Shown: in pieces, positions 1 to 64,000 of the stretch
How the letters are laid out: every line of letters starts with the position of its first letter
How positions within the stretch are numbered: position 1 is the first letter of the stretch
Assembly: GCF_035444585.1 (NCBI RefSeq)
Contig: NZ_DAOMOZ010000001.1
Location: 1,618 to 65,617 of the forward strand
DNA: 64,000 nucleotides
From: Agriterribacter sp.
Lineage (GTDB): Bacteria > Bacteroidota > Bacteroidia > Chitinophagales > Chitinophagaceae
Direction of reading: 5' to 3'
Notes under the pieces: model-generated
The model's database searches: none
What the model saw: only the letters and a program-made list of their open reading frames with translations
What the model was told of the DNA's origin: nothing
Made by a program: the position numbers and the translations under genes

Positions 1-61
1 GGCTATTTTGTACTGTTATTGCCATTTATTTTTGCTGTATTAAATTTAAAATATAGTAAAG

Positions 62-1171
62 ATGAAAAAGCTATTAACGCCTTTTACGAAAGGCAAACTC
101 GAATTAAAAAATCATTTGGTGATGGCTCCGATGACCCGCAGCCGTGCCATTGATAATCTTCCAAACGCACTGATGGCTTCCTATTACGGACAGCGAACCG
201 GAGCAGGCTTGATCGTAACGGAAGGAACTGCACCGGCTCCGGAAGCCTTGAGCTACCCAAGGATACCCGGCATATTCAGCCGGGAACAAGTGGAAGGCTG
301 GAAACCCATTACGGAAAAGGTGCACCGTGACGGAACAAAAATATTCGTACAGCTGATGCACACCGGCCGTATAGGACACGTGGATAATCTGCCGAAGGGC
401 TTTTCTTTGGTCAGTCCGACAGGCATCAAAGCAAACGGGCAAATATTTACCGACACCAAGGGATTGCAGGATTTTTCAGAACCGATTGCACTCACAAAAG
501 ACGGAATCAAACAAGTGAAAGACGGTTTTGTATTGGCTTCACAAAATGCTATCAAGGCAGGTTTTGACGGTGTGGAAATCCACGGCGCCAACGGATATCT
601 TTTGGAACAATTCCTGAATCCGAATGTAAATAACCGTAATGATGAGTATGGTGGAAGCGTAGAAAACCGCAGCAGGTTTACCATTGAAGTTGCCCGGGCA
701 ATTGCCGATGCCATCGGTGAAGAAAAAGCCGGCATTCGTTTTTCTCCTTTTTCAAAATTAGGCGATTTGGCACTTTATGATGAAGAGGAAACGACAGCAA
801 CCTATGCCTGGTTGGCCCAAAACTTAAATGAGTTGGACATAGCCTACCTCCATATTGCAGTCAATGCGTCCATTGGAGAAAAAACGTTTCGGGCGCTCAG
901 AAATAATTTTTCAGGAACCATTATCCTGAGCAACGGATTAACATCCGAAACCGGTGAAGCTGCTTTGCACGCAGGGTTCGCCGATTTGGTTGCCTTTGGT
1001 CGTTCTTTTTTGTCCAATCCCGATTTTGCAGAAAAAATAAAAAACGGGGAAACACTCAATCCGGTGGATTATGCTCATCTCTACACCCCGGGATCTTTAG
1101 GATACATCGATTATCCGGTCATCGAATCTTTAATAACCCAAAAAACAGTTCAAAATGAAATTTATCAATAA
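62..1171 (+). CDS. Old yellow enzyme family NADH:flavin oxidoreductase / alkene reductase (NemA-like)
   Basis: MAPMTRSRA, GFDGVEIHGANGYLLEQFL, RNDEYGGSVENR and ADLVAFGR motifs. Confidence 0.92.
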   Translation: MKKLLTPFTKGKLELKNHLVMAPMTRSRAIDNLPNALMASYYGQRTGAGLIVTEGTAPAPEALSYPRIPGIFSREQVEGWKPITEKVHRDGTKIFVQLMHTGRIGHVDNLPKGFSLVSPTGIKANGQIFTDTKGLQDFSEPIALTKDGIKQVKDGFVLASQNAIKAGFDGVEIHGANGYLLEQFLNPNVNNRNDEYGGSVENRSRFTIEVARAIADAIGEEKAGIRFSPFSKLGDLALYDEEETTATYAWLAQNLNELDIAYLHIAVNASIGEKTFRALRNNFSGTIILSNGLTSETGEAALHAGFADLVAFGRSFLSNPDFAEKIKNGETLNPVDYAHLYTPGSLGYIDYPVIESLITQKTVQNEIYQ

Positions 1172-1898
1172 AACAGCCGTCATCACCGGTGCAGCCGGCG
1201 GGATTGGCACAGCAATCACCCAACGCTTTTTAGACGAAGGAACACGAGTAGCAGCCGTAGATATCTCAACAGAAGCACTTGAAAAATTGGCTTCCAAAAT
1301 GGGGAATCCGGAAAATTTATTGCTGGCAAAAACCAATATCAGCAGTGAAGACAGTACGCAGCAATTGTACCAACAGATAAAAGACAAATGGGATTCGGTG
1401 GATATCATCATCAATAATGCCGGTTGGTTTCCTTTTTTAGAGTTTGAAAAAATGACTTATGGCGATTGGCGAAAAGTGATGGACATCAACTTGGATGGTG
1501 GGTTTCTGGTCATTAAAAGCTTATTGCCGATGCTCAAACAAAGTACCGCCGGCAGAATCATCAATACCGCTTCGGGCAGTTTTTTTGATCCACCGGTCGG
1601 GCAAGCCCATTATGTAGCTGCAAAGGCCGGTATCATCGGACTCACGAGAGCACTTGCCGTAGAATTGGGTGACTATAATATCACCGTCAATGCGATAGCT
1701 CCGGGATTGACGGCAACACCCATTGTGCTGCAATCCTTCCCCGGTGAGCTGATAGATAAATTAGCGGAGCACGGTGCCATCAAAAGACGGCAAACTGCAG
1801 AAGATTTAGTGGGCATTACAACCTTTTTAGCTTCCGAAGATGCCTCATTTATCACCGGTCAAACCATCAGCGTAGATGGCGGCAGAAGTTTTATTTAA
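1155..1898 (+). CDS. Short-chain dehydrogenase/reductase
   Basis: TGAAGGIG, NNAG, YxxxK (YVAAK) and C-terminal ITGQTISVDGG; overlaps the OYE stop. Confidence 0.92.
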   Translation: MKFINKTAVITGAAGGIGTAITQRFLDEGTRVAAVDISTEALEKLASKMGNPENLLLAKTNISSEDSTQQLYQQIKDKWDSVDIIINNAGWFPFLEFEKMTYGDWRKVMDINLDGGFLVIKSLLPMLKQSTAGRIINTASGSFFDPPVGQAHYVAAKAGIIGLTRALAVELGDYNITVNAIAPGLTATPIVLQSFPGELIDKLAEHGAIKRRQTAEDLVGITTFLASEDASFITGQTISVDGGRSFI

Positions 1899-1915
1899 TC
1901 AAAAAACAATTCGAA

Positions 1916-2692
1916 ATGAAAATAAAAATTGATAAAACCCAACGAATGGGAAGACAACGCGGCGGTTTCGGGATACAAATTCTGTATCCCGGCCTCAGTC
2001 TGCCGCAATCAACCGACACAGGATTTGCAACGATAGGTCGGATAGACCACGCCAGGATTTTACCCGGCGCCTTGATTCCGATGCATCCGCATATAGATGA
2101 TGAAATACTCACTTATCTGCGAAGCGGAAAGGTAAACCACCTTGATTCGGAAGGGATTAGCGAAACCATTTCCAATCATAAACTAATGCTGATGAATGCG
2201 GGAGTCAGCTTCTTTCACGAAGAATTGGTGTTGGAAGAAGGTGGAATCTTACAAGGGTTACAAATCTTTATCCGCCCGGAAAAAGCATCACTCCAACCCA
2301 AGGTTCAGTTTTTGGAATTGGATGAAGTTTATAGTATCAACCAATGGCGGAAAATAGCAGGACATAAAGAGGATGCACCGTTAACCATCAGAAGTCGAAC
2401 GCAGATATGGGACTTACGGTTGGAAAAAGGCAAACAAATAGAATTACCCGAACCATCGGATAGCGATATCGCCTTTCTGTTTTACGTGTTCTCCGGCAGC
2501 GTATCCCTGGATGGAAATATCATTTTAAAAACGGGTGACAGTATGTTGATTGAAAAAGAAAATCTACAGTTTTCAGCGATTGAAACCAGCAATATTGTAC
2601 TCTATGCCACCCAAACAACGTCGGCTCATTTCGATGGCGGAATGTACAGCGGTAATCAAAAGTTGTTGGTGAATAGTGAAAGCCTGTATTAG
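1916..2692 (+). CDS. Pirin-family bicupin protein
   Basis: MHPHxDDEILTY, MNAGxxxxHEE and LQIFIRP pirin metal-binding motifs. Confidence 0.85.
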   Translation: MKIKIDKTQRMGRQRGGFGIQILYPGLSLPQSTDTGFATIGRIDHARILPGALIPMHPHIDDEILTYLRSGKVNHLDSEGISETISNHKLMLMNAGVSFFHEELVLEEGGILQGLQIFIRPEKASLQPKVQFLELDEVYSINQWRKIAGHKEDAPLTIRSRTQIWDLRLEKGKQIELPEPSDSDIAFLFYVFSGSVSLDGNIILKTGDSMLIEKENLQFSAIETSNIVLYATQTTSAHFDGGMYSGNQKLLVNSESLY

Positions 2693-2701
2693 CTGTAGCC
2701 T

Positions 2702-3466
2702 TCAACCCCGCTTCACCCAACTCACTCCATAATACAGCAGCCGTTCTTCCATTTGTTTATACACTTTTTGTTTCAACATTTCTATATCGTTTAAAGTTAA
2801 GCCGCTTACCGCAATCTCTTTCATAAAAACTGCCCTGCTTTTGCCTGGTGTAAGGGTGAATGGTTTTCCATAAGGCATTCTGTTGTATACATCCAGGAAC
2901 AAAACGGGTTTAATGGGAGTTTGTGTTTCAATGGCTATGCGGAAGGCGCCATCAAAAAAAAACTTGAGCGCATTACCGGTTTCATTGAATGTTCCTTCGG
3001 GGAATATTAAGATGGAAATATGTTTTCTCAGCACAGCTTTTAACCTGCTTACACTTTTTAAGCGGTCTGCCGCATTGCTGCGGTTTACCGTTACTATAGC
3101 ATTTTTATAGATATAGCCAAATACCGGAATGCCGGCAGTTTCCTTTTTCCCTAAGGCACGTATGGGTTGCCGGTAGGCTTTTACAATTACAGCAGCGTCG
3201 AGAAAGGAAATATGATTGGTAACAAAAATATATGCCCTCTTTTTATCGTGCTGCGATTCATAAATATTCTTATGGACAATGCCTACCAGCGGGAACCATA
3301 TATCGCCCCACAACATGCAGATGCGGTATATAGCATTCCCGCCCTGTACAGGTCCCATAAAAGAAGCAATGAGCACAAACGGAAATACAATAAACATAAG
3401 CAATGCAAAGAGGAGCATTGCATATATATTATAGAGCCATAGCAGCGCTTTAACGGGCAGGGTCAT
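2702..3466 (-). CDS. 1-acyl-sn-glycerol-3-phosphate acyltransferase (PlsC family)
   Basis: NHISFLD and IFPEGT motifs; N-terminal TM helix. Confidence 0.9.
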   Translation of the reverse strand: MTLPVKALLWLYNIYAMLLFALLMFIVFPFVLIASFMGPVQGGNAIYRICMLWGDIWFPLVGIVHKNIYESQHDKKRAYIFVTNHISFLDAAVIVKAYRQPIRALGKKETAGIPVFGYIYKNAIVTVNRSNAADRLKSVSRLKAVLRKHISILIFPEGTFNETGNALKFFFDGAFRIAIETQTPIKPVLFLDVYNRMPYGKPFTLTPGKSRAVFMKEIAVSGLTLNDIEMLKQKVYKQMEERLLYYGVSWVKRG

Positions 3467-3691
3467 GACCGGTCATATTCTTGTTGTGATAAATAACGAG
3501 CTAATTGTAATATACGGTATCTTTTTGTGAGAGGTGACATAACAAAAGTAAAAAACGGATCGTTCCCTGAATGGTTTAAGCGGTACACGGGCATCTGTAA
3601 AAACAGTATATGCGAACAGACCTTTCTTTCACTTCTCTCTTTTTATCTCAGGCATAGGAATGCGGTACATTATCGTTAGCTGATCGTTATA

Positions 3692-4084
3692 TCAATTGCA
3701 ATTGCATTCCCATTCTTCATTCATATCTATACAGGTAATAACTGCCATTCCCCGTTTTGAAGGTGCAAAAACAATGCGTACGTGCTGACCATCATTCGTT
3801 ATCCCTTCCAGAGCATATTTGGGATCCGGTTTCGAATGCAGATCACTTTTACTGTAATTGATCTCTCCTTTTTGCAGTATCTCTTTTACTTCGGCATCGT
3901 CAATATGCCTGCAGCCCATTCTGCACCGGGCATGGCGCGTATAAATAAGTGGTTTGAGATTCCGGTTAAAGCTGCTGTCTTTTACTACACCCTGCCGGAT
4001 CGGATCATTGTGGTAATACAACCAGAGCAATGCGCAGCTTACCAGTAGTAAAATGACGTACCGGGTAAAACTTTTCTTTTTCAT
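3692..4084 (-). CDS. Membrane-anchored DUF4258-like protein
   Basis: N-terminal TM; YTRHARCRMxCR and YALEG...RIVFA...VITCID pattern. Confidence 0.6.
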   Translation of the reverse strand: MKKKSFTRYVILLLVSCALLWLYYHNDPIRQGVVKDSSFNRNLKPLIYTRHARCRMGCRHIDDAEVKEILQKGEINYSKSDLHSKPDPKYALEGITNDGQHVRIVFAPSKRGMAVITCIDMNEEWECNCN

Positions 4085-4085
4085 T

Positions 4086-4967
4086 TTAAGATATTATCAT
4101 GCCCATAACATCGGCAAGCGCAAGCAATTCCGTTTGCTTGTACAGATTGTCGCCGGTATCAAAACATTTGGCCAGTTCTTCCAGAAGAAACTGCAAAATG
4201 AGCCTGTGGTCCATTGGCTTGAAATAGGATGTAGTGATGGGGACGCCTATTTTTTTGAAATAATTTTCTACATCTTTATGCGTATATACGTGACCGTTCA
4301 TAGGGTCAACATAAAAATGTATATTATTGTTGTTTTCCTTTTTAGGATTAAAATAGTCGTAGGAAGTGTCAAAATACGCGAGCAGGTACTGGCGTGGGAT
4401 GTTAATTGCCTTTACGGGAATATCAAGGAGTCCGCATAGCAACTGGTATATGATACCGTTCATTATCGAATTGCCGCGTTTTGTTTCAAGCACTTTGTTG
4501 ATCAGGAATTCTTCGGGGTGCTGGTAAGAAACTTCAACACCTTTAAATTTATAATAGCTAAAGAAAATACGATTGATGATATTTACCTGTTCCAGCGCGG
4601 TAAGATAGCTGTTGAGTTCGAGCCAGATATTGCGTTTTATTTTTTCTATTTCCTGTAAAACCGGTGTGTCTGCCAGGTGGGGATACTGATATTTTGCCAC
4701 AAGCAATGCTCCTTCCAGCAGATCATGGTGCGTTGCTTTGGCATATCCTGAAATATCGGCCTGTAATTCATGAAAATGGAGCCGGTGGATGAGCAACTCA
4801 ATCTTTTCCTGGACCATTTCGTCAGGCGTGTTTTCCCATAACTGCTCCAGGTTGGGAATGATGGGCCTGCCGTAGCTCACGATCCGGTTGCTCACCGTAT
4901 CAAATACTTCATTGTCGGGATCATCTATAAGATGCAGCAAAGCGTTTATTTCACGGGTTTCTTCCAT
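4086..4967 (-). CDS. Transglutaminase-like (SirB1/Transglut_core2) protein
   Basis: ALLHLIDDPD N-terminus; INKVLETKRGN, INIPRQYLLAY and FYVDP segments typical of the family. Confidence 0.72.
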   Translation of the reverse strand: MEETREINALLHLIDDPDNEVFDTVSNRIVSYGRPIIPNLEQLWENTPDEMVQEKIELLIHRLHFHELQADISGYAKATHHDLLEGALLVAKYQYPHLADTPVLQEIEKIKRNIWLELNSYLTALEQVNIINRIFFSYYKFKGVEVSYQHPEEFLINKVLETKRGNSIMNGIIYQLLCGLLDIPVKAINIPRQYLLAYFDTSYDYFNPKKENNNNIHFYVDPMNGHVYTHKDVENYFKKIGVPITTSYFKPMDHRLILQFLLEELAKCFDTGDNLYKQTELLALADVMGMIIS

Positions 4968-5169
4968 GGGAACTACGAATAAGGTATAGACGCATGAATC
5001 TGTCTTTTATTGTAAAAGAATTTTGATAAATATCGGTTGTGCAAACGGATATCTCCTATTCTTTTTTTCCACAGCAGGTGAACAAACAGTAAAGGAAGCG
5101 TTAATGAAATGAAAATAGGGATAGATCCCGGTACATAATAGCCTGGTCATGAATTGTTGATCCTGTTAG

Positions 5170-6543
5170 CTAAAAGACGCCCGTATTATAATACATTAAC
5201 TTAATTGTATCGGCAGGAGTTGGCTTCCTGTTCCAGTGCGGATGTAGGGCAAGTGCCGTACCCAGGGCAGTTGCCTGTGCTACAGATGCGGCGTATACTT
5301 CTATACCCCGAAAGGCTTCTGCCAGCAAATGCATATACAGCGGGTTTTTGCCAAATCCCCCATCCACAAAGATCCTTTTTACGTTAGTGCCCTCCAGCAC
5401 CAGGTTGGTAGAACTGATCTGGCGACTGATGATATCGAGTATAAGCTGGTGATAGGCCTCTTCATAGTTGTTGAATGAGCTGAGGTCTCTTTCAGAAAAA
5501 GCCGTTATGGAAGACGCTTTTTTTGCAGGGGCTTCCGGCCGCGACCGCAATGCAGCAACAATATTTTTGTCAAATTGCACAGTAATATAATGGTCTGTGC
5601 CTTTGTTAAAATGTTCGGCCAGTCTTTTTATCTGCTGCTCATGTTCGTATCCTGCAAATAATCGCGAAGCTTTTACCGGAGCCCCACGATAGGTCATATA
5701 ACACAAACAATCCTGCTGCAGCTCTTCTACTGTAAGGGGGATATTATTGAATGGGTTAAAGCTGATGGACCACGTGCCGGTTGAGAGCAATATAAAGGGT
5801 TCCCTGAAATTGGTGAGATAGGGTATAAGTGCTGCAGAGCTATCGTGAAGGCCCACGCCTGCCACGATCTTCTTTCCTGAAAGCATTAGCGTTTTTACTT
5901 TATCTGAAGCAAAAACAGGTGGAAATTTACTTATCAGCCCTTCCCTGTACACCCATTCGTGATAATTGTTTTGCGGGAAATTCCACAGGTTGGTATGGCA
6001 GCCGATGCTGGTAATATCCGAACAGGCTTTGCCGGTAAGCAAATAACTGATGTATTGCGGAAGATGCAGGGAATATGCGATCTGGTCGAACACCGCTTTT
6101 TGCTCATATTTTAAGCGGTACAGTTGCATACCCGAATTTAAGCTGCCCAATACCGGGGAGGCTGTATGCATGGAAAGCATGATCTCTCCTCCATAACGGC
6201 TATAGAATTTCTTTTTTAGTTCTTCGGGATAGGGCTTAAGGTAATTGTACAAAGGCGTTAAAGGCTTTCCGTTCTTATCAATATGTACAAAACTGGCGCC
6301 GTAGGAAGTAAAATTAACAGCCACGATATTAAATTCCTTCAGCCCGGTTATTTCAGTGAACGACTCCCTGACCCATTGTGTAAGCAGTTCGAGGTTTTCA
6401 CACGGATAGCCATCCTCGTCTGTTGTTTCGGGAAGGGTGGCGTTTTTTTCGTATACTACTTCGTATGCTTCATTGAACAGAAATACTTTTTTGTTGGTTT
6501 TGCCAATATCGTAAATGGCAATAACGGGCAAACTGCTACTCAT
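5170..6543 (-). CDS. rhaB: FGGY-family carbohydrate kinase, probable rhamnulokinase
   Basis: DIGKTNKK, GLHDSSAA, LSTGTW and VDGGF motifs; last gene of the rha operon; start moved to MSSSLPV. Confidence 0.78.
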   Translation of the reverse strand: MSSSLPVIAIYDIGKTNKKVFLFNEAYEVVYEKNATLPETTDEDGYPCENLELLTQWVRESFTEITGLKEFNIVAVNFTSYGASFVHIDKNGKPLTPLYNYLKPYPEELKKKFYSRYGGEIMLSMHTASPVLGSLNSGMQLYRLKYEQKAVFDQIAYSLHLPQYISYLLTGKACSDITSIGCHTNLWNFPQNNYHEWVYREGLISKFPPVFASDKVKTLMLSGKKIVAGVGLHDSSAALIPYLTNFREPFILLSTGTWSISFNPFNNIPLTVEELQQDCLCYMTYRGAPVKASRLFAGYEHEQQIKRLAEHFNKGTDHYITVQFDKNIVAALRSRPEAPAKKASSITAFSERDLSSFNNYEEAYHQLILDIISRQISSTNLVLEGTNVKRIFVDGGFGKNPLYMHLLAEAFRGIEVYAASVAQATALGTALALHPHWNRKPTPADTIKLMYYNTGVF

Positions 6544-6650
6544 AACTGTAAAGGTAAGCGGTAGGGGGCTGAAAGACAAAAACCGGCGTGTAAAAAGAGT
6601 ATGCATGCGGAAGAGGGATCACTCCGCCAATTCCATCCAAACTGTCATTC

Positions 6651-6678
6651 ATTCGCTATTCACCATTCACTACTCACC
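6651..6678. repeat. Degenerate heptamer tandem (ATTCACY-like x4)
   Basis: attcgct attcacc attcact actcacc between the isomerase and kinase genes. Confidence 0.7.
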
Positions 6679-6696
6679 GCCGCTTCCATATTCTTC

Positions 6697-7971
6697 TTAC
6701 AGTCCGGTAGCTACCGTTTTTGTTCCCCGGTCTTTGATGAGTTGTTCGCGTATTTTTTCTTTGCGGAACAGGGCTACAGGATCCAATGCTGCTCCCGCAC
6801 GCAGCCTTGCTTCGGCTACTAAGGGGCGTACATCTGTACGGAAAGCATCCTGTAATATTTCCTGTGCCTTTACTACATCATTGTCGTGTCGGGCCTGCCG
6901 TAACGCGCTGCTATCGGTTAATAAAGCCTGCGCATAAGCAATGAGTATGGCCTCTACAGATTGTGCCAGATCTTCCAGCGGATCTTTTACATTGTGCGAT
7001 GCGTCAATCATCCAGCCCAGATCTGTGGCATGGTTCATTCCTTTGGCATCCATTCCCTCTACCAGCTCATTGAATATAAGAAAAAGCTGGTAAGGTTTAA
7101 TGCTTCCCGCAGTGAGGTCGTCATCTCCGTATTTGGAATCGTTGAAATGAAAACCGCCCAGTTTTCCTTCCATCAGTAAAAGTGAAACGATCTGTTCAAT
7201 ATTGGCGTTAGGCAGGTGATGCCCCAGGTCTACCAGTGTATATGCTTTATCACCCAGTTTACTGGTATACAAATACGATTGTCCCCAGTCGCCAACAGTA
7301 GTTGAATAGAAATTGGGTTCAAATGCTTTGTATTCCACAAATATCTTCCAGTTGTTCGGCAAGGCTTTGTAAATTTCCTGCAACCCGCTTAATGTGTTTT
7401 GAAATGCTTCCCTGAAATTGAGTTGTCCCGGAAAACAGGAGCCGTCGGAAAGCCATACGGTTAAAGAGGTTGAGCCCAGCTCTTCACCATAACGGATCAC
7501 TTCAATATTGTGATCAATTGCCTGGCGGCGAACTGCTGCGTTAACATTTTGCAGCGACCCGTACTTGTAGCTCAGTGGCTGGTTCGGCTGATCCTGGAAA
7601 GTATTGGAATTCATGGCATCGAACTGTAGCCCGTTCTGTGCCGCAAGGGCTTTGATATGCGAAGGATTTTCGGGGATATCCCATGGAATATGCAACGATA
7701 TGGCGCCGCTCGATCTGTTGAGGGCGTGCAGCAAACCAATGTCTTCAATTTTTTCTTCCAGGTTGCGGGGCTCACCGCCACCCGAAAATCTTCCAAACCT
7801 TGTACCCCCTGTTCCTAAGGCCCAGCTCGGGATGGCTACCTGGAAGTCTGTAAGCTTTTGCAGGATGCTTTCCGTTTTTTCAATAGTTGCTCTGCTATGC
7901 TCAAATTTGCTGCGATGCACTTTCAGCAAAGATTCGTTATGGCTTTCAATTTTATATTTTTCTATTTGCAT
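6697..7971 (-). CDS. rhaI: L-rhamnose isomerase (RhaI type, xylose-isomerase-like TIM barrel)
   Basis: PSWALGTGGTRFGRF, LHIPWD, EYKAFEP, DLGHH and FHFNDSKYGDDDL motifs; operon context. Confidence 0.88.
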   Translation of the reverse strand: MQIEKYKIESHNESLLKVHRSKFEHSRATIEKTESILQKLTDFQVAIPSWALGTGGTRFGRFSGGGEPRNLEEKIEDIGLLHALNRSSGAISLHIPWDIPENPSHIKALAAQNGLQFDAMNSNTFQDQPNQPLSYKYGSLQNVNAAVRRQAIDHNIEVIRYGEELGSTSLTVWLSDGSCFPGQLNFREAFQNTLSGLQEIYKALPNNWKIFVEYKAFEPNFYSTTVGDWGQSYLYTSKLGDKAYTLVDLGHHLPNANIEQIVSLLLMEGKLGGFHFNDSKYGDDDLTAGSIKPYQLFLIFNELVEGMDAKGMNHATDLGWMIDASHNVKDPLEDLAQSVEAILIAYAQALLTDSSALRQARHDNDVVKAQEILQDAFRTDVRPLVAEARLRAGAALDPVALFRKEKIREQLIKDRGTKTVATGL

Positions 7972-7981
7972 GATCTTATTT

Positions 7982-8296
7982 TTATTTCATGTAAAACACT
8001 TCTTTGAGCGGAATGCTTACAGGGGATTCGTCATCGTTTACGTCCATGATATCTTTCATGTAGTGCCACCAGCGTTTCATAACGTGTTGATGGGGCAATG
8101 CATCCATAGCGGCCGGGTCGCTGACCTGTAAATAACCAAACAAATTCCCTGTTGCTTTCTCTAAAAAAATTGAATATTCCTGTATGCCGCTTTCTTTTAA
8201 TAACGACTGCAATTCGGGCCATATCGCGTCATGCCGCTTTTGGTATTCCGCTTCAAAGCCGTTGTGCAGTTTCATTTTAAAGGCAATACGATGCAT
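7982..8296 (-). CDS. rhaM: L-rhamnose mutarotase
   Basis: EYQKRHDAIWPEL, YSIFL, WWHYMKDIM and EVFY motifs. Confidence 0.93.
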   Translation of the reverse strand: MHRIAFKMKLHNGFEAEYQKRHDAIWPELQSLLKESGIQEYSIFLEKATGNLFGYLQVSDPAAMDALPHQHVMKRWWHYMKDIMDVNDDESPVSIPLKEVFYMK

Positions 8297-8303
8297 ACAG
8301 GGG

Positions 8304-8328
8304 TTTGAGATTTGAGATTTGAGATTTG
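8304..8328. repeat. Heptamer tandem (TTTGAGA x3)
   Basis: tttgaga tttgaga tttgaga tttg read directly. Confidence 0.8.
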
Positions 8329-8394
8329 TACCTGTTGTTTGTAGTTTGTGAACCTTTCGGATTTCAAACTTGTTATTTGTTTCTTTTCGCCCTC

Positions 8395-10515
8395 CTATCT
8401 TACAAAAGCCATAGCAATGCCGCCATCAATATTCAGCACATTGCCGGTGGCCTTGTTCAATAGTCCGCCGGTAAAAGCAAAGCAGGCATTGGCTATATCC
8501 CCGGGCAGAATGATTTCATTCAGCAAGGTGCGTCTGGCATAAAAGGCCGGCAGTTCTTCAACCGTTATACCGTATGCTTTGGCACGTCCCTGTGCCCATG
8601 CGCCGGCCCATATTTTACTGTCGGAAATAACTGCATCGGGGTTTACCACGTTAACACGGATATGATCTTTCCCTAATTCAACGGCATTTAAACGGCTGAG
8701 GTGTAACTGTGCCGCCTTAGCTGAGCCATAGCCTGCATTGTTGGGTCCGCTCACCAGGGCATTTTTGCTTACAATATTGATAACATCCCCGCCCATATCC
8801 TGCTTGCGCATAATATTTACGCCTTCCTGTGTAATAAGGAACTGTCCTTTTACCAGTACATCATATAACAGATCCCAGTCTTTTTCTGTATGCTCTTCCA
8901 GTGGTTTGGAGATGGATAAGCCGGCACAGTTCACCACAATATCAACGCCGCCAAAGGCCAATGCCGTAGCTTTAAAAGCTTTGCGAATGGAGTTTGCGTC
9001 CGTAACATCCAATAGTTCTGTGGAAAAAACATCTTTACTGTAATAGGCTGCAAAATCTTTTTTTGCATTGGATAATCTATCCGCGTCGTTATCATTTACC
9101 ATAACCACCGCGCCTTCATCTGCAAACTTTTTAGCGATGGCTTTGCCAATTCCTCCTGCGCTGCCTGTTACCAGGGCGATCCGTCCCGATAACGCTTTGG
9201 GCTTTGGCATGCGCTGCAGTTTAGCTTCTTCCAGCAGCCAGTATTCAATGTTAAAAGCCTCCTGCCGTGGCAGGGAAGTGTATTCGGAAATGGCTTCAGC
9301 ACCTTTCATTACATTGATAGCGTTAATATAGAATTCGGCGGCTACCCTCGCTGTTTGCTTGTCTTTCGCAAAGGTGAACATGCCCACACCAGGGTATAGT
9401 ATCACCACCGGATTGGCGTCGCGGATAGCAGGACTATCGGCATGCCTGCATTTTTCATAGTATTCCGTATACATTTTGCGATAGTTCTCAAACTGCGGCT
9501 TCAGCTTTTCTTTTATGGCTGCAATATCCGTAAGGTTTTCAGCGGGAGTAAGATCCAGCACCAGCGGGCTGATCTTGGTCCTCAAAAAATGGTCGGGGCA
9601 ACTGGTACCCATGGGCGCTAATCTTTTCAGCTCATTGGAATTTATATATTCCAGTACCCTGTTGTCGTCTGTAAAATGACCGATCATCTTTACGTTGGAA
9701 GAGCAAAATCCCCTCAGCACCGGTGCCAAAAGAGCTGCTTTGTCGAGCCTTTCTTCCTTCGGCAGCGATTCCAGTCTGGCACCGCCAAAGACCGGTTTGT
9801 TTTGTATGTTCTCTTCGAGATAAGTTGCGCAGCGTTCAATCACTTCCAGCGTAGTGATATAGCTTTCAAATGCCGTATCGCCCCATGTGAACAAACCATG
9901 CGAACCAAGCATGATGCCTCGTATCCCCGGATTTTCATCAAGACATTTTTTTAATTTCAATCCAAGGTCAAAGCCCGGCCGCTGCCATTCTACCCAGCCA
10001 ATGGTACCATTAAAAAGTTCCTGTGTAATGCGTTTGCCGTCTTTAGCGGCGGCAATGGCGATAGCGGCGTCGGGGTGCAGGTGATCAATGTGCTTAAAAG
10101 GCAGAAAGCCATGCAGCGGCGTATCTATAGAGGGTGCTTTGGAACTGAGATCGAAAATGCAATGGTTAAAAAGTTCTACCATCTCATCTTCATGATCAAT
10201 ACCGCGGTACACATTGGTAAGACTTCTTAAACGTTCTACATACAAAGCCGCCAGCCCGCTTTTCTTCAAAGTGCCCAGGTCGCCTCCTGAACCCTTGACC
10301 CACATCACTTCTGTTTCCTTTCCTGTAAGCGGATCCTTAGCCATTGCTTTGCACGATGTGTTACCGCCGCCGTAATTGGTTAACCGGAGATCGGCGCCTA
10401 ATAAATTGGAACGATAGATCAGTAAGCCCACTTCATCTCCTGCAAGCGCTGCAGCTTTTGCATCATCCCATAAATAACTCACATGCTTAAATTCATTTGT
10501 TGTAACAGAAGGCAT
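8395..10515 (-). CDS. Bifunctional rhamnulose-1-phosphate aldolase / short-chain dehydrogenase (RhaEW type)
   Basis: Class II aldolase half (YGGGNTS, KGSGGDL, PSIDT, HLHPD, SCPDH) fused to an SDR half (TGSAGGIG, YGSAK, VNPDAV). Confidence 0.92.
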   Translation of the reverse strand: MPSVTTNEFKHVSYLWDDAKAAALAGDEVGLLIYRSNLLGADLRLTNYGGGNTSCKAMAKDPLTGKETEVMWVKGSGGDLGTLKKSGLAALYVERLRSLTNVYRGIDHEDEMVELFNHCIFDLSSKAPSIDTPLHGFLPFKHIDHLHPDAAIAIAAAKDGKRITQELFNGTIGWVEWQRPGFDLGLKLKKCLDENPGIRGIMLGSHGLFTWGDTAFESYITTLEVIERCATYLEENIQNKPVFGGARLESLPKEERLDKAALLAPVLRGFCSSNVKMIGHFTDDNRVLEYINSNELKRLAPMGTSCPDHFLRTKISPLVLDLTPAENLTDIAAIKEKLKPQFENYRKMYTEYYEKCRHADSPAIRDANPVVILYPGVGMFTFAKDKQTARVAAEFYINAINVMKGAEAISEYTSLPRQEAFNIEYWLLEEAKLQRMPKPKALSGRIALVTGSAGGIGKAIAKKFADEGAVVMVNDNDADRLSNAKKDFAAYYSKDVFSTELLDVTDANSIRKAFKATALAFGGVDIVVNCAGLSISKPLEEHTEKDWDLLYDVLVKGQFLITQEGVNIMRKQDMGGDVINIVSKNALVSGPNNAGYGSAKAAQLHLSRLNAVELGKDHIRVNVVNPDAVISDSKIWAGAWAQGRAKAYGITVEELPAFYARRTLLNEIILPGDIANACFAFTGGLLNKATGNVLNIDGGIAMAFVR

Positions 10516-10542
10516 ATTTTTTAATTTAGTGTTTTAATAAAT

Positions 10543-11631
10543 TCATTTTAACGAATTACCGTATCCAACCAGCAATACAGCTATTATTATAGTTACAATT
10601 CCCAGTGTGATCATGGTTTTGGTTTTGGCATTTACCCCTTTCCATTCTTTCAGCACAATGCCCCAAAAGTTGGCTATTAAAATAATAAACGCCATATGCA
10701 GTATCCAGGAACTGGCGCCATTACCCATTTTACTTTCGCCCATGCCGTAAAAGAAAAACTGCAGAAACCAGGTAATGCCGGCCAAAGCAGAGAAAAAATA
10801 ATTAGACAGTAGTGGTGTTTTTGCATTCGTATAATCTCCAAAGGTTTTATTGCGTGTATTTAAGATCATACACCAAATAAAATTGGTAGTAAGTCCCCCC
10901 CAGAGTATTACAACGAAAATTACGTTATTCTGGAACAAGAATTCGCCTTGCCCGGGGTGTGCTGTTTTCCATATTTCATTGGCGGTATGCGCCATTGACT
11001 TTCCCGATTCTATGCCAAAATTAAAGCAGGCACTTAGGATACCGGATACAATGGATACCAGTAAACCCAGCCCAAACTTGTATTCGGTCTTCTGCTTTAT
11101 ATCCTGTGCGTTGTTTCCCGAACGGGCAAGCTCTTTTTCTTTCCATGTTCCCGCTTTGCCGCAAAGAACAGTGCCCAGTATACACACTGCCAGTCCGGCC
11201 AGTACATACAGCCCCCATGTGGAATGGATCAGCATACTGAAAGTGTCTTTACCTTCTTTAGGGAAAAAATTATAGTATATGGAAGGGATAAGTGACCCGA
11301 AAACCATGGTTAACCCCAGGATGATGCTGGTACCCAGCGAAATGCCTAAGTAACGTACACCCAATCCATAGGTCAATCCTCCGATGCCCCAAAGCACGCC
11401 AAACAAATAAGTAATGCCTAAAATACTGCCATCAGTGCTTTTAATGATTTCGGCAAAACCGGGAATCGTTAAATAAGCAGCCAGCGGGGGAACGATTAAC
11501 CATGAAAAAATGCCGCCTGCTATCCAGTAGCTTTCCCATGCCCAGCCCTTGACTTTCTTAAACGGTGTATAAAAACTGCCTGACGCGAAACCTCCTATAA
11601 AATGATAAACAATTCCTAAAATTACCTGCAT
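10543..11631 (-). CDS. rhaT: L-rhamnose/proton symporter
   Basis: GSFYTPFKKVKGWAWESYW, LWGIGGLTYGLGVRYLG and WFLQFFFYGMG; multi-TM. Confidence 0.93.
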   Translation of the reverse strand: MQVILGIVYHFIGGFASGSFYTPFKKVKGWAWESYWIAGGIFSWLIVPPLAAYLTIPGFAEIIKSTDGSILGITYLFGVLWGIGGLTYGLGVRYLGISLGTSIILGLTMVFGSLIPSIYYNFFPKEGKDTFSMLIHSTWGLYVLAGLAVCILGTVLCGKAGTWKEKELARSGNNAQDIKQKTEYKFGLGLLVSIVSGILSACFNFGIESGKSMAHTANEIWKTAHPGQGEFLFQNNVIFVVILWGGLTTNFIWCMILNTRNKTFGDYTNAKTPLLSNYFFSALAGITWFLQFFFYGMGESKMGNGASSWILHMAFIILIANFWGIVLKEWKGVNAKTKTMITLGIVTIIIAVLLVGYGNSLK

Positions 11632-11668
11632 TCATTTGTCTTTTCAAGTGGTGGAAACAATCTGTGGT

Positions 11669-11718
11669 CAAAAGTATACCATAGCCTTGTTAAAGCTGTC
11701 ATGTGCTGTCATGTGCTG
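11669..11718 (-). promoter_or_regulatory. Putative rha operon promoter (-7 box TACTTTTG) with upstream 10-bp direct repeat (candidate operator)
   Basis: caaaagta at 11669-11676 reads TAnnTTTG on the minus strand; gctgtcatgt x2 plus gctg at 11695-11718. Confidence 0.55.
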
Positions 11719-11971
11719 GCGGTTAACCGATATACAGAAAGCAATGGCGGATTTAATGCGCATTCAGAAAGCTGTTGTAACTCATGCCTCAAAAATGGAC
11801 ACATTTTTGCGAAAGTCTTTTATAGCAGAACTGGTTATGAAATCACATAAAAAAAAGACGGATTTGTATACAATAATGATCAGCAGCTTTTGTTATTTCA
11901 GACATTATTATGCAATTTACACTCAGGCTGTGATCAAACTGAAGCGCCTTCATTTCAATTCACCCGGACTT

Positions 11972-13669
11972 ATGATAAAGAAGTGCTGTACATACTTATG
12001 CCGGATACTCCTGCCGGCAGTGTTCCTGTTTTCGTGTAATGAAACCTCCCAGAAGCCTAAAAATGTAGAGATTGTGCGCAAGCCGGAAAACCTGAACAGG
12101 AAGACCGGTGAAAACATTGTTATCGGTATTGCTTTTGCCTCGGAGAATGATGGAAAGCTTTATGACAGTTTATCGTTTAGCATGCTGCCGGCCGTTAAGG
12201 CCTGGTACAATACACGCGATTCGCAGCGCACGTGGAGCAATCGTGAAGAATGGTTATGGATTGCCGATTCATTGTATACATTCATCAGGCATAGCGAAAG
12301 ATATGGTTTGTTTCCCTCCGATTATCATCTGCACCCGTTAAACCTCATATATCACGAGCTAAAAACGGATTCTCTTGCGATGCTTGATGCGGCCATGTGG
12401 GCACGTGCCGACCTTTTATTTACCGATGCATTTATGCAAATAGCAAAAGATATTAAATTAGGAAGGCTCACAACAGACAGCGTTACACTCAGGAAAGATA
12501 CTTTGCTTACGGATTCCTTTTATATATCGCTGCTAAAAAATGTATTTGAAAAAAAAGAATTGACGCAGCTCCTTGAAGAACTTGAGCCGCGCCATGAAGG
12601 GTATATGCAGCTAAGGACGGCATTGAGGAATTTTATTGATTCAATGGACAGAACGAACTATACTTACCTGTCTTATCCCTTTGAAATTCCATCGGATTCA
12701 ATAGCGTTCCTTAAAAACCTGCAAACCCGTTTGTATGAAAGCGGATTTTTGCCGTTTAATGATAGGCCTGCGGATACTTCAGAATTAACCGCTGCAGTAA
12801 AAGCATACCAGGCACAAAATGATCTTAAGGTAGATGGTATAGCCGGCCCAATGGTAGTTAAATCACTCAATGATAACGACCAGGAAAAATTTAAGACCGT
12901 AGCCATTAACTTAGATCGTTACAAGCAATTGCCTGATACCATGCCGGCGCGGTATGTGTGGGTAAATATCCCTTCGTACCGGTTACGTTTATGGGATACC
13001 GATACATTAAAACTCGAATCAAAAATAATTGTGGGCAGGCCGCTGACAAGAACTCCGCTGCTTAACAGTACCCTTACTAATTTTATTGTCTTTCCTCAAT
13101 GGACAGTGCCTTTTAGTATTATATTTAAGGAAATGCTGCCTAAAATCCGTGAAGATGTGGGATATCTTGATGAGCAAAACCTGATGGTAGTTGACAAAAA
13201 TGACAGTATAATAGCGCCCGACAGTATTAACTGGTTCCGGCTGAATAAAAAATATTTCCCTTATTTACTGAAGCAACGCGAAGGCGATGACAATTCGCTG
13301 GGTGTAATTAAGTTTAATTTCAGGAACAAGTATAGTGTATACCTGCATGATACAAATGCCCGCTGGCTCTTTTCAAAAACGAACAGGGCGCTCAGTCATG
13401 GTTGTGTGCGGGTACAGCAATGGCAAAAATTATCTGACTACCTGGTAAAAAACGATAGCATCCGTTATAAGCCGGATACCCTTGCCGCATGGATGAAAAG
13501 GAAAGAAAAACACACCGTTAATTTCTCCCGCAAAATACCCATATTTATCCGCTACTTTACCTGCGAAGCAAGAGATGGGAAAGTGGTTTTTTTTGACGAC
13601 GTTTATGCCGAAGATAAGATCGCAAGGCAAAACTGGTTTAGCAATAAACATACCCTGTTAACGTTATAG
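11972..13669 (+). CDS. L,D-transpeptidase family protein (YcbB/LdtD-like) with peptidoglycan-binding domain
   Basis: Lipobox-like LFSC; AVKAYQ...LKVDGIAGP PG-binding segment; VYLHDT...SHGCVRV catalytic motif; start moved to MIKKCC. Confidence 0.9.
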   Translation: MIKKCCTYLCRILLPAVFLFSCNETSQKPKNVEIVRKPENLNRKTGENIVIGIAFASENDGKLYDSLSFSMLPAVKAWYNTRDSQRTWSNREEWLWIADSLYTFIRHSERYGLFPSDYHLHPLNLIYHELKTDSLAMLDAAMWARADLLFTDAFMQIAKDIKLGRLTTDSVTLRKDTLLTDSFYISLLKNVFEKKELTQLLEELEPRHEGYMQLRTALRNFIDSMDRTNYTYLSYPFEIPSDSIAFLKNLQTRLYESGFLPFNDRPADTSELTAAVKAYQAQNDLKVDGIAGPMVVKSLNDNDQEKFKTVAINLDRYKQLPDTMPARYVWVNIPSYRLRLWDTDTLKLESKIIVGRPLTRTPLLNSTLTNFIVFPQWTVPFSIIFKEMLPKIREDVGYLDEQNLMVVDKNDSIIAPDSINWFRLNKKYFPYLLKQREGDDNSLGVIKFNFRNKYSVYLHDTNARWLFSKTNRALSHGCVRVQQWQKLSDYLVKNDSIRYKPDTLAAWMKRKEKHTVNFSRKIPIFIRYFTCEARDGKVVFFDDVYAEDKIARQNWFSNKHTLLTL

Positions 13670-13830
13670 CCGCTGGGTTTCGCGTAACTATCCGGGTAAA
13701 TCAGTTGATTGATGCCCCGGTTATTTGTTTATATGTATCACCACCATCGTATGGGATAAGACCAGTGAAAATAATTATGGTCTCAGATTTGCAGAATTAT
13801 TCCCGCTCTGCTGTCAGAAAACCGGTTGCA

Positions 13831-14220
13831 ATGAAACAATTCCTGCTAGTGTTTATCTCTCTTTGCATTTGTACATGGGCAACGGCTCAGCATGCTGCTG
13901 CAAAGAAAGCAGCTAAATATCCGGCAGTTCAGCAGGGGATAGCCAGTTTTTACGCGGATAAATTTCATGGAAGGCTTATGGCCAATGGGAAAAAGTATGA
14001 TAAGCATAAACTGACGGCAGCGAGTAATCGCTTTGCCCTGGGTACGTGGGTAAAAGTAAGCAACCTTTCAAATAAAAAAATCGTCATAGTTCAAATTACC
14101 GACCGTATGCACCCCAAAAACAAGCGGCTTATTGATCTTTCAAAAGCAGCTGCAAAAAAACTGGCTTTTTTAAGAAAAGGGCTTACAAAAGTAAAGGTTG
14201 AGGTCATTTTAAAGCCATAA
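13831..14220 (+). CDS. rlpA: Septal ring lytic transglycosylase RlpA family (DPBB domain)
   Basis: GIASFY, ANGKKYD, LTAAS, ITDR and IDLSKAAA motifs; signal peptide. Confidence 0.88.
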   Translation: MKQFLLVFISLCICTWATAQHAAAKKAAKYPAVQQGIASFYADKFHGRLMANGKKYDKHKLTAASNRFALGTWVKVSNLSNKKIVIVQITDRMHPKNKRLIDLSKAAAKKLAFLRKGLTKVKVEVILKP

Positions 14221-14314
14221 CACACTGATGAACAGTGTGACAAACATCATAAATAATTTGATTGTTATTTATCATCCGCATACCTTTATACAACTTTTAA
14301 TCAAAATACATTTT

Positions 14315-15658
14315 ATGAGAAAACCGTTATTGAGCTTATTGGCAATATGCCTGTTCAGCACCGCTTTCACCCAGGAAAATGCCATAAAAAATCCTTACAA
14401 AAAGAAACCGGCATTTGGCTTTTCATTTACTTTTCATGATTTTCAAACTGCGCAGGATTTAAAGAACACCTCACTTAATCAGGTTCTGAAAGACAAGCAA
14501 TGGTATAAAACAGGGCGTATGAGTCCCGGTTTAGCGCTGTCTTATTTTCAGGGACTCACCGATCATCTTGATTTCATGGCCCGGTTGGGGGGAACTTTTA
14601 CCGGATATCCTGTGCCGGATAAGCCACAGGGCGGTAACGACAAACTGTTGGCCGAGTTAGACGCGAATATCAATGCGAAGCTGCTGAGCGACAGGTATTG
14701 GGTTACCCCTTATTTAACCGCCGGTATTGGCGGCTCTCAATGGAATGGTTATTGGGGCGCCTATGTGCCACTGGGTTTGGGTGTGCAGGTTAATCTGTTA
14801 GACCAGGCTTTTATTAATTTTAATGCGCAATACCGCGTTGCTGTAACTACAGCAACCACTGCCAATCATTTGTTTTACAGCCTGGGAGTTGCGGGTTCTT
14901 TGTTTGACAAAAAGGAGCCTAAAGCTATTCCACCGCCGCCGCCACCGGCAGATACAGACAATGATGGTATTGTGGACTCTTTGGATGCCTGCCCGGATGT
15001 TGCTGGTTTGGCCCGGTTCAATGGCTGTCCTGATACCGATGGAGACGGTATTCCGGATAAGGATGATAAATGCCCTAACATAAAGGGACTTGAAAAATAC
15101 GATGGTTGTCCGATACCCGATACCGATAGCGACGGAATAAATGATGAAGAAGACAAATGCCCTAACGAAGCGGGTATAGCCAAATACCAGGGTTGCCCTG
15201 TACCGGATACCGATGGAGATGGTGTAAATGATGAAGAAGATAAGTGTCCTGCGCTGGCCGGACCCGCAAGCAATCAGGGTTGCCCCGAAATTAAGGAAGA
15301 AGTGAAGAAACGTATTGATGTGGCAGCGAAGAATGTATTTTTTGCTACAGGTAGCTCCAAACTCCTGGCAAAATCGTTCAAATCGCTTGATGAAGTAGCC
15401 AAAATCCTCAATGAAGATCCCAATCTCAAATTAGATGTAGAAGGACATACCGATAACACCGGCAAGCCGGATAGAAACCAGATCCTGAGTGAGCAGAGAG
15501 CCCAGTCTGTGGTGGATTATCTAACTACAAAGAGCGGTGTTGATCCATCGCGCCTTATATCCGCAGGCTTTGGTCAGGACCAGCCTGTAGCTGATAATAA
15601 AACAGCAGCGGGTCGTGCTAAAAACCGTCGGGTAGACCTGAAACTACACTATAATTAA
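14315..15658 (+). CDS. OmpA-family outer membrane protein with thrombospondin type-3-like Ca-binding repeats
   Basis: Signal peptide, barrel-like N-terminus, poly-Pro linker, four DxDxDGxxDxxDxCP repeats, and EGHTD, LSEQRA, NRRV OmpA motifs. Confidence 0.92.
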   Translation: MRKPLLSLLAICLFSTAFTQENAIKNPYKKKPAFGFSFTFHDFQTAQDLKNTSLNQVLKDKQWYKTGRMSPGLALSYFQGLTDHLDFMARLGGTFTGYPVPDKPQGGNDKLLAELDANINAKLLSDRYWVTPYLTAGIGGSQWNGYWGAYVPLGLGVQVNLLDQAFINFNAQYRVAVTTATTANHLFYSLGVAGSLFDKKEPKAIPPPPPPADTDNDGIVDSLDACPDVAGLARFNGCPDTDGDGIPDKDDKCPNIKGLEKYDGCPIPDTDSDGINDEEDKCPNEAGIAKYQGCPVPDTDGDGVNDEEDKCPALAGPASNQGCPEIKEEVKKRIDVAAKNVFFATGSSKLLAKSFKSLDEVAKILNEDPNLKLDVEGHTDNTGKPDRNQILSEQRAQSVVDYLTTKSGVDPSRLISAGFGQDQPVADNKTAAGRAKNRRVDLKLHYN

Positions 15659-15683
15659 ATTGACTATAAATTTCTGAAGATTG

Positions 15684-15713
15684 AAGAACCCCGGCCAGCG
15701 AGCCGGGGTTCTT
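15684..15713. terminator. Hairpin terminator between convergent ompA and small lipoprotein genes
   Basis: Perfect 12-bp stem aagaaccccggc / gccggggttctt. Confidence 0.75.
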
Positions 15714-15869
15714 TGTGTGGTGCAACAACAGGAAGGGAAATAGACGCAGCAGGGAACCTGTCACTTTCCGACAGTTGTACATACCAACTCCTGCGTTGCT
15801 GCCTGAACGAGAAATAAAAAAGGTTACCGAAGCGATAACCTTTATAAAATAATATAAAAAGCAAAAAGC

Positions 15870-15986
15870 TTATCTGTAACCAACCATTCCTTGTGTAGCT
15901 TTACATCCTCCTCTGGAGGAGGTGCAGGAAGCAAAAGCAGCACCCAAAGTAATAACGAGCAGAGCGATAGCGAAAACTTTTTTCAT
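15870..15986 (-). CDS. Tiny predicted lipoprotein (38 aa)
   Basis: MKKVFAIALLVITLGAAFAS-C signal II; mature CTSSRGGCKATQGMVGYR. Confidence 0.7.
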   Translation of the reverse strand: MKKVFAIALLVITLGAAFASCTSSRGGCKATQGMVGYR

Positions 15987-16252
15987 TTTTGAAGTTTTTA
16001 GGTAAAACAATAACATTTTCCAAGCATGGTGCCCGTAGGAGTAGGAGATAATGTTATTCTTCAAAAGGGGAATTGGAAATACACAGAATGTACTTAGCGA
16101 GATGTGCAAATAAACAAACATTACCCTGAATAAACAAATTTTATAAATTGCTTTTCTTTGGAAGCAAAATTGTTTGACTTATGTTAACAGAACGCCAATA
16201 GTATTATAATTTTAGCTATTTTGCCGCATCAAAACAATTATTGTTCACGCTT

Positions 16253-17023
16253 ATGCCATTACAATTAACCCGCCCGTTGGCTGTTATTGACCTGGAAACG
16301 ACCGGAACGAACCTGGCGGTTGACCGTATTGTTGAATTAGCTATAGTAAAAGTGCAGCCAGACGGTAGCCGGGTAGTGAAGAGAAAGCTGGTTAATCCTC
16401 AGATGCCGATTCCTAAAGCATCTTCCGATGTGCATGGCATCACCGATGATATGGTTAAGGATGCACCTTCTTTTAAACAGATCGCCAATGAAATACGCCA
16501 GTTTTTATACAACTGTGATTTGGCAGGATACAATTCCAACCGTTTTGATATTCCTATGCTGGTAGAAGAATTCTTGCGTTCGGGGCTGGAATTTGATGTT
16601 ACCAACCGGCATTTACTGGACGTTCAAAAGCTTTATCATATGATGGAGCCGCGCACATTGAGTGCAGCGTATAAATTTTATTGCGGGAAAGATCTTGATA
16701 ACGCGCATAGTGCTGAGGCAGATGCTGTCGCAACTTTTGAAATACTGGAGTCGCAATTGGAGAAATATACCCAGGTGGGTACAACTGTGGAATCGGTTAT
16801 TAAGTTTACCGGACAGGAACAAATTGTGGATTTCGCCCGGCGTTTTATCATGGAAAATGAAATAGAAATCTTTAATTTCGGAAAACATAAGGGTAGGCCT
16901 GTAACCGAAGTGCTTAAAGCTGAACCTCAGTATTACGATTGGATGATGAAGGGCGATTTTCCTATGCATACCAAACAAAAGCTTACCGAAATTCTTAACC
17001 GGACCTTGTTAAAGAAAGCGTAA
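16253..17023 (+). CDS. DEDDh 3'-5' exonuclease (DNA polymerase III epsilon-like)
   Basis: DLETTG, YNSNRFD and HSAEAD exonuclease motifs; C-terminal FNFGKHKG. Confidence 0.9.
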   Translation: MPLQLTRPLAVIDLETTGTNLAVDRIVELAIVKVQPDGSRVVKRKLVNPQMPIPKASSDVHGITDDMVKDAPSFKQIANEIRQFLYNCDLAGYNSNRFDIPMLVEEFLRSGLEFDVTNRHLLDVQKLYHMMEPRTLSAAYKFYCGKDLDNAHSAEADAVATFEILESQLEKYTQVGTTVESVIKFTGQEQIVDFARRFIMENEIEIFNFGKHKGRPVTEVLKAEPQYYDWMMKGDFPMHTKQKLTEILNRTLLKKA

Positions 17024-17081
17024 ATTCATTTTTAAAAAAAGAGCATAAAGTAATTTTATAGTACAAAAAATACAATCTCTG

Positions 17082-17861
17082 TTGGAAAAGCTGGTGGTCA
17101 TACCTACTTACAATGAAAATGAAAATATAAAGTCCATCCTTCACGCTATTTTCGGAATGGATCTTAATTTTCATGTGCTGGTTGTTGATGATAATTCCCC
17201 CGATGGTACTGCCGCTTTGGTGCGGGAAATGCAAAAAGGGTATCCTGGTCAGTTGTTCCTCCGGGTACGTGAAGGTAAACAGGGGCTGGGCACTGCCTAT
17301 ATTGACGGGTTCAAATGGGCAATAGACAGGGGGTACCGGTATATTTTTGAAATGGATGCCGATTTCTCTCATAATCCTGAAGACCTTGAACGATTGTACC
17401 AGGCATGCGCATACAGAGCCGATGTTGTGGTTGGTTCACGGTATGTAAAAGGAGGCAAAACAGTAAACTGGAGCCGCTACAGGAACATACTTTCCAAGGG
17501 CGGGGCATTGTATACACGTATTTTAACCTGGATGCCCGTTAAAGATCCCACGGCGGGCTTCATCTGTTACAGAAAAGAAGTGCTGGAAACCATTAATTTC
17601 GATCAGATCAATTTCGTCGGGTATGCTTTCCAGATAGAAATGAAATTTGCCGCATGGAAACTTGGCTTTAAGGTTGTTGAAATACCTATCACCTTTGTTG
17701 ACCGCAAATTCGGTACCTCAAAAATGAATAAGAATATTGTAAAAGAAGGTATATTGGGAGTGCTTAAGATACAGTGGCAAAGCATGTTTAAAAATTACCG
17801 CAGAAAAGTACGTAATAGTTTTATTCCCACATCAACGCTCCGGGCTGAGGTATTGAGTTAA
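17082..17861 (+). CDS. Polyprenol monophosphomannose synthase (GT2, DPM1-like)
   Basis: VIPTYNE, VDDNSPDGT, EMDADFSH and GYAFQIEMK motifs; TTG start. Confidence 0.9.
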   Translation: MEKLVVIPTYNENENIKSILHAIFGMDLNFHVLVVDDNSPDGTAALVREMQKGYPGQLFLRVREGKQGLGTAYIDGFKWAIDRGYRYIFEMDADFSHNPEDLERLYQACAYRADVVVGSRYVKGGKTVNWSRYRNILSKGGALYTRILTWMPVKDPTAGFICYRKEVLETINFDQINFVGYAFQIEMKFAAWKLGFKVVEIPITFVDRKFGTSKMNKNIVKEGILGVLKIQWQSMFKNYRRKVRNSFIPTSTLRAEVLS

Positions 17862-17948
17862 AGAGGTATTGAGTTAAATCTGTGCTGCCCGTAGAGTGCG
17901 TGTTACAGAAGTGTGCTTCCGTGTGTATTGACTAATTTTATTTTTTTA

Positions 17949-18818
17949 ATGAAGAAGGCTTTATTGTCTTTACATGCAGCAATATTCCTGGCAGGTTTTT
18001 CGGGCATACTGGGCAGGCTTATAACATTAAACGAAGGATTACTGGTATGGTGGCGGCTTTTTATCACCTCATGTACCCTCGCAATGATCTTTTTGTTTAC
18101 GGGCGGCTTGCAGAAAGTTGCCCTTTCTTTGCATTTGCGTATACTTGCAACGGGCGCTGTTGTTGCTTTGCACTGGGTGCTTTTTTATGGCAGTATTAAA
18201 TATGCCAATGTATCTGTTGCCCTGGTGTGTTTTTCTGCCATTGGTTTTTTTTCTGCTTTCCTGGAGCCGTTGATACTGCATAGAAAAATAGATTGGGTTG
18301 AAGTGCTGTACGGCACATTGGCCATTGCAGGGATCTGGTTGATCTTTCATTTCGATAAGCAATATAAACTGGGGATACTGCTGGGCATTATCTCTTCATT
18401 GTTTGCCGCCTTATTTCCTGTGCTCAATAAAAAAATAATTAGGCATATATCTCCTCAAAGCCTTACGTTTTATGAGCTTACAGGCGGGCTCATTGTATTA
18501 ACTTTAAGCATGCCTTTTTACCTCGGCTTTTTTCCGGAAGATCATGTCATGCCTACTGCCGGAGATTTTCTCTGGCTGCTGGTATTGGGTTGGTTTTGTA
18601 CAGTCCTTGCTTTTAACCTGTCGCTTCAGGCATTGAAAAAAATATCCCCCTTTACTGTAAACCTCAGCTATAATCTTGAGCCGGTATATGGTATTATACT
18701 CGCCTTTATTGTGTATGATGAGCATGAATATTTAAGCAGTGGTTTTTATTGCGGATTGTCATTGATATTGTTAACAGTAGCTTTGCAAACCCGGAGGCTG
18801 TACTACAGGAGGGCATGA
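17949..18818 (+). CDS. DMT/EamA family transporter
   Basis: About 10 TM helices in two repeats; NLEPVYGI motif. Confidence 0.85.
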   Translation: MKKALLSLHAAIFLAGFSGILGRLITLNEGLLVWWRLFITSCTLAMIFLFTGGLQKVALSLHLRILATGAVVALHWVLFYGSIKYANVSVALVCFSAIGFFSAFLEPLILHRKIDWVEVLYGTLAIAGIWLIFHFDKQYKLGILLGIISSLFAALFPVLNKKIIRHISPQSLTFYELTGGLIVLTLSMPFYLGFFPEDHVMPTAGDFLWLLVLGWFCTVLAFNLSLQALKKISPFTVNLSYNLEPVYGIILAFIVYDEHEYLSSGFYCGLSLILLTVALQTRRLYYRRA

Positions 18819-18867
18819 AAGAAGTTTAATCTTATCTTGCGAACTGATCAGAAAAATATAAAAGAAT

Positions 18868-21816
18868 ATGAGAAAGATCTTTTTCATTATAGTCATATTA
18901 CTGGCGGTAAAGGTAAATGCACAACATAAAAAGCCTCTTGATCATACGGTATATGATGGCTGGCAAGCTATTGGTGAGAGGGAGATAAGCAATAACGGCA
19001 AATGGGTTGTGTATACAATTGACGTTCAGGAAGGAGACGGAACGCTTGTTATTCAATCTGCCGATTCAAAGTACCGGGAAACAATTGCAAGGGGTTATAA
19101 TATTGCCATTACGGAAGACAGCAGGTATGCTGTTTTTAAAATAAAACCGCCTTATGCAGGTATAAGGCAGGCCCGCATTCAAAACAAAACACCCGATCAG
19201 TTTCCCAAAGATTCATTGGCCGTTGTGGAATTGGGTAAAGGTGTGGTTGTGAAAGCAGCAAGAGTTAAGTCGTATAAAATCCCGGAAAAGAATGCCCAGT
19301 GGATAGCCTGGCAACTGGAAAAACCAATAGCCGATTCTTCCAAAAAAGGAGCTGCATCCGATTCATTGGCAAAGCGGATAGACTCATTAAAAAGATCGGT
19401 TACAGAACCTACCCCCGAACAGGCAAAGAAAAGACAACGGATCACCAACCCGCCTGTTATTAAAAATGATAATGCAATTTTTTTGAATGATACTGCGGTT
19501 TCTTACTGTGATGCCAATGAGAGGACGGATCCGGGCAAAAAGAAAGAAGAAGGTACAGCGCTGGTTATTTTTAACCTGCGCGACAGCGTGCAGCGAACGC
19601 TTGATTTTGTAAGTGAATATGTATGGAGCAAGACCGGAAATGTTTTAATAACAGAAACGATGCCGGTCAAAAAAGACAGTTTGCGCAAGGCCGCAGTATG
19701 TATCTTCAGAACAGTTGAGAACCGGTTTGATACGGTCATGAAAGGCGGGAACGATTTCAGGAATTATGCTATTGACGAACAGGGATACCAGGTTGCTTTT
19801 GTTGCTGAAAGAGACAGCAGTGAGAAGGCACTTCAGAAATTCTACAAATTGTGGTATTGGCAAAACGGTTATGACAGTGCAGTAATGATCGCCGATAAAA
19901 ATATTGAAGGGATGCCTGTTGGCTGGAGTATCAGTGAAAATGGAAGTGTGCATTTTAGTAAGTCGGGGAAACGGCTTTTTGCAGGATCCGCGCCTGTTCA
20001 GCCGCCCAGGGATACATCCCTGATAAGTATTGACCTGGTGAAAGTTGATATCTGGAATTATAAAGACGAGTACCTTCAACCCATACAATTGAAGAACCTG
20101 GATAAGGATCTTAAAAAGAGTTACACAGCAATGATTGATCTGGATGATAGAAAATTTGTTCAGCTTGCAGACAGGCAGGTTGAAAATATTATTTCCGGCA
20201 ATGAGGGAGACGGTGATTTTTTTGTAGGTGTCACGGATGCGGGTAAACGCGCCGCTTTGCAGTGGGAGGGGAGAACCCTGAAAGATATTTATATCATACA
20301 ACCGGGAGACGGAACCCGGGAATTGATCAGGAAAGATCTTTCGGGATATGTTACCGTGTCGCCTGCCGGTAAGTATGTGCTGTGGTATGATGCAAAAGCG
20401 CACCAGTATTTTACCTGGCGAGACGGCAAAACAAAGAATATTTCTTCAGGCATCCGCACAAAATTATACGATGAGGACTTTGATATGCCAACCGACCCTT
20501 CTTCTTACGGTGTGATGGCCTGGACGCAAAGCGATCTGTCTGTTATGGTATACGACAAATTTGATATCTGGCAACTGGACCCCGACAAGGTTGTTGCTCC
20601 TCTTAATGTTACCGCAGGCGAAGGACGAAAAAATAAAATAACGTACAGATATGTTCGTACCGATCCCGAAAAAAAATTCATTACGCCTTCCGAGGAGATA
20701 CTGCTGCATATGTTTGCTGAAGGTAATAAACATGCTGGTTTAGCTACCTATAAAGTATTGAGCACGGCAAAACCTGTTACTGTTGTTAACGGGCCTTTTG
20801 CCATCAGCAGCAACAGGATAGCTAAAGCGAGGGATAGCAACATTTATGTTTATACAAAGGAGAGCTATATAGATCCGCCAGACCTGTATATAAATGCCGG
20901 ATGGCAACAGGAAACCAGGTTAAGTGCCATTAATCCGCAGCAGGCCGATTATAACTGGGGCACTGCAGAGCTGTTTAAATGGAAAGCCTATAACGGCAGG
21001 CAGGCAACAGGTATTGTATATAAGCCCGAAGACTTTGATCCTAAGAAAAAATATCCTGCCATCTGTTATTTCTATGAAAAGCTTAGTGATGGGTTGTACC
21101 ACTATATTCCTCCGGCACCTACTCCCAGCCGGTTGAATATTTCTTTTTTTGTGAGCAGGGGCTATATTGTTTTTGTTCCGGATATTTCATATACAACCGG
21201 CTACCCGGGCAGAAGTGCATATAATTATATTGTAAGCGGCGCAAGGGCATTGGTTAAAAAAGGATGGATAGACAGTACCCGGCTGGGAATCCAGGGGCAA
21301 AGCTGGGGCGGTTATCAGGCAGCTTATGTTATTACGCGAACCAGGTTATTTAAAGCGGCATGGGCCGGGGCTCCGGTGAGCAATATGACGAGCGCGTATG
21401 GTGGTATCCGGTGGTCAACCGGTATGAACCGGCAGTTCCAGTATGAAAAAACCCAAAGCCGCATAGGAGCCACCTTATGGCAAAAGCCGCAATTGTATAT
21501 AGAAAACTCGCCCTTGTTTTACCTGCCAAAGGTAACTACACCGTTGGTGATCATGCACAACGATAACGACGGGGCCGTGCCCTGGTACCAGGGCATTGAG
21601 TTGTTTACAGGCTTACGCCGGTTGAATAAACCTGTATGGCTGATCAATTATAATGGTGAGGCGCACAATGTAATGGAGCGGAAGAACAGGAAGGATTTGC
21701 AGATAAGAGAGCAGCAGTTTTTTGACTGGCAGTTGAAAGGACATCGCCCGGCACAATGGCTGAGCGAAGGCGTGCCTGCTGTTATGAAAGGAAAAGTATG
21801 GGGACTGGAAGATTGA
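18868..21816 (+). CDS. Secreted S9 family (prolyl oligopeptidase-like) peptidase
   Basis: Signal peptide; GQSWGG nucleophile, DGAVPW Asp and GEAHN His. Confidence 0.9.
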   Translation: MRKIFFIIVILLAVKVNAQHKKPLDHTVYDGWQAIGEREISNNGKWVVYTIDVQEGDGTLVIQSADSKYRETIARGYNIAITEDSRYAVFKIKPPYAGIRQARIQNKTPDQFPKDSLAVVELGKGVVVKAARVKSYKIPEKNAQWIAWQLEKPIADSSKKGAASDSLAKRIDSLKRSVTEPTPEQAKKRQRITNPPVIKNDNAIFLNDTAVSYCDANERTDPGKKKEEGTALVIFNLRDSVQRTLDFVSEYVWSKTGNVLITETMPVKKDSLRKAAVCIFRTVENRFDTVMKGGNDFRNYAIDEQGYQVAFVAERDSSEKALQKFYKLWYWQNGYDSAVMIADKNIEGMPVGWSISENGSVHFSKSGKRLFAGSAPVQPPRDTSLISIDLVKVDIWNYKDEYLQPIQLKNLDKDLKKSYTAMIDLDDRKFVQLADRQVENIISGNEGDGDFFVGVTDAGKRAALQWEGRTLKDIYIIQPGDGTRELIRKDLSGYVTVSPAGKYVLWYDAKAHQYFTWRDGKTKNISSGIRTKLYDEDFDMPTDPSSYGVMAWTQSDLSVMVYDKFDIWQLDPDKVVAPLNVTAGEGRKNKITYRYVRTDPEKKFITPSEEILLHMFAEGNKHAGLATYKVLSTAKPVTVVNGPFAISSNRIAKARDSNIYVYTKESYIDPPDLYINAGWQQETRLSAINPQQADYNWGTAELFKWKAYNGRQATGIVYKPEDFDPKKKYPAICYFYEKLSDGLYHYIPPAPTPSRLNISFFVSRGYIVFVPDISYTTGYPGRSAYNYIVSGARALVKKGWIDSTRLGIQGQSWGGYQAAYVITRTRLFKAAWAGAPVSNMTSAYGGIRWSTGMNRQFQYEKTQSRIGATLWQKPQLYIENSPLFYLPKVTTPLVIMHNDNDGAVPWYQGIELFTGLRRLNKPVWLINYNGEAHNVMERKNRKDLQIREQQFFDWQLKGHRPAQWLSEGVPAVMKGKVWGLED

Positions 21817-21902
21817 GAAAAGAAGAATGGTAGTGGGGTTGCGCAGAAAATCAGATCATATTTTCTGTTTTATGATGGTTTATTTCAAAATCACAATATT
21901 GC

Positions 21903-21985
21903 AATTATAGCCTTTTTAGGCTATAATTTAAAAATATAGCCTTTTTAGGCTATATTTTGAGAATATAGCCTTTTTAGGCTATATT
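21903..21985. repeat. Three identical 20-bp palindromes TATAGCCT-TTTT-AGGCTATA at a 29-bp period (candidate operator array)
   Basis: Copies at 21906-21925, 21935-21954 and 21964-21983, ending 22 bp before the ATG at 22006. Confidence 0.93.
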
Positions 21986-22005
21986 TGAAATGAAAACCAT
22001 AGCAT

Positions 22006-22617
22006 ATGTCTCTTGCCGCCGTTATAACCGCTGATATTGTAAACTCCACGGTTCCCGGAACTGCCATGGGAAAGAAGCTGGTAGCACGGCTCAGCACTGT
22101 TTTAAAAAATTATAAATTCGAATTCTATCGCGGCGATAGTTTCCAGGCGTATGTTAAAGATCCTTCAGCGGCATTAAAATTAGCCATCCGGTTGAGAACC
22201 GCGGCCAAAAGTTTTTCCGGCATATACGATGTGCGCATCAGCATAGGAATAGGCAAAGCGGCCAGGAATGTGCAAGCTTTGCGAACTGCCAGCAGTGAGG
22301 CTTTCATCTTATCGGGAAGAATGTTTGAACAGCTAAAAGATGATCAGCGCTTATGGATCCAGTCGGCCAATGAAAACGCGAATATTGCTTTTAGGGTTAT
22401 TGCATATTTCACGGATTATATCCTAAAACGGTTAACATCAAGACAGGCTGAAGTTGTGCTGGAGCTTTTGAAGGAGCAGACCCAGACAGCGGTATCCCAA
22501 AAGCTAAAAATAAAACAGTCTACCATCAATAAACATGCGCAGTCGGCAGGGTGGGCGGAAATAGAAAAGATATTGCACGAATACAATCAAATGATCATTC
22601 AATTTAATCCGGCATGA
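22006..22617 (+). CDS. SatD-like protein: nucleotide-cyclase-fold N-terminus plus C-terminal HTH
   Basis: VITADIVNST, FYRGDSFQ and VRISIGIG resemble class III cyclase motifs; LTSRQAEVV...TQTAVSQKLKIKQSTINKH is HTH-like. Confidence 0.75.
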   Translation: MSLAAVITADIVNSTVPGTAMGKKLVARLSTVLKNYKFEFYRGDSFQAYVKDPSAALKLAIRLRTAAKSFSGIYDVRISIGIGKAARNVQALRTASSEAFILSGRMFEQLKDDQRLWIQSANENANIAFRVIAYFTDYILKRLTSRQAEVVLELLKEQTQTAVSQKLKIKQSTINKHAQSAGWAEIEKILHEYNQMIIQFNPA

Positions 22618-23318
22618 GCACCATCTGGCTGATAAAACTGATCCTGTCGCACCTGCTGGCAGACTTTGTACTGCAACCGCGAAAATGGGTCAATGATCGC
22701 TGCTCGAGGCATTTTTCCTCTCCCTGGCTCTACCTGCATACTTTGATAGCTGCCGCATTGGCACTGGTGCTTACGGGCTTTCAATACTGGCATTTTGCTT
22801 TGGTCATCTTTGTATCGCACACCCTTATTGACGGATGGAAATCGTACCGGCCTCAAACTGTATTGTATTTCTTAACAGACCAGCTAATGCACCTGCTGGT
22901 TATTATAGCCTGCTGGTATTATGCTTTTTATACCATTGCGGATATAAAGGAATGGTTGCAGGCAACCGGCAACAATCATCATTTCTGGATCATAACAACA
23001 GCCTATGTATTTTTGAGCTTTCCGGCGGGCATTATGATCGGGCAAATGACACGTAAATGGAGCGACCAGTTGCCCCGCAGTGCCGGGCTTGCCAATGCAG
23101 GCAAGTGGATCGGTATTTTAGAACGCATCCTTATCCTCACTTTCTTACTGCAGGATCAGTATGCAGCGATCGGCCTTCTGATTACGGCAAAGGGATTGCT
23201 CCGGTTCAGCGAAAAAGACAGGCAGGAAGAAAAAACCGAATATGTGCTGATCGGATCACTGATCAGCTTTTCCATATCTGTGATAACAGGGATTGTTGTA
23301 AAATATCTTGCTACCTAA
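22614..23318 (+). CDS. DUF3307-family His-rich membrane protein
   Basis: SHLLADFVLQP, YLH, SHTLID and DQLMH; C-terminal AGKWIGILER...AKGLLRF...EYVLIGSL; ATGA overlap with the SatD-like gene. Confidence 0.78.
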   Translation: MSTIWLIKLILSHLLADFVLQPRKWVNDRCSRHFSSPWLYLHTLIAAALALVLTGFQYWHFALVIFVSHTLIDGWKSYRPQTVLYFLTDQLMHLLVIIACWYYAFYTIADIKEWLQATGNNHHFWIITTAYVFLSFPAGIMIGQMTRKWSDQLPRSAGLANAGKWIGILERILILTFLLQDQYAAIGLLITAKGLLRFSEKDRQEEKTEYVLIGSLISFSISVITGIVVKYLAT

Positions 23319-23421
23319 TGAATGATGCGGGGATGAAGTTTTGGAACCCAATTCCGGTATAAACCGGTAAAACCTGTCTCTTTATGCTTATGATGCTATA
23401 ACTATAAAAAATAATTCAATA

Positions 23422-24021
23422 ATGAGAGATCGCTTTACCGTACCAATAATGCTTTGCCTGACTTTTATTGCCGGTTCATGGGCAATACAACCCCGGTGGA
23501 TTTCACTTTTCAATGGAAAGGATCTTTCGGGGTGGGTAGCGAGAGGTGATGCAACATGGGAGGTAAAGGAAGGCGTGATCATTGGGCAAAATGGCCGGGG
23601 ACACCTGTATGCCGCACCCGTAGTTGAAGATTTTGAGGTGAAAGGTGAATTCCGGATAACCGGCCAGGGTAAAGGCGCCAACAGCGGTTTGTATATAAGA
23701 GCCAGCGAACCGGAAGATAACCCCGATGGTTTTCCACGCGGCTATGAAGCACAAATATGCAATAACCAGGAAGCGCATACCGGTTGGCTTTGGAAGCCGG
23801 GAAAGCCTACCGGTAAAGCTACAGCGTTGCTCACCAGGGATGGAGAATGGTTCCTGATGAAGGTGAGAGCCATAGGTGACAGTATAAATATATGGGTGAA
23901 GGATCAATTGGTGATGAGTTACAGCGATAGTGAATATAAAAAAGGAAAATTCGCGATCCAGTGCCATAACCCGGGTATGATGGTGGAAGCACGAAATTTA
24001 TATTACCGGAAACTCAAATAA
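23422..24021 (+). CDS. DUF1080 (3-keto-disaccharide hydrolase-like) secreted protein
   Basis: WISLFNGKDLSGW, NSGLYIR, GYEAQI and AIQCH motifs. Confidence 0.85.
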   Translation: MRDRFTVPIMLCLTFIAGSWAIQPRWISLFNGKDLSGWVARGDATWEVKEGVIIGQNGRGHLYAAPVVEDFEVKGEFRITGQGKGANSGLYIRASEPEDNPDGFPRGYEAQICNNQEAHTGWLWKPGKPTGKATALLTRDGEWFLMKVRAIGDSINIWVKDQLVMSYSDSEYKKGKFAIQCHNPGMMVEARNLYYRKLK

Positions 24022-24022
24022 C

Positions 24023-24688
24023 ATGAATGCAAAACAGGCAGCGGCTCACAAGGCAGTACAGTACATTAAAGATGGAATGATAGTAGGACTGGGCACCGGC
24101 TCTACAGCTTACTGGGCTATTCAATACCTGGGAGAAAGAGTGAAACAGGGTATGCAGATCACTGCAGTAGCAACTTCTGATCAAACAGAAAGGCTGGCAT
24201 TGCAATGCGGCATAAAGATCAGTGACATGGATGCTGTTGATCATATTGATATAGACATTGACGGTGCAGACGAAATAGATCACCGGCTTAATCTTATTAA
24301 AGGCGGGGGGGGCGCATTGTTGAGAGAGAAAATTGTAGCTGCAGGCAGTAAAACCTTTATTGTTATAGCAGATGAGAGCAAGATGGTGAAAATACTTGGG
24401 CAGTTCCCGCTGCCGGTAGAGATCATCCCGTTTGGGTGGCAGCATACCTCCAGGCGACTGGCATTGCTGGGCTGTCAAACAGCAATGCGGCAAAAGGAAG
24501 CCGGGCCATTTAAAACCGATAATGGGAATTATATACTGGATTGTCGTTTCGGTTCCATTTCAGATCCTGCTGTACTGCAACAGCAAATCAACAGTATACC
24601 CGGCGTTGTAGAAAACGGTCTTTTTGTAAAAATGGCTTCTGCCGTGGTGGTGGGTTATAGCGATGGTACGGTGAAAGAATTTTCGTGA
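24023..24688 (+). CDS. rpiA: Ribose-5-phosphate isomerase A
   Basis: GLGTGST, DGADEI, KGGGGALLREK and GVVENGLF motifs. Confidence 0.96.
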   Translation: MNAKQAAAHKAVQYIKDGMIVGLGTGSTAYWAIQYLGERVKQGMQITAVATSDQTERLALQCGIKISDMDAVDHIDIDIDGADEIDHRLNLIKGGGGALLREKIVAAGSKTFIVIADESKMVKILGQFPLPVEIIPFGWQHTSRRLALLGCQTAMRQKEAGPFKTDNGNYILDCRFGSISDPAVLQQQINSIPGVVENGLFVKMASAVVVGYSDGTVKEFS

Positions 24689-24707
24689 ACAACAATACCC
24701 GGACCGA

Positions 24708-25657
24708 ATGAAAAGAATATGCTTTATCGTTTACCTTGCTTTTATAGCATTTGAGTTAGATGCACAAATAAAATGGGTGAGGGTTGATTCGTTGTTTGGG
24801 GATCTGCCCGCATCCGTGCATGTTTATAGAACAACAGACCCGCTGGATGGCAAACCCAATATCGCATATTATATAGAAGCCGATCTTAAGGACAGGAGAC
24901 TGAATTTTACTTCAGATACAACCAATAAAAGGAGGCTGACCCCGCAACAGTTCTATACCAGGAACAATAACCCTGTTGTAGTGGTTAATTGTACTTTTTT
25001 TCTTTTGCCACCAATCAAAACCTGAACCCTGTAATCAAAAACAGGAAACTGGTGGGTTACGACAGGCACTCCCGGAAACAAAAAGACGGATCAACTTACC
25101 TGCATACCTTTGGCAGCGCTATAGGCATCTCCAGGCGCAGGAAGGCCGATATTGCCTGGCTGTATACCGATAGTGCAGAGGGAAAAGTGCTGGCCCTACA
25201 AAACCCGGTAAAAGCATTTGCTGATTCAAACAGCTTTTATAAACCCGGAATAAATACCGTGAATATTCTCGATTCGGGCGCTGTAAAATGGAAAATGAGA
25301 ACTGCGGTAGGCGGCGGACCTGTATTATTGCAGGAAGGTGAAATAAAGGTCACGAATAACGAGGAATTAAAATTCGCAGGCAAAGCGATTGAAGATAAGC
25401 ATCCCCGCACAGGCATGGGCTATACCAGGAACAATAAGCTCATTATCCTGGTAATAGAAGGCAGGAATAAAGGTGTTGCTGAAGGTGCCACCTTATTGCA
25501 GGAAGCGCAGTTGTTGAAGGAACTGGGCTGTTGGGAAGCGCTCAACCTCGATGGCGGCGGCAGCAGTTGCATGCTCGTGAATGGCAGGGAAACCATACAT
25601 CCTTCCGATAAAAAGCAAAGACCAGTTCCGGCAGTATTTATGATCGGAACCCGTTAA
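24708..25657 (+). pseudogene. Phosphodiester glycosidase (NAGPA-like) family protein split by a frameshift at a T7 run
   Basis: Adding one T at 24995-25001 joins the two ORFs as ...VVNCTFFSFATNQNLN...; C-terminal half has GGGPVLL, HPRTGMG, NLDGGGSS. Real lesion or sequencing error is unresolved. Confidence 0.72.
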
Positions 25658-25730
25658 TGGATCATGCGATCCTTTGCCGGACGGACGCTAAAAAGGATCT
25701 GAAACAGAATGAAATATAAGAAATAATATT

Positions 25731-25889
25731 ATGACATACCCGTTCATCCCGATAGGACTAATAGCTGCATTTATTGTTTATGTTTTATATCTTTTGCTCA
25801 TCAAAAAGGATATGAAAAAACTTAAAGCCATACTATACCAGGGCTATTCTTTATTGCCATTTGGGCTGTTATTTATTATTTTTTTCTGA
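25731..25889 (+). CDS. Small hydrophobic two-TM protein (52 aa), not in the ORF track
   Basis: Manual translation MTYPFIPIGLIAAFIVYVLYLLLIKKDMKKLKAILYQGYSLLPFGLLFIIFF; A-rich leader. Confidence 0.45.
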   Translation: MTYPFIPIGLIAAFIVYVLYLLLIKKDMKKLKAILYQGYSLLPFGLLFIIFF

Positions 25890-26010
25890 AATAAAGCTTA
25901 TGACAAAGCCAACGAAAAAAATAGCGCTATCTGCCGGATGAATTGTGCCGGGTAGTTTGGCCCTGCCGGAAAAGGATTACCGTAATGCCTTTTACTAAAG
26001 ATATGTGCCG

Positions 26011-26772
26011 TTAACCGGAGCCAAATACTTTCTTCAGTATTTCAGATGTCCTGGCCAAAGGATCTTTCCTGATCTGCTGCTCTTCCTGTGCTACCTGGTA
26101 AAAGATCCCGCTTAAGGCTTTTTCCGTTACATAGGCCGAAAGGTCGGGATTGATCTTATCGGCTGAAAACTTATTATAAGCAGTAAATACGGTATTCCAG
26201 TATTTGGTGGCGTCTACTTTTTGGAGTGATTTTTCTATCACCGGCCGAAAAGACGCGGTAAGCGCTGTTGTGGTTTTGCCTTTCAGGTAATCGGTTGCTG
26301 CAAAATCTCCCCCTTTTAATATGCCTGCCGCATCCTGGATGCTCATTTGTTTGATGGCATCTACAAAGATCGGAGCTGCCGATTTTGCTGCATCTTCCGC
26401 AGCGCGGTTCATGGCAAGTATGGCCTCATCTACCTGCCTGCCCAATCCAACGGCTCTTAGTCTTTGCTCTGCTTTTTTGGCTTCTTCAGGCATTAATATT
26501 TTAATAGCGGCGTTGGCAAAATACCCATCAATGGAAGACAGGTTTTTGCCTGCTTTTTCTGCGCCAACAGACAACGCCTCTTTGAGTCCGGCCGCAATAT
26601 CATCTTTGCTTAAACTACTGCCTTTTCCTAAAACATTGCCGAGCACACCGGCTGATGAAGAAGAATCTTTTTTATCACCCAGTACTTTTTTGAGCAACTG
26701 GGCATGAGCGGAAGAAGAAACAAAAAGGAACGCAACTGCGGTTAAATAAAGAATGCCTTTATTGATTTTCAT
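26011..26772 (-). CDS. DUF4197 family secreted protein
   Basis: AGLKEAL, MNRAAEDAA, ATDYL and EEQQIRKDP motifs; start moved to MKINKG (signal peptide). Confidence 0.85.
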   Translation of the reverse strand: MKINKGILYLTAVAFLFVSSSAHAQLLKKVLGDKKDSSSSAGVLGNVLGKGSSLSKDDIAAGLKEALSVGAEKAGKNLSSIDGYFANAAIKILMPEEAKKAEQRLRAVGLGRQVDEAILAMNRAAEDAAKSAAPIFVDAIKQMSIQDAAGILKGGDFAATDYLKGKTTTALTASFRPVIEKSLQKVDATKYWNTVFTAYNKFSADKINPDLSAYVTEKALSGIFYQVAQEEQQIRKDPLARTSEILKKVFGSG

Positions 26773-27237
26773 AAGATTGATTTTAAATTCGTTCACAAAT
26801 ATACCAATCCCCAACCGCCACAGCCATAAAGAAATATTAAAATATATTAAATCCGGTTTTAGGCCTGTGTTCCGAATGAAGTTACACCGTATTCCAACGG
26901 GAAAAGCATAATAAAAGTATTTTGTTGGTCGTTTCACCTTCCGGGGCGTGATAACGAAAGCATTGTTCTGGTCGCGGCGCATCCTGATTTTTCTTCCGTA
27001 AACCTTTCTCTTTTCAGGATAGGAATAAAACCCCTGCACAACGATTTCTGCGCCTGGTTCGGTCACTTTATGCATAAGGATCTGTATTGATCCTAAAAGG
27101 TTACCATACGATAAAAAGAATTCTGACCCTGAAAGGGTCGAACAATTTTGTTTAATGCTTTTTCAGCTACCGATTTGTTATTGAGTTCCTGGTTCTTTCT
27201 TTTAGCTTTGCAGTCATCCGGTTAATGGGATATATCA

Positions 27238-27981
27238 ATGGAACGATATTTTATTGAAATAGCATATAAAGGAGCGGGGTATGCCGGGTTTCAGATACAG
27301 GATAATGCGGTTACCATTCAATCTGAGGTTCAAAAGGCAATGGCTGTTCTTTTTAAACAGGATATATTGCTCACCGGGTCATCACGAACAGATGCGGAAG
27401 TGAATGCATTGCAGAATTTTTTTCACTTCGACTTTGATCAACCCATACCGGAACGCTATATTTATAACCTCAACGCCATACTTCCTCCTGCAATCGTAAT
27501 AAGCCGTATTATCCCCGTGCAGGTGAACGCACATTGCAGGTTCGACGCCATAGGCAGGGAATACATGTATTATGTATACAAAACCAAAAATCCGTTCCTG
27601 AGCGACAGGGCTTATTATTTTCCCTATACAATAGATTTCGATCGGCTACAGGAGGCGGCATCGGTAATATTACAGTATACAGATTTTACAAGCTTTTCCA
27701 AGCGCAATACGCAGGTTAAGAATTTTATATGCAGAGTGCAGGAAAGCCGGTGGAAAATGGTAAATGATCATGTTGTTTATCATGTGCAGGCCAATCGTTT
27801 TCTGAGAGGCATGGTAAGAGGCCTGGTTGGCACCATGCTGCAGGTGGGCAGGGGTAAAACAGATATCAATGCTTTCCGGAAAATTATTGAGGACAGGGAT
27901 TGCTCAAAAGCCAATTTTGCCGTGCCGGGTCACGGATTGTTTTTAACCAGAGTAAACTATCCGCCGGGCTATTTGAAATAG
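27238..27981 (+). CDS. truA: tRNA pseudouridine(38-40) synthase
   Basis: YxGFQIQ, GSSRTD, HCRFDA, FLRGMVR and GLFL motifs; TAGCTTTG -7 box at 27203-27210. Confidence 0.94.
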   Translation: MERYFIEIAYKGAGYAGFQIQDNAVTIQSEVQKAMAVLFKQDILLTGSSRTDAEVNALQNFFHFDFDQPIPERYIYNLNAILPPAIVISRIIPVQVNAHCRFDAIGREYMYYVYKTKNPFLSDRAYYFPYTIDFDRLQEAASVILQYTDFTSFSKRNTQVKNFICRVQESRWKMVNDHVVYHVQANRFLRGMVRGLVGTMLQVGRGKTDINAFRKIIEDRDCSKANFAVPGHGLFLTRVNYPPGYLK

Positions 27982-28082
27982 TGTATAGGGGTGCATGCTG
28001 TTAGGCCGAACAAGAAGCGTGTGAATAGTGAATTGAGAAGGTGAATGAATTATTCACTATTGTTCAACCTTAACGGTACACT

Positions 28083-28997
28083 TTATTTTTTCACAGGATA
28101 ATGCTCATCCAGCCATGCCATGAGTGTAGAAAATACATCTGCAGCTATGGGTGCCCGTAATTCATGCTTCTCGCCCGGATATAATTTTATTTTTGAAGGA
28201 ATACCCAATTGCTGTAATTTTTTGTACAATTTCTCCGACTGGTCAACAGGAACCAGATCGTCTGCAGTGCCGTGAAATAAAACAGTAGGAACGCCGGTTT
28301 TTTGAGTGAGGTGAAAATACGGGCTGGACTGTTTCACGATCTTTGCGAACGTATCGGGTGTTCCCAGGAAATTGACGATGATGTCATTGCTTTCCGTTCC
28401 CGGTTTACGCACCGTTTCATCCGAGAGGTCCGAGGGTCCAAAAATATCCACAACAGTTTTTACTTGCTTTAAACTGTCGTAGCCATAAGCACATAACATA
28501 GCCAGGTGAGCGCCGGCACTTGCACCTATTAATGCAAAACTGTTGCCATCATACCTGTATTCAGCGGCATTTGCCGAAATAAATGCCAGTGCTTTTTGTA
28601 CATCTTCTATCTGCGCGGGAAAAGTGTTTTTTCCATTTTTCACCAACCGGTAGTTTAAGGATGCCAAAGCATATTTTCGTTTGCCTGCCAGTTCTTCGAT
28701 CAATGGTTTTGGAAATTCGGTTTTATCACCCTGTACCCAGCTTCCGCCATGAATGTATACGATCACTTTGGTGTTGTGGTTACGGTCATCCGGCAGATAG
28801 GCATCCAGAAGCTGGTAATGATTATCTGCATCACCATACTGCACATCCGGTATTTCGGTATAAGATTGGTGTTTGACAGCAGCTCCATGCTTTGCGTTGT
28901 TGCCGGTGAACGCAACAACAGGCTTTTCATCGTGGTAGGAAGTTAATAATGCTGATATGAAAATAACAAACGCGCAGAAGTACTGACCGAATTGCAT
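28083..28997 (-). CDS. Alpha/beta hydrolase (esterase/lipase, HSL/BD-FAE-like)
   Basis: HGGSW, GASAG, HGTADDLVP and GEKH triad motifs. Confidence 0.87.
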   Translation of the reverse strand: MQFGQYFCAFVIFISALLTSYHDEKPVVAFTGNNAKHGAAVKHQSYTEIPDVQYGDADNHYQLLDAYLPDDRNHNTKVIVYIHGGSWVQGDKTEFPKPLIEELAGKRKYALASLNYRLVKNGKNTFPAQIEDVQKALAFISANAAEYRYDGNSFALIGASAGAHLAMLCAYGYDSLKQVKTVVDIFGPSDLSDETVRKPGTESNDIIVNFLGTPDTFAKIVKQSSPYFHLTQKTGVPTVLFHGTADDLVPVDQSEKLYKKLQQLGIPSKIKLYPGEKHELRAPIAADVFSTLMAWLDEHYPVKK

Positions 28998-29153
28998 GGC
29001 AGGGGTTTTATCTTTTCAAACAGGGTTTTACAGCCACTACAAGCTAAAGAAAATACAATAAAATGCATAGGTTTTTTCTCCTTTTTTACCCACAATCTGC
29101 TTTATTATTCCTGCAACCCTGTAACCTGCACCTTGTACCCGCCTCTTATAAGT

Positions 29154-31391
29154 TCATTCAATCATTTTCAAATAGCGTCCTATCCAGTAAGGCAGCAGCC
29201 AGAATACCGGTTCTCTTTCTATATCGGGATGTCCGTTTATAGCAGACCAGGGGTTCTTATCCCACCTTACCGCAGTGCGTATACTGGCCGGCGGCAATTC
29301 ATTTACCTGCAGATCATCCAGCACAGGTTCGTGCACCATTCTTACGTCTTCCCTTTTGCTGTGATCAAACCTCCAGTTCACCAGGTCAAGCGGTGTATCT
29401 TTCAGGAACTCAACGGAAGAGGTGAGCTCCACTTTTATATTGCGTGTATAGCAATACAAAAAATTGATCAACGGGCTTTTATCGCCCTTTCGTTTTTCCA
29501 TCCAGTTATCCATGTGTTTTTCGTAAAAGGCAAGCAGTGCGCGATCCTTTTCACATCCAATCAGAACAGGGTAGAGGTAAGCCTGGAGGATCACATCGAA
29601 ATAAATAAAAAAAGCAGGATTTTGTTCGGGGATCTTAGCCATGTTCTCCAGGTAGTTTTCCTCCCTGATCAGCCTCAGGTAATGATCCTGGTACCTGGCG
29701 CTTCCCGTCATGTAATAAGCCAGTTTTAAAAAAGTCAGCAACTCCATTGAGTTTTGGTGCCGGTCGGGCATCCATTCCGGATCGCGGTTAAGTTTATCCG
29801 GGCTCCATACCGACCAACGGGTATGGGTGCCGTCAATGTCTGTCATATTGAAATTGTTGCTGATCAAATGATCAACCAGGCGGGCAACATGTTCACGGAT
29901 GATTTGTTTTTCTTTGTCATCGGCCACCAGCTCGTAATAAAAGTAATAACCCATCATATGACCGCACCATTCATCGCTGCTCGTATCTCCTTTCCAAAGC
30001 CATTTCCCGTCTTTCGATTTATGCCACCGCGTTTCAACAGGTTTGAACCGTGGCTCTTTCACCAGTTCTTCCGCCAGTTCTCTTTCCGTATATTTCCTGT
30101 TGGGGTCATGCACATTGTTTCCCCAGCCTGCCGGCACTATTGTTCTGGCAAAAAAGCCATCGGTGCCGGTTATGGTTTGCAACAGCTTCAAAAAATCAAA
30201 GGCCTTCTTTGCTTTATCCCTGGCATCTTTACTTCCGGTTACCGCATAGCGAAAACTTTCCATAGCCAGGTAGCTGGCCGTAAACTCCCCATCGTTGTCA
30301 TCGTCTTCCGGTTGCCATTTGTTCACGTCTTCGGGGTCTTTTAAACGGGCAGGGCCTACTATCCACGGTTCGCGAACATGGCGCTTCATGGTTATATCAT
30401 AAAAGAAATCCTGTTTTTGCGCCAGGGTCATTTTTCTTTTTTTGATAGCGCTTACTCCTTTAGGCGTAGCCACCCATGCATTGCCTTCTTTGTCAAAAGC
30501 AATATCAGTTACTTTATCATCCAGCAGCCACCGCCTGCTGAAACGTAATGTATGTGAGCCATTTGGCGCGTAACGCACTATGCCTGCATCTGTTCCTACC
30601 CACATGCTTCCATCGGGCGACTTTTCCACGCAGTTCACGTAAATGGAAGGCATGCCATTAGATGGCTGGAGTGCATGTGTTTTTTTATTATCCCGGATGA
30701 TGCTTACACCGCCCAAACCACCGGCCCACAACCGGTGTTTGTCATCGAATGCCAACCCCTTTACGTAAGCGCTGAGCAACCGGCTGCTGTCTGTAAGATG
30801 TTGTACCTGTTCCTGTACAATATGGTACAATCCCACATCACTGGCTATCCATATACTGTTGTTGGCAGCGGCAACTGCATCCCGTATGGAGCGGGCAATA
30901 GGGTAATCTTTTTTCAGGAACCGGCCCCGGTCAAATATCCATACGCCTTTAGGACCAAAAGCGTATAACCCCTTTTTTGCAGCGCACAATGCAGAAACGG
31001 GGCCTGCTGTTCCCGGTATTTTTTTGAGTATGTTGCTTTTATAAACATACACACCATTCCATGTTCCTGCCCATACTGCCTGTTCATTTGTTGTTACCAC
31101 GTATGCGGGACCGTTATCGTTGCCGGAGATCATGCTTGCCCATGCAGATGTTCCGGGCTTTTTCATATATATTCCTCCCGCAGTAGCTACCCACACATTC
31201 GATCCATGATCAACTGCAATGCTTCTTATTTCATTGGCGTCCGGATTTTTTCCTACGCGGTATGCTTCGTGATATTCCTGCCAGAAGGCTGTGTCTTTGG
31301 TGCCGGCGGGGGCATAAGACAACTGGGCAATGGTATATTGTGAAACACCTGAAAAGAGCAAACAGTAAAAAAGGAATAATTTATTTTTCAT
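29154..31391 (-). CDS. Secreted protein with N-terminal beta-propeller (Reg_prop-like repeats) and uncharacterised helical C-terminal domain
   Basis: Signal peptide; repeated D/SxxGxxWVxTxxG blades; acidic motifs DDDNDGEFT and WKGDTSSDE. Confidence 0.65.
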   Translation of the reverse strand: MKNKLFLFYCLLFSGVSQYTIAQLSYAPAGTKDTAFWQEYHEAYRVGKNPDANEIRSIAVDHGSNVWVATAGGIYMKKPGTSAWASMISGNDNGPAYVVTTNEQAVWAGTWNGVYVYKSNILKKIPGTAGPVSALCAAKKGLYAFGPKGVWIFDRGRFLKKDYPIARSIRDAVAAANNSIWIASDVGLYHIVQEQVQHLTDSSRLLSAYVKGLAFDDKHRLWAGGLGGVSIIRDNKKTHALQPSNGMPSIYVNCVEKSPDGSMWVGTDAGIVRYAPNGSHTLRFSRRWLLDDKVTDIAFDKEGNAWVATPKGVSAIKKRKMTLAQKQDFFYDITMKRHVREPWIVGPARLKDPEDVNKWQPEDDDNDGEFTASYLAMESFRYAVTGSKDARDKAKKAFDFLKLLQTITGTDGFFARTIVPAGWGNNVHDPNRKYTERELAEELVKEPRFKPVETRWHKSKDGKWLWKGDTSSDEWCGHMMGYYFYYELVADDKEKQIIREHVARLVDHLISNNFNMTDIDGTHTRWSVWSPDKLNRDPEWMPDRHQNSMELLTFLKLAYYMTGSARYQDHYLRLIREENYLENMAKIPEQNPAFFIYFDVILQAYLYPVLIGCEKDRALLAFYEKHMDNWMEKRKGDKSPLINFLYCYTRNIKVELTSSVEFLKDTPLDLVNWRFDHSKREDVRMVHEPVLDDLQVNELPPASIRTAVRWDKNPWSAINGHPDIEREPVFWLLPYWIGRYLKMIE

Positions 31392-31527
31392 ATCGGGTGA
31401 AATAAAGATGTGGTCGGTACCCGATGTAAGAAGGGTCAGACCGCATCTGTAAAGAATCGTAACTGGCTATCGGGGGTCAACCATTAGCTTTGAGTTATAG
31501 GTTTTTAATAAGCTTAATATCAAAAAG

Positions 31528-31557
31528 AAAACCTGCAAGGCAAGCCTCACAGGTTTT
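31528..31557 (-). terminator. Terminator-like hairpin after susD
   Basis: aaaacctg...caggtttt stem followed by a U-tract on the minus strand. Confidence 0.6.
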
Positions 31558-31586
31558 GTAAATTACATCTTAAGTAAACTTGACTA

Positions 31587-33329
31587 TTACCAGGGTTTAC
31601 CGGTACCCTGCAATAACCATGGTTTGCCCCATTGACTGTTTTTACCACGTGGGTCGGTACTAAAATTATTTTCAATACCATTAATAGCGGCCGAGGAGTT
31701 TTCAGTATTTCTGTTCAGCTCATTCTGTCCATATATTAACCTTACCGCAACCTGGGGTCTTGCCGAAGCATTTCCGGCTACAAGTGCAGGGAACCCTGTT
31801 CTTCTAAAATCAAACCATGGTTCTAATGCACTTGTAAAACCGGCAATCCATTTTTGTTCAATAATCTGGGCAAGTGATCCGTCAAAAGCTACGCCTGCAG
31901 TAGTAATATAATCACCATATCCGTCTTCAACGCCCCAGTTGGTTAATGAAAACCTGATGCCATCATTATAATGGTTTTCTGCTGAACCTGCAGCCCAGCC
32001 TTTTTGCGCTGCTTCTGCAAGAATGAATGCAGATTCTACTGCAGTTGCCAAACGCGCCTTAAGGAAGCCATTTTTACCGTCATCTTTGTTCTGAAAAAGA
32101 TATGATAACTGTGAAACGTGTTGATTCTGTACACTTTGCCCGGAAGTAGGGTTGTTATTGTAATAGTCGGGGTACAAACGAGCCGGAGGTATACCTACAT
32201 ATTCATTCGTATCAGGAGCTTCAGTGTTGAAGGGTGCGTTAGGAACATATGTATTAGGATTAAAGCGACGGGTATAAACTTTACCCGCAGCAATTTGTTG
32301 TTTGTAACCGTTGGTGCCGCCACTCAAATCACTCTCCGGCAGAGACACCAGGCTGGTCAAAACACCGCCCTCACGAATATAAGGATCAACCTGTACAGAC
32401 AAGGTTGCGTCCGCCACCCACCTGCAATGAACCGGCTGGAACCACACATCTCTTCTGGGGTCATCATAAGCATTGAGCTTTGCTATTAAAGTTTGGCAGG
32501 GTTTTCTTCTCCTCCAATTGGATTCGCTGGGATCATTCTCTGTATTTCCGGGCCAGGCGCTGCCGGGAGGGATTCCATCAAAATCCATCGTTGCGTCTTC
32601 CGATGGGTCCTTGATATAAATGCCGGAACTGTATACAGCTTCTATATTTGATTTTGCAAGATCTGGCAATTTTTCCGATAAACGCATTGAAAACCTTAAA
32701 ATCAGAGAATTCGTAAACTTTTGCCAGGCAGTAACATTACCATCATAATATATATCATAACCCGAAGCATAATAGCTACTGTTATCTCCTGTACTCGCAA
32801 AAGCCCCTGCAGCAGCTTTCAGGTCGTCTAAAACGCCTTTGTAAATTGTTTCCTGGCTATCGTAAGAAGGATACAGTAAGTCTTCATCTCCTTTCAGGGC
32901 ATCGGTATACGGGGCATCTCCCCATAAATCAGCAATGGTTCCAAAAATAAAGCCTCTCATGGTTAAGGCTACGCCTTCGTGAAACTTATTTCCAAGTTCT
33001 ACGGCACGTTCATACATGAATTCATTGTTTCTCAAAAGTCCATAGTATCCGCTCCAGTCTTCTTCGCTCCAGTCGAAAGAGTTATAACCTGAATACCAGC
33101 CATCCTCCTGCATGTGCTGAATTACACCTGATATTTTGCCGTAGCCCAGGCCAAGATAATTGTTAGCAAACCCGCTTTGAATACCAGCCATCAGCAAATT
33201 GGGGTTTGCAGTGGACGGATTCACTCCATTGGGGTTTTCATTTGTTTTATCCAGGTCTTTTGAACAGGAAACTGCAAAAAACAAACTGGAAATGAAAACA
33301 ATTTTATAAATGAATTGTAATCTTTTCAT
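31587..33329 (-). CDS. SusD/RagB-family outer membrane lipoprotein
   Basis: Lipobox AVSC; DLWGDAPY, YDSQETIY, IIEQKWIA and RRTGFP; follows susC. Confidence 0.9.
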   Translation of the reverse strand: MKRLQFIYKIVFISSLFFAVSCSKDLDKTNENPNGVNPSTANPNLLMAGIQSGFANNYLGLGYGKISGVIQHMQEDGWYSGYNSFDWSEEDWSGYYGLLRNNEFMYERAVELGNKFHEGVALTMRGFIFGTIADLWGDAPYTDALKGDEDLLYPSYDSQETIYKGVLDDLKAAAGAFASTGDNSSYYASGYDIYYDGNVTAWQKFTNSLILRFSMRLSEKLPDLAKSNIEAVYSSGIYIKDPSEDATMDFDGIPPGSAWPGNTENDPSESNWRRRKPCQTLIAKLNAYDDPRRDVWFQPVHCRWVADATLSVQVDPYIREGGVLTSLVSLPESDLSGGTNGYKQQIAAGKVYTRRFNPNTYVPNAPFNTEAPDTNEYVGIPPARLYPDYYNNNPTSGQSVQNQHVSQLSYLFQNKDDGKNGFLKARLATAVESAFILAEAAQKGWAAGSAENHYNDGIRFSLTNWGVEDGYGDYITTAGVAFDGSLAQIIEQKWIAGFTSALEPWFDFRRTGFPALVAGNASARPQVAVRLIYGQNELNRNTENSSAAINGIENNFSTDPRGKNSQWGKPWLLQGTGKPW

Positions 33330-33350
33330 AATAATAAGTTTTGTGTTATA

Positions 33351-36300
33351 CTAGAAATCAACATTTAGTTTAAACCCAAAGGGAATAGTCCAGGGTAAAA
33401 TATTTTGTCTTTCAATTCCTTGTCTGAAACCTCCGACACCCGGGTCTGCCCAGAATGCTCTTTCCGGATCAATACCAATTTTAGCAGCATTCCATAGCAT
33501 AATATTTCTTGCATACACAGAAAAAGTTGCATTTCTTGTAATGTTCAGCAGGTTAGGTATTCTGTAGCTTAAGGTGATTTCTCTTAATTTAATAAAGGAA
33601 GCATCGAATGTAACCTGTTTGTTGAAGCTCCAGGGATAAACATTTGTGATTGGCTGATATTCGGTGCCATCTCCGCCTAACCATTCGTGATAGTTTCCGT
33701 CAGCATCCTGCCACACTCCGGGAACAAAAGCGCCGTCATAGCTTGTACCACCTCCCGGTAAAGCAAGTGGCAGGCCGCCTGTTTCCTCTGTATGACCGCC
33801 TACGCGCGGGAAATTACCATTTTTGGGTATAATGTACTTTTCCGGATCTGATTTTAACAGTGCAACCAGGTCTTCTTTAGACATATTTCCCGGGATCAGG
33901 TTATCGATCTGCCGCTGAGATTTCCAGTCCGACTCACCATAACGATAAGTGAAGGACATAAATTCGCCACCGTTCCTCCAGTCAAAGCTTAAGCCCAGAG
34001 ACCAGCGTTTCCAGCTAAGGGATGATTGCAGCCCCATTAAAAAGCGCGGATTGTAATTACCCACTTTTTCGTTATTGGGGTTTCCTGAACCGGATGATAA
34101 CTCCTGCCACTGTGCACCACCTGATGAACCGTCCCATTCAATAATCGGCCATAAATAGTAAGGAGAATTGGGATCTTCAACTTTAGGATAGCCTCTGCTG
34201 TAAAGATTACCCAGCTGGTCACCTACAAAAGTATAGGCTCCTGCACTGGCTTCACTCCATTGGTTGAGGAAAGTAGCACCTTCATACAGCTCTTCAAGAA
34301 CAACCCTGTTGCGGCTGAAATTGGCATTCAGGTCCCAGTTCCAGTTCCCCGAACTCATTACAGTTCCTCCTAAATCAATTTCCCATCCTTTGCTTCTTAG
34401 TTTGCCCCCGTTGATCTGTTTGCTTGAGAAACCGGAAGATTCAGGCATGCTAACATTAAATATCTGGTTGGTGTTCACCATGTCGTAATACGTTATGGCA
34501 AACCTTAACCTGTTATTAAACATGTTCAAATCCAAACCACCTTCAATAGAAGTAGATATTTCGGGTTTTAATGCGGAGTTCAATAAAACTCCTGAAATTC
34601 CTGTGGTCACCAATCCGCCCCATGAGCTTGTACCCAATACGTTATATAGTTGATATGGATCAGCGTCTTTACCGGCTTGTGCCCATCCTGCGCGCAACTT
34701 GAGCAAATTAACAGAAGCTGGTAAGTTAAATGTTGTATTTGTCAGCCAGCTTAAAGATGCTGACGGGTAAAAATACGAGCGACTATGAGCGGGCAGGGTA
34801 CTTGACCAGTCATTTCTTGCAGTGAGGTCCAGATAAACCTGGTTTTTAAAGCCGAGAGAAGCCAGACCGTATAAGCTGTAGATGGATCTTTTCGACGCAG
34901 AGTTGCTATAATTCAGGTTGTCTCTGGCAATATTGCTGATCCGGTATAAATTAGGAACCACCAGGTTTCTTCCACCCATTGATTCACTATGCCCTCTTGC
35001 CTGCATATAGTTTCCGCCACCGGAGATGCTGACATCAAAATCACTTACTTTCTTTTTATACGACAATAAGAAATCTGTATTTACCTCCTGTCCAAAGCCA
35101 TTGTCTATATAATATCCTCCGGTAGGGAGCGAAGTATAGCTCCATGCAATTTTTGTTTCATTGAACTGGTTGGTTGTATTCATTGTTCCGCGAACAAATG
35201 CAGAGAACGCCTCTGAAATCTTCCAGTCAAGCTTTATATTACCAAAAAACCTGTCCCGTACAAAGCCGTTTTGAATACCATAGGCAAGAAAATAAGGGTT
35301 ATTAAACTCTCCGGGAGCTGCAGAAAGCTGCTCAATGTTTTCGAGTCCGGGCTTCCAGATGCCTTTTAGATCCCTTACATCTACATGTGGCATTGCATAT
35401 ACTTCCTGCAACGGATTGGCATTTCTTTCGGAAGTAAGCGGCCTGCTGTTTGAATGTGAACGAACAAAGTTTACATTGGTAGAAATGGTAAGTGCTTTTG
35501 CAATATCATAAGAGCCGGCAAAAGAAAGGCTGTTCCTGTACAGATCCTGACCAGGGATCAATCCTTTATTGCTCATGTTACTGTATGAAAAACGATAGGT
35601 GGTTTTTTCAGAAGAACCCGAAACCGACAAGTTATTGTCTGTGGTAAACCCGGTGTTCAAAAAGTTTTTCATATTGTCTTTGTACGATACCAATTCTGTA
35701 GGAATGGAATTGCCATTGTCGTCCACCGGGCTATTCCACTGTACAGCAGTGTTTCCTTTATCTAAGGGAATTCCACCCCAGTATGCGGAAAGCTCATCCA
35801 GTTGGAAAGGTCTTTCACCATTGGCATATTTGTAGTGAAAGTCAAGAAAACGATATGGCTTTTCCCATACATTGGATGTAGAGAATGAAACGCCAAATCC
35901 CTTACCTTTTTTTGCAGATTTAGTGGTAATTAATATTACTCCATTATTCGCCCTTGATCCATACAGTGCAGCTGCGCTGGGTCCTTTCAGTACAGACATG
36001 CTTTCGATATCATCCGGATTAATATCATTTATCGCATTGCCGTAATCTACCTTATTATTACTTCCTTTTTCGCTTACGTTGGCTATTGAGCTCTCCATTG
36101 GCACACCATCCACAACAAAAAGCGGCTGATTGTTTTTCAGTGAAAAGGCTCCCCGTATGATTACACTGATCGAAGAACCCACACCGCTGGTTTGGTTAAT
36201 TGTTACCCCGGAAACACGACCCGCCATTGACGTGAGCATACTTTCGTTAGCCACATTTGTCAGGTCTTCTCCTTTTACCTGGCCCACGTTATAACCAAGC

Positions 36301-37025
36301 GACCTTTTTTCGCGGGTAATACCGAGAGCGGTTACTACAACTCCCTCCAGTTCCTGTACATTCGACGCCAGCACGATATTGATTTGGCTTTTTCCGTCAA
36401 CTGCCACTTCCCGGGTGGCATAACCCACCGAACTGATTACCAGTATAGCTGAAGCGCTGGCTACGTTCAGCGAAAAATTTCCATCATTATCCGTATTGGT
36501 GGCGTTCGATGTTCCTTTCTCACTTACTGTTGCGCCTGCAATACCCCCGTTTTCATCACTTACCCTGCCCCTTACGGAAAAGTCGGCGGCAGCAGCATCA
36601 GTACTGATCAGGGCAGCGGGAACAGCAAAATTTTCTTCCCGATTTTTTAATACGGCCTGTTTTATAACGTATACTTCCTTAACTTTTTCAAACATCAATC
36701 CTGCAGGGGGAAGCACTTTGTTCAATACAACGTCGGGATCGCTTTGTTGGGAAGCATCCAGCACATCGTAATTTACGCTCACCGATCTGAGGGCATTTGA
36801 TTCGTAGCTGTAATAGATGTTTTGATACGTTTTTTTAAATTCATGCATAAATTCCTGCAGGGAAGTTGTTTTCAGATCGCTTCCCGCGGGGTTGGTTTTG
36901 TTTACTGGGGTGGGGGAAAGTGCGGCTATATCCTGCGCCCATACCCCTGTTACGGCAAGTAAAAACAATACGGCCGTTAACATTGTCCCTAAGCAGCGTT
37001 TTGAAAAAGATGGTTTTCTTTTCAT
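33351..37025 (-). CDS. SusC/RagA TonB-dependent transporter with N-terminal signalling extension
   Basis: VVVTALGI, DINPDDIESMSVLKGPSAAALYGSRA and RNDWSSTLP motifs; C-terminal Phe. Confidence 0.93.
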   Translation of the reverse strand: MKRKPSFSKRCLGTMLTAVLFLLAVTGVWAQDIAALSPTPVNKTNPAGSDLKTTSLQEFMHEFKKTYQNIYYSYESNALRSVSVNYDVLDASQQSDPDVVLNKVLPPAGLMFEKVKEVYVIKQAVLKNREENFAVPAALISTDAAAADFSVRGRVSDENGGIAGATVSEKGTSNATNTDNDGNFSLNVASASAILVISSVGYATREVAVDGKSQINIVLASNVQELEGVVVTALGITREKRSLGYNVGQVKGEDLTNVANESMLTSMAGRVSGVTINQTSGVGSSISVIIRGAFSLKNNQPLFVVDGVPMESSIANVSEKGSNNKVDYGNAINDINPDDIESMSVLKGPSAAALYGSRANNGVILITTKSAKKGKGFGVSFSTSNVWEKPYRFLDFHYKYANGERPFQLDELSAYWGGIPLDKGNTAVQWNSPVDDNGNSIPTELVSYKDNMKNFLNTGFTTDNNLSVSGSSEKTTYRFSYSNMSNKGLIPGQDLYRNSLSFAGSYDIAKALTISTNVNFVRSHSNSRPLTSERNANPLQEVYAMPHVDVRDLKGIWKPGLENIEQLSAAPGEFNNPYFLAYGIQNGFVRDRFFGNIKLDWKISEAFSAFVRGTMNTTNQFNETKIAWSYTSLPTGGYYIDNGFGQEVNTDFLLSYKKKVSDFDVSISGGGNYMQARGHSESMGGRNLVVPNLYRISNIARDNLNYSNSASKRSIYSLYGLASLGFKNQVYLDLTARNDWSSTLPAHSRSYFYPSASLSWLTNTTFNLPASVNLLKLRAGWAQAGKDADPYQLYNVLGTSSWGGLVTTGISGVLLNSALKPEISTSIEGGLDLNMFNNRLRFAITYYDMVNTNQIFNVSMPESSGFSSKQINGGKLRSKGWEIDLGGTVMSSGNWNWDLNANFSRNRVVLEELYEGATFLNQWSEASAGAYTFVGDQLGNLYSRGYPKVEDPNSPYYLWPIIEWDGSSGGAQWQELSSGSGNPNNEKVGNYNPRFLMGLQSSLSWKRWSLGLSFDWRNGGEFMSFTYRYGESDWKSQRQIDNLIPGNMSKEDLVALLKSDPEKYIIPKNGNFPRVGGHTEETGGLPLALPGGGTSYDGAFVPGVWQDADGNYHEWLGGDGTEYQPITNVYPWSFNKQVTFDASFIKLREITLSYRIPNLLNITRNATFSVYARNIMLWNAAKIGIDPERAFWADPGVGGFRQGIERQNILPWTIPFGFKLNVDF

Positions 37026-38086
37026 AACTGTTTTGATTGAGGGTTAATAATGATTAATTGTTGATTTTGTGTTTGTATGCTGATGTTTAAGGTTTTTTCT
37101 ATTACCTGTATCAATGTTGAGAAATCATTAACCGATACTACCGCGGTGATCATAAGCTGTTTTTGCGCTTCGGAGGAGAAAACCATTTCCATTCCATAGT
37201 ATTCTTTAATAAGCCGGGCAACGGTTACCAGGTTGGTTTCCTCAAAATGCCATTCGTCTAATTTCCATGCAGCAGTATATAAGCTGGTGTCGGCCCTGGC
37301 AGTGATCAGCTCATTGTTGACGGTGTCTACATTGAGCGTATAGCCGGCCTGCATATACACCGTTTTTCTTTTATTTTTTTCAAGCGTTACATTCACTTTG
37401 CCACTGGTGAGTACTACGTCGGTGGCCCTGGTACGGGCATTTACATTGAACTCTGTTCCGGTTACATAAATTTTCAACTGGTTGGCATGTACAATAAAAG
37501 GAGTGAGGCTCGCCGTTCTTTTTACGCGGAAATAGGCATTGCCTTGCAGAAAAATTTCCCTTACGGAAGCTGTTGCAAAATCGCTGTTGTACCGCAGGGA
37601 AGAATTGCCATTGAGGACAACTGCCGAACTATCGGGCAGCATTATCTTTTTTACTTCCTTTAAGTCTGTTTTTTGCAATACCATGGCAACAGCCGCTGTT
37701 TGTTCAGGGATATGAAAAGGGAAAAAAATGCTTATGGTAACAAGCGCCATTGCTGCTGCGGCCAATACCCACCATCTGCTTCTTTTGCGGGAGGGGGCTG
37801 TTCCAATGGCTTTATGGGATAAGCTGATCTGCTGAAAGATATTATCTCTCAGTGCCTGTTTTTCGCTTTGCGATAAAAAAGGGATATGAAACCCGGTTTC
37901 AGCCAGATGCTGTACAAGCTTAAAAGCATTGGTAATGGCTATTTGCTGATGGGGGTGGTTTTGGGCATATGATTTCCAGTACAGCTCGGTTTCATCATCG
38001 GGCAGCAGCACCCATTGCTGAAAATATTCATCTGCAGCAAATTCCTCTTCCGTAAAGCCCCGGTAATATGCACCCTCCTGTTTCAT
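37022..38086 (-). CDS. FecR-family anti-sigma factor
   Basis: DEYFQQWV N-terminus, TM helix, LPDSSAVVLNGNSSL, GNAYF and GTEFNV; start moved to MKQEG. Confidence 0.88.
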   Translation of the reverse strand: MKQEGAYYRGFTEEEFAADEYFQQWVLLPDDETELYWKSYAQNHPHQQIAITNAFKLVQHLAETGFHIPFLSQSEKQALRDNIFQQISLSHKAIGTAPSRKRSRWWVLAAAAMALVTISIFFPFHIPEQTAAVAMVLQKTDLKEVKKIMLPDSSAVVLNGNSSLRYNSDFATASVREIFLQGNAYFRVKRTASLTPFIVHANQLKIYVTGTEFNVNARTRATDVVLTSGKVNVTLEKNKRKTVYMQAGYTLNVDTVNNELITARADTSLYTAAWKLDEWHFEETNLVTVARLIKEYYGMEMVFSSEAQKQLMITAVVSVNDFSTLIQVIEKTLNISIQTQNQQLIIINPQSKQL

Positions 38087-38159
38087 TATCACTAAGAGAG
38101 GAGAGCAGGAAAACATATACTCAATGGCAGGGAAAGAAATTTTTACAGCAGGGAGCGGA

Positions 38160-38270
38160 TTGTAGGGTACAGGTTACATGTTGTTGTTTCAGGTTTGTGC
38201 GTTTCAGGCTGCAAGTTGGCTGTACGTGGCACCTTGTAACATGCCCGCCCTGTAACTTGTAACCTGCAGG
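38160..38270. repeat. Degenerate heptamer repeats in inverted arrangement (TTACAGG / CCTGTAA-like)
   Basis: gtacagg ttacatg ... tttcagg ctgcaag ... cttgtaa ... cctgtaa cttgtaa cctgcag; related tract at 29111-29138. Confidence 0.55.
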
Positions 38271-38278
38271 CACAAGCA

Positions 38279-39772
38279 TCACCTCGTATAATTCGGAGCT
38301 TCCCTGGTAATTTCTATGTCGTGGGCATGGCTTTCATTCATCCCGGCATTGGTTATTTTAATGAACTGTGCTTTTTGCAGTGCTGCAATATCAACAGCTC
38401 CGCAATAACCCATTCCCGACCTTAATCCGCCTGTATACTGGTATACGATCTCGCTCAGGTTACCCTTAAATGCCACCCGGCCTTCAATGCCTTCCGGTAC
38501 ATATTTTTTTATATCATCTTCCACATCCTGGAAATAGCGGTCACCGCTTCCCTGTCCCATTGCACCCAGGGAGCCCATACCCCGGTACTGCTTAAACTTC
38601 CGGCCTTCATATATAATAGTATCGCCGGGGCTTTCTTCTGTTCCCGCAAAAACGCTTCCCATCATTACTGCACCCGCGCCAGCTGCCAGTGCTTTTACCA
38701 TATCTCCTGTATAGCGTATGCCGCCGTCGGCAATGAGCGGTATATTCAATTTGTGAAGTACGGAAGCCGCTTCCATAATAGCCGTAATTTGAGGAACGCC
38801 TGCACCGGCAACGATCCGGGTGGTGCATATAGAACCCGGACCGATACCTACCTTTACAGCATCTGCTCCTGCTTCAGCCAGGGCTTTGGCGCCTGCTGCC
38901 GTTCCGATATTGCCGGCAATGACCTGTAATTTTTTAAAATTCTTTTTCAACTTTCTTAGTGATTCAATGACTTTTGCACTATGCCCGTGGGCACTGTCTA
39001 AACATACCACGTCTACACCTATCTGCTGTAAAGCAGCCGCTCTGTCCATCAGGTCGGCAGTTATACCCAGGGCAGCGCCGGTAAGCAAACGGCCAAAACT
39101 GTCTTTTACCGCATTGGGATGACTTTGCAATTGCAAAATATCACGGTAGGTAACGAGTCCTGTTAATTGCCCGTTTTTATTTACCACCGGCAGTTTTTCA
39201 ATTTTATACTGGCTGAGTATTTTTTTGGCCTTGGTAAGGTCTGTTCCTTCGGGGGCCGTGATCAGGTTTTCCGTTGTCATTACTTCACTCACCTTTTTCT
39301 TCAGGGAAGTTTCAAAACGAAGGTCACGGTTGGTAAGAATACCTACGAGTTTTTTATCAACATCTATGATCGGGATTCCTCCTATCTTGTTTTCCCGCAT
39401 CAGCTTCAATGCATCTCCAATAGTAGCATCTACCTGCAGGGTTATGGGATCAAGGATCAGCCCGCTTTCGCTGCGCTTTACTTTTCGTACCTGTTCAACC
39501 TGCCTTTCAATTGTCATGTTTTTATGGAGAATTCCCAGTCCGCCCTCCCTGGCCAACGCTATGGCAAGATCTGCTTCTGTTACGGTATCCATGGCTGCAG
39601 AAAGCAGCGGTATGTTCAGTACAATGTTTTTGGTGAGCTTTGTACTGATACTTACTTCGCGTGGAAGCACCTGCGAATAAGCCGGCATAAGCAGCACATC
39701 ATCGAAGGTTAAACCTTCACCAAAAAATTTTTGAGGGAATTTGTTTTTAGCGGAGTTGATTATTGTTGCCAT
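38279..39772 (-). CDS. guaB: IMP dehydrogenase
   Basis: [20 protein letters not shown] pair, [11 protein letters not shown] and YRGMGS; start moved to MATIINS. Confidence 0.97.
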
Positions 39773-39819
39773 GTGCAAAGATAGGGGAGAGGATAAATAG
39801 CTTCCAAATTTTGTTGCCC

Positions 39820-40920
39820 TTATAAAAGTTTATATATTTTCCCCGGCAGGCAGGTTATTATACCCTGCAGTTCAAGGTTCAATATAGCAGCGGCAATCAT
39901 GCTGCTGCTAAAGCCGCAACCGGGGGTGATCTCATCAATGGAGGCGGTTTCTTTTTCCCGGATGATTTGCAGGATCGCTTGTTCATGCGGCGTCAGTTCT
40001 GTGAACAATTCCTTCTGCATTACCTTTTTCTTTTCAGGAGCGCCCGACCAGTTCATGAACTGCAGGATATCCGTTGCCGATGTAATTAAAGCCGCTTTAT
40101 TGCTCCTGATCAGGTAATTGCAGCCTGTGCTTTTGCTATCCGTTGCCCTCCCGGGGAGCGCAAACACATCCTTGTTATAGTTATTGGCCAGTTCTGCTGT
40201 TATCATGCTTCCCCCGTTGATATTGGTTTCAATAACTACAGTAGCATCAGAAATACCCGCCACAATGCGGTTCCTTTTTGGAAAATTTTGTTTATCCGGT
40301 TTGGTGCCCGACATGAAATCTGTAAGCAGCCCGCCATTTACCGTCATTTCTTTTGCGAGTATTTTATTGGCGGCAGGATAAATGCGGTCGAGCCCATGGG
40401 CGAGCACCCCAATGGTGAATAATTTGTTTTTTAGCGCGCACCGGTGTGCCAAAGCATCTATGCCGTAAGCCAGCCCGCTCACGATAACCACGTCATTTTG
40501 AGCTAAATCTTCAATTATCCTGCAGGTCATTTCTTTACCGTATTCGGTGTGATTGCGGGAACCGATGACGGATATGACCCTGTTCTGGTTTAGATTGGCG
40601 TTCCCCTTGTAATATAAAAGAGAAGGCGCATCATAGCAATGCAATAAACGCTTCGGGTAGGTTGTGTCTATTTGTGTGAGCGTTGCTATTTTGTATTTCT
40701 CAATGAAGCGAAGTTCTTCTTCCGCTCTGCTGAAGGCATTAAATGTTTTGATGCTTTTTGACCGGATAATGCCTATTCCGGGAAACTTATCAAGGAGGGA
40801 TTTGCGGGCTGCAAAAATACTTTCTGCACTGCCAAAATGCTGTAACAATGCTTTTGCATGCACATCGCCAATATGCGGAACCATGGTTAGCGCAATATGG
40901 TAAAGAAGATCGCTTTGCAT
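39820..40920 (-). CDS. dprA: DNA-processing protein DprA
   Basis: [23 protein letters not shown] and GGSMITA motifs; C-terminal winged helix. Confidence 0.95.
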
Positions 40921-40993
40921 ATGTGCAGGCGGTGGTGTTGTTCAAAAATTTTACACGGTCATAAAAAGAAGTATCGCGGGAACAAAATACTAT

Positions 40994-41074
40994 AAAAAAC
41001 CCCCTCCCGATAAATCGGGGGAGGGGCACTAATCTTTTAACCGTTAACCATTAAACCTTATCCTATGAAAAGCC
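40994..41074 (-). ncRNA. Candidate sRNA copy A (divergent): GGCUUUUCAUAGGAUA motif plus GC hairpin and U-tract
   Basis: tatcctatgaaaagcc at 41059-41074; cccctcccga/tcgggggagggg hairpin beside an A-run. Confidence 0.45.
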
Positions 41075-41236
41075 GAATTTAAATCGTTTTTTTAATTTAA
41101 GTATTTATACGGCGTAAATTTTTTTCTTTTCTGGCTGCCGTAGCCGGCAAAGCGTCATTTTATGGTTGCGATAGTGTTGAGAATCAATGTTATGACCAAC
41201 TTAAGGGGGAATTTTTTTTATTAACGGAGATCATAT

Positions 41237-41296
41237 AAAAAAAGGGCTGGATGGAAATCCTGCCCCGTTTCTAAATCCAATATCCTATGAAAAACC
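41237..41296 (-). ncRNA. Candidate sRNA copy B
   Basis: Minus strand GGTTTTTCATAGGATATTGGATTTAGAAACGGGGCAGGATTTCCATCCAGCCCTTTTTTT; nearly identical to copy C. Confidence 0.55.
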
Positions 41297-41451
41297 AATA
41301 ATGAGACCAATATTATACTGCAAACGTTGCACAACACATTAATTTTATTTTAAAAAAAGCAAATATTTGAAAGGAAAGGCGGTGGCAGGTTGCTAAATTT
41401 GGATGTTCTGGAAGAGAGGAATTAAAAAGAGTGTCCGAAAAATGGGTTAAT

Positions 41452-41510
41452 AAAAAAAGGGCTGGATGGAAATCCTGCCCCGTTTTAAATCCAATATCCT
41501 ATGAAAAACC
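41452..41510 (-). ncRNA. Candidate sRNA copy C
   Basis: Differs from copy B by a single indel; same hairpin and U7. Confidence 0.55.
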
Positions 41511-41557
41511 GGACATATAACGATATATCCGATTTTTATATTGTTGCAAACAAAAAA

Positions 41558-42136
41558 TTATTTCCAGGTTTGAACAAAATTTTTTCTGTATTGTTCAAAA
41601 GGTGTTTTACCGTAATGGCCCTCGCCAAAATATTTCAAAATCAGCTCCATGTCAGGCGGCTTTAAATAACCGGGAATTACCTGGGGCGCCGAACCGTCGG
41701 CGGGTAAAATAACTGTAGAGGGATAAGAAAGTTGTCCGCCGGTTAACAGGATAGCATAATCATTTACCCGGTAATTTTCATTGTATTTATATTGTCTTCC
41801 GCGCCAGGTAAGTATTTCCTTCGTTTCTGCATTTAATTTGACCGGATAAAAGTTTTTGTGAACATATTGAATAACATGGGCGTTTGTATAGGTGTTCCTG
41901 TCCATTACCTTACACCAGCCACACCAATCGGTATACAGGTCTATAACAATGGCTTTTTTTTGGGAAGCAATTTTAGCTTCCGCTTCAGCAAGTGTTAGCC
42001 ATTGCAGCTTCTCATTTTCTGCAGGGTTGATTATAGTTGTATCTGTTGTATAATCAAAAGGGATGCCTGCAGGCGTGTTCATGCCATATAGCAGGATACT
42101 GGTAGCAACACAAAGAAAAATGCCGGATATTTGCAT
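41558..42136 (-). CDS. Thioredoxin-fold protein (DUF255-like)
   Basis: YTDWCGWCKVMD CxxC; signal-like N-terminus; TATATTTG -7 box at 42156-42163 supports this start. Confidence 0.85.
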   Translation of the reverse strand: MQISGIFLCVATSILLYGMNTPAGIPFDYTTDTTIINPAENEKLQWLTLAEAEAKIASQKKAIVIDLYTDWCGWCKVMDRNTYTNAHVIQYVHKNFYPVKLNAETKEILTWRGRQYKYNENYRVNDYAILLTGGQLSYPSTVILPADGSAPQVIPGYLKPPDMELILKYFGEGHYGKTPFEQYRKNFVQTWK

Positions 42137-42171
42137 TTTGATTCGTTTATTTTTACAAATATAACTCACAA

Positions 42172-42762
42172 TTGAAGCGAAAAATTGTTGTAGCAGTTAC
42201 CGGCGCCAGCGGGTCTTTGTACGCCCGTCAACTGGTGGATAAGTTATCGGCCATACCCGAACAATGGAATGAGCTTGCACTGGTAATTACAGACAACGCC
42301 AGGCAGGTGTGGGAAACGGAGCTCGGCGATGATCCTTTCGATAAATATGCTGTTAATATTTACGGGAAAAATGATTTTAACGCTCCTTTTGCATCCGGTT
42401 CAGGGCAATTTGATACAATGATCATTATTCCCTGTTCTATGGGCACTTTAGGACGGGTAGCCACAGGCGTTTCAAATGACCTGATCACAAGAGCCGCCGA
42501 TGTAATACTAAAAGAAAGAAGAAAGCTGATTTGCGTTGTGAGAGACACGCCGTATAACCTTATTCATATCCGTAATATGGAAACGGTTACCCTGGCCGGA
42601 GGCATCATTTGTGCTGCTACACCTTCTTTTTACAGCCGTCCTCAAACCATTGAAGCTGTAGCCGCCACCGTGGTAGACAGGGTACTTGATCTTTGCGGAT
42701 TTAGTATTGCTTCCTTCCGTTGGGGTACAAATAGTGCGGACCCTACACAGGATCATCCATAA
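42172..42762 (+). CDS. ubiX: Flavin prenyltransferase UbiX
   Basis: VTGASG, ASGS, PCSMGTL, RAADVILKERR and PSFY motifs; TTG start. Confidence 0.92.
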   Translation: MKRKIVVAVTGASGSLYARQLVDKLSAIPEQWNELALVITDNARQVWETELGDDPFDKYAVNIYGKNDFNAPFASGSGQFDTMIIIPCSMGTLGRVATGVSNDLITRAADVILKERRKLICVVRDTPYNLIHIRNMETVTLAGGIICAATPSFYSRPQTIEAVAATVVDRVLDLCGFSIASFRWGTNSADPTQDHP

Positions 42763-43010
42763 AACGATACAATGACTGTAATTAAGCCCGCGGGGTGCCA
42801 TTTATTGAATGACAAACCTGCTACAGCCCTTATATACAGTTCATGTAAACTGGCATGTTGATTACAGTCGTGGCATACGGCTTGTTTACCGAAAAGTAAA
42901 AGTAAATGAAAAATGGATGGATTGTGAAACGGTGCTGCCGGACAAAACCCTGCCTCCACTGATCTGCGATGAAGCGGATTGTAATTACTATCGTTATCCC
43001 GTTCGTAACA

Positions 43011-43062
43011 CACCTCACACACTTATACCTTACACCCTATACCTCATACCTTATATACCTTG
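43011..43062. repeat. Heptamer tandem (YACCYYA-like)
   Basis: tacctta cacccta tacctca tacctta; shares the 17-mer ccttacaccctatacct with 48130-48146. Confidence 0.7.
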
Positions 43063-43069
43063 TCCCCTC

Positions 43070-43741
43070 TTACTGCAGATCTATTACTTCAACATCCGGA
43101 TGTTTGGTAGCATTAAAAACAAAAAAGCTGTTGTCTATTTTTGGGTTGGGAATAAAGCTTGAAACTTTATACACATAACGGTTGCCGTTTTTTTCAAACA
43201 GCCTGGTTGAAACGATGTTCTTTGTTGCCTTGTCTACACATACCAGTATTTTAAAAAATGCTTTATTTTTATCAGTAGGGGTAAGTTCTATTTCCTGTAA
43301 TGTTTTTTTACCTTCTTTTTTCTCGCCATTCAGCTTGTACAGAAAATCTTTTTCATAAAAATTTGTGAATATCTTTTGAGGCGTAAAGCTGCTGCCATCG
43401 GGATCAAATTTACTCACCTGAACCTCATTTGCACCTTTATCATAAGTCCATATTTTCTGCGCATTGCAAAAAATCTCCTGGTCGGTCAGTTCTACTTTAT
43501 ACTGGTTGCCCTTCATATAGGCCGTTCCTTTTTTTGTGCCCTGGATCTTGCCTGCCGCATTTTCAATTTGCAACACAAAATCTGCTTTAACAGTATTGTA
43601 TGTTTTAAATTTAGCGGTTACACCGTCCAGTACTCTTTTAGCGTCGGGGTCATTGGTTCCAAGGGTTTTAACGGAATTTTGTGCTACTCCTGTCAGGGAG
43701 AACATAGCCAGTAGTGCTGTAATAGTTAATATTCCTTTCAT
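43070..43741 (-). CDS. lolA: Outer-membrane lipoprotein carrier LolA-like protein
   Basis: Signal peptide; KGNQYK, IWTYD and NEVQV; downstream of ftsK; TATCTTTG box at 43760-43767. Confidence 0.8.
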   Translation of the reverse strand: MKGILTITALLAMFSLTGVAQNSVKTLGTNDPDAKRVLDGVTAKFKTYNTVKADFVLQIENAAGKIQGTKKGTAYMKGNQYKVELTDQEIFCNAQKIWTYDKGANEVQVSKFDPDGSSFTPQKIFTNFYEKDFLYKLNGEKKEGKKTLQEIELTPTDKNKAFFKILVCVDKATKNIVSTRLFEKNGNRYVYKVSSFIPNPKIDNSFFVFNATKHPDVEVIDLQ

Positions 43742-43833
43742 TCGTTTTTTATTGGTGCGCAAAGATAGTTATTTCAAAGACTGTTGCAACAGCAATATAG
43801 TTTAATGTGATATTGCCGTTACCGGCTTTTATT

Positions 43834-46314
43834 TTACAATGCCTGCAAAAACTCTTCCAATTCCATTTCGGTTTTAAATATTACATCTCTTGCCTTGCTG
43901 CCCTGGTTCGGTCCTACGATCCCTGCCGATTCCAACTGATCCATTAAGCGGCCTGCGCGGTTATATCCCAGCTTCATGCGGCGCTGTAATAATGAAGTAG
44001 ATCCGATCTGGCTTTGAACAATAAGCCGGGCGGCTTCTTCAAACAAAGGATCGCGGTTCCCTGAATCGAAATCTTTGCCTTCCAGCTCTTTTTCATCAAT
44101 ATATTCCGGTAAATAAAAGGGTTGGGGATATCCTCTTTGTTCACCAATGAATTCAACAATTTTTTCTACTTCAGGCGTATCTACAAAAGCGCACTGCAAC
44201 CTGGTTACTTCGCCGTTGTAAGACACCAGCATATCTCCGCGGCCTATCAACTGTTCTGCGCCGCCCGTATCTAAAATGGTGCGGGAATCAATTTTAGAAG
44301 AAACCTTAAAGGCAACCCTTGCAGGGAAGTTGGCTTTAATGGTTCCGGTAATGATATTAACCGATGGGCGTTGGGTGGCAATGATAAGGTGGATCCCCAC
44401 CGCCCTGGCCAATTGGGCCAAACGCGCAATAGGCATTTCAATCTCTTTGCCTGCGGTCATGATAAGGTCGGCAAACTCATCAATGACCAGAACCATAAAA
44501 GGTAAAAACTGGTGGCCTTTTTCGGGATTGAGCCTGCGGGCTGCAAATTTTTCATTGTTCTCCCTTATATTCCGGCAGCCTGCTTCTTTAAGCAGATCGT
44601 ATCGGTTGTCCATTTCAATACACAGGGCATTCAGCGAGTGTACTACTTTCTTGGTGTCGGTAATAATGGATTCTTCTTCACCGGGAAGCTTGGCGAGGAA
44701 ATGCTTTTCAATTACCCGGTATAAGCTCAGTTCAACTTTTTTAGGGTCTACCATCACCAGTTTAAGCTGTGATGGGTGTTTTTTATACAGAAGCGATACC
44801 AGTATGGCGTTAATGCCTACCGATTTACCCTGTCCTGTAGCGCCGGCCATTAACAGGTGGGGCATGGTAGCAAGATCTACAATAAAATGCTCATTGTCTA
44901 TTTTTTTGCCCAAAGCTATGGGCAGTGAAAATTTGTTCTGCTGAAACTTATCCGACGATAAAAGTCCTTTCATGCTTACGATAGACTTTTTAACATTGGG
45001 CACTTCAATGCCAATAGTCCCTTTCCCGGGAATGGGAGCAATGATGCGTATACCCAGGGCCGCAAGGCTTAAGGCAATATCATCTTCCAGGTTTTTTATG
45101 CGCGAAATACGAACGCCTGCAGCGGGAACAATTTCATATAGGGTAACAGTGGGGCCTACCGTAGCGGAGATCTGCCGGATATCAATATCATAATTTTTCA
45201 GCGTGTTGATGATCTGGTGCTTGTTGGCTTCCAGCTCGGAAGCATCCAGCACAATTTTTTCGCTTCCATGGGTTTCCAGCAGATCAAGAGACGGGTACCT
45301 GTAATCCTTAAGATCAAGAACAGGGTCGTAAGGTGGCAGGTTCTCAACTCTTTTTACGGGTGTTTCTTCATCGTCAGGAAGGCCGGCATCATCAGGCTCT
45401 TCTGTACTTTTTAACGCGTTGATCTGCAATTCCAGCTCTGCTGTCGTTTTTTTACGTGACTTGGGGATAATGGTGGTTTTCGGTTCGTGACCGGTTTCCG
45501 ACAACACTATTTTTCCGCCGGAGTCGTTTATCCCTGCCGGATTGATGACCACTACGCCGCCGGGATGTTTGAGGGTATTGCCTTTAGCGTCATTGATCGT
45601 ATTTTCCTCTGTGAACAGCCTTGCTTCTTCGGTAAAGGAATTATCTACCGGCACCAGTTTGCTGTGCCCGTTTTGGTCTTTATATTTTTGTTTTTTAGAT
45701 GGCAGGGAGAAAGACGGGTTAAACCGCCATATAAAATAGGAAAAGCCGCCAACCAGTAAGAGGGCTGCAGTACCCAGTTTTCCTAAAAAACCGCTCAGCC
45801 AGTGGCTGGTTATGTTACCTGTTTCTCCGCCCCACGGAAAGCCGTTGCCCTGTGTAATGAAAGCCAATGCCGTGCTGAAAAATATAAGCCCCACCACTAT
45901 ATACCTGAAATTACGCCAGGGTGAGAAAATCTTTTCACCGAACAACAGGTTCACGCCCATAATAAAAAAGAAAATGCAAAAAAGATAAGATGATAAGCCG
46001 AAGCCTTCGTAAAAAAACATATGGGATATGTAAGCGCCTATACGGCCAAGCAGGTTGGCCGCTTTTATGCTATCGCCAAATAAGAATGCTGAAAAACCCT
46101 GTAATACTTTGTCCTGATCCTGGCGCCATGTAAAAATATAAGAAGTGAATGCTATAAAGAGAAAAAAAGCAATAAGCAGCAGCACGCTTCCCAGTATTTT
46201 ATGGGTGCGTTCATCCTTCACCAGCTCTTTTACTTTGATCTTTTCTGCTTTATCACTTGTAAGTTTTTCAGGATCAGGATATTTAGACTTATTGTTTTTT
46301 AATTTATTAGCCAT
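43834..46314 (-). CDS. ftsK: DNA translocase FtsK
   Basis: N-terminal TMs; GATGQGKS Walker A, IDEFADL and ATQRPS; gamma domain LQRRMKLGYNRAGR. Confidence 0.96.
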   Translation of the reverse strand: MANKLKNNKSKYPDPEKLTSDKAEKIKVKELVKDERTHKILGSVLLLIAFFLFIAFTSYIFTWRQDQDKVLQGFSAFLFGDSIKAANLLGRIGAYISHMFFYEGFGLSSYLFCIFFFIMGVNLLFGEKIFSPWRNFRYIVVGLIFFSTALAFITQGNGFPWGGETGNITSHWLSGFLGKLGTAALLLVGGFSYFIWRFNPSFSLPSKKQKYKDQNGHSKLVPVDNSFTEEARLFTEENTINDAKGNTLKHPGGVVVINPAGINDSGGKIVLSETGHEPKTTIIPKSRKKTTAELELQINALKSTEEPDDAGLPDDEETPVKRVENLPPYDPVLDLKDYRYPSLDLLETHGSEKIVLDASELEANKHQIINTLKNYDIDIRQISATVGPTVTLYEIVPAAGVRISRIKNLEDDIALSLAALGIRIIAPIPGKGTIGIEVPNVKKSIVSMKGLLSSDKFQQNKFSLPIALGKKIDNEHFIVDLATMPHLLMAGATGQGKSVGINAILVSLLYKKHPSQLKLVMVDPKKVELSLYRVIEKHFLAKLPGEEESIITDTKKVVHSLNALCIEMDNRYDLLKEAGCRNIRENNEKFAARRLNPEKGHQFLPFMVLVIDEFADLIMTAGKEIEMPIARLAQLARAVGIHLIIATQRPSVNIITGTIKANFPARVAFKVSSKIDSRTILDTGGAEQLIGRGDMLVSYNGEVTRLQCAFVDTPEVEKIVEFIGEQRGYPQPFYLPEYIDEKELEGKDFDSGNRDPLFEEAARLIVQSQIGSTSLLQRRMKLGYNRAGRLMDQLESAGIVGPNQGSKARDVIFKTEMELEEFLQAL

Positions 46315-46550
46315 GTAACTTCAAGCCTATGGTTAAAGATAAACAAAGATAAGGTGTTTGCTGGGCTGGCTGCTACTAAAAAAAATCTGCAGCGATCAAA
46401 AATTGTTGGTATCACTGAAGGGGGTTCTTAAAACGGGCGCTTCAAAAGGCGAAAATCCGACTGCAGTATGCCGGTGTATAACGGGTATGAATTTCAGGAA
46501 TTTCAGCTAAATTTGCAGCCATAAAATACGCGAATCAATAAGTAAAGCCG

Positions 46551-47129
46551 ATGATTTTACCCATTATAGCATATGGTGCCCCGGTACTGAGAACAGTGTG
46601 TAAGGATATAACACCCGACTATCCTCAACTGAACAGGTTAATAGATGATATGTGGGAAACCATGTATGCTTCCAGCGGGGTAGGGCTGGCTGCTCCCCAG
46701 ATTAATCGCGACGTAAGGCTTTTTGTTATGGACAGCACACAGATTTTTGCCGGTATGGATGAAAATGAAAGAAAGAAATACCCCGATACACCCGGCATTA
46801 AACAGGTTTTTATCAATGCGCATGTTAAAGAACTGGATGGTAAGGAATGGGCGTATAATGAAGGCTGCCTGAGTATTCCTAAAATAAGAGAAGACATTTA
46901 CCGCAACGAGGAAGTAACGATCGGGTATATGGATGAACAATTTCAACCGCATATACAAACATTCAATGGAATAACAGCAAGGGTAATACTGCACGAATAT
47001 GACCATATAGAAGGAAAATTATTCATTGATTACCTGAAACCTTTTAAACGCAGATTAATGAAAGGTAAGCTGGATGATATAACCAAAGGCAAAGTAAGTG
47101 TAGACTATAAAATGTCTTTTGCAAAATAA
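46551..47129 (+). CDS. def: Peptide deformylase
   Basis: GVGLAAPQ, EGCLS and HEYDH motifs; TAAATTTG box at 46508-46515. Confidence 0.97.
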   Translation: MILPIIAYGAPVLRTVCKDITPDYPQLNRLIDDMWETMYASSGVGLAAPQINRDVRLFVMDSTQIFAGMDENERKKYPDTPGIKQVFINAHVKELDGKEWAYNEGCLSIPKIREDIYRNEEVTIGYMDEQFQPHIQTFNGITARVILHEYDHIEGKLFIDYLKPFKRRLMKGKLDDITKGKVSVDYKMSFAK

Positions 47130-48081
47130 ATACCCGCATATACGTCTTATTTTAACAGTGCTGCCGGTACTTTTACTGATACCTGCGGCATTTGTTTCGG
47201 CACAGGAGAGCGATACAGTGCTGATAGATAAAAAGGTAATTACACTTTCAGAGATCATTATCCGCAACAATGTGGATATACCTTCCTTTATTGAAAAGGT
47301 AAAGAACGATACTACTTTTTACAAAGCCTTCCGCAACCTCCGTGTTTTGAGCTTCACTTCGCTGAATGATATCAGGATGTTCAATAAAAAAGGGAAAGTA
47401 AAAGCATCGTTATACAGCAAAACCGCACAATGGGCAAACGAAGGTTGCAGGCATACTACCATATTGCATGAAGACGTAACGGGAGATATGTATGACCATG
47501 ACCGTCATTATAATTATTACACTCCGGAATTATATGCCAGTCTTTTTTTTGCCCCGGACACCATTTGTGGTGAAACCAATATTGTAAAGGGGGCGGAGTT
47601 GAATGTAAAAGGAAAATCAGGCATGGCAAAGCATAAAGAACAACTGAAAATGCTTTTTTTTAATCCGGGCAAAGCCATACCCGGACTACCTTTTATAGGC
47701 GGTAAAACAGCCATTTTTGAAGAAGACATGGCGCCATTTTACGAATATCATCTCGATTTGCAGGAACACCTGGGTGAGCTGTGTTATGTATTTTCCGTAA
47801 AAGTTAAAGACGGTTTAAGCGGAGCAAAAAGAAACCGGGTGGTTATTGATGAAATGACAACCTGGTTTAATGTAAAAACCTTTGAAGTTATTGCCCGTAA
47901 TTATGCCATGAGCTATAAAGCCGGTATATATGATTTTGATGTTCAGATGCAGGTGGAAATGACAAGAACGAATGGTTACATGGTTCCGAAATTATTGCGT
48001 TATACCGGTAACTGGGATGTGGTTTTTAAAAAAAGAGAAAGAGGTGTGTTTACGGCAACGCTGTTTGATTTCGGGGGATAG
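47119..48081 (+). CDS. Hypothetical secreted protein
   Basis: 320-aa ORF with signal peptide overlapping the def stop; no family recognised. Confidence 0.7.
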   Translation: MQNKYPHIRLILTVLPVLLLIPAAFVSAQESDTVLIDKKVITLSEIIIRNNVDIPSFIEKVKNDTTFYKAFRNLRVLSFTSLNDIRMFNKKGKVKASLYSKTAQWANEGCRHTTILHEDVTGDMYDHDRHYNYYTPELYASLFFAPDTICGETNIVKGAELNVKGKSGMAKHKEQLKMLFFNPGKAIPGLPFIGGKTAIFEEDMAPFYEYHLDLQEHLGELCYVFSVKVKDGLSGAKRNRVVIDEMTTWFNVKTFEVIARNYAMSYKAGIYDFDVQMQVEMTRTNGYMVPKLLRYTGNWDVVFKKRERGVFTATLFDFGG

Positions 48082-48148
48082 GGTGGAAGGCGGAAGGTGG
48101 AAGGTTGAAGGTGTGTCTTACACCTCATGCCTTACACCCTATACCTTT
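48082..48148. repeat. Heptamer repeats in inverted arrangement (GGTGGAA-like x4, then YRCCYYA-like x5)
   Basis: ggtggaa ggcggaa ggtggaa ggttgaa ... tgtctta cacctca tgcctta cacccta taccttt. Confidence 0.7.
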
Positions 48149-48207
48149 AACCCCCCTGCATATTATGATCAACTTAATCCTACTTTTGCATCACTTAATC
48201 ATATAAT

Positions 48208-49116
48208 GTGTTTGCGGTAACCATACTTGGCAATAATTCAGCGCTTCCCATGCACAACAGGCATCCTACAGCGCAGGTAGTTCATTATAATGAGCATCTT
48301 TTTTTAGTGGACTGCGGCGAAGGTACGCAGATACAAATGAACAATTACAAGATCCGCCGTAACCGTATCCGCTACATTTTTATTTCACATTTACATGGCG
48401 ATCATTATTTTGGATTGCCGGGTTTGCTCACCAGCTATGGATTAAACGGCCGTACAGAGGATCTCTGGATATTTTCGCCTCCCATGTTGAAGGAGATCAT
48501 AGAAATACAGTTCAGGTCGTCTGATACCCTGTTGCCTTATCCTCTGCATTTTGTTGCTATAGAAAAAGATGGAGTGCTTGTAGATGAAAAGAAGATAACG
48601 GTAAGTTGTTTTGCGGTTAGTCACCGCATTCCGTGCTGGGGCTTTTTATTTAAGGAAAAGGAAAAACCATTAAAACTCAACAGCGAAAAATTGCGGCAGT
48701 ATGCTATCCCTTCCTCATTTTACCAGCAGCTTAAAACAGGTGAAGATTATATTACCAAAGGAGGAGAAACAATAAAAAATGAATGGGTAACAAAGCCGCC
48801 GGAAATTGCTCAAAGCTATGCCTACTGCGCAGATACTTTGTATGATGAAGGCATAGCGGAAAAATGTAAAGGGGTAAGCCTGTTGTATCATGAGGCTACC
48901 TATTTGGACGATCAGAGAGAGAAAGCGCTGAGCCGGATGCATTCTACAAGCCGGCAGGCTGCTGCCATTGCATTAAAAGCCAATGCACACAAATTGCTCA
49001 TAGGTCATTTCAGCAGCAGGTACGAAACACTGGATGATTTTCTTACGGAAGCCCGCGAAGTTTTTCCAAATACGGATTTGGCCATTGAAGGTGCAACTTA
49101 TATTGTACGTACATGA
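48208..49116 (+). CDS. rnz: Ribonuclease Z
   Basis: DCGEGTQ, SHLHGDH, HEATY, HST and GHFSSRY motifs; TACTTTTG box at 48181-48188; GTG start. Confidence 0.94.
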   Translation: MFAVTILGNNSALPMHNRHPTAQVVHYNEHLFLVDCGEGTQIQMNNYKIRRNRIRYIFISHLHGDHYFGLPGLLTSYGLNGRTEDLWIFSPPMLKEIIEIQFRSSDTLLPYPLHFVAIEKDGVLVDEKKITVSCFAVSHRIPCWGFLFKEKEKPLKLNSEKLRQYAIPSSFYQQLKTGEDYITKGGETIKNEWVTKPPEIAQSYAYCADTLYDEGIAEKCKGVSLLYHEATYLDDQREKALSRMHSTSRQAAAIALKANAHKLLIGHFSSRYETLDDFLTEAREVFPNTDLAIEGATYIVRT

Positions 49117-49246
49117 GCAAGGCCCTGCCAGGATATGTGTTATAGGTTTTATTCTTAATATTAAAATAAATTAGCCATCTTTAAAGAACAGTTTGGATTG
49201 GCATGATATTCCATTATCTTTTTATTCATCTAAAATCAGAAATTGT

Positions 49247-49735
49247 ATGAAAAAAACACTTTACCGTTTGCTCCGGGTTTCTATGGTTGTTGCAATGGCC
49301 AGCATCTGGCTTTTTTCGTGTAAACCTAAAATAAGCGGCCAGGACATTGAAGCTAAAATTCAATCGAATTCTGCTTTATCACATCTTGCCGTTACCGTAA
49401 AGGATGGTGTGGTTACGCTTAGTGGTGAAGCCAAAGATGAAGCCGACAGGGCGAATAGCGAAGCTGCCGTTAAAAGTATAGAAGGAGTAAAGGAAGTTGT
49501 AAACAATACAACCATTGCGCCTGCGCCTGCACCTGTTGAAATTGCGGCCGACGACCCGTTAACAAAAGGCATTGCTGATGCGCTCAAAGATTTTCCAACA
49601 GTTAAAGCTACTGCGAATGATGGGGTAATTACCGTTACCGGCGAAACCACGGCCGCCAACTGGAAAAAAATTAAAATGGCATTGGATGGTTTAAAATCTA
49701 AAAAAGTTGATGCAACTGCTTTAAAAATCAATTAA
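49247..49735 (+). CDS. BON-domain lipoprotein
   Basis: Lipobox LFSC; VTVKDGVVTLSGE...GVKEVVNN BON repeat plus a second BON-like repeat. Confidence 0.85.
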   Translation: MKKTLYRLLRVSMVVAMASIWLFSCKPKISGQDIEAKIQSNSALSHLAVTVKDGVVTLSGEAKDEADRANSEAAVKSIEGVKEVVNNTTIAPAPAPVEIAADDPLTKGIADALKDFPTVKATANDGVITVTGETTAANWKKIKMALDGLKSKKVDATALKIN

Positions 49736-49753
49736 CCTAAAAAAAAAGATCTT

Positions 49754-50176
49754 ATGGCATTACAGGATAAATACAAACAGTTGGTTGATACTGCAACAGC
49801 TTCTGGTGTGGCCAATTTGCAGGTAAGGGAACAGGACGGAGTACTGTATATTGATGGAGAAGCGCCATCTGGAAGTGTAAAAGACCAGTTATGGGACATA
49901 TATGGAAAAATAGACCCTAATTTTTTATCGGGTGATGTGGTGATGAATATAAATGTAGCTTCTGCCGTTGCAGGCGCCAGGGCTAAAGTAACCACCGAAA
50001 AATCTAACCTTAATATCCGCAAAGGCCCGGGAACCGATCAGCCCATTGTTGGAAAAGCGGCGCATAACGAAACCGTAACCCTGGTTAGCAAAGCAAACGA
50101 CCAGTGGTGGCTGATCAGGACAGATGCGGGTGAAGAAGGTTATTCCTACGCCCAGTATTTAACAGTAGTGGAATAG
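49754..50176 (+). CDS. Small protein with C-terminal bacterial SH3 domain
   Basis: LNIRKGPGT...WWLI...EGYSYAQYL SH3b pattern; no signal peptide. Confidence 0.8.
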   Translation: MALQDKYKQLVDTATASGVANLQVREQDGVLYIDGEAPSGSVKDQLWDIYGKIDPNFLSGDVVMNINVASAVAGARAKVTTEKSNLNIRKGPGTDQPIVGKAAHNETVTLVSKANDQWWLIRTDAGEEGYSYAQYLTVVE

Positions 50177-50474
50177 TGGCGCCGGAAATTTCTTGCAGAG
50201 ATGCAAGATGTAGCTGGGCACAAACAAAGATGGATGTACACAGGTGGAGATTGATGGGCGCTTATACGCGGTTAACCATTTTTCTTCACTCTTTGGTGCA
50301 TCGGTCGTATGCTATTTCCCGAATGTTTAATTCAACGACACGATTCCGGGCGGTACGGCAATATTCTGTCTCGAAGGCATTGGTTTATCGACAATTTGCA
50401 ATTTTAAAAACGGGGGTTGGCATTTGCCCTGTAATGCATTCCGAAGCATTAACTAAAGTTGAATAAAAACCGGG

Positions 50475-51353
50475 TTACCTGTTTAAAGCGGATCCTAATA
50501 TTTTTTTTCGATAAGCGGAAGGGGTCATACCGGTAATTTCCTTAAAAAACTTATTGAAATTAGTAGGGTTATGATAGCCACACTCGTAAGATATTTGTGT
50601 AATGCTGTTTTCGTGATTATGTAACAGTTCACCCGCATGCCTTACACGCAGTTCATTTAAAAAGCTTGAAAATGTTTTACCCGTATGTTGCCTGAAGAAC
50701 CTGCAAAATGCCGTGGGCGCCAAATGCGCAATAGCCGCTACTTCATCGAGGCGGATCTCCTGCTTGAAGTTCTGCATTAAAAACTGATACACTGTATTTA
50801 TCCTGTCGGTATCTTTTGCGTTAAAAGTATTTACAAAATTTTTACTGGAGAGATATTTGATCTCGGTAGTATAGGCCAGAATTTCCAGGATCCCGAAAAA
50901 AATGATTAACCGCGAAAGCCCCTCCTTTTCCATAATGCCCGACATTTTTTCCCTTATAACATTTCTTGTTTTTCCGGTGATCTCAAGTCCCCTCAAAGAT
51001 TTATTGATCAAAGTATTGAAAGGCTGTAGATCTTTGGGTGTTAAAAAAAGCCTGAGCAAAGAAGGAGAAAAATAGATCACAATGGCTTTAGATCGCAGGT
51101 TCTTGTTCCCCTTATAATAGATATCATCATTGGTTAGTATATGGGGTGTATCGGGCCCCATTAATATGAGCGTCTCTTCGTTGAAAGTACTTACACTGTT
51201 TCCTACCACCTTTTTGCCGTACCCTTCTTCAATATATACCAGCTCGCAGTTGGGGTGAAAGTGAAATGGCGTGTCCAGGTAAGCGGTATCAATTTTTTTA
51301 AAATAGATCAGTTGATTTTCATTGATCCCTACATCTATGAACAATGGTTTCAT
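50475..51353 (-). CDS. AraC-family transcriptional regulator (cupin plus double HTH)
   Basis: FHFHPNCEL cupin; AFCRFFRQHTG and ISYECGY...NFNKFFK...TPSAYR HTH; divergent from susC. Confidence 0.93.
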   Translation of the reverse strand: MKPLFIDVGINENQLIYFKKIDTAYLDTPFHFHPNCELVYIEEGYGKKVVGNSVSTFNEETLILMGPDTPHILTNDDIYYKGNKNLRSKAIVIYFSPSLLRLFLTPKDLQPFNTLINKSLRGLEITGKTRNVIREKMSGIMEKEGLSRLIIFFGILEILAYTTEIKYLSSKNFVNTFNAKDTDRINTVYQFLMQNFKQEIRLDEVAAIAHLAPTAFCRFFRQHTGKTFSSFLNELRVRHAGELLHNHENSITQISYECGYHNPTNFNKFFKEITGMTPSAYRKKILGSALNR

Positions 51354-51382
51354 TTAAAAGATATTTAACATAAAATGATATG

Positions 51383-51462
51383 CAAAGATACATTTATGTT
51401 AAAATATATAAAGTTATTGTTAAAATATATTGTATTCCGATTTCTTTTAGTCCGTATCCTTG
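51383..51462. promoter_or_regulatory. Divergent promoter region with a 13-bp direct repeat at 21-bp period (candidate AraC site)
   Basis: tgttaaaatatat at 51397-51409 and 51418-51430; TATCTTTG (minus) at 51383-51390; TATCCTTG (plus) at 51455-51462. Confidence 0.65.
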
Positions 51463-51525
51463 TGCTCGTATACAAAGTGAATATGTTTAAGACCAGGATT
51501 TTTTAACCAATTCAACTTTAATGTT

Positions 51526-54500
51526 ATGAGAATATGTGCTCACACTTTTTACAGGTATTTTGTATTTGCCATAGTGCTTTCGCTGATGATGGCGCATGCT
51601 TCAGTGGCAGGAGATAAAATGAACTTTTTAAATGTACCCTTACCGGATCAACAATCCCAGTTCCGTGTTATGGGTACGGTTACCGGTACTTCCGGTGATT
51701 TGCTCGCCGGCGTTACGGTGCAGGTGAAAAGCAACCCGTTGGGAACAGCTACAGATTCCAGAGGCCACTATGAATTGAATGCTTCAGGGTCTGATACACT
51801 TGTTTTCTCTTATGTTGGTTATACCACGCAGGAGGTTCCTGTAAACGGTAGAAGCAACGTTAACGTGGTTTTAAGTGTTTCTTCATCAGAATTGAGCCAG
51901 GTGGTGGTGGTTGGTTACGGAACACAAAGAAAAGAGAACCTGACGGCAGCAGTTGATATTATTGATACGAAGCAAATTACTTCGAGGGGAAATGGAAATG
52001 TTACTGAGATGCTGCAGGGCGTGTCGCCGAATCTTAATATAACGCCGGGCTCTACAACGGCGGGTGAGCCTGGGGGCAAACCGAGCATCAACATCAGGGG
52101 GATCGGAACGCTCACGGGTGATTATGCTCCTTATGTGCTGGTAGACGGCGTGCCTATGGATATAAACGCAGTTAACAGCAGCGACATTCAATCCATTACG
52201 GTATTGAAAGATGCGGCTGCAGCGGCGATCTATGGATCCAAAGGCGCTTTTGGCGTTATCCTGATCACCACCAACAGCGGTTCCGGGAAAAAGAAGATAC
52301 AGATCCGATATTCAAATAATATTTCTTTTTCCAACCCGATCGGGCGTCCGCATATGGAGAATTCACTGAAGTACATAACGGCTTTTGATCAGGCAAGCAT
52401 CAATGCAGGGTTAGGAGCCAATTTTACGCCGGAGAATTATGATCGTATTGAAAAATACATGGCAGGTGAAATTAAAGAAGAAACCTGGCTGATGCCCGAT
52501 AGCAGCGACTGGATGGGTAACGGGATATGGAGCATAGCAGGGAATGGTAACAACGACTGGATGTATATATTTTATAAGGATGTAACAACCCGGCAAAAGC
52601 ATAATGTTGATATCAGCGGCGGCGGCGACAAAACTTCCTATTACGTGTCGGCAGGGTTATGGGACCAGCCGGATGAGCTGAGATACGGCGGCCAGTTTTA
52701 TAAAAGGTACAATGTAACGGCCAACGTCACTTCCAAAGCAACAGACTGGATGACCTTTAAATTCAACAGCAAATACGTCAATGAAAGGAACCGCTATTTT
52801 AATACCAAGGAAGGGTATGACAGGAATACTTTTTACCATGATTTTTACCGGACCAATTCCTTCAGGCCCCGTATACTTCCCAATGGCGAATTTTCAGACA
52901 TATCGGATATTCCTTCACTCGTTGACGGAGGAAAAGTTGATGTATACGGCTCACAATACATCCTGTCTTTAGGCGCTATACTTGAACCTGTAAAAAACTG
53001 GGAAACGGTTATTTCCTATAATTATACCAATAGCAACTCCAGATATGATGATAATAAGAAGACAATATATGGCACCGATCCCCGGGGACAAAAATATGTG
53101 CACGCCTATCCTACCAGTTCCTATACAACCAATTTTGTTGCTGATAACAATACATTGTTCAATATTACTTCATCCTATAGTATAGCCCTGGATAAACATA
53201 ATTTTTATGTGATGGGCGGATTTGAAAGTCAGTCGGATCTTCTCAATGGCATAACAGGAAGTAAAAATGATATGCTCACCTCCAGTGTGCCGTCTATCAG
53301 TACATCAACCGGCACGATCAACCTGAACGACAATAAATCGCACTGGGCCTCAGAAAGCTTTTTCGGGAGGTTCCGCTACAACTTCAGGGAAAAGTACCTG
53401 TTGGAAATAAACGGCAGGTATGACGGAAGTTCCAGATTTGCCGACGATTCCCGCTGGGGCTTCTTCCCGTCTGTTTCTGTAGGCTACAACTTATCGCAGG
53501 AATCATTCTGGAAAGCATTGAAACCGTATGTCAATACTTTTAAGATCCGCGGTTCATGGGGCTCGCTCGGGAATCAGCAGGTGCCGAATTATCTGTACCT
53601 GCCCACGATTGGAATGGGCACCAACCTGAACTGGATCGTGGGTTCGGTGAGACCTGACTTTGTGCAGGCGCCCGGGCTCACCAGTGCAGATCTGACGTGG
53701 GAAACCATTACAACAAAAAACATCGGCTTCGATGCAGGTTTCCTCAATGGCAGGTTAAGTGCGGCTTTTGATCTTTATACCAGGATAACATCCGATATGT
53801 TTGGACCCGCTGAAGCGCTGCCGCTTACGCTTGGTACATCTGTTCCTCAAACCAATAACGCCACTATTAAAACAAGAGGCTTCGATCTTGACCTGGGCTG
53901 GCGTGATCATATCGGCACCAATATAACATATAGCGTAAGAGCAACAATATCAGATAATGTTACAACCGTATTGGAATACAATAACCCAACCAAATCTTTA
54001 TCAACCTGGTATGAAGGACAAACGCTCGGTGAAATATGGGGTCTTAAAACGGTGGGGATCTATCAGTCGGAGGAGGACGCAGGCAAAGGCCCCGACCAGA
54101 CCTTGTTTTATCCTACCTGGAAAGCAGGAGATATACAGTACGAAGACCTCGACGGAGATAATAAGATCACACGCGGAAGCCGGACAGCAGATGCCCCGGG
54201 TGATTACACGATCATTGGGAACAACAGCTCCCGGTACCCGGTAGGATTATACGGTGAATTGAGATGGAAAAACATTGATTTCAGCATGTTCTGGCAGGGC
54301 ATCCTTAAAAGAGATTATGCATTTGCCACTACGAATGACAATGCGTTTTACGGGTTCAACGGACAGCAATGGTGGGGGATGAACGCATTCTATAAAGGAA
54401 ATAATACCACGCTTGACTACTGGCGCCCGGAAGATGAAACCAATATGCTTGGTCCCAATACCGGGGCTTATTATCCTAAACCATATCTCTCAACGGAGGA

Positions 54501-54777
54501 TTACAAGAACAAGGAGATACAAACACGGTATATGCAGAAGGCTTCTTATTTCCGGTTGAAAAGTTTAACGATCGGCTACACGGTTCCTTCCGACCTGACA
54601 CGCAGAGTGGCTGTGGAAAATGCAAGGATCTATGTATCCGGCGAAAACCTGCTTACGTTCACTCCTTTAACGAAGCTGGTAGATCCTGAAGCGCTTTTTA
54701 ATGCAGGATGGGGTGTTGCCAAAGGGCACTTCTTACGCAGGATATTTTCAGTAGGTATTAATGTAACTTTTAAATAA
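51526..54777 (+). CDS. SusC/RagA TonB-dependent transporter
   Basis: VVVVGYGTQRK, VLKDAAAAAIYGSKGAFGVILITT and RYDGSSRF...WGFFPS motifs. Confidence 0.94.
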   Translation: MRICAHTFYRYFVFAIVLSLMMAHASVAGDKMNFLNVPLPDQQSQFRVMGTVTGTSGDLLAGVTVQVKSNPLGTATDSRGHYELNASGSDTLVFSYVGYTTQEVPVNGRSNVNVVLSVSSSELSQVVVVGYGTQRKENLTAAVDIIDTKQITSRGNGNVTEMLQGVSPNLNITPGSTTAGEPGGKPSINIRGIGTLTGDYAPYVLVDGVPMDINAVNSSDIQSITVLKDAAAAAIYGSKGAFGVILITTNSGSGKKKIQIRYSNNISFSNPIGRPHMENSLKYITAFDQASINAGLGANFTPENYDRIEKYMAGEIKEETWLMPDSSDWMGNGIWSIAGNGNNDWMYIFYKDVTTRQKHNVDISGGGDKTSYYVSAGLWDQPDELRYGGQFYKRYNVTANVTSKATDWMTFKFNSKYVNERNRYFNTKEGYDRNTFYHDFYRTNSFRPRILPNGEFSDISDIPSLVDGGKVDVYGSQYILSLGAILEPVKNWETVISYNYTNSNSRYDDNKKTIYGTDPRGQKYVHAYPTSSYTTNFVADNNTLFNITSSYSIALDKHNFYVMGGFESQSDLLNGITGSKNDMLTSSVPSISTSTGTINLNDNKSHWASESFFGRFRYNFREKYLLEINGRYDGSSRFADDSRWGFFPSVSVGYNLSQESFWKALKPYVNTFKIRGSWGSLGNQQVPNYLYLPTIGMGTNLNWIVGSVRPDFVQAPGLTSADLTWETITTKNIGFDAGFLNGRLSAAFDLYTRITSDMFGPAEALPLTLGTSVPQTNNATIKTRGFDLDLGWRDHIGTNITYSVRATISDNVTTVLEYNNPTKSLSTWYEGQTLGEIWGLKTVGIYQSEEDAGKGPDQTLFYPTWKAGDIQYEDLDGDNKITRGSRTADAPGDYTIIGNNSSRYPVGLYGELRWKNIDFSMFWQGILKRDYAFATTNDNAFYGFNGQQWWGMNAFYKGNNTTLDYWRPEDETNMLGPNTGAYYPKPYLSTEDYKNKEIQTRYMQKASYFRLKSLTIGYTVPSDLTRRVAVENARIYVSGENLLTFTPLTKLVDPEALFNAGWGVAKGHFLRRIFSVGINVTFK

Positions 54778-54785
54778 TTGAAGCT

Positions 54786-56537
54786 ATGAAAATAAATATA
54801 TGGAAATACAGCCTTTTACTTTTACTTTCAGTGGGGGTTGGATGTAAAAAAGATTTTTTGAACAAGTACCCGCTTGACCAGATCACGACGGTGGATTTCT
54901 GGAAAACAGGCAATGACCTCAAATTATATGTCAATCAGTTTTATCCTGCCGCATTCAACCAGCCTATGGGTGATCAGCTAAACGGAGATTTTGCTGCTGA
55001 TGCCCAGAGCGATGATGTAGGCCTCGTGATCGCCAATCCCAGGCTGCAGGGTTCAAGGGTAGTGCCTGCAACGGGGGGATGGGGTTATACCAATATCCGC
55101 GCCCTGAATGTTTTTATGGCGAACTACGATAAAGTAGAAGACCCTTTTAACAGCTATAAAGATTATGTTGGAGAGGCCTATTTCTTCCGGGCATTCTTTT
55201 ATTTTAACCTGGTGAAAGAATATGGGGATGTGCCTTATATTGGCACCCCGTTAAATACCAATTCGGAAGAGCTGTATATGCCCCGTGCTCCGCGCAACCA
55301 GGTGGTTGATTCGATCATTGCAGACCTGGATGAGGCCATTGAGCTCCTCCCCGCAGGTAAGCAGGAAGGTGCTACAAGACTAAGCAGGGAAATTGCATTG
55401 TTGTTCAAATCGAGGGTTTGTTTATATGAAGGTACCTGGGAGAAATACCATGTGGAGGATGAATTTAAAGTAGACAATCCCCAGCCGCAGAAATATCTTG
55501 AACTGGCGGCACAGTCGGCTAAGGCAGTGATAGAATCGGGAACCTACGCTGTTTATTCCACTGGTGAGCCTGAATGGGATTATTTTAACCTTTTCAGCAG
55601 GGTGGATTATGCCACAAATCCTGAGGTGTTATTATGGGAAAAGTTTGACCTGAGCCTCAAAAAAGGAAATGCTTTTCAGTTCCAGATCGCCACGGGAAAA
55701 TCCGGCGGTATAGGGTTGACCAGGTCGTTTGTTGACGCTTACCTCTGTAAGGACGGGAGACCTATTTATTTGAGTAACGGTGCCGAAAACCCGCTGTATG
55801 AGGGAGACGGCACACTGGAAAAAACAGCAGCCAACCGGGATCCGAGGTTTACACAAACGATCTTTACGCCCGGTTTTCCGCTCCAGGCCGTGGGTTCAGA
55901 CACAACGTACTTTCAAAGGCCCACGGTAGCAGATCCTGCCCATACCCGGTGTCCTACAGGTTACCAGATGAACAAGTTCCTGAATTTTGATCCTGTTCAT
56001 CATGCCTCCCTTGAAACATTACCCGTTGGTTATACCGGGTGGATCGTGTTCAGGTATGCAGAAGCGTTGCTGAACTATGCAGAAGCGAAAGCCGAATTGG
56101 GCACGATAACCCAGCAGGATATTGATATGAGCATCAACCGGCTTCGCAACCGGGTGGCTATGCCTCCTTTGGATATAGCTGCGATCGAAGAAGATCCTAA
56201 CTGGCAATTTCCCGACTTAACGCCGGTGCTTAATGAAATAAGACGCGAACGCCGCGTGGAGCTCATTTTGGAAGGATTCAGGTGGAACGATCTGGCCAGG
56301 TGGGCTGCTGCCGAAAAAACGCTTGTAGGAAAACGTCCGTTGGGTGCTAAATTCAACACAACAGACTATCCTGATCTGAATGCCTCTGATTTTACATTGA
56401 CCGATGGCTATTTTGATCCGCTTAAGTCGCAATTGCCTGGCGGTTACGGCTTCAGGCCTGACAGGGATTATTTAAGTCCCGTTTCAACGGAAGAATTAAC
56501 CTTAAATAAACAATTGGTACAAAATCCCGGTTGGTAA
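54786..56537 (+). CDS. SusD/RagB lipoprotein
   Basis: Lipobox GVGC; GEAYFFRA, YGDVP, RYAEALLNYAEA, RERRVEL and QNPGW. Confidence 0.93.
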   Translation: MKINIWKYSLLLLLSVGVGCKKDFLNKYPLDQITTVDFWKTGNDLKLYVNQFYPAAFNQPMGDQLNGDFAADAQSDDVGLVIANPRLQGSRVVPATGGWGYTNIRALNVFMANYDKVEDPFNSYKDYVGEAYFFRAFFYFNLVKEYGDVPYIGTPLNTNSEELYMPRAPRNQVVDSIIADLDEAIELLPAGKQEGATRLSREIALLFKSRVCLYEGTWEKYHVEDEFKVDNPQPQKYLELAAQSAKAVIESGTYAVYSTGEPEWDYFNLFSRVDYATNPEVLLWEKFDLSLKKGNAFQFQIATGKSGGIGLTRSFVDAYLCKDGRPIYLSNGAENPLYEGDGTLEKTAANRDPRFTQTIFTPGFPLQAVGSDTTYFQRPTVADPAHTRCPTGYQMNKFLNFDPVHHASLETLPVGYTGWIVFRYAEALLNYAEAKAELGTITQQDIDMSINRLRNRVAMPPLDIAAIEEDPNWQFPDLTPVLNEIRRERRVELILEGFRWNDLARWAAAEKTLVGKRPLGAKFNTTDYPDLNASDFTLTDGYFDPLKSQLPGGYGFRPDRDYLSPVSTEELTLNKQLVQNPGW

Positions 56538-56596
56538 TCCTTGTATGTTTATCTTTTGTATGTATTTATTTCGTTGCTTTAAAAACAAATAGAATA

Positions 56597-57937
56597 ATGG
56601 TGATCAAAAACAGTATAGTTTTCTTTGTTATTGTTACGCTTTCTGCCTGTTCTGCAAAGCAAACCACCATCACCGTGGTGGATGAGCATCGTGTGTTCAG
56701 TGAAACCCGGTCGCCTGCATCGGTAGAAGTTAATCTGGATGCCAGTGAGTTACAGGCTGCCAGGGAGGGAAAGCTGGGCCTGGTTTACCGGTTGGGTGAT
56801 ACCGATTCCATTATACCCGGTCAGTTAGACAGCAGTGATCCCGATCATCCTAAAATGGTAATGATGCTGCCGGAGGAAAACAACGGTGCTTATGAATTTG
56901 GCTTACACAAGCAGGCGGATACGTTCGGCAGTATGGTAAATGCAACTGTTGATCCGAATGGCCAGATACTTTTTGAAGAAGACGGGAAGAAAGTGCTGCA
57001 ATATAATTATCATACCGTTTATGAGAAAGATGTGATCCGTTTACCGGGGTCAGAAACACAAAAACCATCCATTTCCCGGTTGGGAGGTGTTTACCTGTCT
57101 GAATTCCTGAAAGAGAATCCCCGTCTTCCAAAGGACTCCGCTTATACCAATCTCATATATGCAGTGCCCCGCAACGACTATGTACATCCGTTGTACGGCC
57201 TCGAAGGTGAGATGCTGACGAAGGACTGGCCCGCAGACGGCGAATTTCATCACCGGGGTATATTCTGGGCATGGCCCGAAGTGGAGATGGGAGCCGAAAG
57301 AGGAGATATATATGCCTTGCAGCGGATCTTTGCCAGACCAACGGAAAAAGTGGAACTGGTAAGCGGTCCCGTCTTTGCCCAGGTAACAGCAGAGAACCTG
57401 TGGAAATGGGGGGATTCCATTCCCATGGTTAACGAGTACGTTGTAATCCGGGCTTACCGGCAAACCGGCTCTACGCGGATTATTGATTTCAATATCCGGC
57501 TAACGGCTTTAAAAGACAGTATTACGATAGCCACGCGTCTTGCCAACAGTTATGGCGGATTTTGTGTGCGTATGCAAACACCGCAGCAACAGCAGATCTC
57601 ATTTTACACAGACACAGCCGAAAATAAGGTTCGCGCCTGGTCTGATCTGAGCGGGATATTCCAGGGAAACCAGTCCAGGTCGGGTTTAATGATCCTGCAG
57701 CATAAAGACAACCCCGAATACCCGGGAGCATGGGCTCATTACGATAACCTTTCATGGGTTCAGCCTACATTTCCCACACCTGATACACGGTATGCTTTGA
57801 AAAAAGGAGAGCCCCTGGTTTTAAGATACAGGTTGGTGATACATTCAAATGTTGCGCAGGACAAAGACCTTGCAGTAAAGCGATGGGATGCCTATAATTA
57901 TACCTTAACACCTTTGTATCACTTCAAATCAAATTAA
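56597..57937 (+). CDS. DUF6807 ('PmoA family') lipoprotein of unknown function
   Basis: Lipobox LSAC; YVHPLY, HHRGIFWAW and YGGFCVR motifs typical of this PUL-associated family. Confidence 0.65.
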   Translation: MVIKNSIVFFVIVTLSACSAKQTTITVVDEHRVFSETRSPASVEVNLDASELQAAREGKLGLVYRLGDTDSIIPGQLDSSDPDHPKMVMMLPEENNGAYEFGLHKQADTFGSMVNATVDPNGQILFEEDGKKVLQYNYHTVYEKDVIRLPGSETQKPSISRLGGVYLSEFLKENPRLPKDSAYTNLIYAVPRNDYVHPLYGLEGEMLTKDWPADGEFHHRGIFWAWPEVEMGAERGDIYALQRIFARPTEKVELVSGPVFAQVTAENLWKWGDSIPMVNEYVVIRAYRQTGSTRIIDFNIRLTALKDSITIATRLANSYGGFCVRMQTPQQQQISFYTDTAENKVRAWSDLSGIFQGNQSRSGLMILQHKDNPEYPGAWAHYDNLSWVQPTFPTPDTRYALKKGEPLVLRYRLVIHSNVAQDKDLAVKRWDAYNYTLTPLYHFKSN

Positions 57938-57987
57938 TAATGGCCAGGTAAAAACTGCCCGACGAGTATAATTAAACTGATCAAAAT

Positions 57988-59346
57988 ATGAAACAAAGCA
58001 GAATAACATCTTCCGTTTCGAGGAGAAAATTTGTAAAATCCATGGCCATCACCGCTATCGGTGCGCCGCTCACAAAGAATTTTAATATTATGGATACACA
58101 AAAAGGCTCCGCTCCAGGCGATAAGATCAACCTGGGAATTATCGGGTGCGGAGACCTGGGAACAGCCAACCTGCGCGCCTGTACGGCACACCCGGATGTG
58201 GTGGTTACGGCTGCATGCGATGTTTGGAAGGACAGGCTTGACCCGATCGTGGCGAAATTTAAAAATACCTGTACAGGGTATACCGATTACCGTGAGTTGC
58301 TCCGGCATAAAGGATTGGATGCCGTTATCATCGGCACGCCCGCCCACTGGCATGCCCTGCAGGCGATCGAGGCGGCAGAAGCCGGCCTGGATATTTATTT
58401 GCAGAAGCCGATGACAATGCACCTGGGAGAAAGCATCGCTGTACGAAATGCTGTGAGAAAGCATAAATCCATCTGCCAGGTGGGTACCCAGATCCATGCA
58501 AGTGATCACTATCGCCGTATGGTGGAACTGGTCCGTTCGGGCAATTTGGGCAGGATCGGAACGGTACGGACATTTTTCGTGATGAATGAAGCACCCAATG
58601 GTATCGGGAGCGGTAACAATAACACTGCTGTTCCCAAAGGGCTGGATTGGGATATGTGGGTAGGCCCCGCCCAAAAGAAGCCTTTCAATCCCAATCTGGT
58701 CAAAAACGCTTTTTATCATTGCTTCTGGATGGATTACAGTGGCGGATGGACACCCGGGATGGCGCCTCACATTACAGACCTGCCCGTATGGGCGCTTGAG
58801 CTGGGTTATCCTACCGAGATCAGCGCAATAGGCGGAAGGTATATTATTAAGGATGACAGCGACGCTTATGATAACCATGAAGTGATCTGGCGTTATCCTG
58901 ATCTTACCATGACCTGGATGCAGTCGTCGACAAACAGCTACGGGTTCGATTTCCTCCGAGGGCAGAAAAGCCAGAGAAGGCTGGGTATTTATTTTCATGG
59001 AACAAATGGTACCCTGCTAACAGATTACAGTACCTCGCAGATATTACCTGAAGGAAACAGAATGGAAGGCATGACAGCACCGCCGCAGTCCATACCTTCT
59101 TCTCCCGGTCATGAGCTGGAATGGATAGAATGCATTAAATCGCGCAAACAGCCTTCCTGTAATCCTGAGTATCATATTAAAGTGGATGTTCCCATAGAGC
59201 TTAGCGTTCTGTCTATGAAATTGGGCCGGTCCATACAGTTCGACCCGAAAACCGAAGCGATCATAGGAGATAAAGAGGCGGCAAGGCTGGCGATCCCTGA
59301 ATACCGCTCGCCCTGGAAATTCCCCACTCAGTATTTGAATAAATAA
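57988..59346 (+). CDS. Gfo/Idh/MocA oxidoreductase, Tat-exported
   Basis: SRRKFVK Tat motif; GIIGCG, TPAHWH, QKPM and LDWDMWVGPA. Confidence 0.9.
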   Translation: MKQSRITSSVSRRKFVKSMAITAIGAPLTKNFNIMDTQKGSAPGDKINLGIIGCGDLGTANLRACTAHPDVVVTAACDVWKDRLDPIVAKFKNTCTGYTDYRELLRHKGLDAVIIGTPAHWHALQAIEAAEAGLDIYLQKPMTMHLGESIAVRNAVRKHKSICQVGTQIHASDHYRRMVELVRSGNLGRIGTVRTFFVMNEAPNGIGSGNNNTAVPKGLDWDMWVGPAQKKPFNPNLVKNAFYHCFWMDYSGGWTPGMAPHITDLPVWALELGYPTEISAIGGRYIIKDDSDAYDNHEVIWRYPDLTMTWMQSSTNSYGFDFLRGQKSQRRLGIYFHGTNGTLLTDYSTSQILPEGNRMEGMTAPPQSIPSSPGHELEWIECIKSRKQPSCNPEYHIKVDVPIELSVLSMKLGRSIQFDPKTEAIIGDKEAARLAIPEYRSPWKFPTQYLNK

Positions 59347-59421
59347 ATCAAAGGAGGCAAAATATAAGCAGCCGCTTTACGTGACAATCAATATTTAAAT
59401 AAACAGGAATAATATTAAGAT

Positions 59422-60459
59422 ATGACTGACAGAAGAAAGTTTATAAGGAACATGGTGCTGACCGGTGTGGGCATGGGCATTGCCGATAAAATATCGGCAC
59501 ATGCAGTGTGGCATGGTATGGCAAAGGGTAAAAGGATAGGTTTGATCGGTTTGGATACCGGGCACTGCGCAGCGTTTACCAGGTCTATCAACGGATCACC
59601 GGGCGATTTTAACGGCTATACAATAACGGCCGCCTATCCGAAAGGGACAGAGCACATCATTGAATGGAAAGAGCGGATCCCGCAAATCACGGAGGAGGTA
59701 AAGCAATACGGTGTGGAAATTGTTGATTCTATACCGGCATTGCTTAAGCAGGTAGATGCAGTTATTTTAACCTGTATTGATGGCAATAAGCATCTTGAGC
59801 AGGCATTGCCTGTGCTCAAAGCAGGGAAACCGCTTTTTATTGATAAGCCGGTGTCTGCCTCCCTGGCCGATACCATTGCCATATTTGAAGCTGCCAAGCA
59901 CTATAAAACGCCGGTCTTTTCCTGCTCTTCATTGCGTTATATGGCAAGTGTCCAGGAAGTGGTTAAGGGAAAGATCGGGAACGTTATAGGTGCAGAAGCT
60001 TATAGTCCTGCCGTAATAGAAAAAACCCACCCCGACTTTTTCTGGTACGGGATCCATGGAATAGAAATTCTTTATGCGGTTATGGGTGCGGGCTGTGAAA
60101 AATTAAGTCGCACTCACACTGCCGGTACAGATGTGGTGGTGGGTGTATGGAAAGACGGGCGGATAGGAACTTTCCGCGGAACCCGCACCGGCACGCATTC
60201 TTACGGCGGCATAGCCTACGGCGAAAAGGGAGACGCTTTTTTGGGGCCCTACGACGGGTATGAGCCTATGCTGAAAGTAGTAACGCTTTTTTTCGATAAT
60301 GGCCAGCCTCCCATAGAAGAAGAAGTTACCAAAGAGATCTGTGCTTTTATGGAAGCTGCAGATAAAAGCAAATCATTGGGAGGGAAACAGGTAAGTTTAG
60401 ATGAGATATGGAGCCGGGGAAGAGCTAAAGCAAGTAAAAAACTAAAGGCGATCATCTGA
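59422..60459 (+). CDS. Gfo/Idh/MocA oxidoreductase, Tat-exported
   Basis: DRRKFI Tat motif; IGLDTGH, FIDKP and WYGIHG. Confidence 0.87.
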   Translation: MTDRRKFIRNMVLTGVGMGIADKISAHAVWHGMAKGKRIGLIGLDTGHCAAFTRSINGSPGDFNGYTITAAYPKGTEHIIEWKERIPQITEEVKQYGVEIVDSIPALLKQVDAVILTCIDGNKHLEQALPVLKAGKPLFIDKPVSASLADTIAIFEAAKHYKTPVFSCSSLRYMASVQEVVKGKIGNVIGAEAYSPAVIEKTHPDFFWYGIHGIEILYAVMGAGCEKLSRTHTAGTDVVVGVWKDGRIGTFRGTRTGTHSYGGIAYGEKGDAFLGPYDGYEPMLKVVTLFFDNGQPPIEEEVTKEICAFMEAADKSKSLGGKQVSLDEIWSRGRAKASKKLKAII

Positions 60460-60516
60460 ACGGATTAGTGAAAACCATATTGATCAACAGATTTTAATTA
60501 TTATAAGTATAGTCTT

Positions 60517-61197
60517 ATGGAAGAATGGAAAAACGATGATGAACTGTTTGCGCTGATCCGCAGTGAATTGTTTACTGCGGTTGTTGGAGATATCCTGGAC
60601 AAGCTTGGCTACCTGCACCAGTTTTTACCGCCGGCGCTTCGTCCTTTACATGATAAAATGGTGATGGTGGGAAGGGCAATGACGGTTTTAGAAGCCGATA
60701 TAGATCAGATCAGTGACAGCCGCTTATTAAAAAAACCTTTCGGTTTAATGCTCGAGGCGCTCGACGATCTAAAAAAGAATGAAGTATATATCTGCTCGGG
60801 CGCATCTCCTACCTATGCCCTGTGGGGTGAATTAATGGCTACTCGGGCCAGGTTGCTCGGTGCTGCAGGCGCGGTAGTAGATGGTTATTCAAGAGATACG
60901 TCGGGCATACTGGCAATGGAGTTCCCCTGTTTTTCCTATGGCGGATATGCGCAGGACCAGGAACCCCGGGGAAAAGTGGTGAACTACAGAGTCCCTATTC
61001 ATTGCGGGCAGGTGTTGATAGAACCGGGAGATATTGTATTCGGCGATCGCGACGGGGTATGTGTTATCCCTCAAAAGGTAGAGCGCGAAGTGCTGGTGAA
61101 AGCCTTTGAAAAGGCGAGAGCGGAGAAAATGGTGAAGACGAAAATAGAAGAGGGGATGAACGCCTGCGATGCGTTTTCCAAATATGGAGTAATATGA
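60517..61197 (+). CDS. RraA/HMG-aldolase family protein
   Basis: TAVVGDILD, GRAMT, WGELM, DGYSRD and GDRDGV motifs. Confidence 0.87.
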   Translation: MEEWKNDDELFALIRSELFTAVVGDILDKLGYLHQFLPPALRPLHDKMVMVGRAMTVLEADIDQISDSRLLKKPFGLMLEALDDLKKNEVYICSGASPTYALWGELMATRARLLGAAGAVVDGYSRDTSGILAMEFPCFSYGGYAQDQEPRGKVVNYRVPIHCGQVLIEPGDIVFGDRDGVCVIPQKVEREVLVKAFEKARAEKMVKTKIEEGMNACDAFSKYGVI

Positions 61198-62000
61198 TGC
61201 AACAAACGGATTTAAGTATGGATTTGAAAGGAACCAATATTTTAATTACAGGAGGAGGCGGATACGGCGTGGCAAGCGGTATATGCCAGGCGCTTTCGCA
61301 GTTGGGTGCCCGTTTAATAATAAATGAGCCCACTGAAGAAAAGCTGGATGCTGTTATGAAGCGGTATCCCGATGCAGTTCCCGCGCCTGCGGATATCAGC
61401 AAGCCGGAAGAGGTTAAAGTGATGTTTGATCGCCTGGGCAGGGAAGTAGGCACGATCCACGGGTTGGTCAACAATGCAGGTATAGGGCTGAGCAGGCTTG
61501 CGCATGAGGCAAGCGAGGAGGAGTTCGACCATCTTTATCGTGTTGATATAAAAGGTGTCTGGATAATGTCGGGATATTTTGTGCGTCAGTTGTTGAATAA
61601 TAAAGCAGAAGGCAATATCGTAAATGTATCCTCCGTACATGCCCGTTCCACCATGGCAAGATATGCTATATATGCCGGGGCCAAAGCGGCGGTAGAAGGA
61701 CTGACCCGCGGAATGGCGGTTGAGCTGGGAATGTACGGCATCAGGGTGAATGCGATCGCTCCCGGGTATGTGCATGCGGAACAGAATTATGCGCTGATCG
61801 GTACCTGGACCAATGATCCCCACGGGTGGATCAGGCATTATATTGAAAATGAACAGGCCATTCCCCGTGCGGTTGATCCGCTGGATTGTGGTCATGTAGC
61901 CGCTTTTTTATTATCCGGCTTAAGCCGCTCTGTTACCGGTCAAACCATATATGTTGACAATGGGGATACGATCAAGCTAACAGGCGCTATGCCGGCATAG
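61194..62000 (+). CDS. Short-chain dehydrogenase/reductase
   Basis: TGGGGYG, NNAG, SSVH, YAGAK and TGQTIYVDNG. Confidence 0.9.
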   Translation: MMQQTDLSMDLKGTNILITGGGGYGVASGICQALSQLGARLIINEPTEEKLDAVMKRYPDAVPAPADISKPEEVKVMFDRLGREVGTIHGLVNNAGIGLSRLAHEASEEEFDHLYRVDIKGVWIMSGYFVRQLLNNKAEGNIVNVSSVHARSTMARYAIYAGAKAAVEGLTRGMAVELGMYGIRVNAIAPGYVHAEQNYALIGTWTNDPHGWIRHYIENEQAIPRAVDPLDCGHVAAFLLSGLSRSVTGQTIYVDNGDTIKLTGAMPA

Positions 62001-62049
62001 CAGCATTGAACAGGAAAAATTATAAGATCAACAAAAGTTTATTCAGTTA

Positions 62050-63180
62050 ATGAAAATTTCCAGTATTACCTGTTATGAAGTAATTGTTCCTGCCCGGCCG
62101 GATACCATCAACAGCGCATCGCTCAACAAGCCGCTGCATAAATTACCGGTAGGCTCCAAAGGCGGATGGAGCGTGCAGTTCGACAGGCTTCCCAAGCTGA
62201 TCGTCCGTATGGAACTGAGCACGGGTATCGTTGGATGGGGTGAGCTGTACCGGAATCACGACTGGCGGATCGTGGAAGATATGATCGGGGTGTTGCTGGG
62301 TAAGGATCTCAATACGCTGATCATCCAAAAGCTTCCCTTTAACTTTTGCAGGGAGTATGATGGTTTTGAGTGTGCCGTATGGGATGCTTATGCCAAAGCG
62401 CACAACATGCGCGTGGCAGATCTTTTAGGCGGTCCGCTGAAAGAAAAGGTAAAAGTAGGCGCATGGTCGGGCCACCGGCTCGTGGAAGAGATCGGTGAAA
62501 TGGTAAGCCGTTTTGCAGCGCGGGGATATGATTGTATCAAGTTTAAATGCGACCTGGAAGATGACGTGGTAAAATGGTGCAAAGTGATTGCAGATGCTGC
62601 TCCTTCCATGAAGGTGATCCTTGACCCCAATGAAAGATGGGACCATGCTTTTGAAGCGCGTAAAAGGATTGAGTCGTTAAATAAGATCGGCAATCTTTTA
62701 TGTGTGGAAGAACCGGTTCCGCGCTGGCAGCTTGACGAATATGCTTCCCTGCGTGCCTTCAGCCCGGTTCCGATCGTGCTGCATGTGTCGCTTCCTTATG
62801 TGCTGCATGGCCAGCGGATAAAAGATGCGATCCAGGCCATCCGGCTGAGCGCTGTAGATGCTTTCAACTTTAACTGCGGTCTGGCCGATTTCCAACGGCT
62901 GGATCATATTGCTTCTGCCGCCGGGATGCCTTGCTGGCATGGATCGGAGATAGATCTGGGTATCCTGGAAGCCATGTACGTACACAGCTCTGCCGCTGCG
63001 GCTTCCTGTACCTGGCCTGGCGATATTTTTGGAAGGATGATCAGGGAGCACGACCTGCTCAAAGCTCCCCTTCAGTTTGAACCGCCCTACGTGAGGCTGC
63101 CCGAAGGCCCCGGACTGGGCGTAGAGCCCGATGAATATGCTTTAAAACATTATCAGATCAATCAAAAAGAATTCCATTGA
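62050..63180 (+). CDS. Enolase-superfamily (mandelate racemase/MLE-like) enzyme
   Basis: GWGE, A.WD..AK, KFK, DPNE, VEEP and PEGPGLGVE motifs. Confidence 0.88.
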   Translation: MKISSITCYEVIVPARPDTINSASLNKPLHKLPVGSKGGWSVQFDRLPKLIVRMELSTGIVGWGELYRNHDWRIVEDMIGVLLGKDLNTLIIQKLPFNFCREYDGFECAVWDAYAKAHNMRVADLLGGPLKEKVKVGAWSGHRLVEEIGEMVSRFAARGYDCIKFKCDLEDDVVKWCKVIADAAPSMKVILDPNERWDHAFEARKRIESLNKIGNLLCVEEPVPRWQLDEYASLRAFSPVPIVLHVSLPYVLHGQRIKDAIQAIRLSAVDAFNFNCGLADFQRLDHIASAAGMPCWHGSEIDLGILEAMYVHSSAAAASCTWPGDIFGRMIREHDLLKAPLQFEPPYVRLPEGPGLGVEPDEYALKHYQINQKEFH

Positions 63181-64000
63181 ATACAAACCCTTTTTCCGGA
63201 CACGACAGCGACCGGCGCGCCATATGGGATATGCTGGTATACCGCGATATCATGGCTTTTTTGCAGGAAGACTGGGCTATGGTGGCGGATGATTTTATAG
63301 AAGACGGCTTTATCGGCCTGGATGCCGGGCGCATCGGAAACCCTGACGCGTGGAGACTGGGCTTTCCTACTTTAAATGCTTACCGGGAAGAATGGCTGCG
63401 GCAGGCAGCGGAGTTTAAAACACTGGCATGGGGAGAAGATATTGAAGCTGCTATGTTCCGGGTTACCGTGCTGCGCGATGTAGAGATAAAAGAAAACGTT
63501 GCCGTAGTGCACAAGAAATTTTTCGGCAGTATTGTAAAAGCAGACGGAAGCCTGCAGCCCATGAACTGGCAAACGCTTTACTATTGCCGCAAAGTGAACC
63601 ACGCATGGAAGATCACCGGCTTTACAGGCTATATGCCCCACTTTATAGGAGAGACCAGTCAAACGGAACGCCTGATAAAATTACCGTCCGGTGCCGGGCA
63701 GCACCAAACTGCCGGGCCTTATTCGCCTGTGCTGGAAATTGATCCGGGAAAGCTGGTGGTGCTGTCGGGGCAGGCAGCTATTGACCCCAACGGGAATGTT
63801 GTGGGAAATACGATTGAAGAACAGGCTGCTTATACCATGGACAATTGTCTCAGGCAATTGATAAGCACCGGGTGTGGATTTAATGATGTATTTAAAGTGA
63901 ATGTGTATTTGAAAAACCTCGAAGATTGGCCCCGGTTCAATGAGGTGTACCGGGAATATTTTACTGGTACGCTTCCCGTGCGAACAGCGCTCAAAGCAGG
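63177..64000 (+). CDS. NTF2/SnoaL-like domain fused to a RidA (YjgF/YER057c/UK114) domain; runs off the window end, absent from the ORF track
   Basis: Manual translation from TTG: MNTNPFSGHDSDRRAIWDMLV...WKITGFTGYMP then GPYSP...SGQ...IEEQ...KVNVYL...FNEVYREYF...PVRT. Confidence 0.8.
   Translation, partial: MNTNPFSGHDSDRRAIWDMLVYRDIMAFLQEDWAMVADDFIEDGFIGLDAGRIGNPDAWRLGFPTLNAYREEWLRQAAEFKTLAWGEDIEAAMFRVTVLRDVEIKENVAVVHKKFFGSIVKADGSLQPMNWQTLYYCRKVNHAWKITGFTGYMPHFIGETSQTERLIKLPSGAGQHQTAGPYSPVLEIDPGKLVVLSGQAAIDPNGNVVGNTIEEQAAYTMDNCLRQLISTGCGFNDVFKVNVYLKNLEDWPRFNEVYREYFTGTLPVRTALKA

Follow-up and report, generated by a model that had tools for sequence, protein, structure and literature searches.

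A SatD/SatE-like gene pair in Agriterribacter as a candidate self-repressing, toxin-antitoxin-like cassette

Described relatives of the gene pair

The gene pair studied here lies in a 64,000-nucleotide stretch of Agriterribacter sp. DNA (hereafter, the window) and resembles SatD and SatE of the streptococcal sat operon (PF16264 and PF11750) in gene order, overlapping stop and start codons and families linked by profile homology. Protein sizes are 221 and 238 aa in the sat operon, vs 203 and 234 aa in the window. The SatD encoded in the window differs from streptococcal SatD in being too divergent for a PF16264 match and in lacking linkage to ffh, and the streptococcal genes are linked to the window pair only by name, Pfam family, order, size, and overlap. 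A first-pass annotation, made from the letters of the window, had called the pair undescribed, a description that does not stand for genes already named SatD/SatE. Its remark that SatD and DUF3307 are little characterised mechanistically agreed with a literature search, which found no mechanism for streptococcal SatD/SatE. Among the papers covered, the search found none joining SatD and DUF3307, nothing joining SatD, SatE, and acid tolerance and, among the matches listed, no relevant toxin-antitoxin or Tn-seq paper on the pair; for DUF3307, only a phage ORF table was found (available part of PMC8504454).

Knockout screens have been published for four streptococci and are cited here from the available parts of the reports. 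In Streptococcus pyogenes, satD, present in 178 of 249 genomes, was the only accessory gene to rank in the highest quarter for essentiality, and was scored Essential in 9/9 datasets while its sole operon mate was Non-essential in 9/9 (PMC11323703); no toxin-antitoxin reading of satD is offered in the available text of that paper. The data of PMC4440532, which make up two of these nine datasets, name the pair satD (221 aa, essential) and satE (238 aa, non-essential), with an 8-nt overlap, and place it between ddh and gid, away from ffh. In S. agalactiae, SAK_1076 (satD) was essential and SAK_1075 (satE) was not (PMC5452409). In S. equi, satD (SEQ1218, with 36 insertions in 648 bp) and satE were both non-essential; in that library, in which another putative antitoxin was detected, the whole plasmid stays at each insertion (PMC5452409), and the retained plasmid could silence satE. 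In S. mutans, where the pair adjoins ffh and ylxM, observed/expected reads in vitro were 0.41/0.21/0.21 for satD and 1.46/1.31/1.66 for satE, so that satD was depleted only and missed the authors' thresholds for essential (<1%) and compromised (1-10%) genes (PMC5806208). As far as these reports extend, satE was dispensable in all four streptococcal screens, in vivo growth of S. pyogenes included. A gene that is accessory yet essential, followed by a partner that the cell can do without, typically marks an antitoxin or else a repressor that holds down something harmful. This asymmetry supported the likeness to toxin-antitoxin cassettes seen in the first-pass annotation. Essentiality would also be expected of a repressor whose target is any gene that does harm on over-expression, a point that counts against an antitoxin reading.

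Taken at face value, the sat names mean housekeeping genes for secretion and acid tolerance, an annotation that is repeated across papers and that fits the position of the S. mutans pair. Against such a role stand the accessory status and ddh-gid location of the S. pyogenes pair, the lack of depletion of S. mutans satE mutants, and the patchy occurrence in the window's genus and plasmid carriage described below. A function tied to the signal recognition particle (SRP) was rejected on the same grounds, and a housekeeping role is considered quite improbable.

Panoptes (OptS/mCpol and OptE) is a two-gene system that likewise combines a small two-Asp palm protein with a membrane protein. OptE is toxic by itself, and rescue is obtained only with OptS that retains catalysis, for which two Asp are described as the catalytic residues (available part of PMC12657218). 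Restraint of the second protein by the first has been shown for Panoptes and would, on our reading, extend to SatD/SatE. Unlike OptS, SatD carries a helix-turn-helix (HTH) domain and is preceded by an operator array; unlike OptE, the SatE module has no Pfam family and no solved-fold match; and chromosomal SatD/SatE copies, set against Panoptes, are seldom found beside defence genes. OptS was absent among the best 50 structural matches listed for the window SatD, in which Cas10 palms tied first, and mCpol was absent among the 25 of 43 Pfam families listed for the SatD alignment A3. The available main text of PMC12657218, PMC12657230, and PMC13577387 mentions neither SatD nor DUF3307.

Autoregulated toxin-antitoxin operons (type II layout, or AbiE-like type IV) are alike in having the regulator first, translational coupling, and palindromic operators over the promoter, and further in the accessory-but-essential first gene and in plasmid carriage. 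SatD/SatE differs from them in the enzyme-like palm of the putative antitoxin, the polytopic putative toxin, and the occurrence of intact orphan "toxins".

The gene pair and its predicted proteins

The features of the locus are collected in Table 1. Overlap of the two reading frames at an ATGA (22614-22617) was verified, in agreement with the translational coupling noted earlier, and the flanking genes are indeed unrelated to the pair, encoding an S9 peptidase on one side and a 3-keto-disaccharide hydrolase and RpiA on the other. Close named homologues of the pair came mostly from Agriterribacter and Chitinophagaceae. Elsewhere in the window, two overlapping ORFs of 105 and 222 aa (24708-25657) apparently form one gene with a frameshift near a T run, presumably phosphodiester-glycosidase-like to judge by its motifs. 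The same genome holds a second SatD-like fragment (G000:C97:6004-6354) that lacks the N-terminal Asp region and a partner.

Table 1. Features of the satD/satE-like locus, in window coordinates; operators, promoter, and domains are predictions.
Feature	Position	Strand	Remarks
Operator palindrome 1	21906..21925	.	20 bp; perfect 8-nt arms, 4-nt loop
Operator palindrome 2	21935..21954	.	identical to palindrome 1; 29 nt downstream
Operator palindrome 3	21964..21983	.	identical to palindromes 1 and 2; next 29 nt downstream
TAnnTTTG match, putative promoter	21980..21987	+	overlaps operator 3
satD-like gene (ORF1)	22006..22617	+	203 aa; palm residues 1-~141, HTH ~142-183
satE-like gene (ORF2)	22614..23318	+	234 aa; predicted two helical bundles; ATGA-coupled
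DUF3307 domain	22629..22964	+	residues 6-117; H13, D17, H42, H69, D73, D89, H93; accessory
C-terminal four-helix membrane module	22974..23315	+	residues 121-234; constant SatD partner; no Pfam family
C-module conserved residues			G167, E170, R171, K193, R197, Y210, G214, S218 (satE-like ORF2)

The motifs ADIVNST, RGDSF, and VRISIGIG, read in the first-pass annotation, are all present in ORF1. A search with the PF16264 HMM gave no direct match to ORF1 at the cut-off, and the only Pfam signal was a weak GerE-type HTH match below cut-off (residues 142-179, E 0.003). PF16264 was matched by 6 of the 120 closest homologues listed and by 78 of the 148 members of alignment A3. The A3 profile recovered the ORF1 locus together with PF16264-positive loci over positions ~1-211, some of these loci having also contributed to the profile. 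As ORF1 has no PF16264 match of its own, family membership rests on the profile homology of its relatives, through which, and over its full length, ORF1 belongs with the SatD family. An NCBIfam search of the pair gave nothing meaningful; PADLOC gave only weak CARF3 matches in the HTH region of ORF1, no match for ORF2, and no match for four relatives of the pair.

The AlphaFold2 model of ORF1 (pLDDT 96) and a profile search of the PDB both bear on its fold. The profile matched class III cyclases over positions 4-98 (E 3e-6) and LuxR/MarR-type HTHs over about 150-198. In Foldseek, the class III cyclases Ma1120 and Rv1900c ranked first (E 2e-4), and the matches included a PucR/CdaR-type regulator (3onq). 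In VIA-align, class III cyclases, Cmr2/Cas10 (Cmr2, Z 9.8-10.1), and GTP cyclohydrolase III (2qv6, Z 9.8, rmsd 2.9, 109 aligned) were tied at Z 9.8-10.1, and GGDEF domains reached up to Z 8.8. Among 128 paired SatD proteins, D10 and S14 were kept in 126 (two gaps), G43 and D44 in 127, and Q47 in 126, so that both Asp were present in all 126 ungapped sequences. Both Asp, S14, and Q47 aligned as invariant across Bacteroidota and Gammaproteobacteria. The cyclase-superfamily fold with its two Asp and the C-terminal HTH, both proposed in the first-pass annotation, were thus recovered, and the SatD domain is predicted to bind metal and triphosphate. GTP cyclohydrolase III, the Cmr2/Cas10 palm, and GGDEF domains are tied structural neighbours, the [RL]GD[ESA]FQ hairpin of SatD resembling GGDEF; SatD differs from all three in that one palm is joined to an HTH domain. 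The neighbours of SatD loci, scanned against PADLOC only, showed no CRISPR or riboflavin context.

Class III cyclases (Ma1120, Rv1900c, Rv1625c) share the palm fold and the two metal-binding Asp with SatD. Further class III positions were mapped from the ORF1-cyclase profile alignment and from the class III motif G-x-x-V-N-x-A-x-R. The purine-selecting Lys/Glu position (F40 column) was I/V/F/L in 118/128 SatD (I82/V19/F11), the Asn position (I101 column) was V/I/T/L in 106/128 (V38/I31/T31), and the Arg position (R105) was kept in only 40/128, whereas the invariant Gln47 is SatD-specific. The lack of conservation at the Lys, Asn, and Arg positions makes canonical class III chemistry unlikely, a correction to the nucleotide-making module proposed earlier. 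Canonical cAMP/cGMP signalling, with SatD as an adenylyl or guanylyl cyclase and SatE as sensor or phosphodiesterase, would agree with Ma1120, 3mr7, and Rv1900c being the top profile and Foldseek matches, and certain mycobacterial class IIIc enzymes are active despite non-canonical residues. The same residue counts and the structural tie with GTP cyclohydrolase III and Cmr2/Cas10 make it very improbable, and the canonical cyclase was rejected as a candidate.

ORF2 contains all four His/Asp motifs listed in the first-pass annotation (HLLAD, YLH, HTLID, DQLMH) and matched DUF3307 (PF11750; 90.5 bits, cut-off 23, E 1e-25) over residues 6-117 only. Its model (pLDDT 93, pTM 0.77) shows two helical halves. 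Across 42 SatD loci, the partner consisted of DUF3307 plus the C-terminal module in 21, of the module alone (106-126 aa) in 18, and of another N-terminus plus the module in three; in a survey of 251 genomes, the match was confined to the C-module in 26 of 75 adjacent partners. All residues invariant across 31 aligned partners (G167, E170, K193, R197, G214), as well as those kept at ≥90% (R171, Y210, S218), lie in the C-module. The earlier view of the His/Asp domain as the core effector was rejected, since the domain is missing from those 26 partners. Its His/Asp cluster was conserved among the long partner forms and is, judging by these alignments, real but dispensable for the system. A 134-aa phage ORF annotated as DUF3307 (available part of PMC8504454) fits a stand-alone domain. 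Structure searches with the partner gave no Foldseek match at E≤0.001 and, in VIA-align, a best Z of 8.1, among helical bundles; an atlas search with the C-module returned only nameless or DUF3307 clusters, below 0.9. Partners on enterobacterial, pseudomonad, and Bacillus plasmids (L048-L051, L056) were 332-359 aa long, the extra length in L048-L051 being largely a long insertion within the C-module.

Operator array, linkage, and distribution

Within the 64-kb window, full copies of the palindrome occurred only at the three sites of Table 1 (spacing 29/29). A 28/29-bp periodic repeat was present in 95/127 SatD upstream regions vs 2/470 control upstream regions; "private", the term used earlier for the palindromes, therefore holds for their sequence, which is unique in the window, and not for their design. 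Operator spacing was constant across SatD loci, while operator sequence varied with the HTH. In a residue-by-base matrix, residue 171 of the recognition helix and half-site position 2 formed the top mutual-information cell (z 13.7): Gln171 paired with A in 20/23 distinct helices, Arg171 with G in 14/17, and other residues with T in 7/8. These counts cover 48 distinct recognition helices with arrays of at least three units, drawn from kin lineages and thus not an independent test; in some matrix rows the automatically assigned operator phase was clearly shifted, and the resulting misses were kept. Gln-adenine and Arg-guanine are textbook protein-DNA contacts, and the window SatD carries Gln171. 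Since HTH residue 171 and the operator base covary, SatD very likely binds its own upstream palindromes.

The TAnnTTTG sequence, which we take to be the Bacteroidota -7 promoter element, has its sole match within 21851-22010 at 21980..21987. It occurred upstream of satD in 34/72 Bacteroidota (6.9 expected) and in 11/41 gammaproteobacterial regions (2.2 expected); because of this enrichment in Gammaproteobacteria as well, its role as the promoter of the window satD is only suggestive. Overlap of operator 3 with this putative promoter argues for repression rather than activation, and autorepression of the operon by SatD is, from the combined sequence evidence, highly probable. The self-regulation proposed earlier thus gained support from periodic upstream repeats and covariation, and the locus shows the toxin-antitoxin operon trait of two coupled genes with operators that are, on the covariation evidence, autoregulatory.

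Linkage of the two genes was as tight as the first-pass annotation would have it. In 42/42 SatD loci, the partner started -8 to +131 nt from the SatD stop codon. Seen from the partner side, 86 loci were examined, made up of 6 viral contigs from IMG/VR and the 80 best among at least 593 genome matches; SatD lay ≤150 nt away in 84 of them. Of the other two, one had SatD at 255 nt and one was a truncated remnant. In a survey of 251 Bacteroidota genomes that scored no more than about 12 candidates in each, 75 genomes had SatD, 78 had the partner, and 73 had both; of the 78 SatD places, 75 had an adjacent partner. The three partnerless SatD places comprised two fragments and one full-length copy (G074), the sole such case, in which both Asp were lost. 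Ten partner places lacked SatD: three were intact, four were found on checking to be fragmented or broken, one had internal stops, and the remaining two are probably the other halves of cassettes split between contigs. The intact orphan satE copies (G188, G204, and G101:C112; L146, L147, and L148) all came from one genus, g60, where on sequence reading they lie directly behind a ThiF-like gene; no SatD was detected anywhere in G188 or in the single-contig genome G204. These three copies indicate that SatE is not an obligate poison. A decayed cassette (L149, G214:C16) had an N-terminal SatD fragment running in frame into a partial, split satE. Two separate cassettes were present in each of G002, G067, and G277, with one long and one short partner form in G067 and G277 and with operator arrays of different sequence in G002.

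The pair occurred in about 30% of sampled Bacteroidota and also in Proteobacteria, Bacillota, Fusobacteria, and haloarchaea; one family had it in 33 of 41 genomes, and many Flavobacterium genomes carried it at a stable site. IMG/VR contributed 6 loci, and GenBank phages gave no match to either protein query. In the window's genus, SatD was patchy (13/24 relatives). The cassette stood between the S9 peptidase and keto-hydrolase/rpiA genes in 7/24 congeners, two of them cut by contig ends, and in the remaining 17/17 the site was empty, with these genes directly adjacent.

Among plasmids, 23 records matched, of which 12 were examined and six were 3,770 bp long. The ColE1-type plasmid pEC34A (3,770 bp) has as annotated genes only rop, mobA, a 51-aa ORF, and the pair, which is thus its sole annotated cargo (33% GC vs 42% for the plasmid); the DNA of this pair gave no match in complete E. 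coli genomes. Defence or toxin-antitoxin neighbours of the pair were seen in 6 of the 11 annotated plasmid regions examined, namely Gabija, HipA with NTase-HEPN, RelE/ParE, RnlB, a type I restriction gene, and a Pycsar-type operon with a TIR gene near. This last operon, composed of cyclase, E2-associated protein, and effector genes, lies on a Sphingomonas plasmid (L058:6328-9193) and runs convergently to the cassette. The plasmid regions examined from Segatella, Salinivibrio, and Haloplanus held no such neighbours.

For the chromosomal and viral loci, the 607 ORFs lying ≤4 kb from 85 loci were grouped into 378 clusters, and representatives of 377 of these were scanned with PADLOC (E 1e-30). 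Credible defence neighbours were present at about 5 of the 85 loci, a figure without a background comparison: AbiE (L062), type I restriction-modification (L120, L126), PDC-S49 (L122), and PDC-S20 (L145), with L137 uncertain. Matches in L069, L073, L091, L101, and L124 were counted as housekeeping homologues by judgement. The L126 cassette (2124-6559) is flanked by the hsdS and hsdM genes of a type I restriction system, and in L120 hsdS is directly upstream of the pair. Enrichment of defence neighbours at these loci was weak or nil, which counts against a classical defence-island system; nor did any conserved neighbour in the 85-locus neighbourhood point to a pathway.

This distribution also bears on the main competing view, in which SatD senses a ligand and represses a membrane protein of use to the cell. 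In this view the palm would bind a nucleotide or metabolite without catalysis and thereby free the operator, and SatE would do a stress, transport, or lipid job and be harmful only when over-produced. The scarcity of credible defence neighbours, the high occupancy in one family, the stable Flavobacterium site, and the intact orphan satE copies all suit this explanation, as do the non-essential satD of S. equi, the Foldseek match to 3onq, and the lack of conservation in SatD of the Lys, Asn, and Arg used for class III catalysis. It accounts less well for the invariance of both Asp, S14, and Q47, with both Asp gone where the partner is gone; degenerate sensor domains mostly keep fewer residues than SatD does. 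The pair being the sole cargo of small plasmids, the want of a pathway-indicating neighbour, and the dispensability of satE in every screen examined, in vivo included, also speak against it, and we regard it as rather unlikely.

Proposed mechanism and implications

We favour a reading of SatD/SatE as a self-repressing, toxin-antitoxin-like cassette in which SatD restrains a potentially harmful SatE (rough probability 0.55). That the pair is a cassette is suggested by the empty sites, plasmid cargo, tight coupling, and Asp loss in the partnerless G074 SatD. That SatD restrains SatE is suggested by the satD/satE essentiality asymmetry and by the OptE/OptS precedent; the non-essential satD of S. 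equi, the S. mutans values short of the thresholds, and the orphan satE copies argue against it.

In the proposed mechanism, SatD would, with high probability, act as a dimer that uses its HTH to occupy the three palindromes at the promoter of the pair, and so set the levels of both proteins. The published screens of streptococcal orthologues make it fairly probable that SatE becomes harmful once SatD is lost. The harmful part of SatE is likely the C-terminal four-helix module, in which E170, R171, K193, and R197, in or beside the membrane, would fit either a leak that can be gated or a site for nucleotide binding. More tentatively, the SatD palm is predicted to bind Mg-NTP via D10/D44 and to make or hold a nucleotide that keeps SatE shut, as in OptS-OptE; two Asp are also catalytic in OptS (available part of PMC12657218), so that catalysis by SatD is possible. 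Alternatively to such nucleotide gating, restraint by SatD may be mainly transcriptional. The DUF3307 His/Asp domain would be an accessory fusion, speculatively with a part in metal-dependent signal turnover.

A further-reaching possibility, which we consider doubtful, is that SatD represents a new palm oligonucleotide synthase family whose constant nucleotide holds SatE shut, making the cassette a Panoptes-like guard of independent origin that also represses its own operon. Depletion of that nucleotide by a phage sponge or nuclease, or loss of the cassette, would then let SatE depolarise the cell. That phage is the trigger of SatE appears similarly unlikely.

The pair is common, with SatD in 75 of 251 Bacteroidota genomes and the partner encoded in at least 593 genome stretches. 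Its HTH-operator pairs, with fixed 28/29-bp geometry and a Gln-A/Arg-G code, constitute a natural set of orthogonal repressors. The proposed restraint addresses, in testable form, a published puzzle, namely that satD is the sole accessory essential gene of S. pyogenes (available part of PMC11323703): if SatD restrains SatE, this would explain why an accessory satD is essential in group A and group B streptococci. If the palm makes a nucleotide, SatD would be a new second-messenger synthase family, paired with a membrane effector without a solved-fold match in the searches described. If the proposed reading is true, SatD/SatE would constitute a new kind of toxin-antitoxin or phage-guard module.

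Follow-up and report, generated by a model that had tools for sequence, protein, structure and literature searches.

What do three small and similar units packed into a gene-free gap of an Agriterribacter genome encode, and on what might their products act? In the window analysed here, the whole 64,000-nt stretch of DNA from this member of the Chitinophagaceae, TATCCTATGAAAA occurs three times, always inside a 637-bp gap (positions 40921-41557; about 640 bp in the initial annotation) between dprA and a gene for a thioredoxin-like protein, against a composition-based expectation of ~1e-4. Both neighbors lie on the minus strand: dprA (39820-40920; PF02481, E 3e-74) forms the downstream flank, and the thioredoxin-like gene (41558-42169; PF13899/PF03190), which encodes a hydrophobic N-terminus and has a possible alternative start at 42136, forms the upstream one. 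Read on the minus strand, the units have a common layout of a G-start, UUUUCAUAGGAUA, a U-rich linker, a hairpin and a U-tract, which bears out the initial description of three siblings with one core. Unit A (41074-40994) is a predicted 81-nt sRNA of a 'long' subfamily, with a seed, a long U-rich linker, a GC hairpin and a U-tract. Unit B (41296-41237; 82 bits with model R1) and unit C (41510-41452; 83.2 bits) are predicted sRNAs of 60 and 59 nt that belong to a 'short' subfamily; they are as near-identical as first described, without a difference over 36 nt and 91% alike over a 33-nt stretch.

That these units belong to a multicopy family of trans-acting sRNAs with an anti-start-codon seed, as the initial annotation had proposed, is well supported by comparative evidence: promoter-like motifs, a covarying terminator, the lack of a conserved opposite-strand ORF and a likeness to the FopS sRNAs of Bacteroides. 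In an alignment of 68 units, the four loop-proximal terminator pairs, which make up the inner stem that covaries in unit B, are formed without exception (272/272 cells) and show 35 double changes, against 0/500 shuffles and 19–45% pairing in slid controls. Variation is found in the hairpin and not in the unpaired part, whose invariance is, in the seed, partly due to selection, the search pattern having contained the seed. The predicted structure of the seed amounts to a 4-bp invariant helix only, and the CAU letters that would face a start codon are invariant in the short RNAs. Folding z-scores of the single copies are modest (−0.03, −1.8 and −2.0), and a generic terminator scan of the gap returned 0 sites because of its strict stem rule. 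The plus strand carries the short frames reported at the outset (MKSRI*, MKNQ* and a longer one; 5, 4 and 54 aa), and the doubt then cast on peptide coding was justified: the 124 opposite-strand frames that begin at AUG have a median of 19 aa and unrelated sequences, and no conserved peptide, as a type I toxin-antitoxin or small-peptide locus would encode, was found among them.

The family extends well beyond the gap. Eight exact copies of a 13-mer, each followed by a terminator, are present in the genome (87.6% complete), and two further divergent members bring the total to 10; some dispersed copies lie after or between convergent genes. An exact 21-mer was found in 27/35 other genomes of the family and in 0/265 other genomes of the order, and a 22-nt pattern recovered at least 120 stretches; among the matches listed, 80 records have a name, and the majority of these belong to Chitinophagaceae or to genera within it. 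A model of the kind that the initial annotation had envisaged, built on the chosen set of 68 short-type units, gave matches with E ≤ 0.05 in 34/40 genomes of the family, and 40 of its mid- and low-scoring matches fall into further subfamilies that all keep UUUUCAUAGG and differ in the downstream part, giving a Chitinophagaceae superfamily of at least five subfamilies. The 28-nt long-type motif of unit A recurs in 19/60 other family genomes and a 16-nt motif of the same unit in 21/24 other genomes of the genus. The cluster itself sits beside dprA in 20/25 genus genomes, this one counted, and also beside the thioredoxin-like gene in 19; three units are present in 16 of these orthologous clusters and four units in the other 4.

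Each copy in the cluster is preceded by its own promoter-like motif on the minus strand, and these motifs recur, by eye, at specific positions in orthologous clusters whose spacers have diverged (CAAT-N~17-CGTT for C, TGCAAC-N17-GTCT for B and an A-tract motif for A). Upstream of unit A (41075-41105), an A-tract is followed by C(G/A)(A/T)T-like letters at −12 to −9 (41086-41083), again seen by eye in the orthologous clusters; several long-type copies in other genera are preceded by GCAAC-N17-CATCT. Unit B follows an ECF-type promoter-like motif (41304-41331), TGCAAC-N17-GGTCT, with its −10 element at −12, in agreement with the ECF21 motif GCAACC/CGTCT predicted for Bacteroidetes in the supplement of PMC7826278. 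Unit C has a second ECF-type motif (41519-41544), ACAAT-N17-CGTT, with the −10 element at −12, which is kept, by eye, in 20 orthologous clusters. Across 121 upstream regions, which lay outside selection by the search pattern, TAnnTTHR stands exactly at −12 in 70 (0.8 expected from shuffles) and an ECF-type pair occurs in 23 (0.5 expected), with no region having both promoter types; TAnnTTTG is the Bacteroidota housekeeping box according to the text of PMC7366714. Units A, B and C have no canonical sigma-ABfr promoter, whereas 70/121 short-type copies elsewhere do. The ECF-type assignments of B and C are based on a predicted motif, and we infer from these patterns that each copy in the cluster may answer to a different sigma factor, with B and C under ECF-type control and most dispersed copies under housekeeping-type control. 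The genome encodes 39 sigma-70/ECF matches over cut-off. A loose ECF pattern gave 97 genome matches vs 36 for a reversed control, and therefore no regulon was defined. The GTTTGCA that the initial annotation noted upstream of B and C is present, but its offsets differ and it is not kept in orthologous clusters, and it was rejected as their common promoter. Elsewhere in the genome, a short-subfamily member with the FopS 5' start (G000:C8:7862-7920, plus strand) lies directly 3' of the last gene of an ECF sigma/anti-sigma-like operon, where a 3'-UTR origin is possible.

The reading favored here, at a probability of roughly 0.65, borrows its mechanism from FopS. As described in the text of PMC11697453, the FopS are 14 paralogous RNAs of 65–70 nt in Bacteroides thetaiotaomicron, conserved in Bacteroidaceae by word-size-28 BLAST; they were shown experimentally to block SusC translation at the start codon, and they are antagonised by the RRM protein RbpB, which binds them. 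By analogy, units A, B and C would be separate genes for short trans-acting RNAs whose unpaired 5' end pairs over AUG-AAA-A start regions, mostly of mRNAs for exported proteins, and so would block the initiation of translation. With a different sigma factor behind each copy, several signals could feed into one pool of nearly identical regulators, and longer multi-site RNAs encoded elsewhere would bind the seed, act as decoys and set a threshold. The initial annotation is partly upheld by this reading; the link to FopS, the promoter classes and the multi-site partners were absent from it.

Candidate targets were evaluated on 3802 starts from gene calls made for this analysis, with a crude rule for signal peptides and with duplex energies computed without accessibility. 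ATGAAAA starts mark 237/756 signal-peptide-like genes vs 152/1559 others, an odds ratio of 4.2, and are found in 23/41 SusD and 15/72 TonB-receptor genes. The two example starts named in the initial annotation do exist, at 26772 on the minus strand (253 aa) and at 54786 on the plus strand (583 aa). Its proposal of complementarity to the MK starts of exported proteins survives for the UUUUCAU core, which alone appears selective for such starts as a class, and fails for the rest of the seed: against 828 MK/MR-type starts, the part 3' of CAU does not outdo 12 shuffled controls in pairing, 2487 leaders show no enrichment of its complement, and extended leader pairing was accordingly discarded. MK-start mRNAs for exported proteins are likely targets, and mRNA leaders leave the remainder of the seed unexplained. 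TonB-dependent receptor starts are not enriched (B seed, 0/79 in the top 5%, p = 0.13; A seed, 7/79), and on the B-seed count SusC targeting by these sRNAs finds no support, in an enrichment test that is weak, the FopS seed itself reaching 3/79 TonB-receptor starts on this genome.

The genome was then scanned for clusters of sites complementary to the seed, and four intergenic loci stood out: C225 with 7 sites (−156 kcal summed), C257 with 8 (−139), C268 with 4 (−78) and C57 with 2 (−43), the best of 400 random AT-rich windows giving −33. For C225, C257 and C268, none of 100 seeds whose 3' part had been shuffled comes close, nor does any of 100 shuffled elements, and a Bacteroides-type FopS seed finds 1, 0, 2 and 0 sites on C225, C257, C268 and C57, respectively. 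Two other candidate clusters, C108 and C144, did not hold up as multi-site elements; at G000:C108:5400-5600, two near-identical repeats of ~100 nt lie beside an N run and upstream of a methyltransferase-like gene. The four loci of this genome were picked for their seed match, and homologues are the fairer test: in 24/25 homologous windows, of which two cover one element and one is a coding false match, none of 20 shuffled seeds reaches the real seed.

C257 and C57 represent one family of non-coding elements (G000:C257:5630-6050, minus strand; C57:9790-9960, plus strand; L298, L299 and L304-L329), which is present in 13/60 other family genomes and combines a housekeeping promoter and a 13-bp closing stem with 3–15 anti-seed sites. 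Among 25 5' domains from 14 genomes, 24 have the housekeeping box on the anti-seed strand and none has it on the opposite one, and the elements with such domains hold 3–15 sites per 600 nt on the anti-seed strand vs 0–4. The closing stem is 98.7% paired; its 24 one-sided changes all yield G-U on the anti-seed strand only, and its 7 double changes fall at one pair. Many members also have a conserved GCTCTTG-like motif ~38 nt upstream. In 152 sites from 24 elements, seed positions G12-G13 and U18-A21 are paired in 85–100% and G1-U7 in 73–86%, while the anti-start letters C8-U10 pair least (41–58%) and AUGA occurs in 20 sites only, a combination of well-paired flanks and a poorly paired center that has the shape of a target mimic. 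C225 (G000:C225:6540-6800, minus strand; L297), found in 2/60 family genomes, and C268 (G000:C268:3736-4136, plus strand; L001:1380-1780), found at least in part in 24/24 genus genomes, appear to be unrelated multi-site elements; the former also has a site for the long seed of unit A, and the latter ends in a long conserved stem and lies upstream of a sucC-like gene. Some genus genomes have several copies of the C268 element.

On three of the four loci a hairpin and U-tract can be discerned by eye on the anti-seed strand. Rfam has no family for three of the four and gives a weak reverse-strand FopS match for the fourth. In two sludge RNA libraries, contigs of 314–363 nt from relatives, three of them at a depth of 29–50, match the 5' domain, a weak hint of expression given that DNA may occur in such libraries. 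The stem motif falls to background outside the family (4/137 with one mismatch vs 3 control matches), and genomes whose seed is a variant yielded neither site clusters nor a stem from which a compensatory seed-site change could be read. At G104:C1:3483819-3484220 (minus strand), a short-type sRNA is followed, ~380 nt downstream and in the same orientation, by a stem motif of the decoy type. If the long elements act as the multivalent decoys that they resemble, their predicted binding to the sRNA seed would account for the constancy of its 3' half, which has no match in mRNA leaders.

The same elements invite a different account, in which the long multi-site RNAs serve as the chief partners, with the short RNAs governing their folding, stability or load of protein (e.g. 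of RRM proteins), and pairing with mRNA starts is minor or a relic. This account is unlikely on the whole. In its favor, the long elements and not the mRNA leaders match the invariant 3' half of the seed, SusC-type enrichment is lacking, and the stem motif was seen in 7/9 family genomes that have the short type and in 0/4 that lack it (Fisher p = 0.02, the genomes being kin and not independent). Against it, the motif is missing from two genomes that do have the short type, UUUUCAUAGG is kept in all subfamilies while their 3' halves differ, and CAU is invariant in the short RNAs even though it is paired least with the long elements, which means that another partner must hold CAU in place.

Start-codon blocking with decoys, the reading preferred here, leaves the relationship to FopS to be weighed. 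By their predicted anatomy the units are FopS-like, and they are not filed as FopS members. Like FopS, the family is multicopy, its members measure ~60–80 nt and carry a single-stranded 5' seed with UUUUCAU and an intrinsic terminator, and the host has RRM_1 proteins, three in this genome; most members have a TAnnTTTG-type box 4 nt before the first G, the same spacing as in true FopS genes. Of the FopS R1/R1' seed, the UUUUCAU core and UAUU(G/A)GAUUU recur, with a 2-nt insertion between them, and the likeness beyond CAU exceeds the gene-start background only in part. Unlike FopS, which PMC11697453 reports for Bacteroidaceae, the units come from a Chitinophagaceae host, their seed continues with AGGAUA instead of GGUA, A–C have ECF-type or unassigned promoters, no SusC enrichment is seen, and candidate RNA decoys accompany them; no RNA decoys for FopS are reported in the literature texts searched. 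The string 'Chitinophag' is absent from the main text of PMC11697453 and from the text of six of its supplement files. Full-length alignment to the FopS model RF04319 gives 20.7 bits for A and 19.6 and 19.0 bits for the others (E 1–5) against a gathering cut-off of 56, and 0 matches exceed the cut-off across the genome. Matches to SorY, MicC and other Rfam families in the gap are chance, terminator-driven ones.

Common descent with FopS is likely. The same blocking mechanism might also have arisen independently, from a terminator and a gene-start stretch read backwards from a new promoter, and this origin, while improbable, draws on several observations. Most weak FopS-model matches in other Bacteroidia look like reversed gene starts and reach 35 bits, above the units themselves, and such scores were rejected as proof of homology; a search of 220 class genomes with two promoter-plus-seed patterns produced no convincing intermediate, only a Chitinophagaceae cloud, FopS-like units in four other families and other matches that are mostly reversed gene starts (the weak-match and pattern-search tallies take in two unpublished genomes, G386 and G507, with one weak match each, and their sequence underlies none of the conclusions); and the likeness of the short-type B and C to FopS beyond CAU, over 15 nt, is reached by 6–52 of 630 gene starts. 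Unit A, however, scores 27 beyond CAU over 30 nt against one FopS copy, where the best of 630 reversed MK gene starts scores 23, even if 12/630 equal it against another copy, and the offset of start from promoter and seed is as in FopS, one subfamily opening with the FopS 5' end GUGUUUUUCAU.

Several side observations touch on FopS itself. Four families of the class (f52, f75, f82 and f91; L137, L138, L234, L254-L271) have typical FopS genes, complete with promoter and terminator, so FopS may extend beyond one family. At L139-L165, common Bacteroidota gene starts, when reverse-complemented, come close to the 5' half of FopS, a hint that such sRNAs can come from a terminator and a gene start read backwards. 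One outside match of the search in 220 class genomes, L244:1500-1570 in a 1.3-Mb genome of another family, has a box that resembles a promoter, the sequence UUUUUCAUGG and a strong hairpin with a U-tract, possibly an unrelated unit or a chance arrangement.

The initial annotation had offered, as a second option, protein-titrating RNAs of the CsrB/RsmZ kind acting through repeated GGAU motifs, and this found little support and is now very improbable. GGAU does recur in the seed and hairpin of B and C, and RRM_1 proteins are present, RbpB being known to bind FopS (PMC11697453), but the genome, at 87.6% completeness, has no match to the CsrA family (PF02599), the GGAU of the hairpin is free to change, with compensation, conservation lies in a long single strand and not in loop motifs, and in the long elements it is the GGA-rich strand that lacks a promoter. 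That the units are not RNA genes at all, but plain terminators, repeats of the REP kind or genes for small peptides on the plus strand, is barely credible: their plus strand resembles a Bacteroidota gene start, dispersed copies follow or separate convergent genes and no expression was seen in RNA runs, but promoters are position-locked on the seed strand, the opposite-strand peptides are not conserved, conservation favors the unpaired part over the hairpin, and no Rfam repeat or terminator family exceeds its cut-off in the gap, which settles a check that the initial annotation had proposed. The RNA runs yielded contigs of relatives and no transcripts of this organism, 20 runs sharing ≤8% of words with it, and in two size-fractionated runs nothing was found for the units.

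Full-text literature searches brought up no report of such RNAs in Chitinophagaceae or of a Bacteroidota sponge, although large motif tables in preprint supplements might hold the elements; the passages searched in the review PMC13750123 and in the preprints 10.1101/2025.09.08.672848, 10.64898/2026.10.21.760802 and 10.64898/2026.09.22.753630 likewise mention neither. These sRNAs form a new branch of an established kind, and the novelty lies in their separate promoters and their putative multicopy, multi-site decoys. According to PMC11697453, GibS (PMC7366714) has the R1 seed in common with FopS and a non-canonical promoter; compared by description, it sets a precedent for one seed under two promoter classes, and unlike the family here it has one copy only and carries a second seed. 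Sponges that act on sibling sRNAs have precedents, namely QrrX for Qrr1-4 of Vibrio cholerae (PMC9732341) and CrfA for SisA-D of Caulobacter (PMC12559287). Each is transcribed independently and base-pairs with the seed of a set of paralogous sRNAs, as is proposed here; as described in those texts, however, both are single sponge genes in Hfq-using bacteria, whereas the candidates here are multicopy with 3–15 predicted sites each.

More broadly, the findings could point to a many-to-many RNA circuit in the Chitinophagaceae, in which a superfamily of start-codon-blocking sRNAs, with copies wired to different sigma factors, is buffered by multicopy multivalent decoys (up to 15 bulged target-mimic sites per molecule) and acts on protein export as a class, in a phylum without Hfq; the odds of this wider picture fall somewhat short of even. 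Multi-site microRNA sponges exist in eukaryotes, and such a circuit, if true, would be their bacterial counterpart. In enterobacteria, the sigma-E-controlled RybB and MicA place an sRNA that curbs envelope protein synthesis behind an ECF-type promoter, an analogy only, the sequences being unrelated. Control of the FopS type has so far been described only for gut Bacteroidaceae, as far as the text of PMC11697453 goes, and the environmental look-alikes in Chitinophagaceae suggest that blocking of MK starts is an old or repeatedly invented throttle on exported proteins in Bacteroidota. With near-identical B and C behind different conserved promoters, the trio offers a direct test of why sibling sRNAs are kept, and the long elements, if true decoys, would constitute an unusually multivalent bacterial sponge whose sequence-defined sites can be mutated singly.

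Two smaller features of the units deserve mention. A 13-bp hairpin at window positions 41500-41535 covers the −10 element and the 5' end of copy C and could terminate read-through from the thioredoxin-like gene; it was rejected as a conserved feature, being strong in this genome (−13.8 kcal) and in a few close relatives and weak in most of the 20 loci. Finally, a copy that is a hybrid of the short and long types, complete with a terminator, lies on a 43-kb viral contig (L253:301-390).
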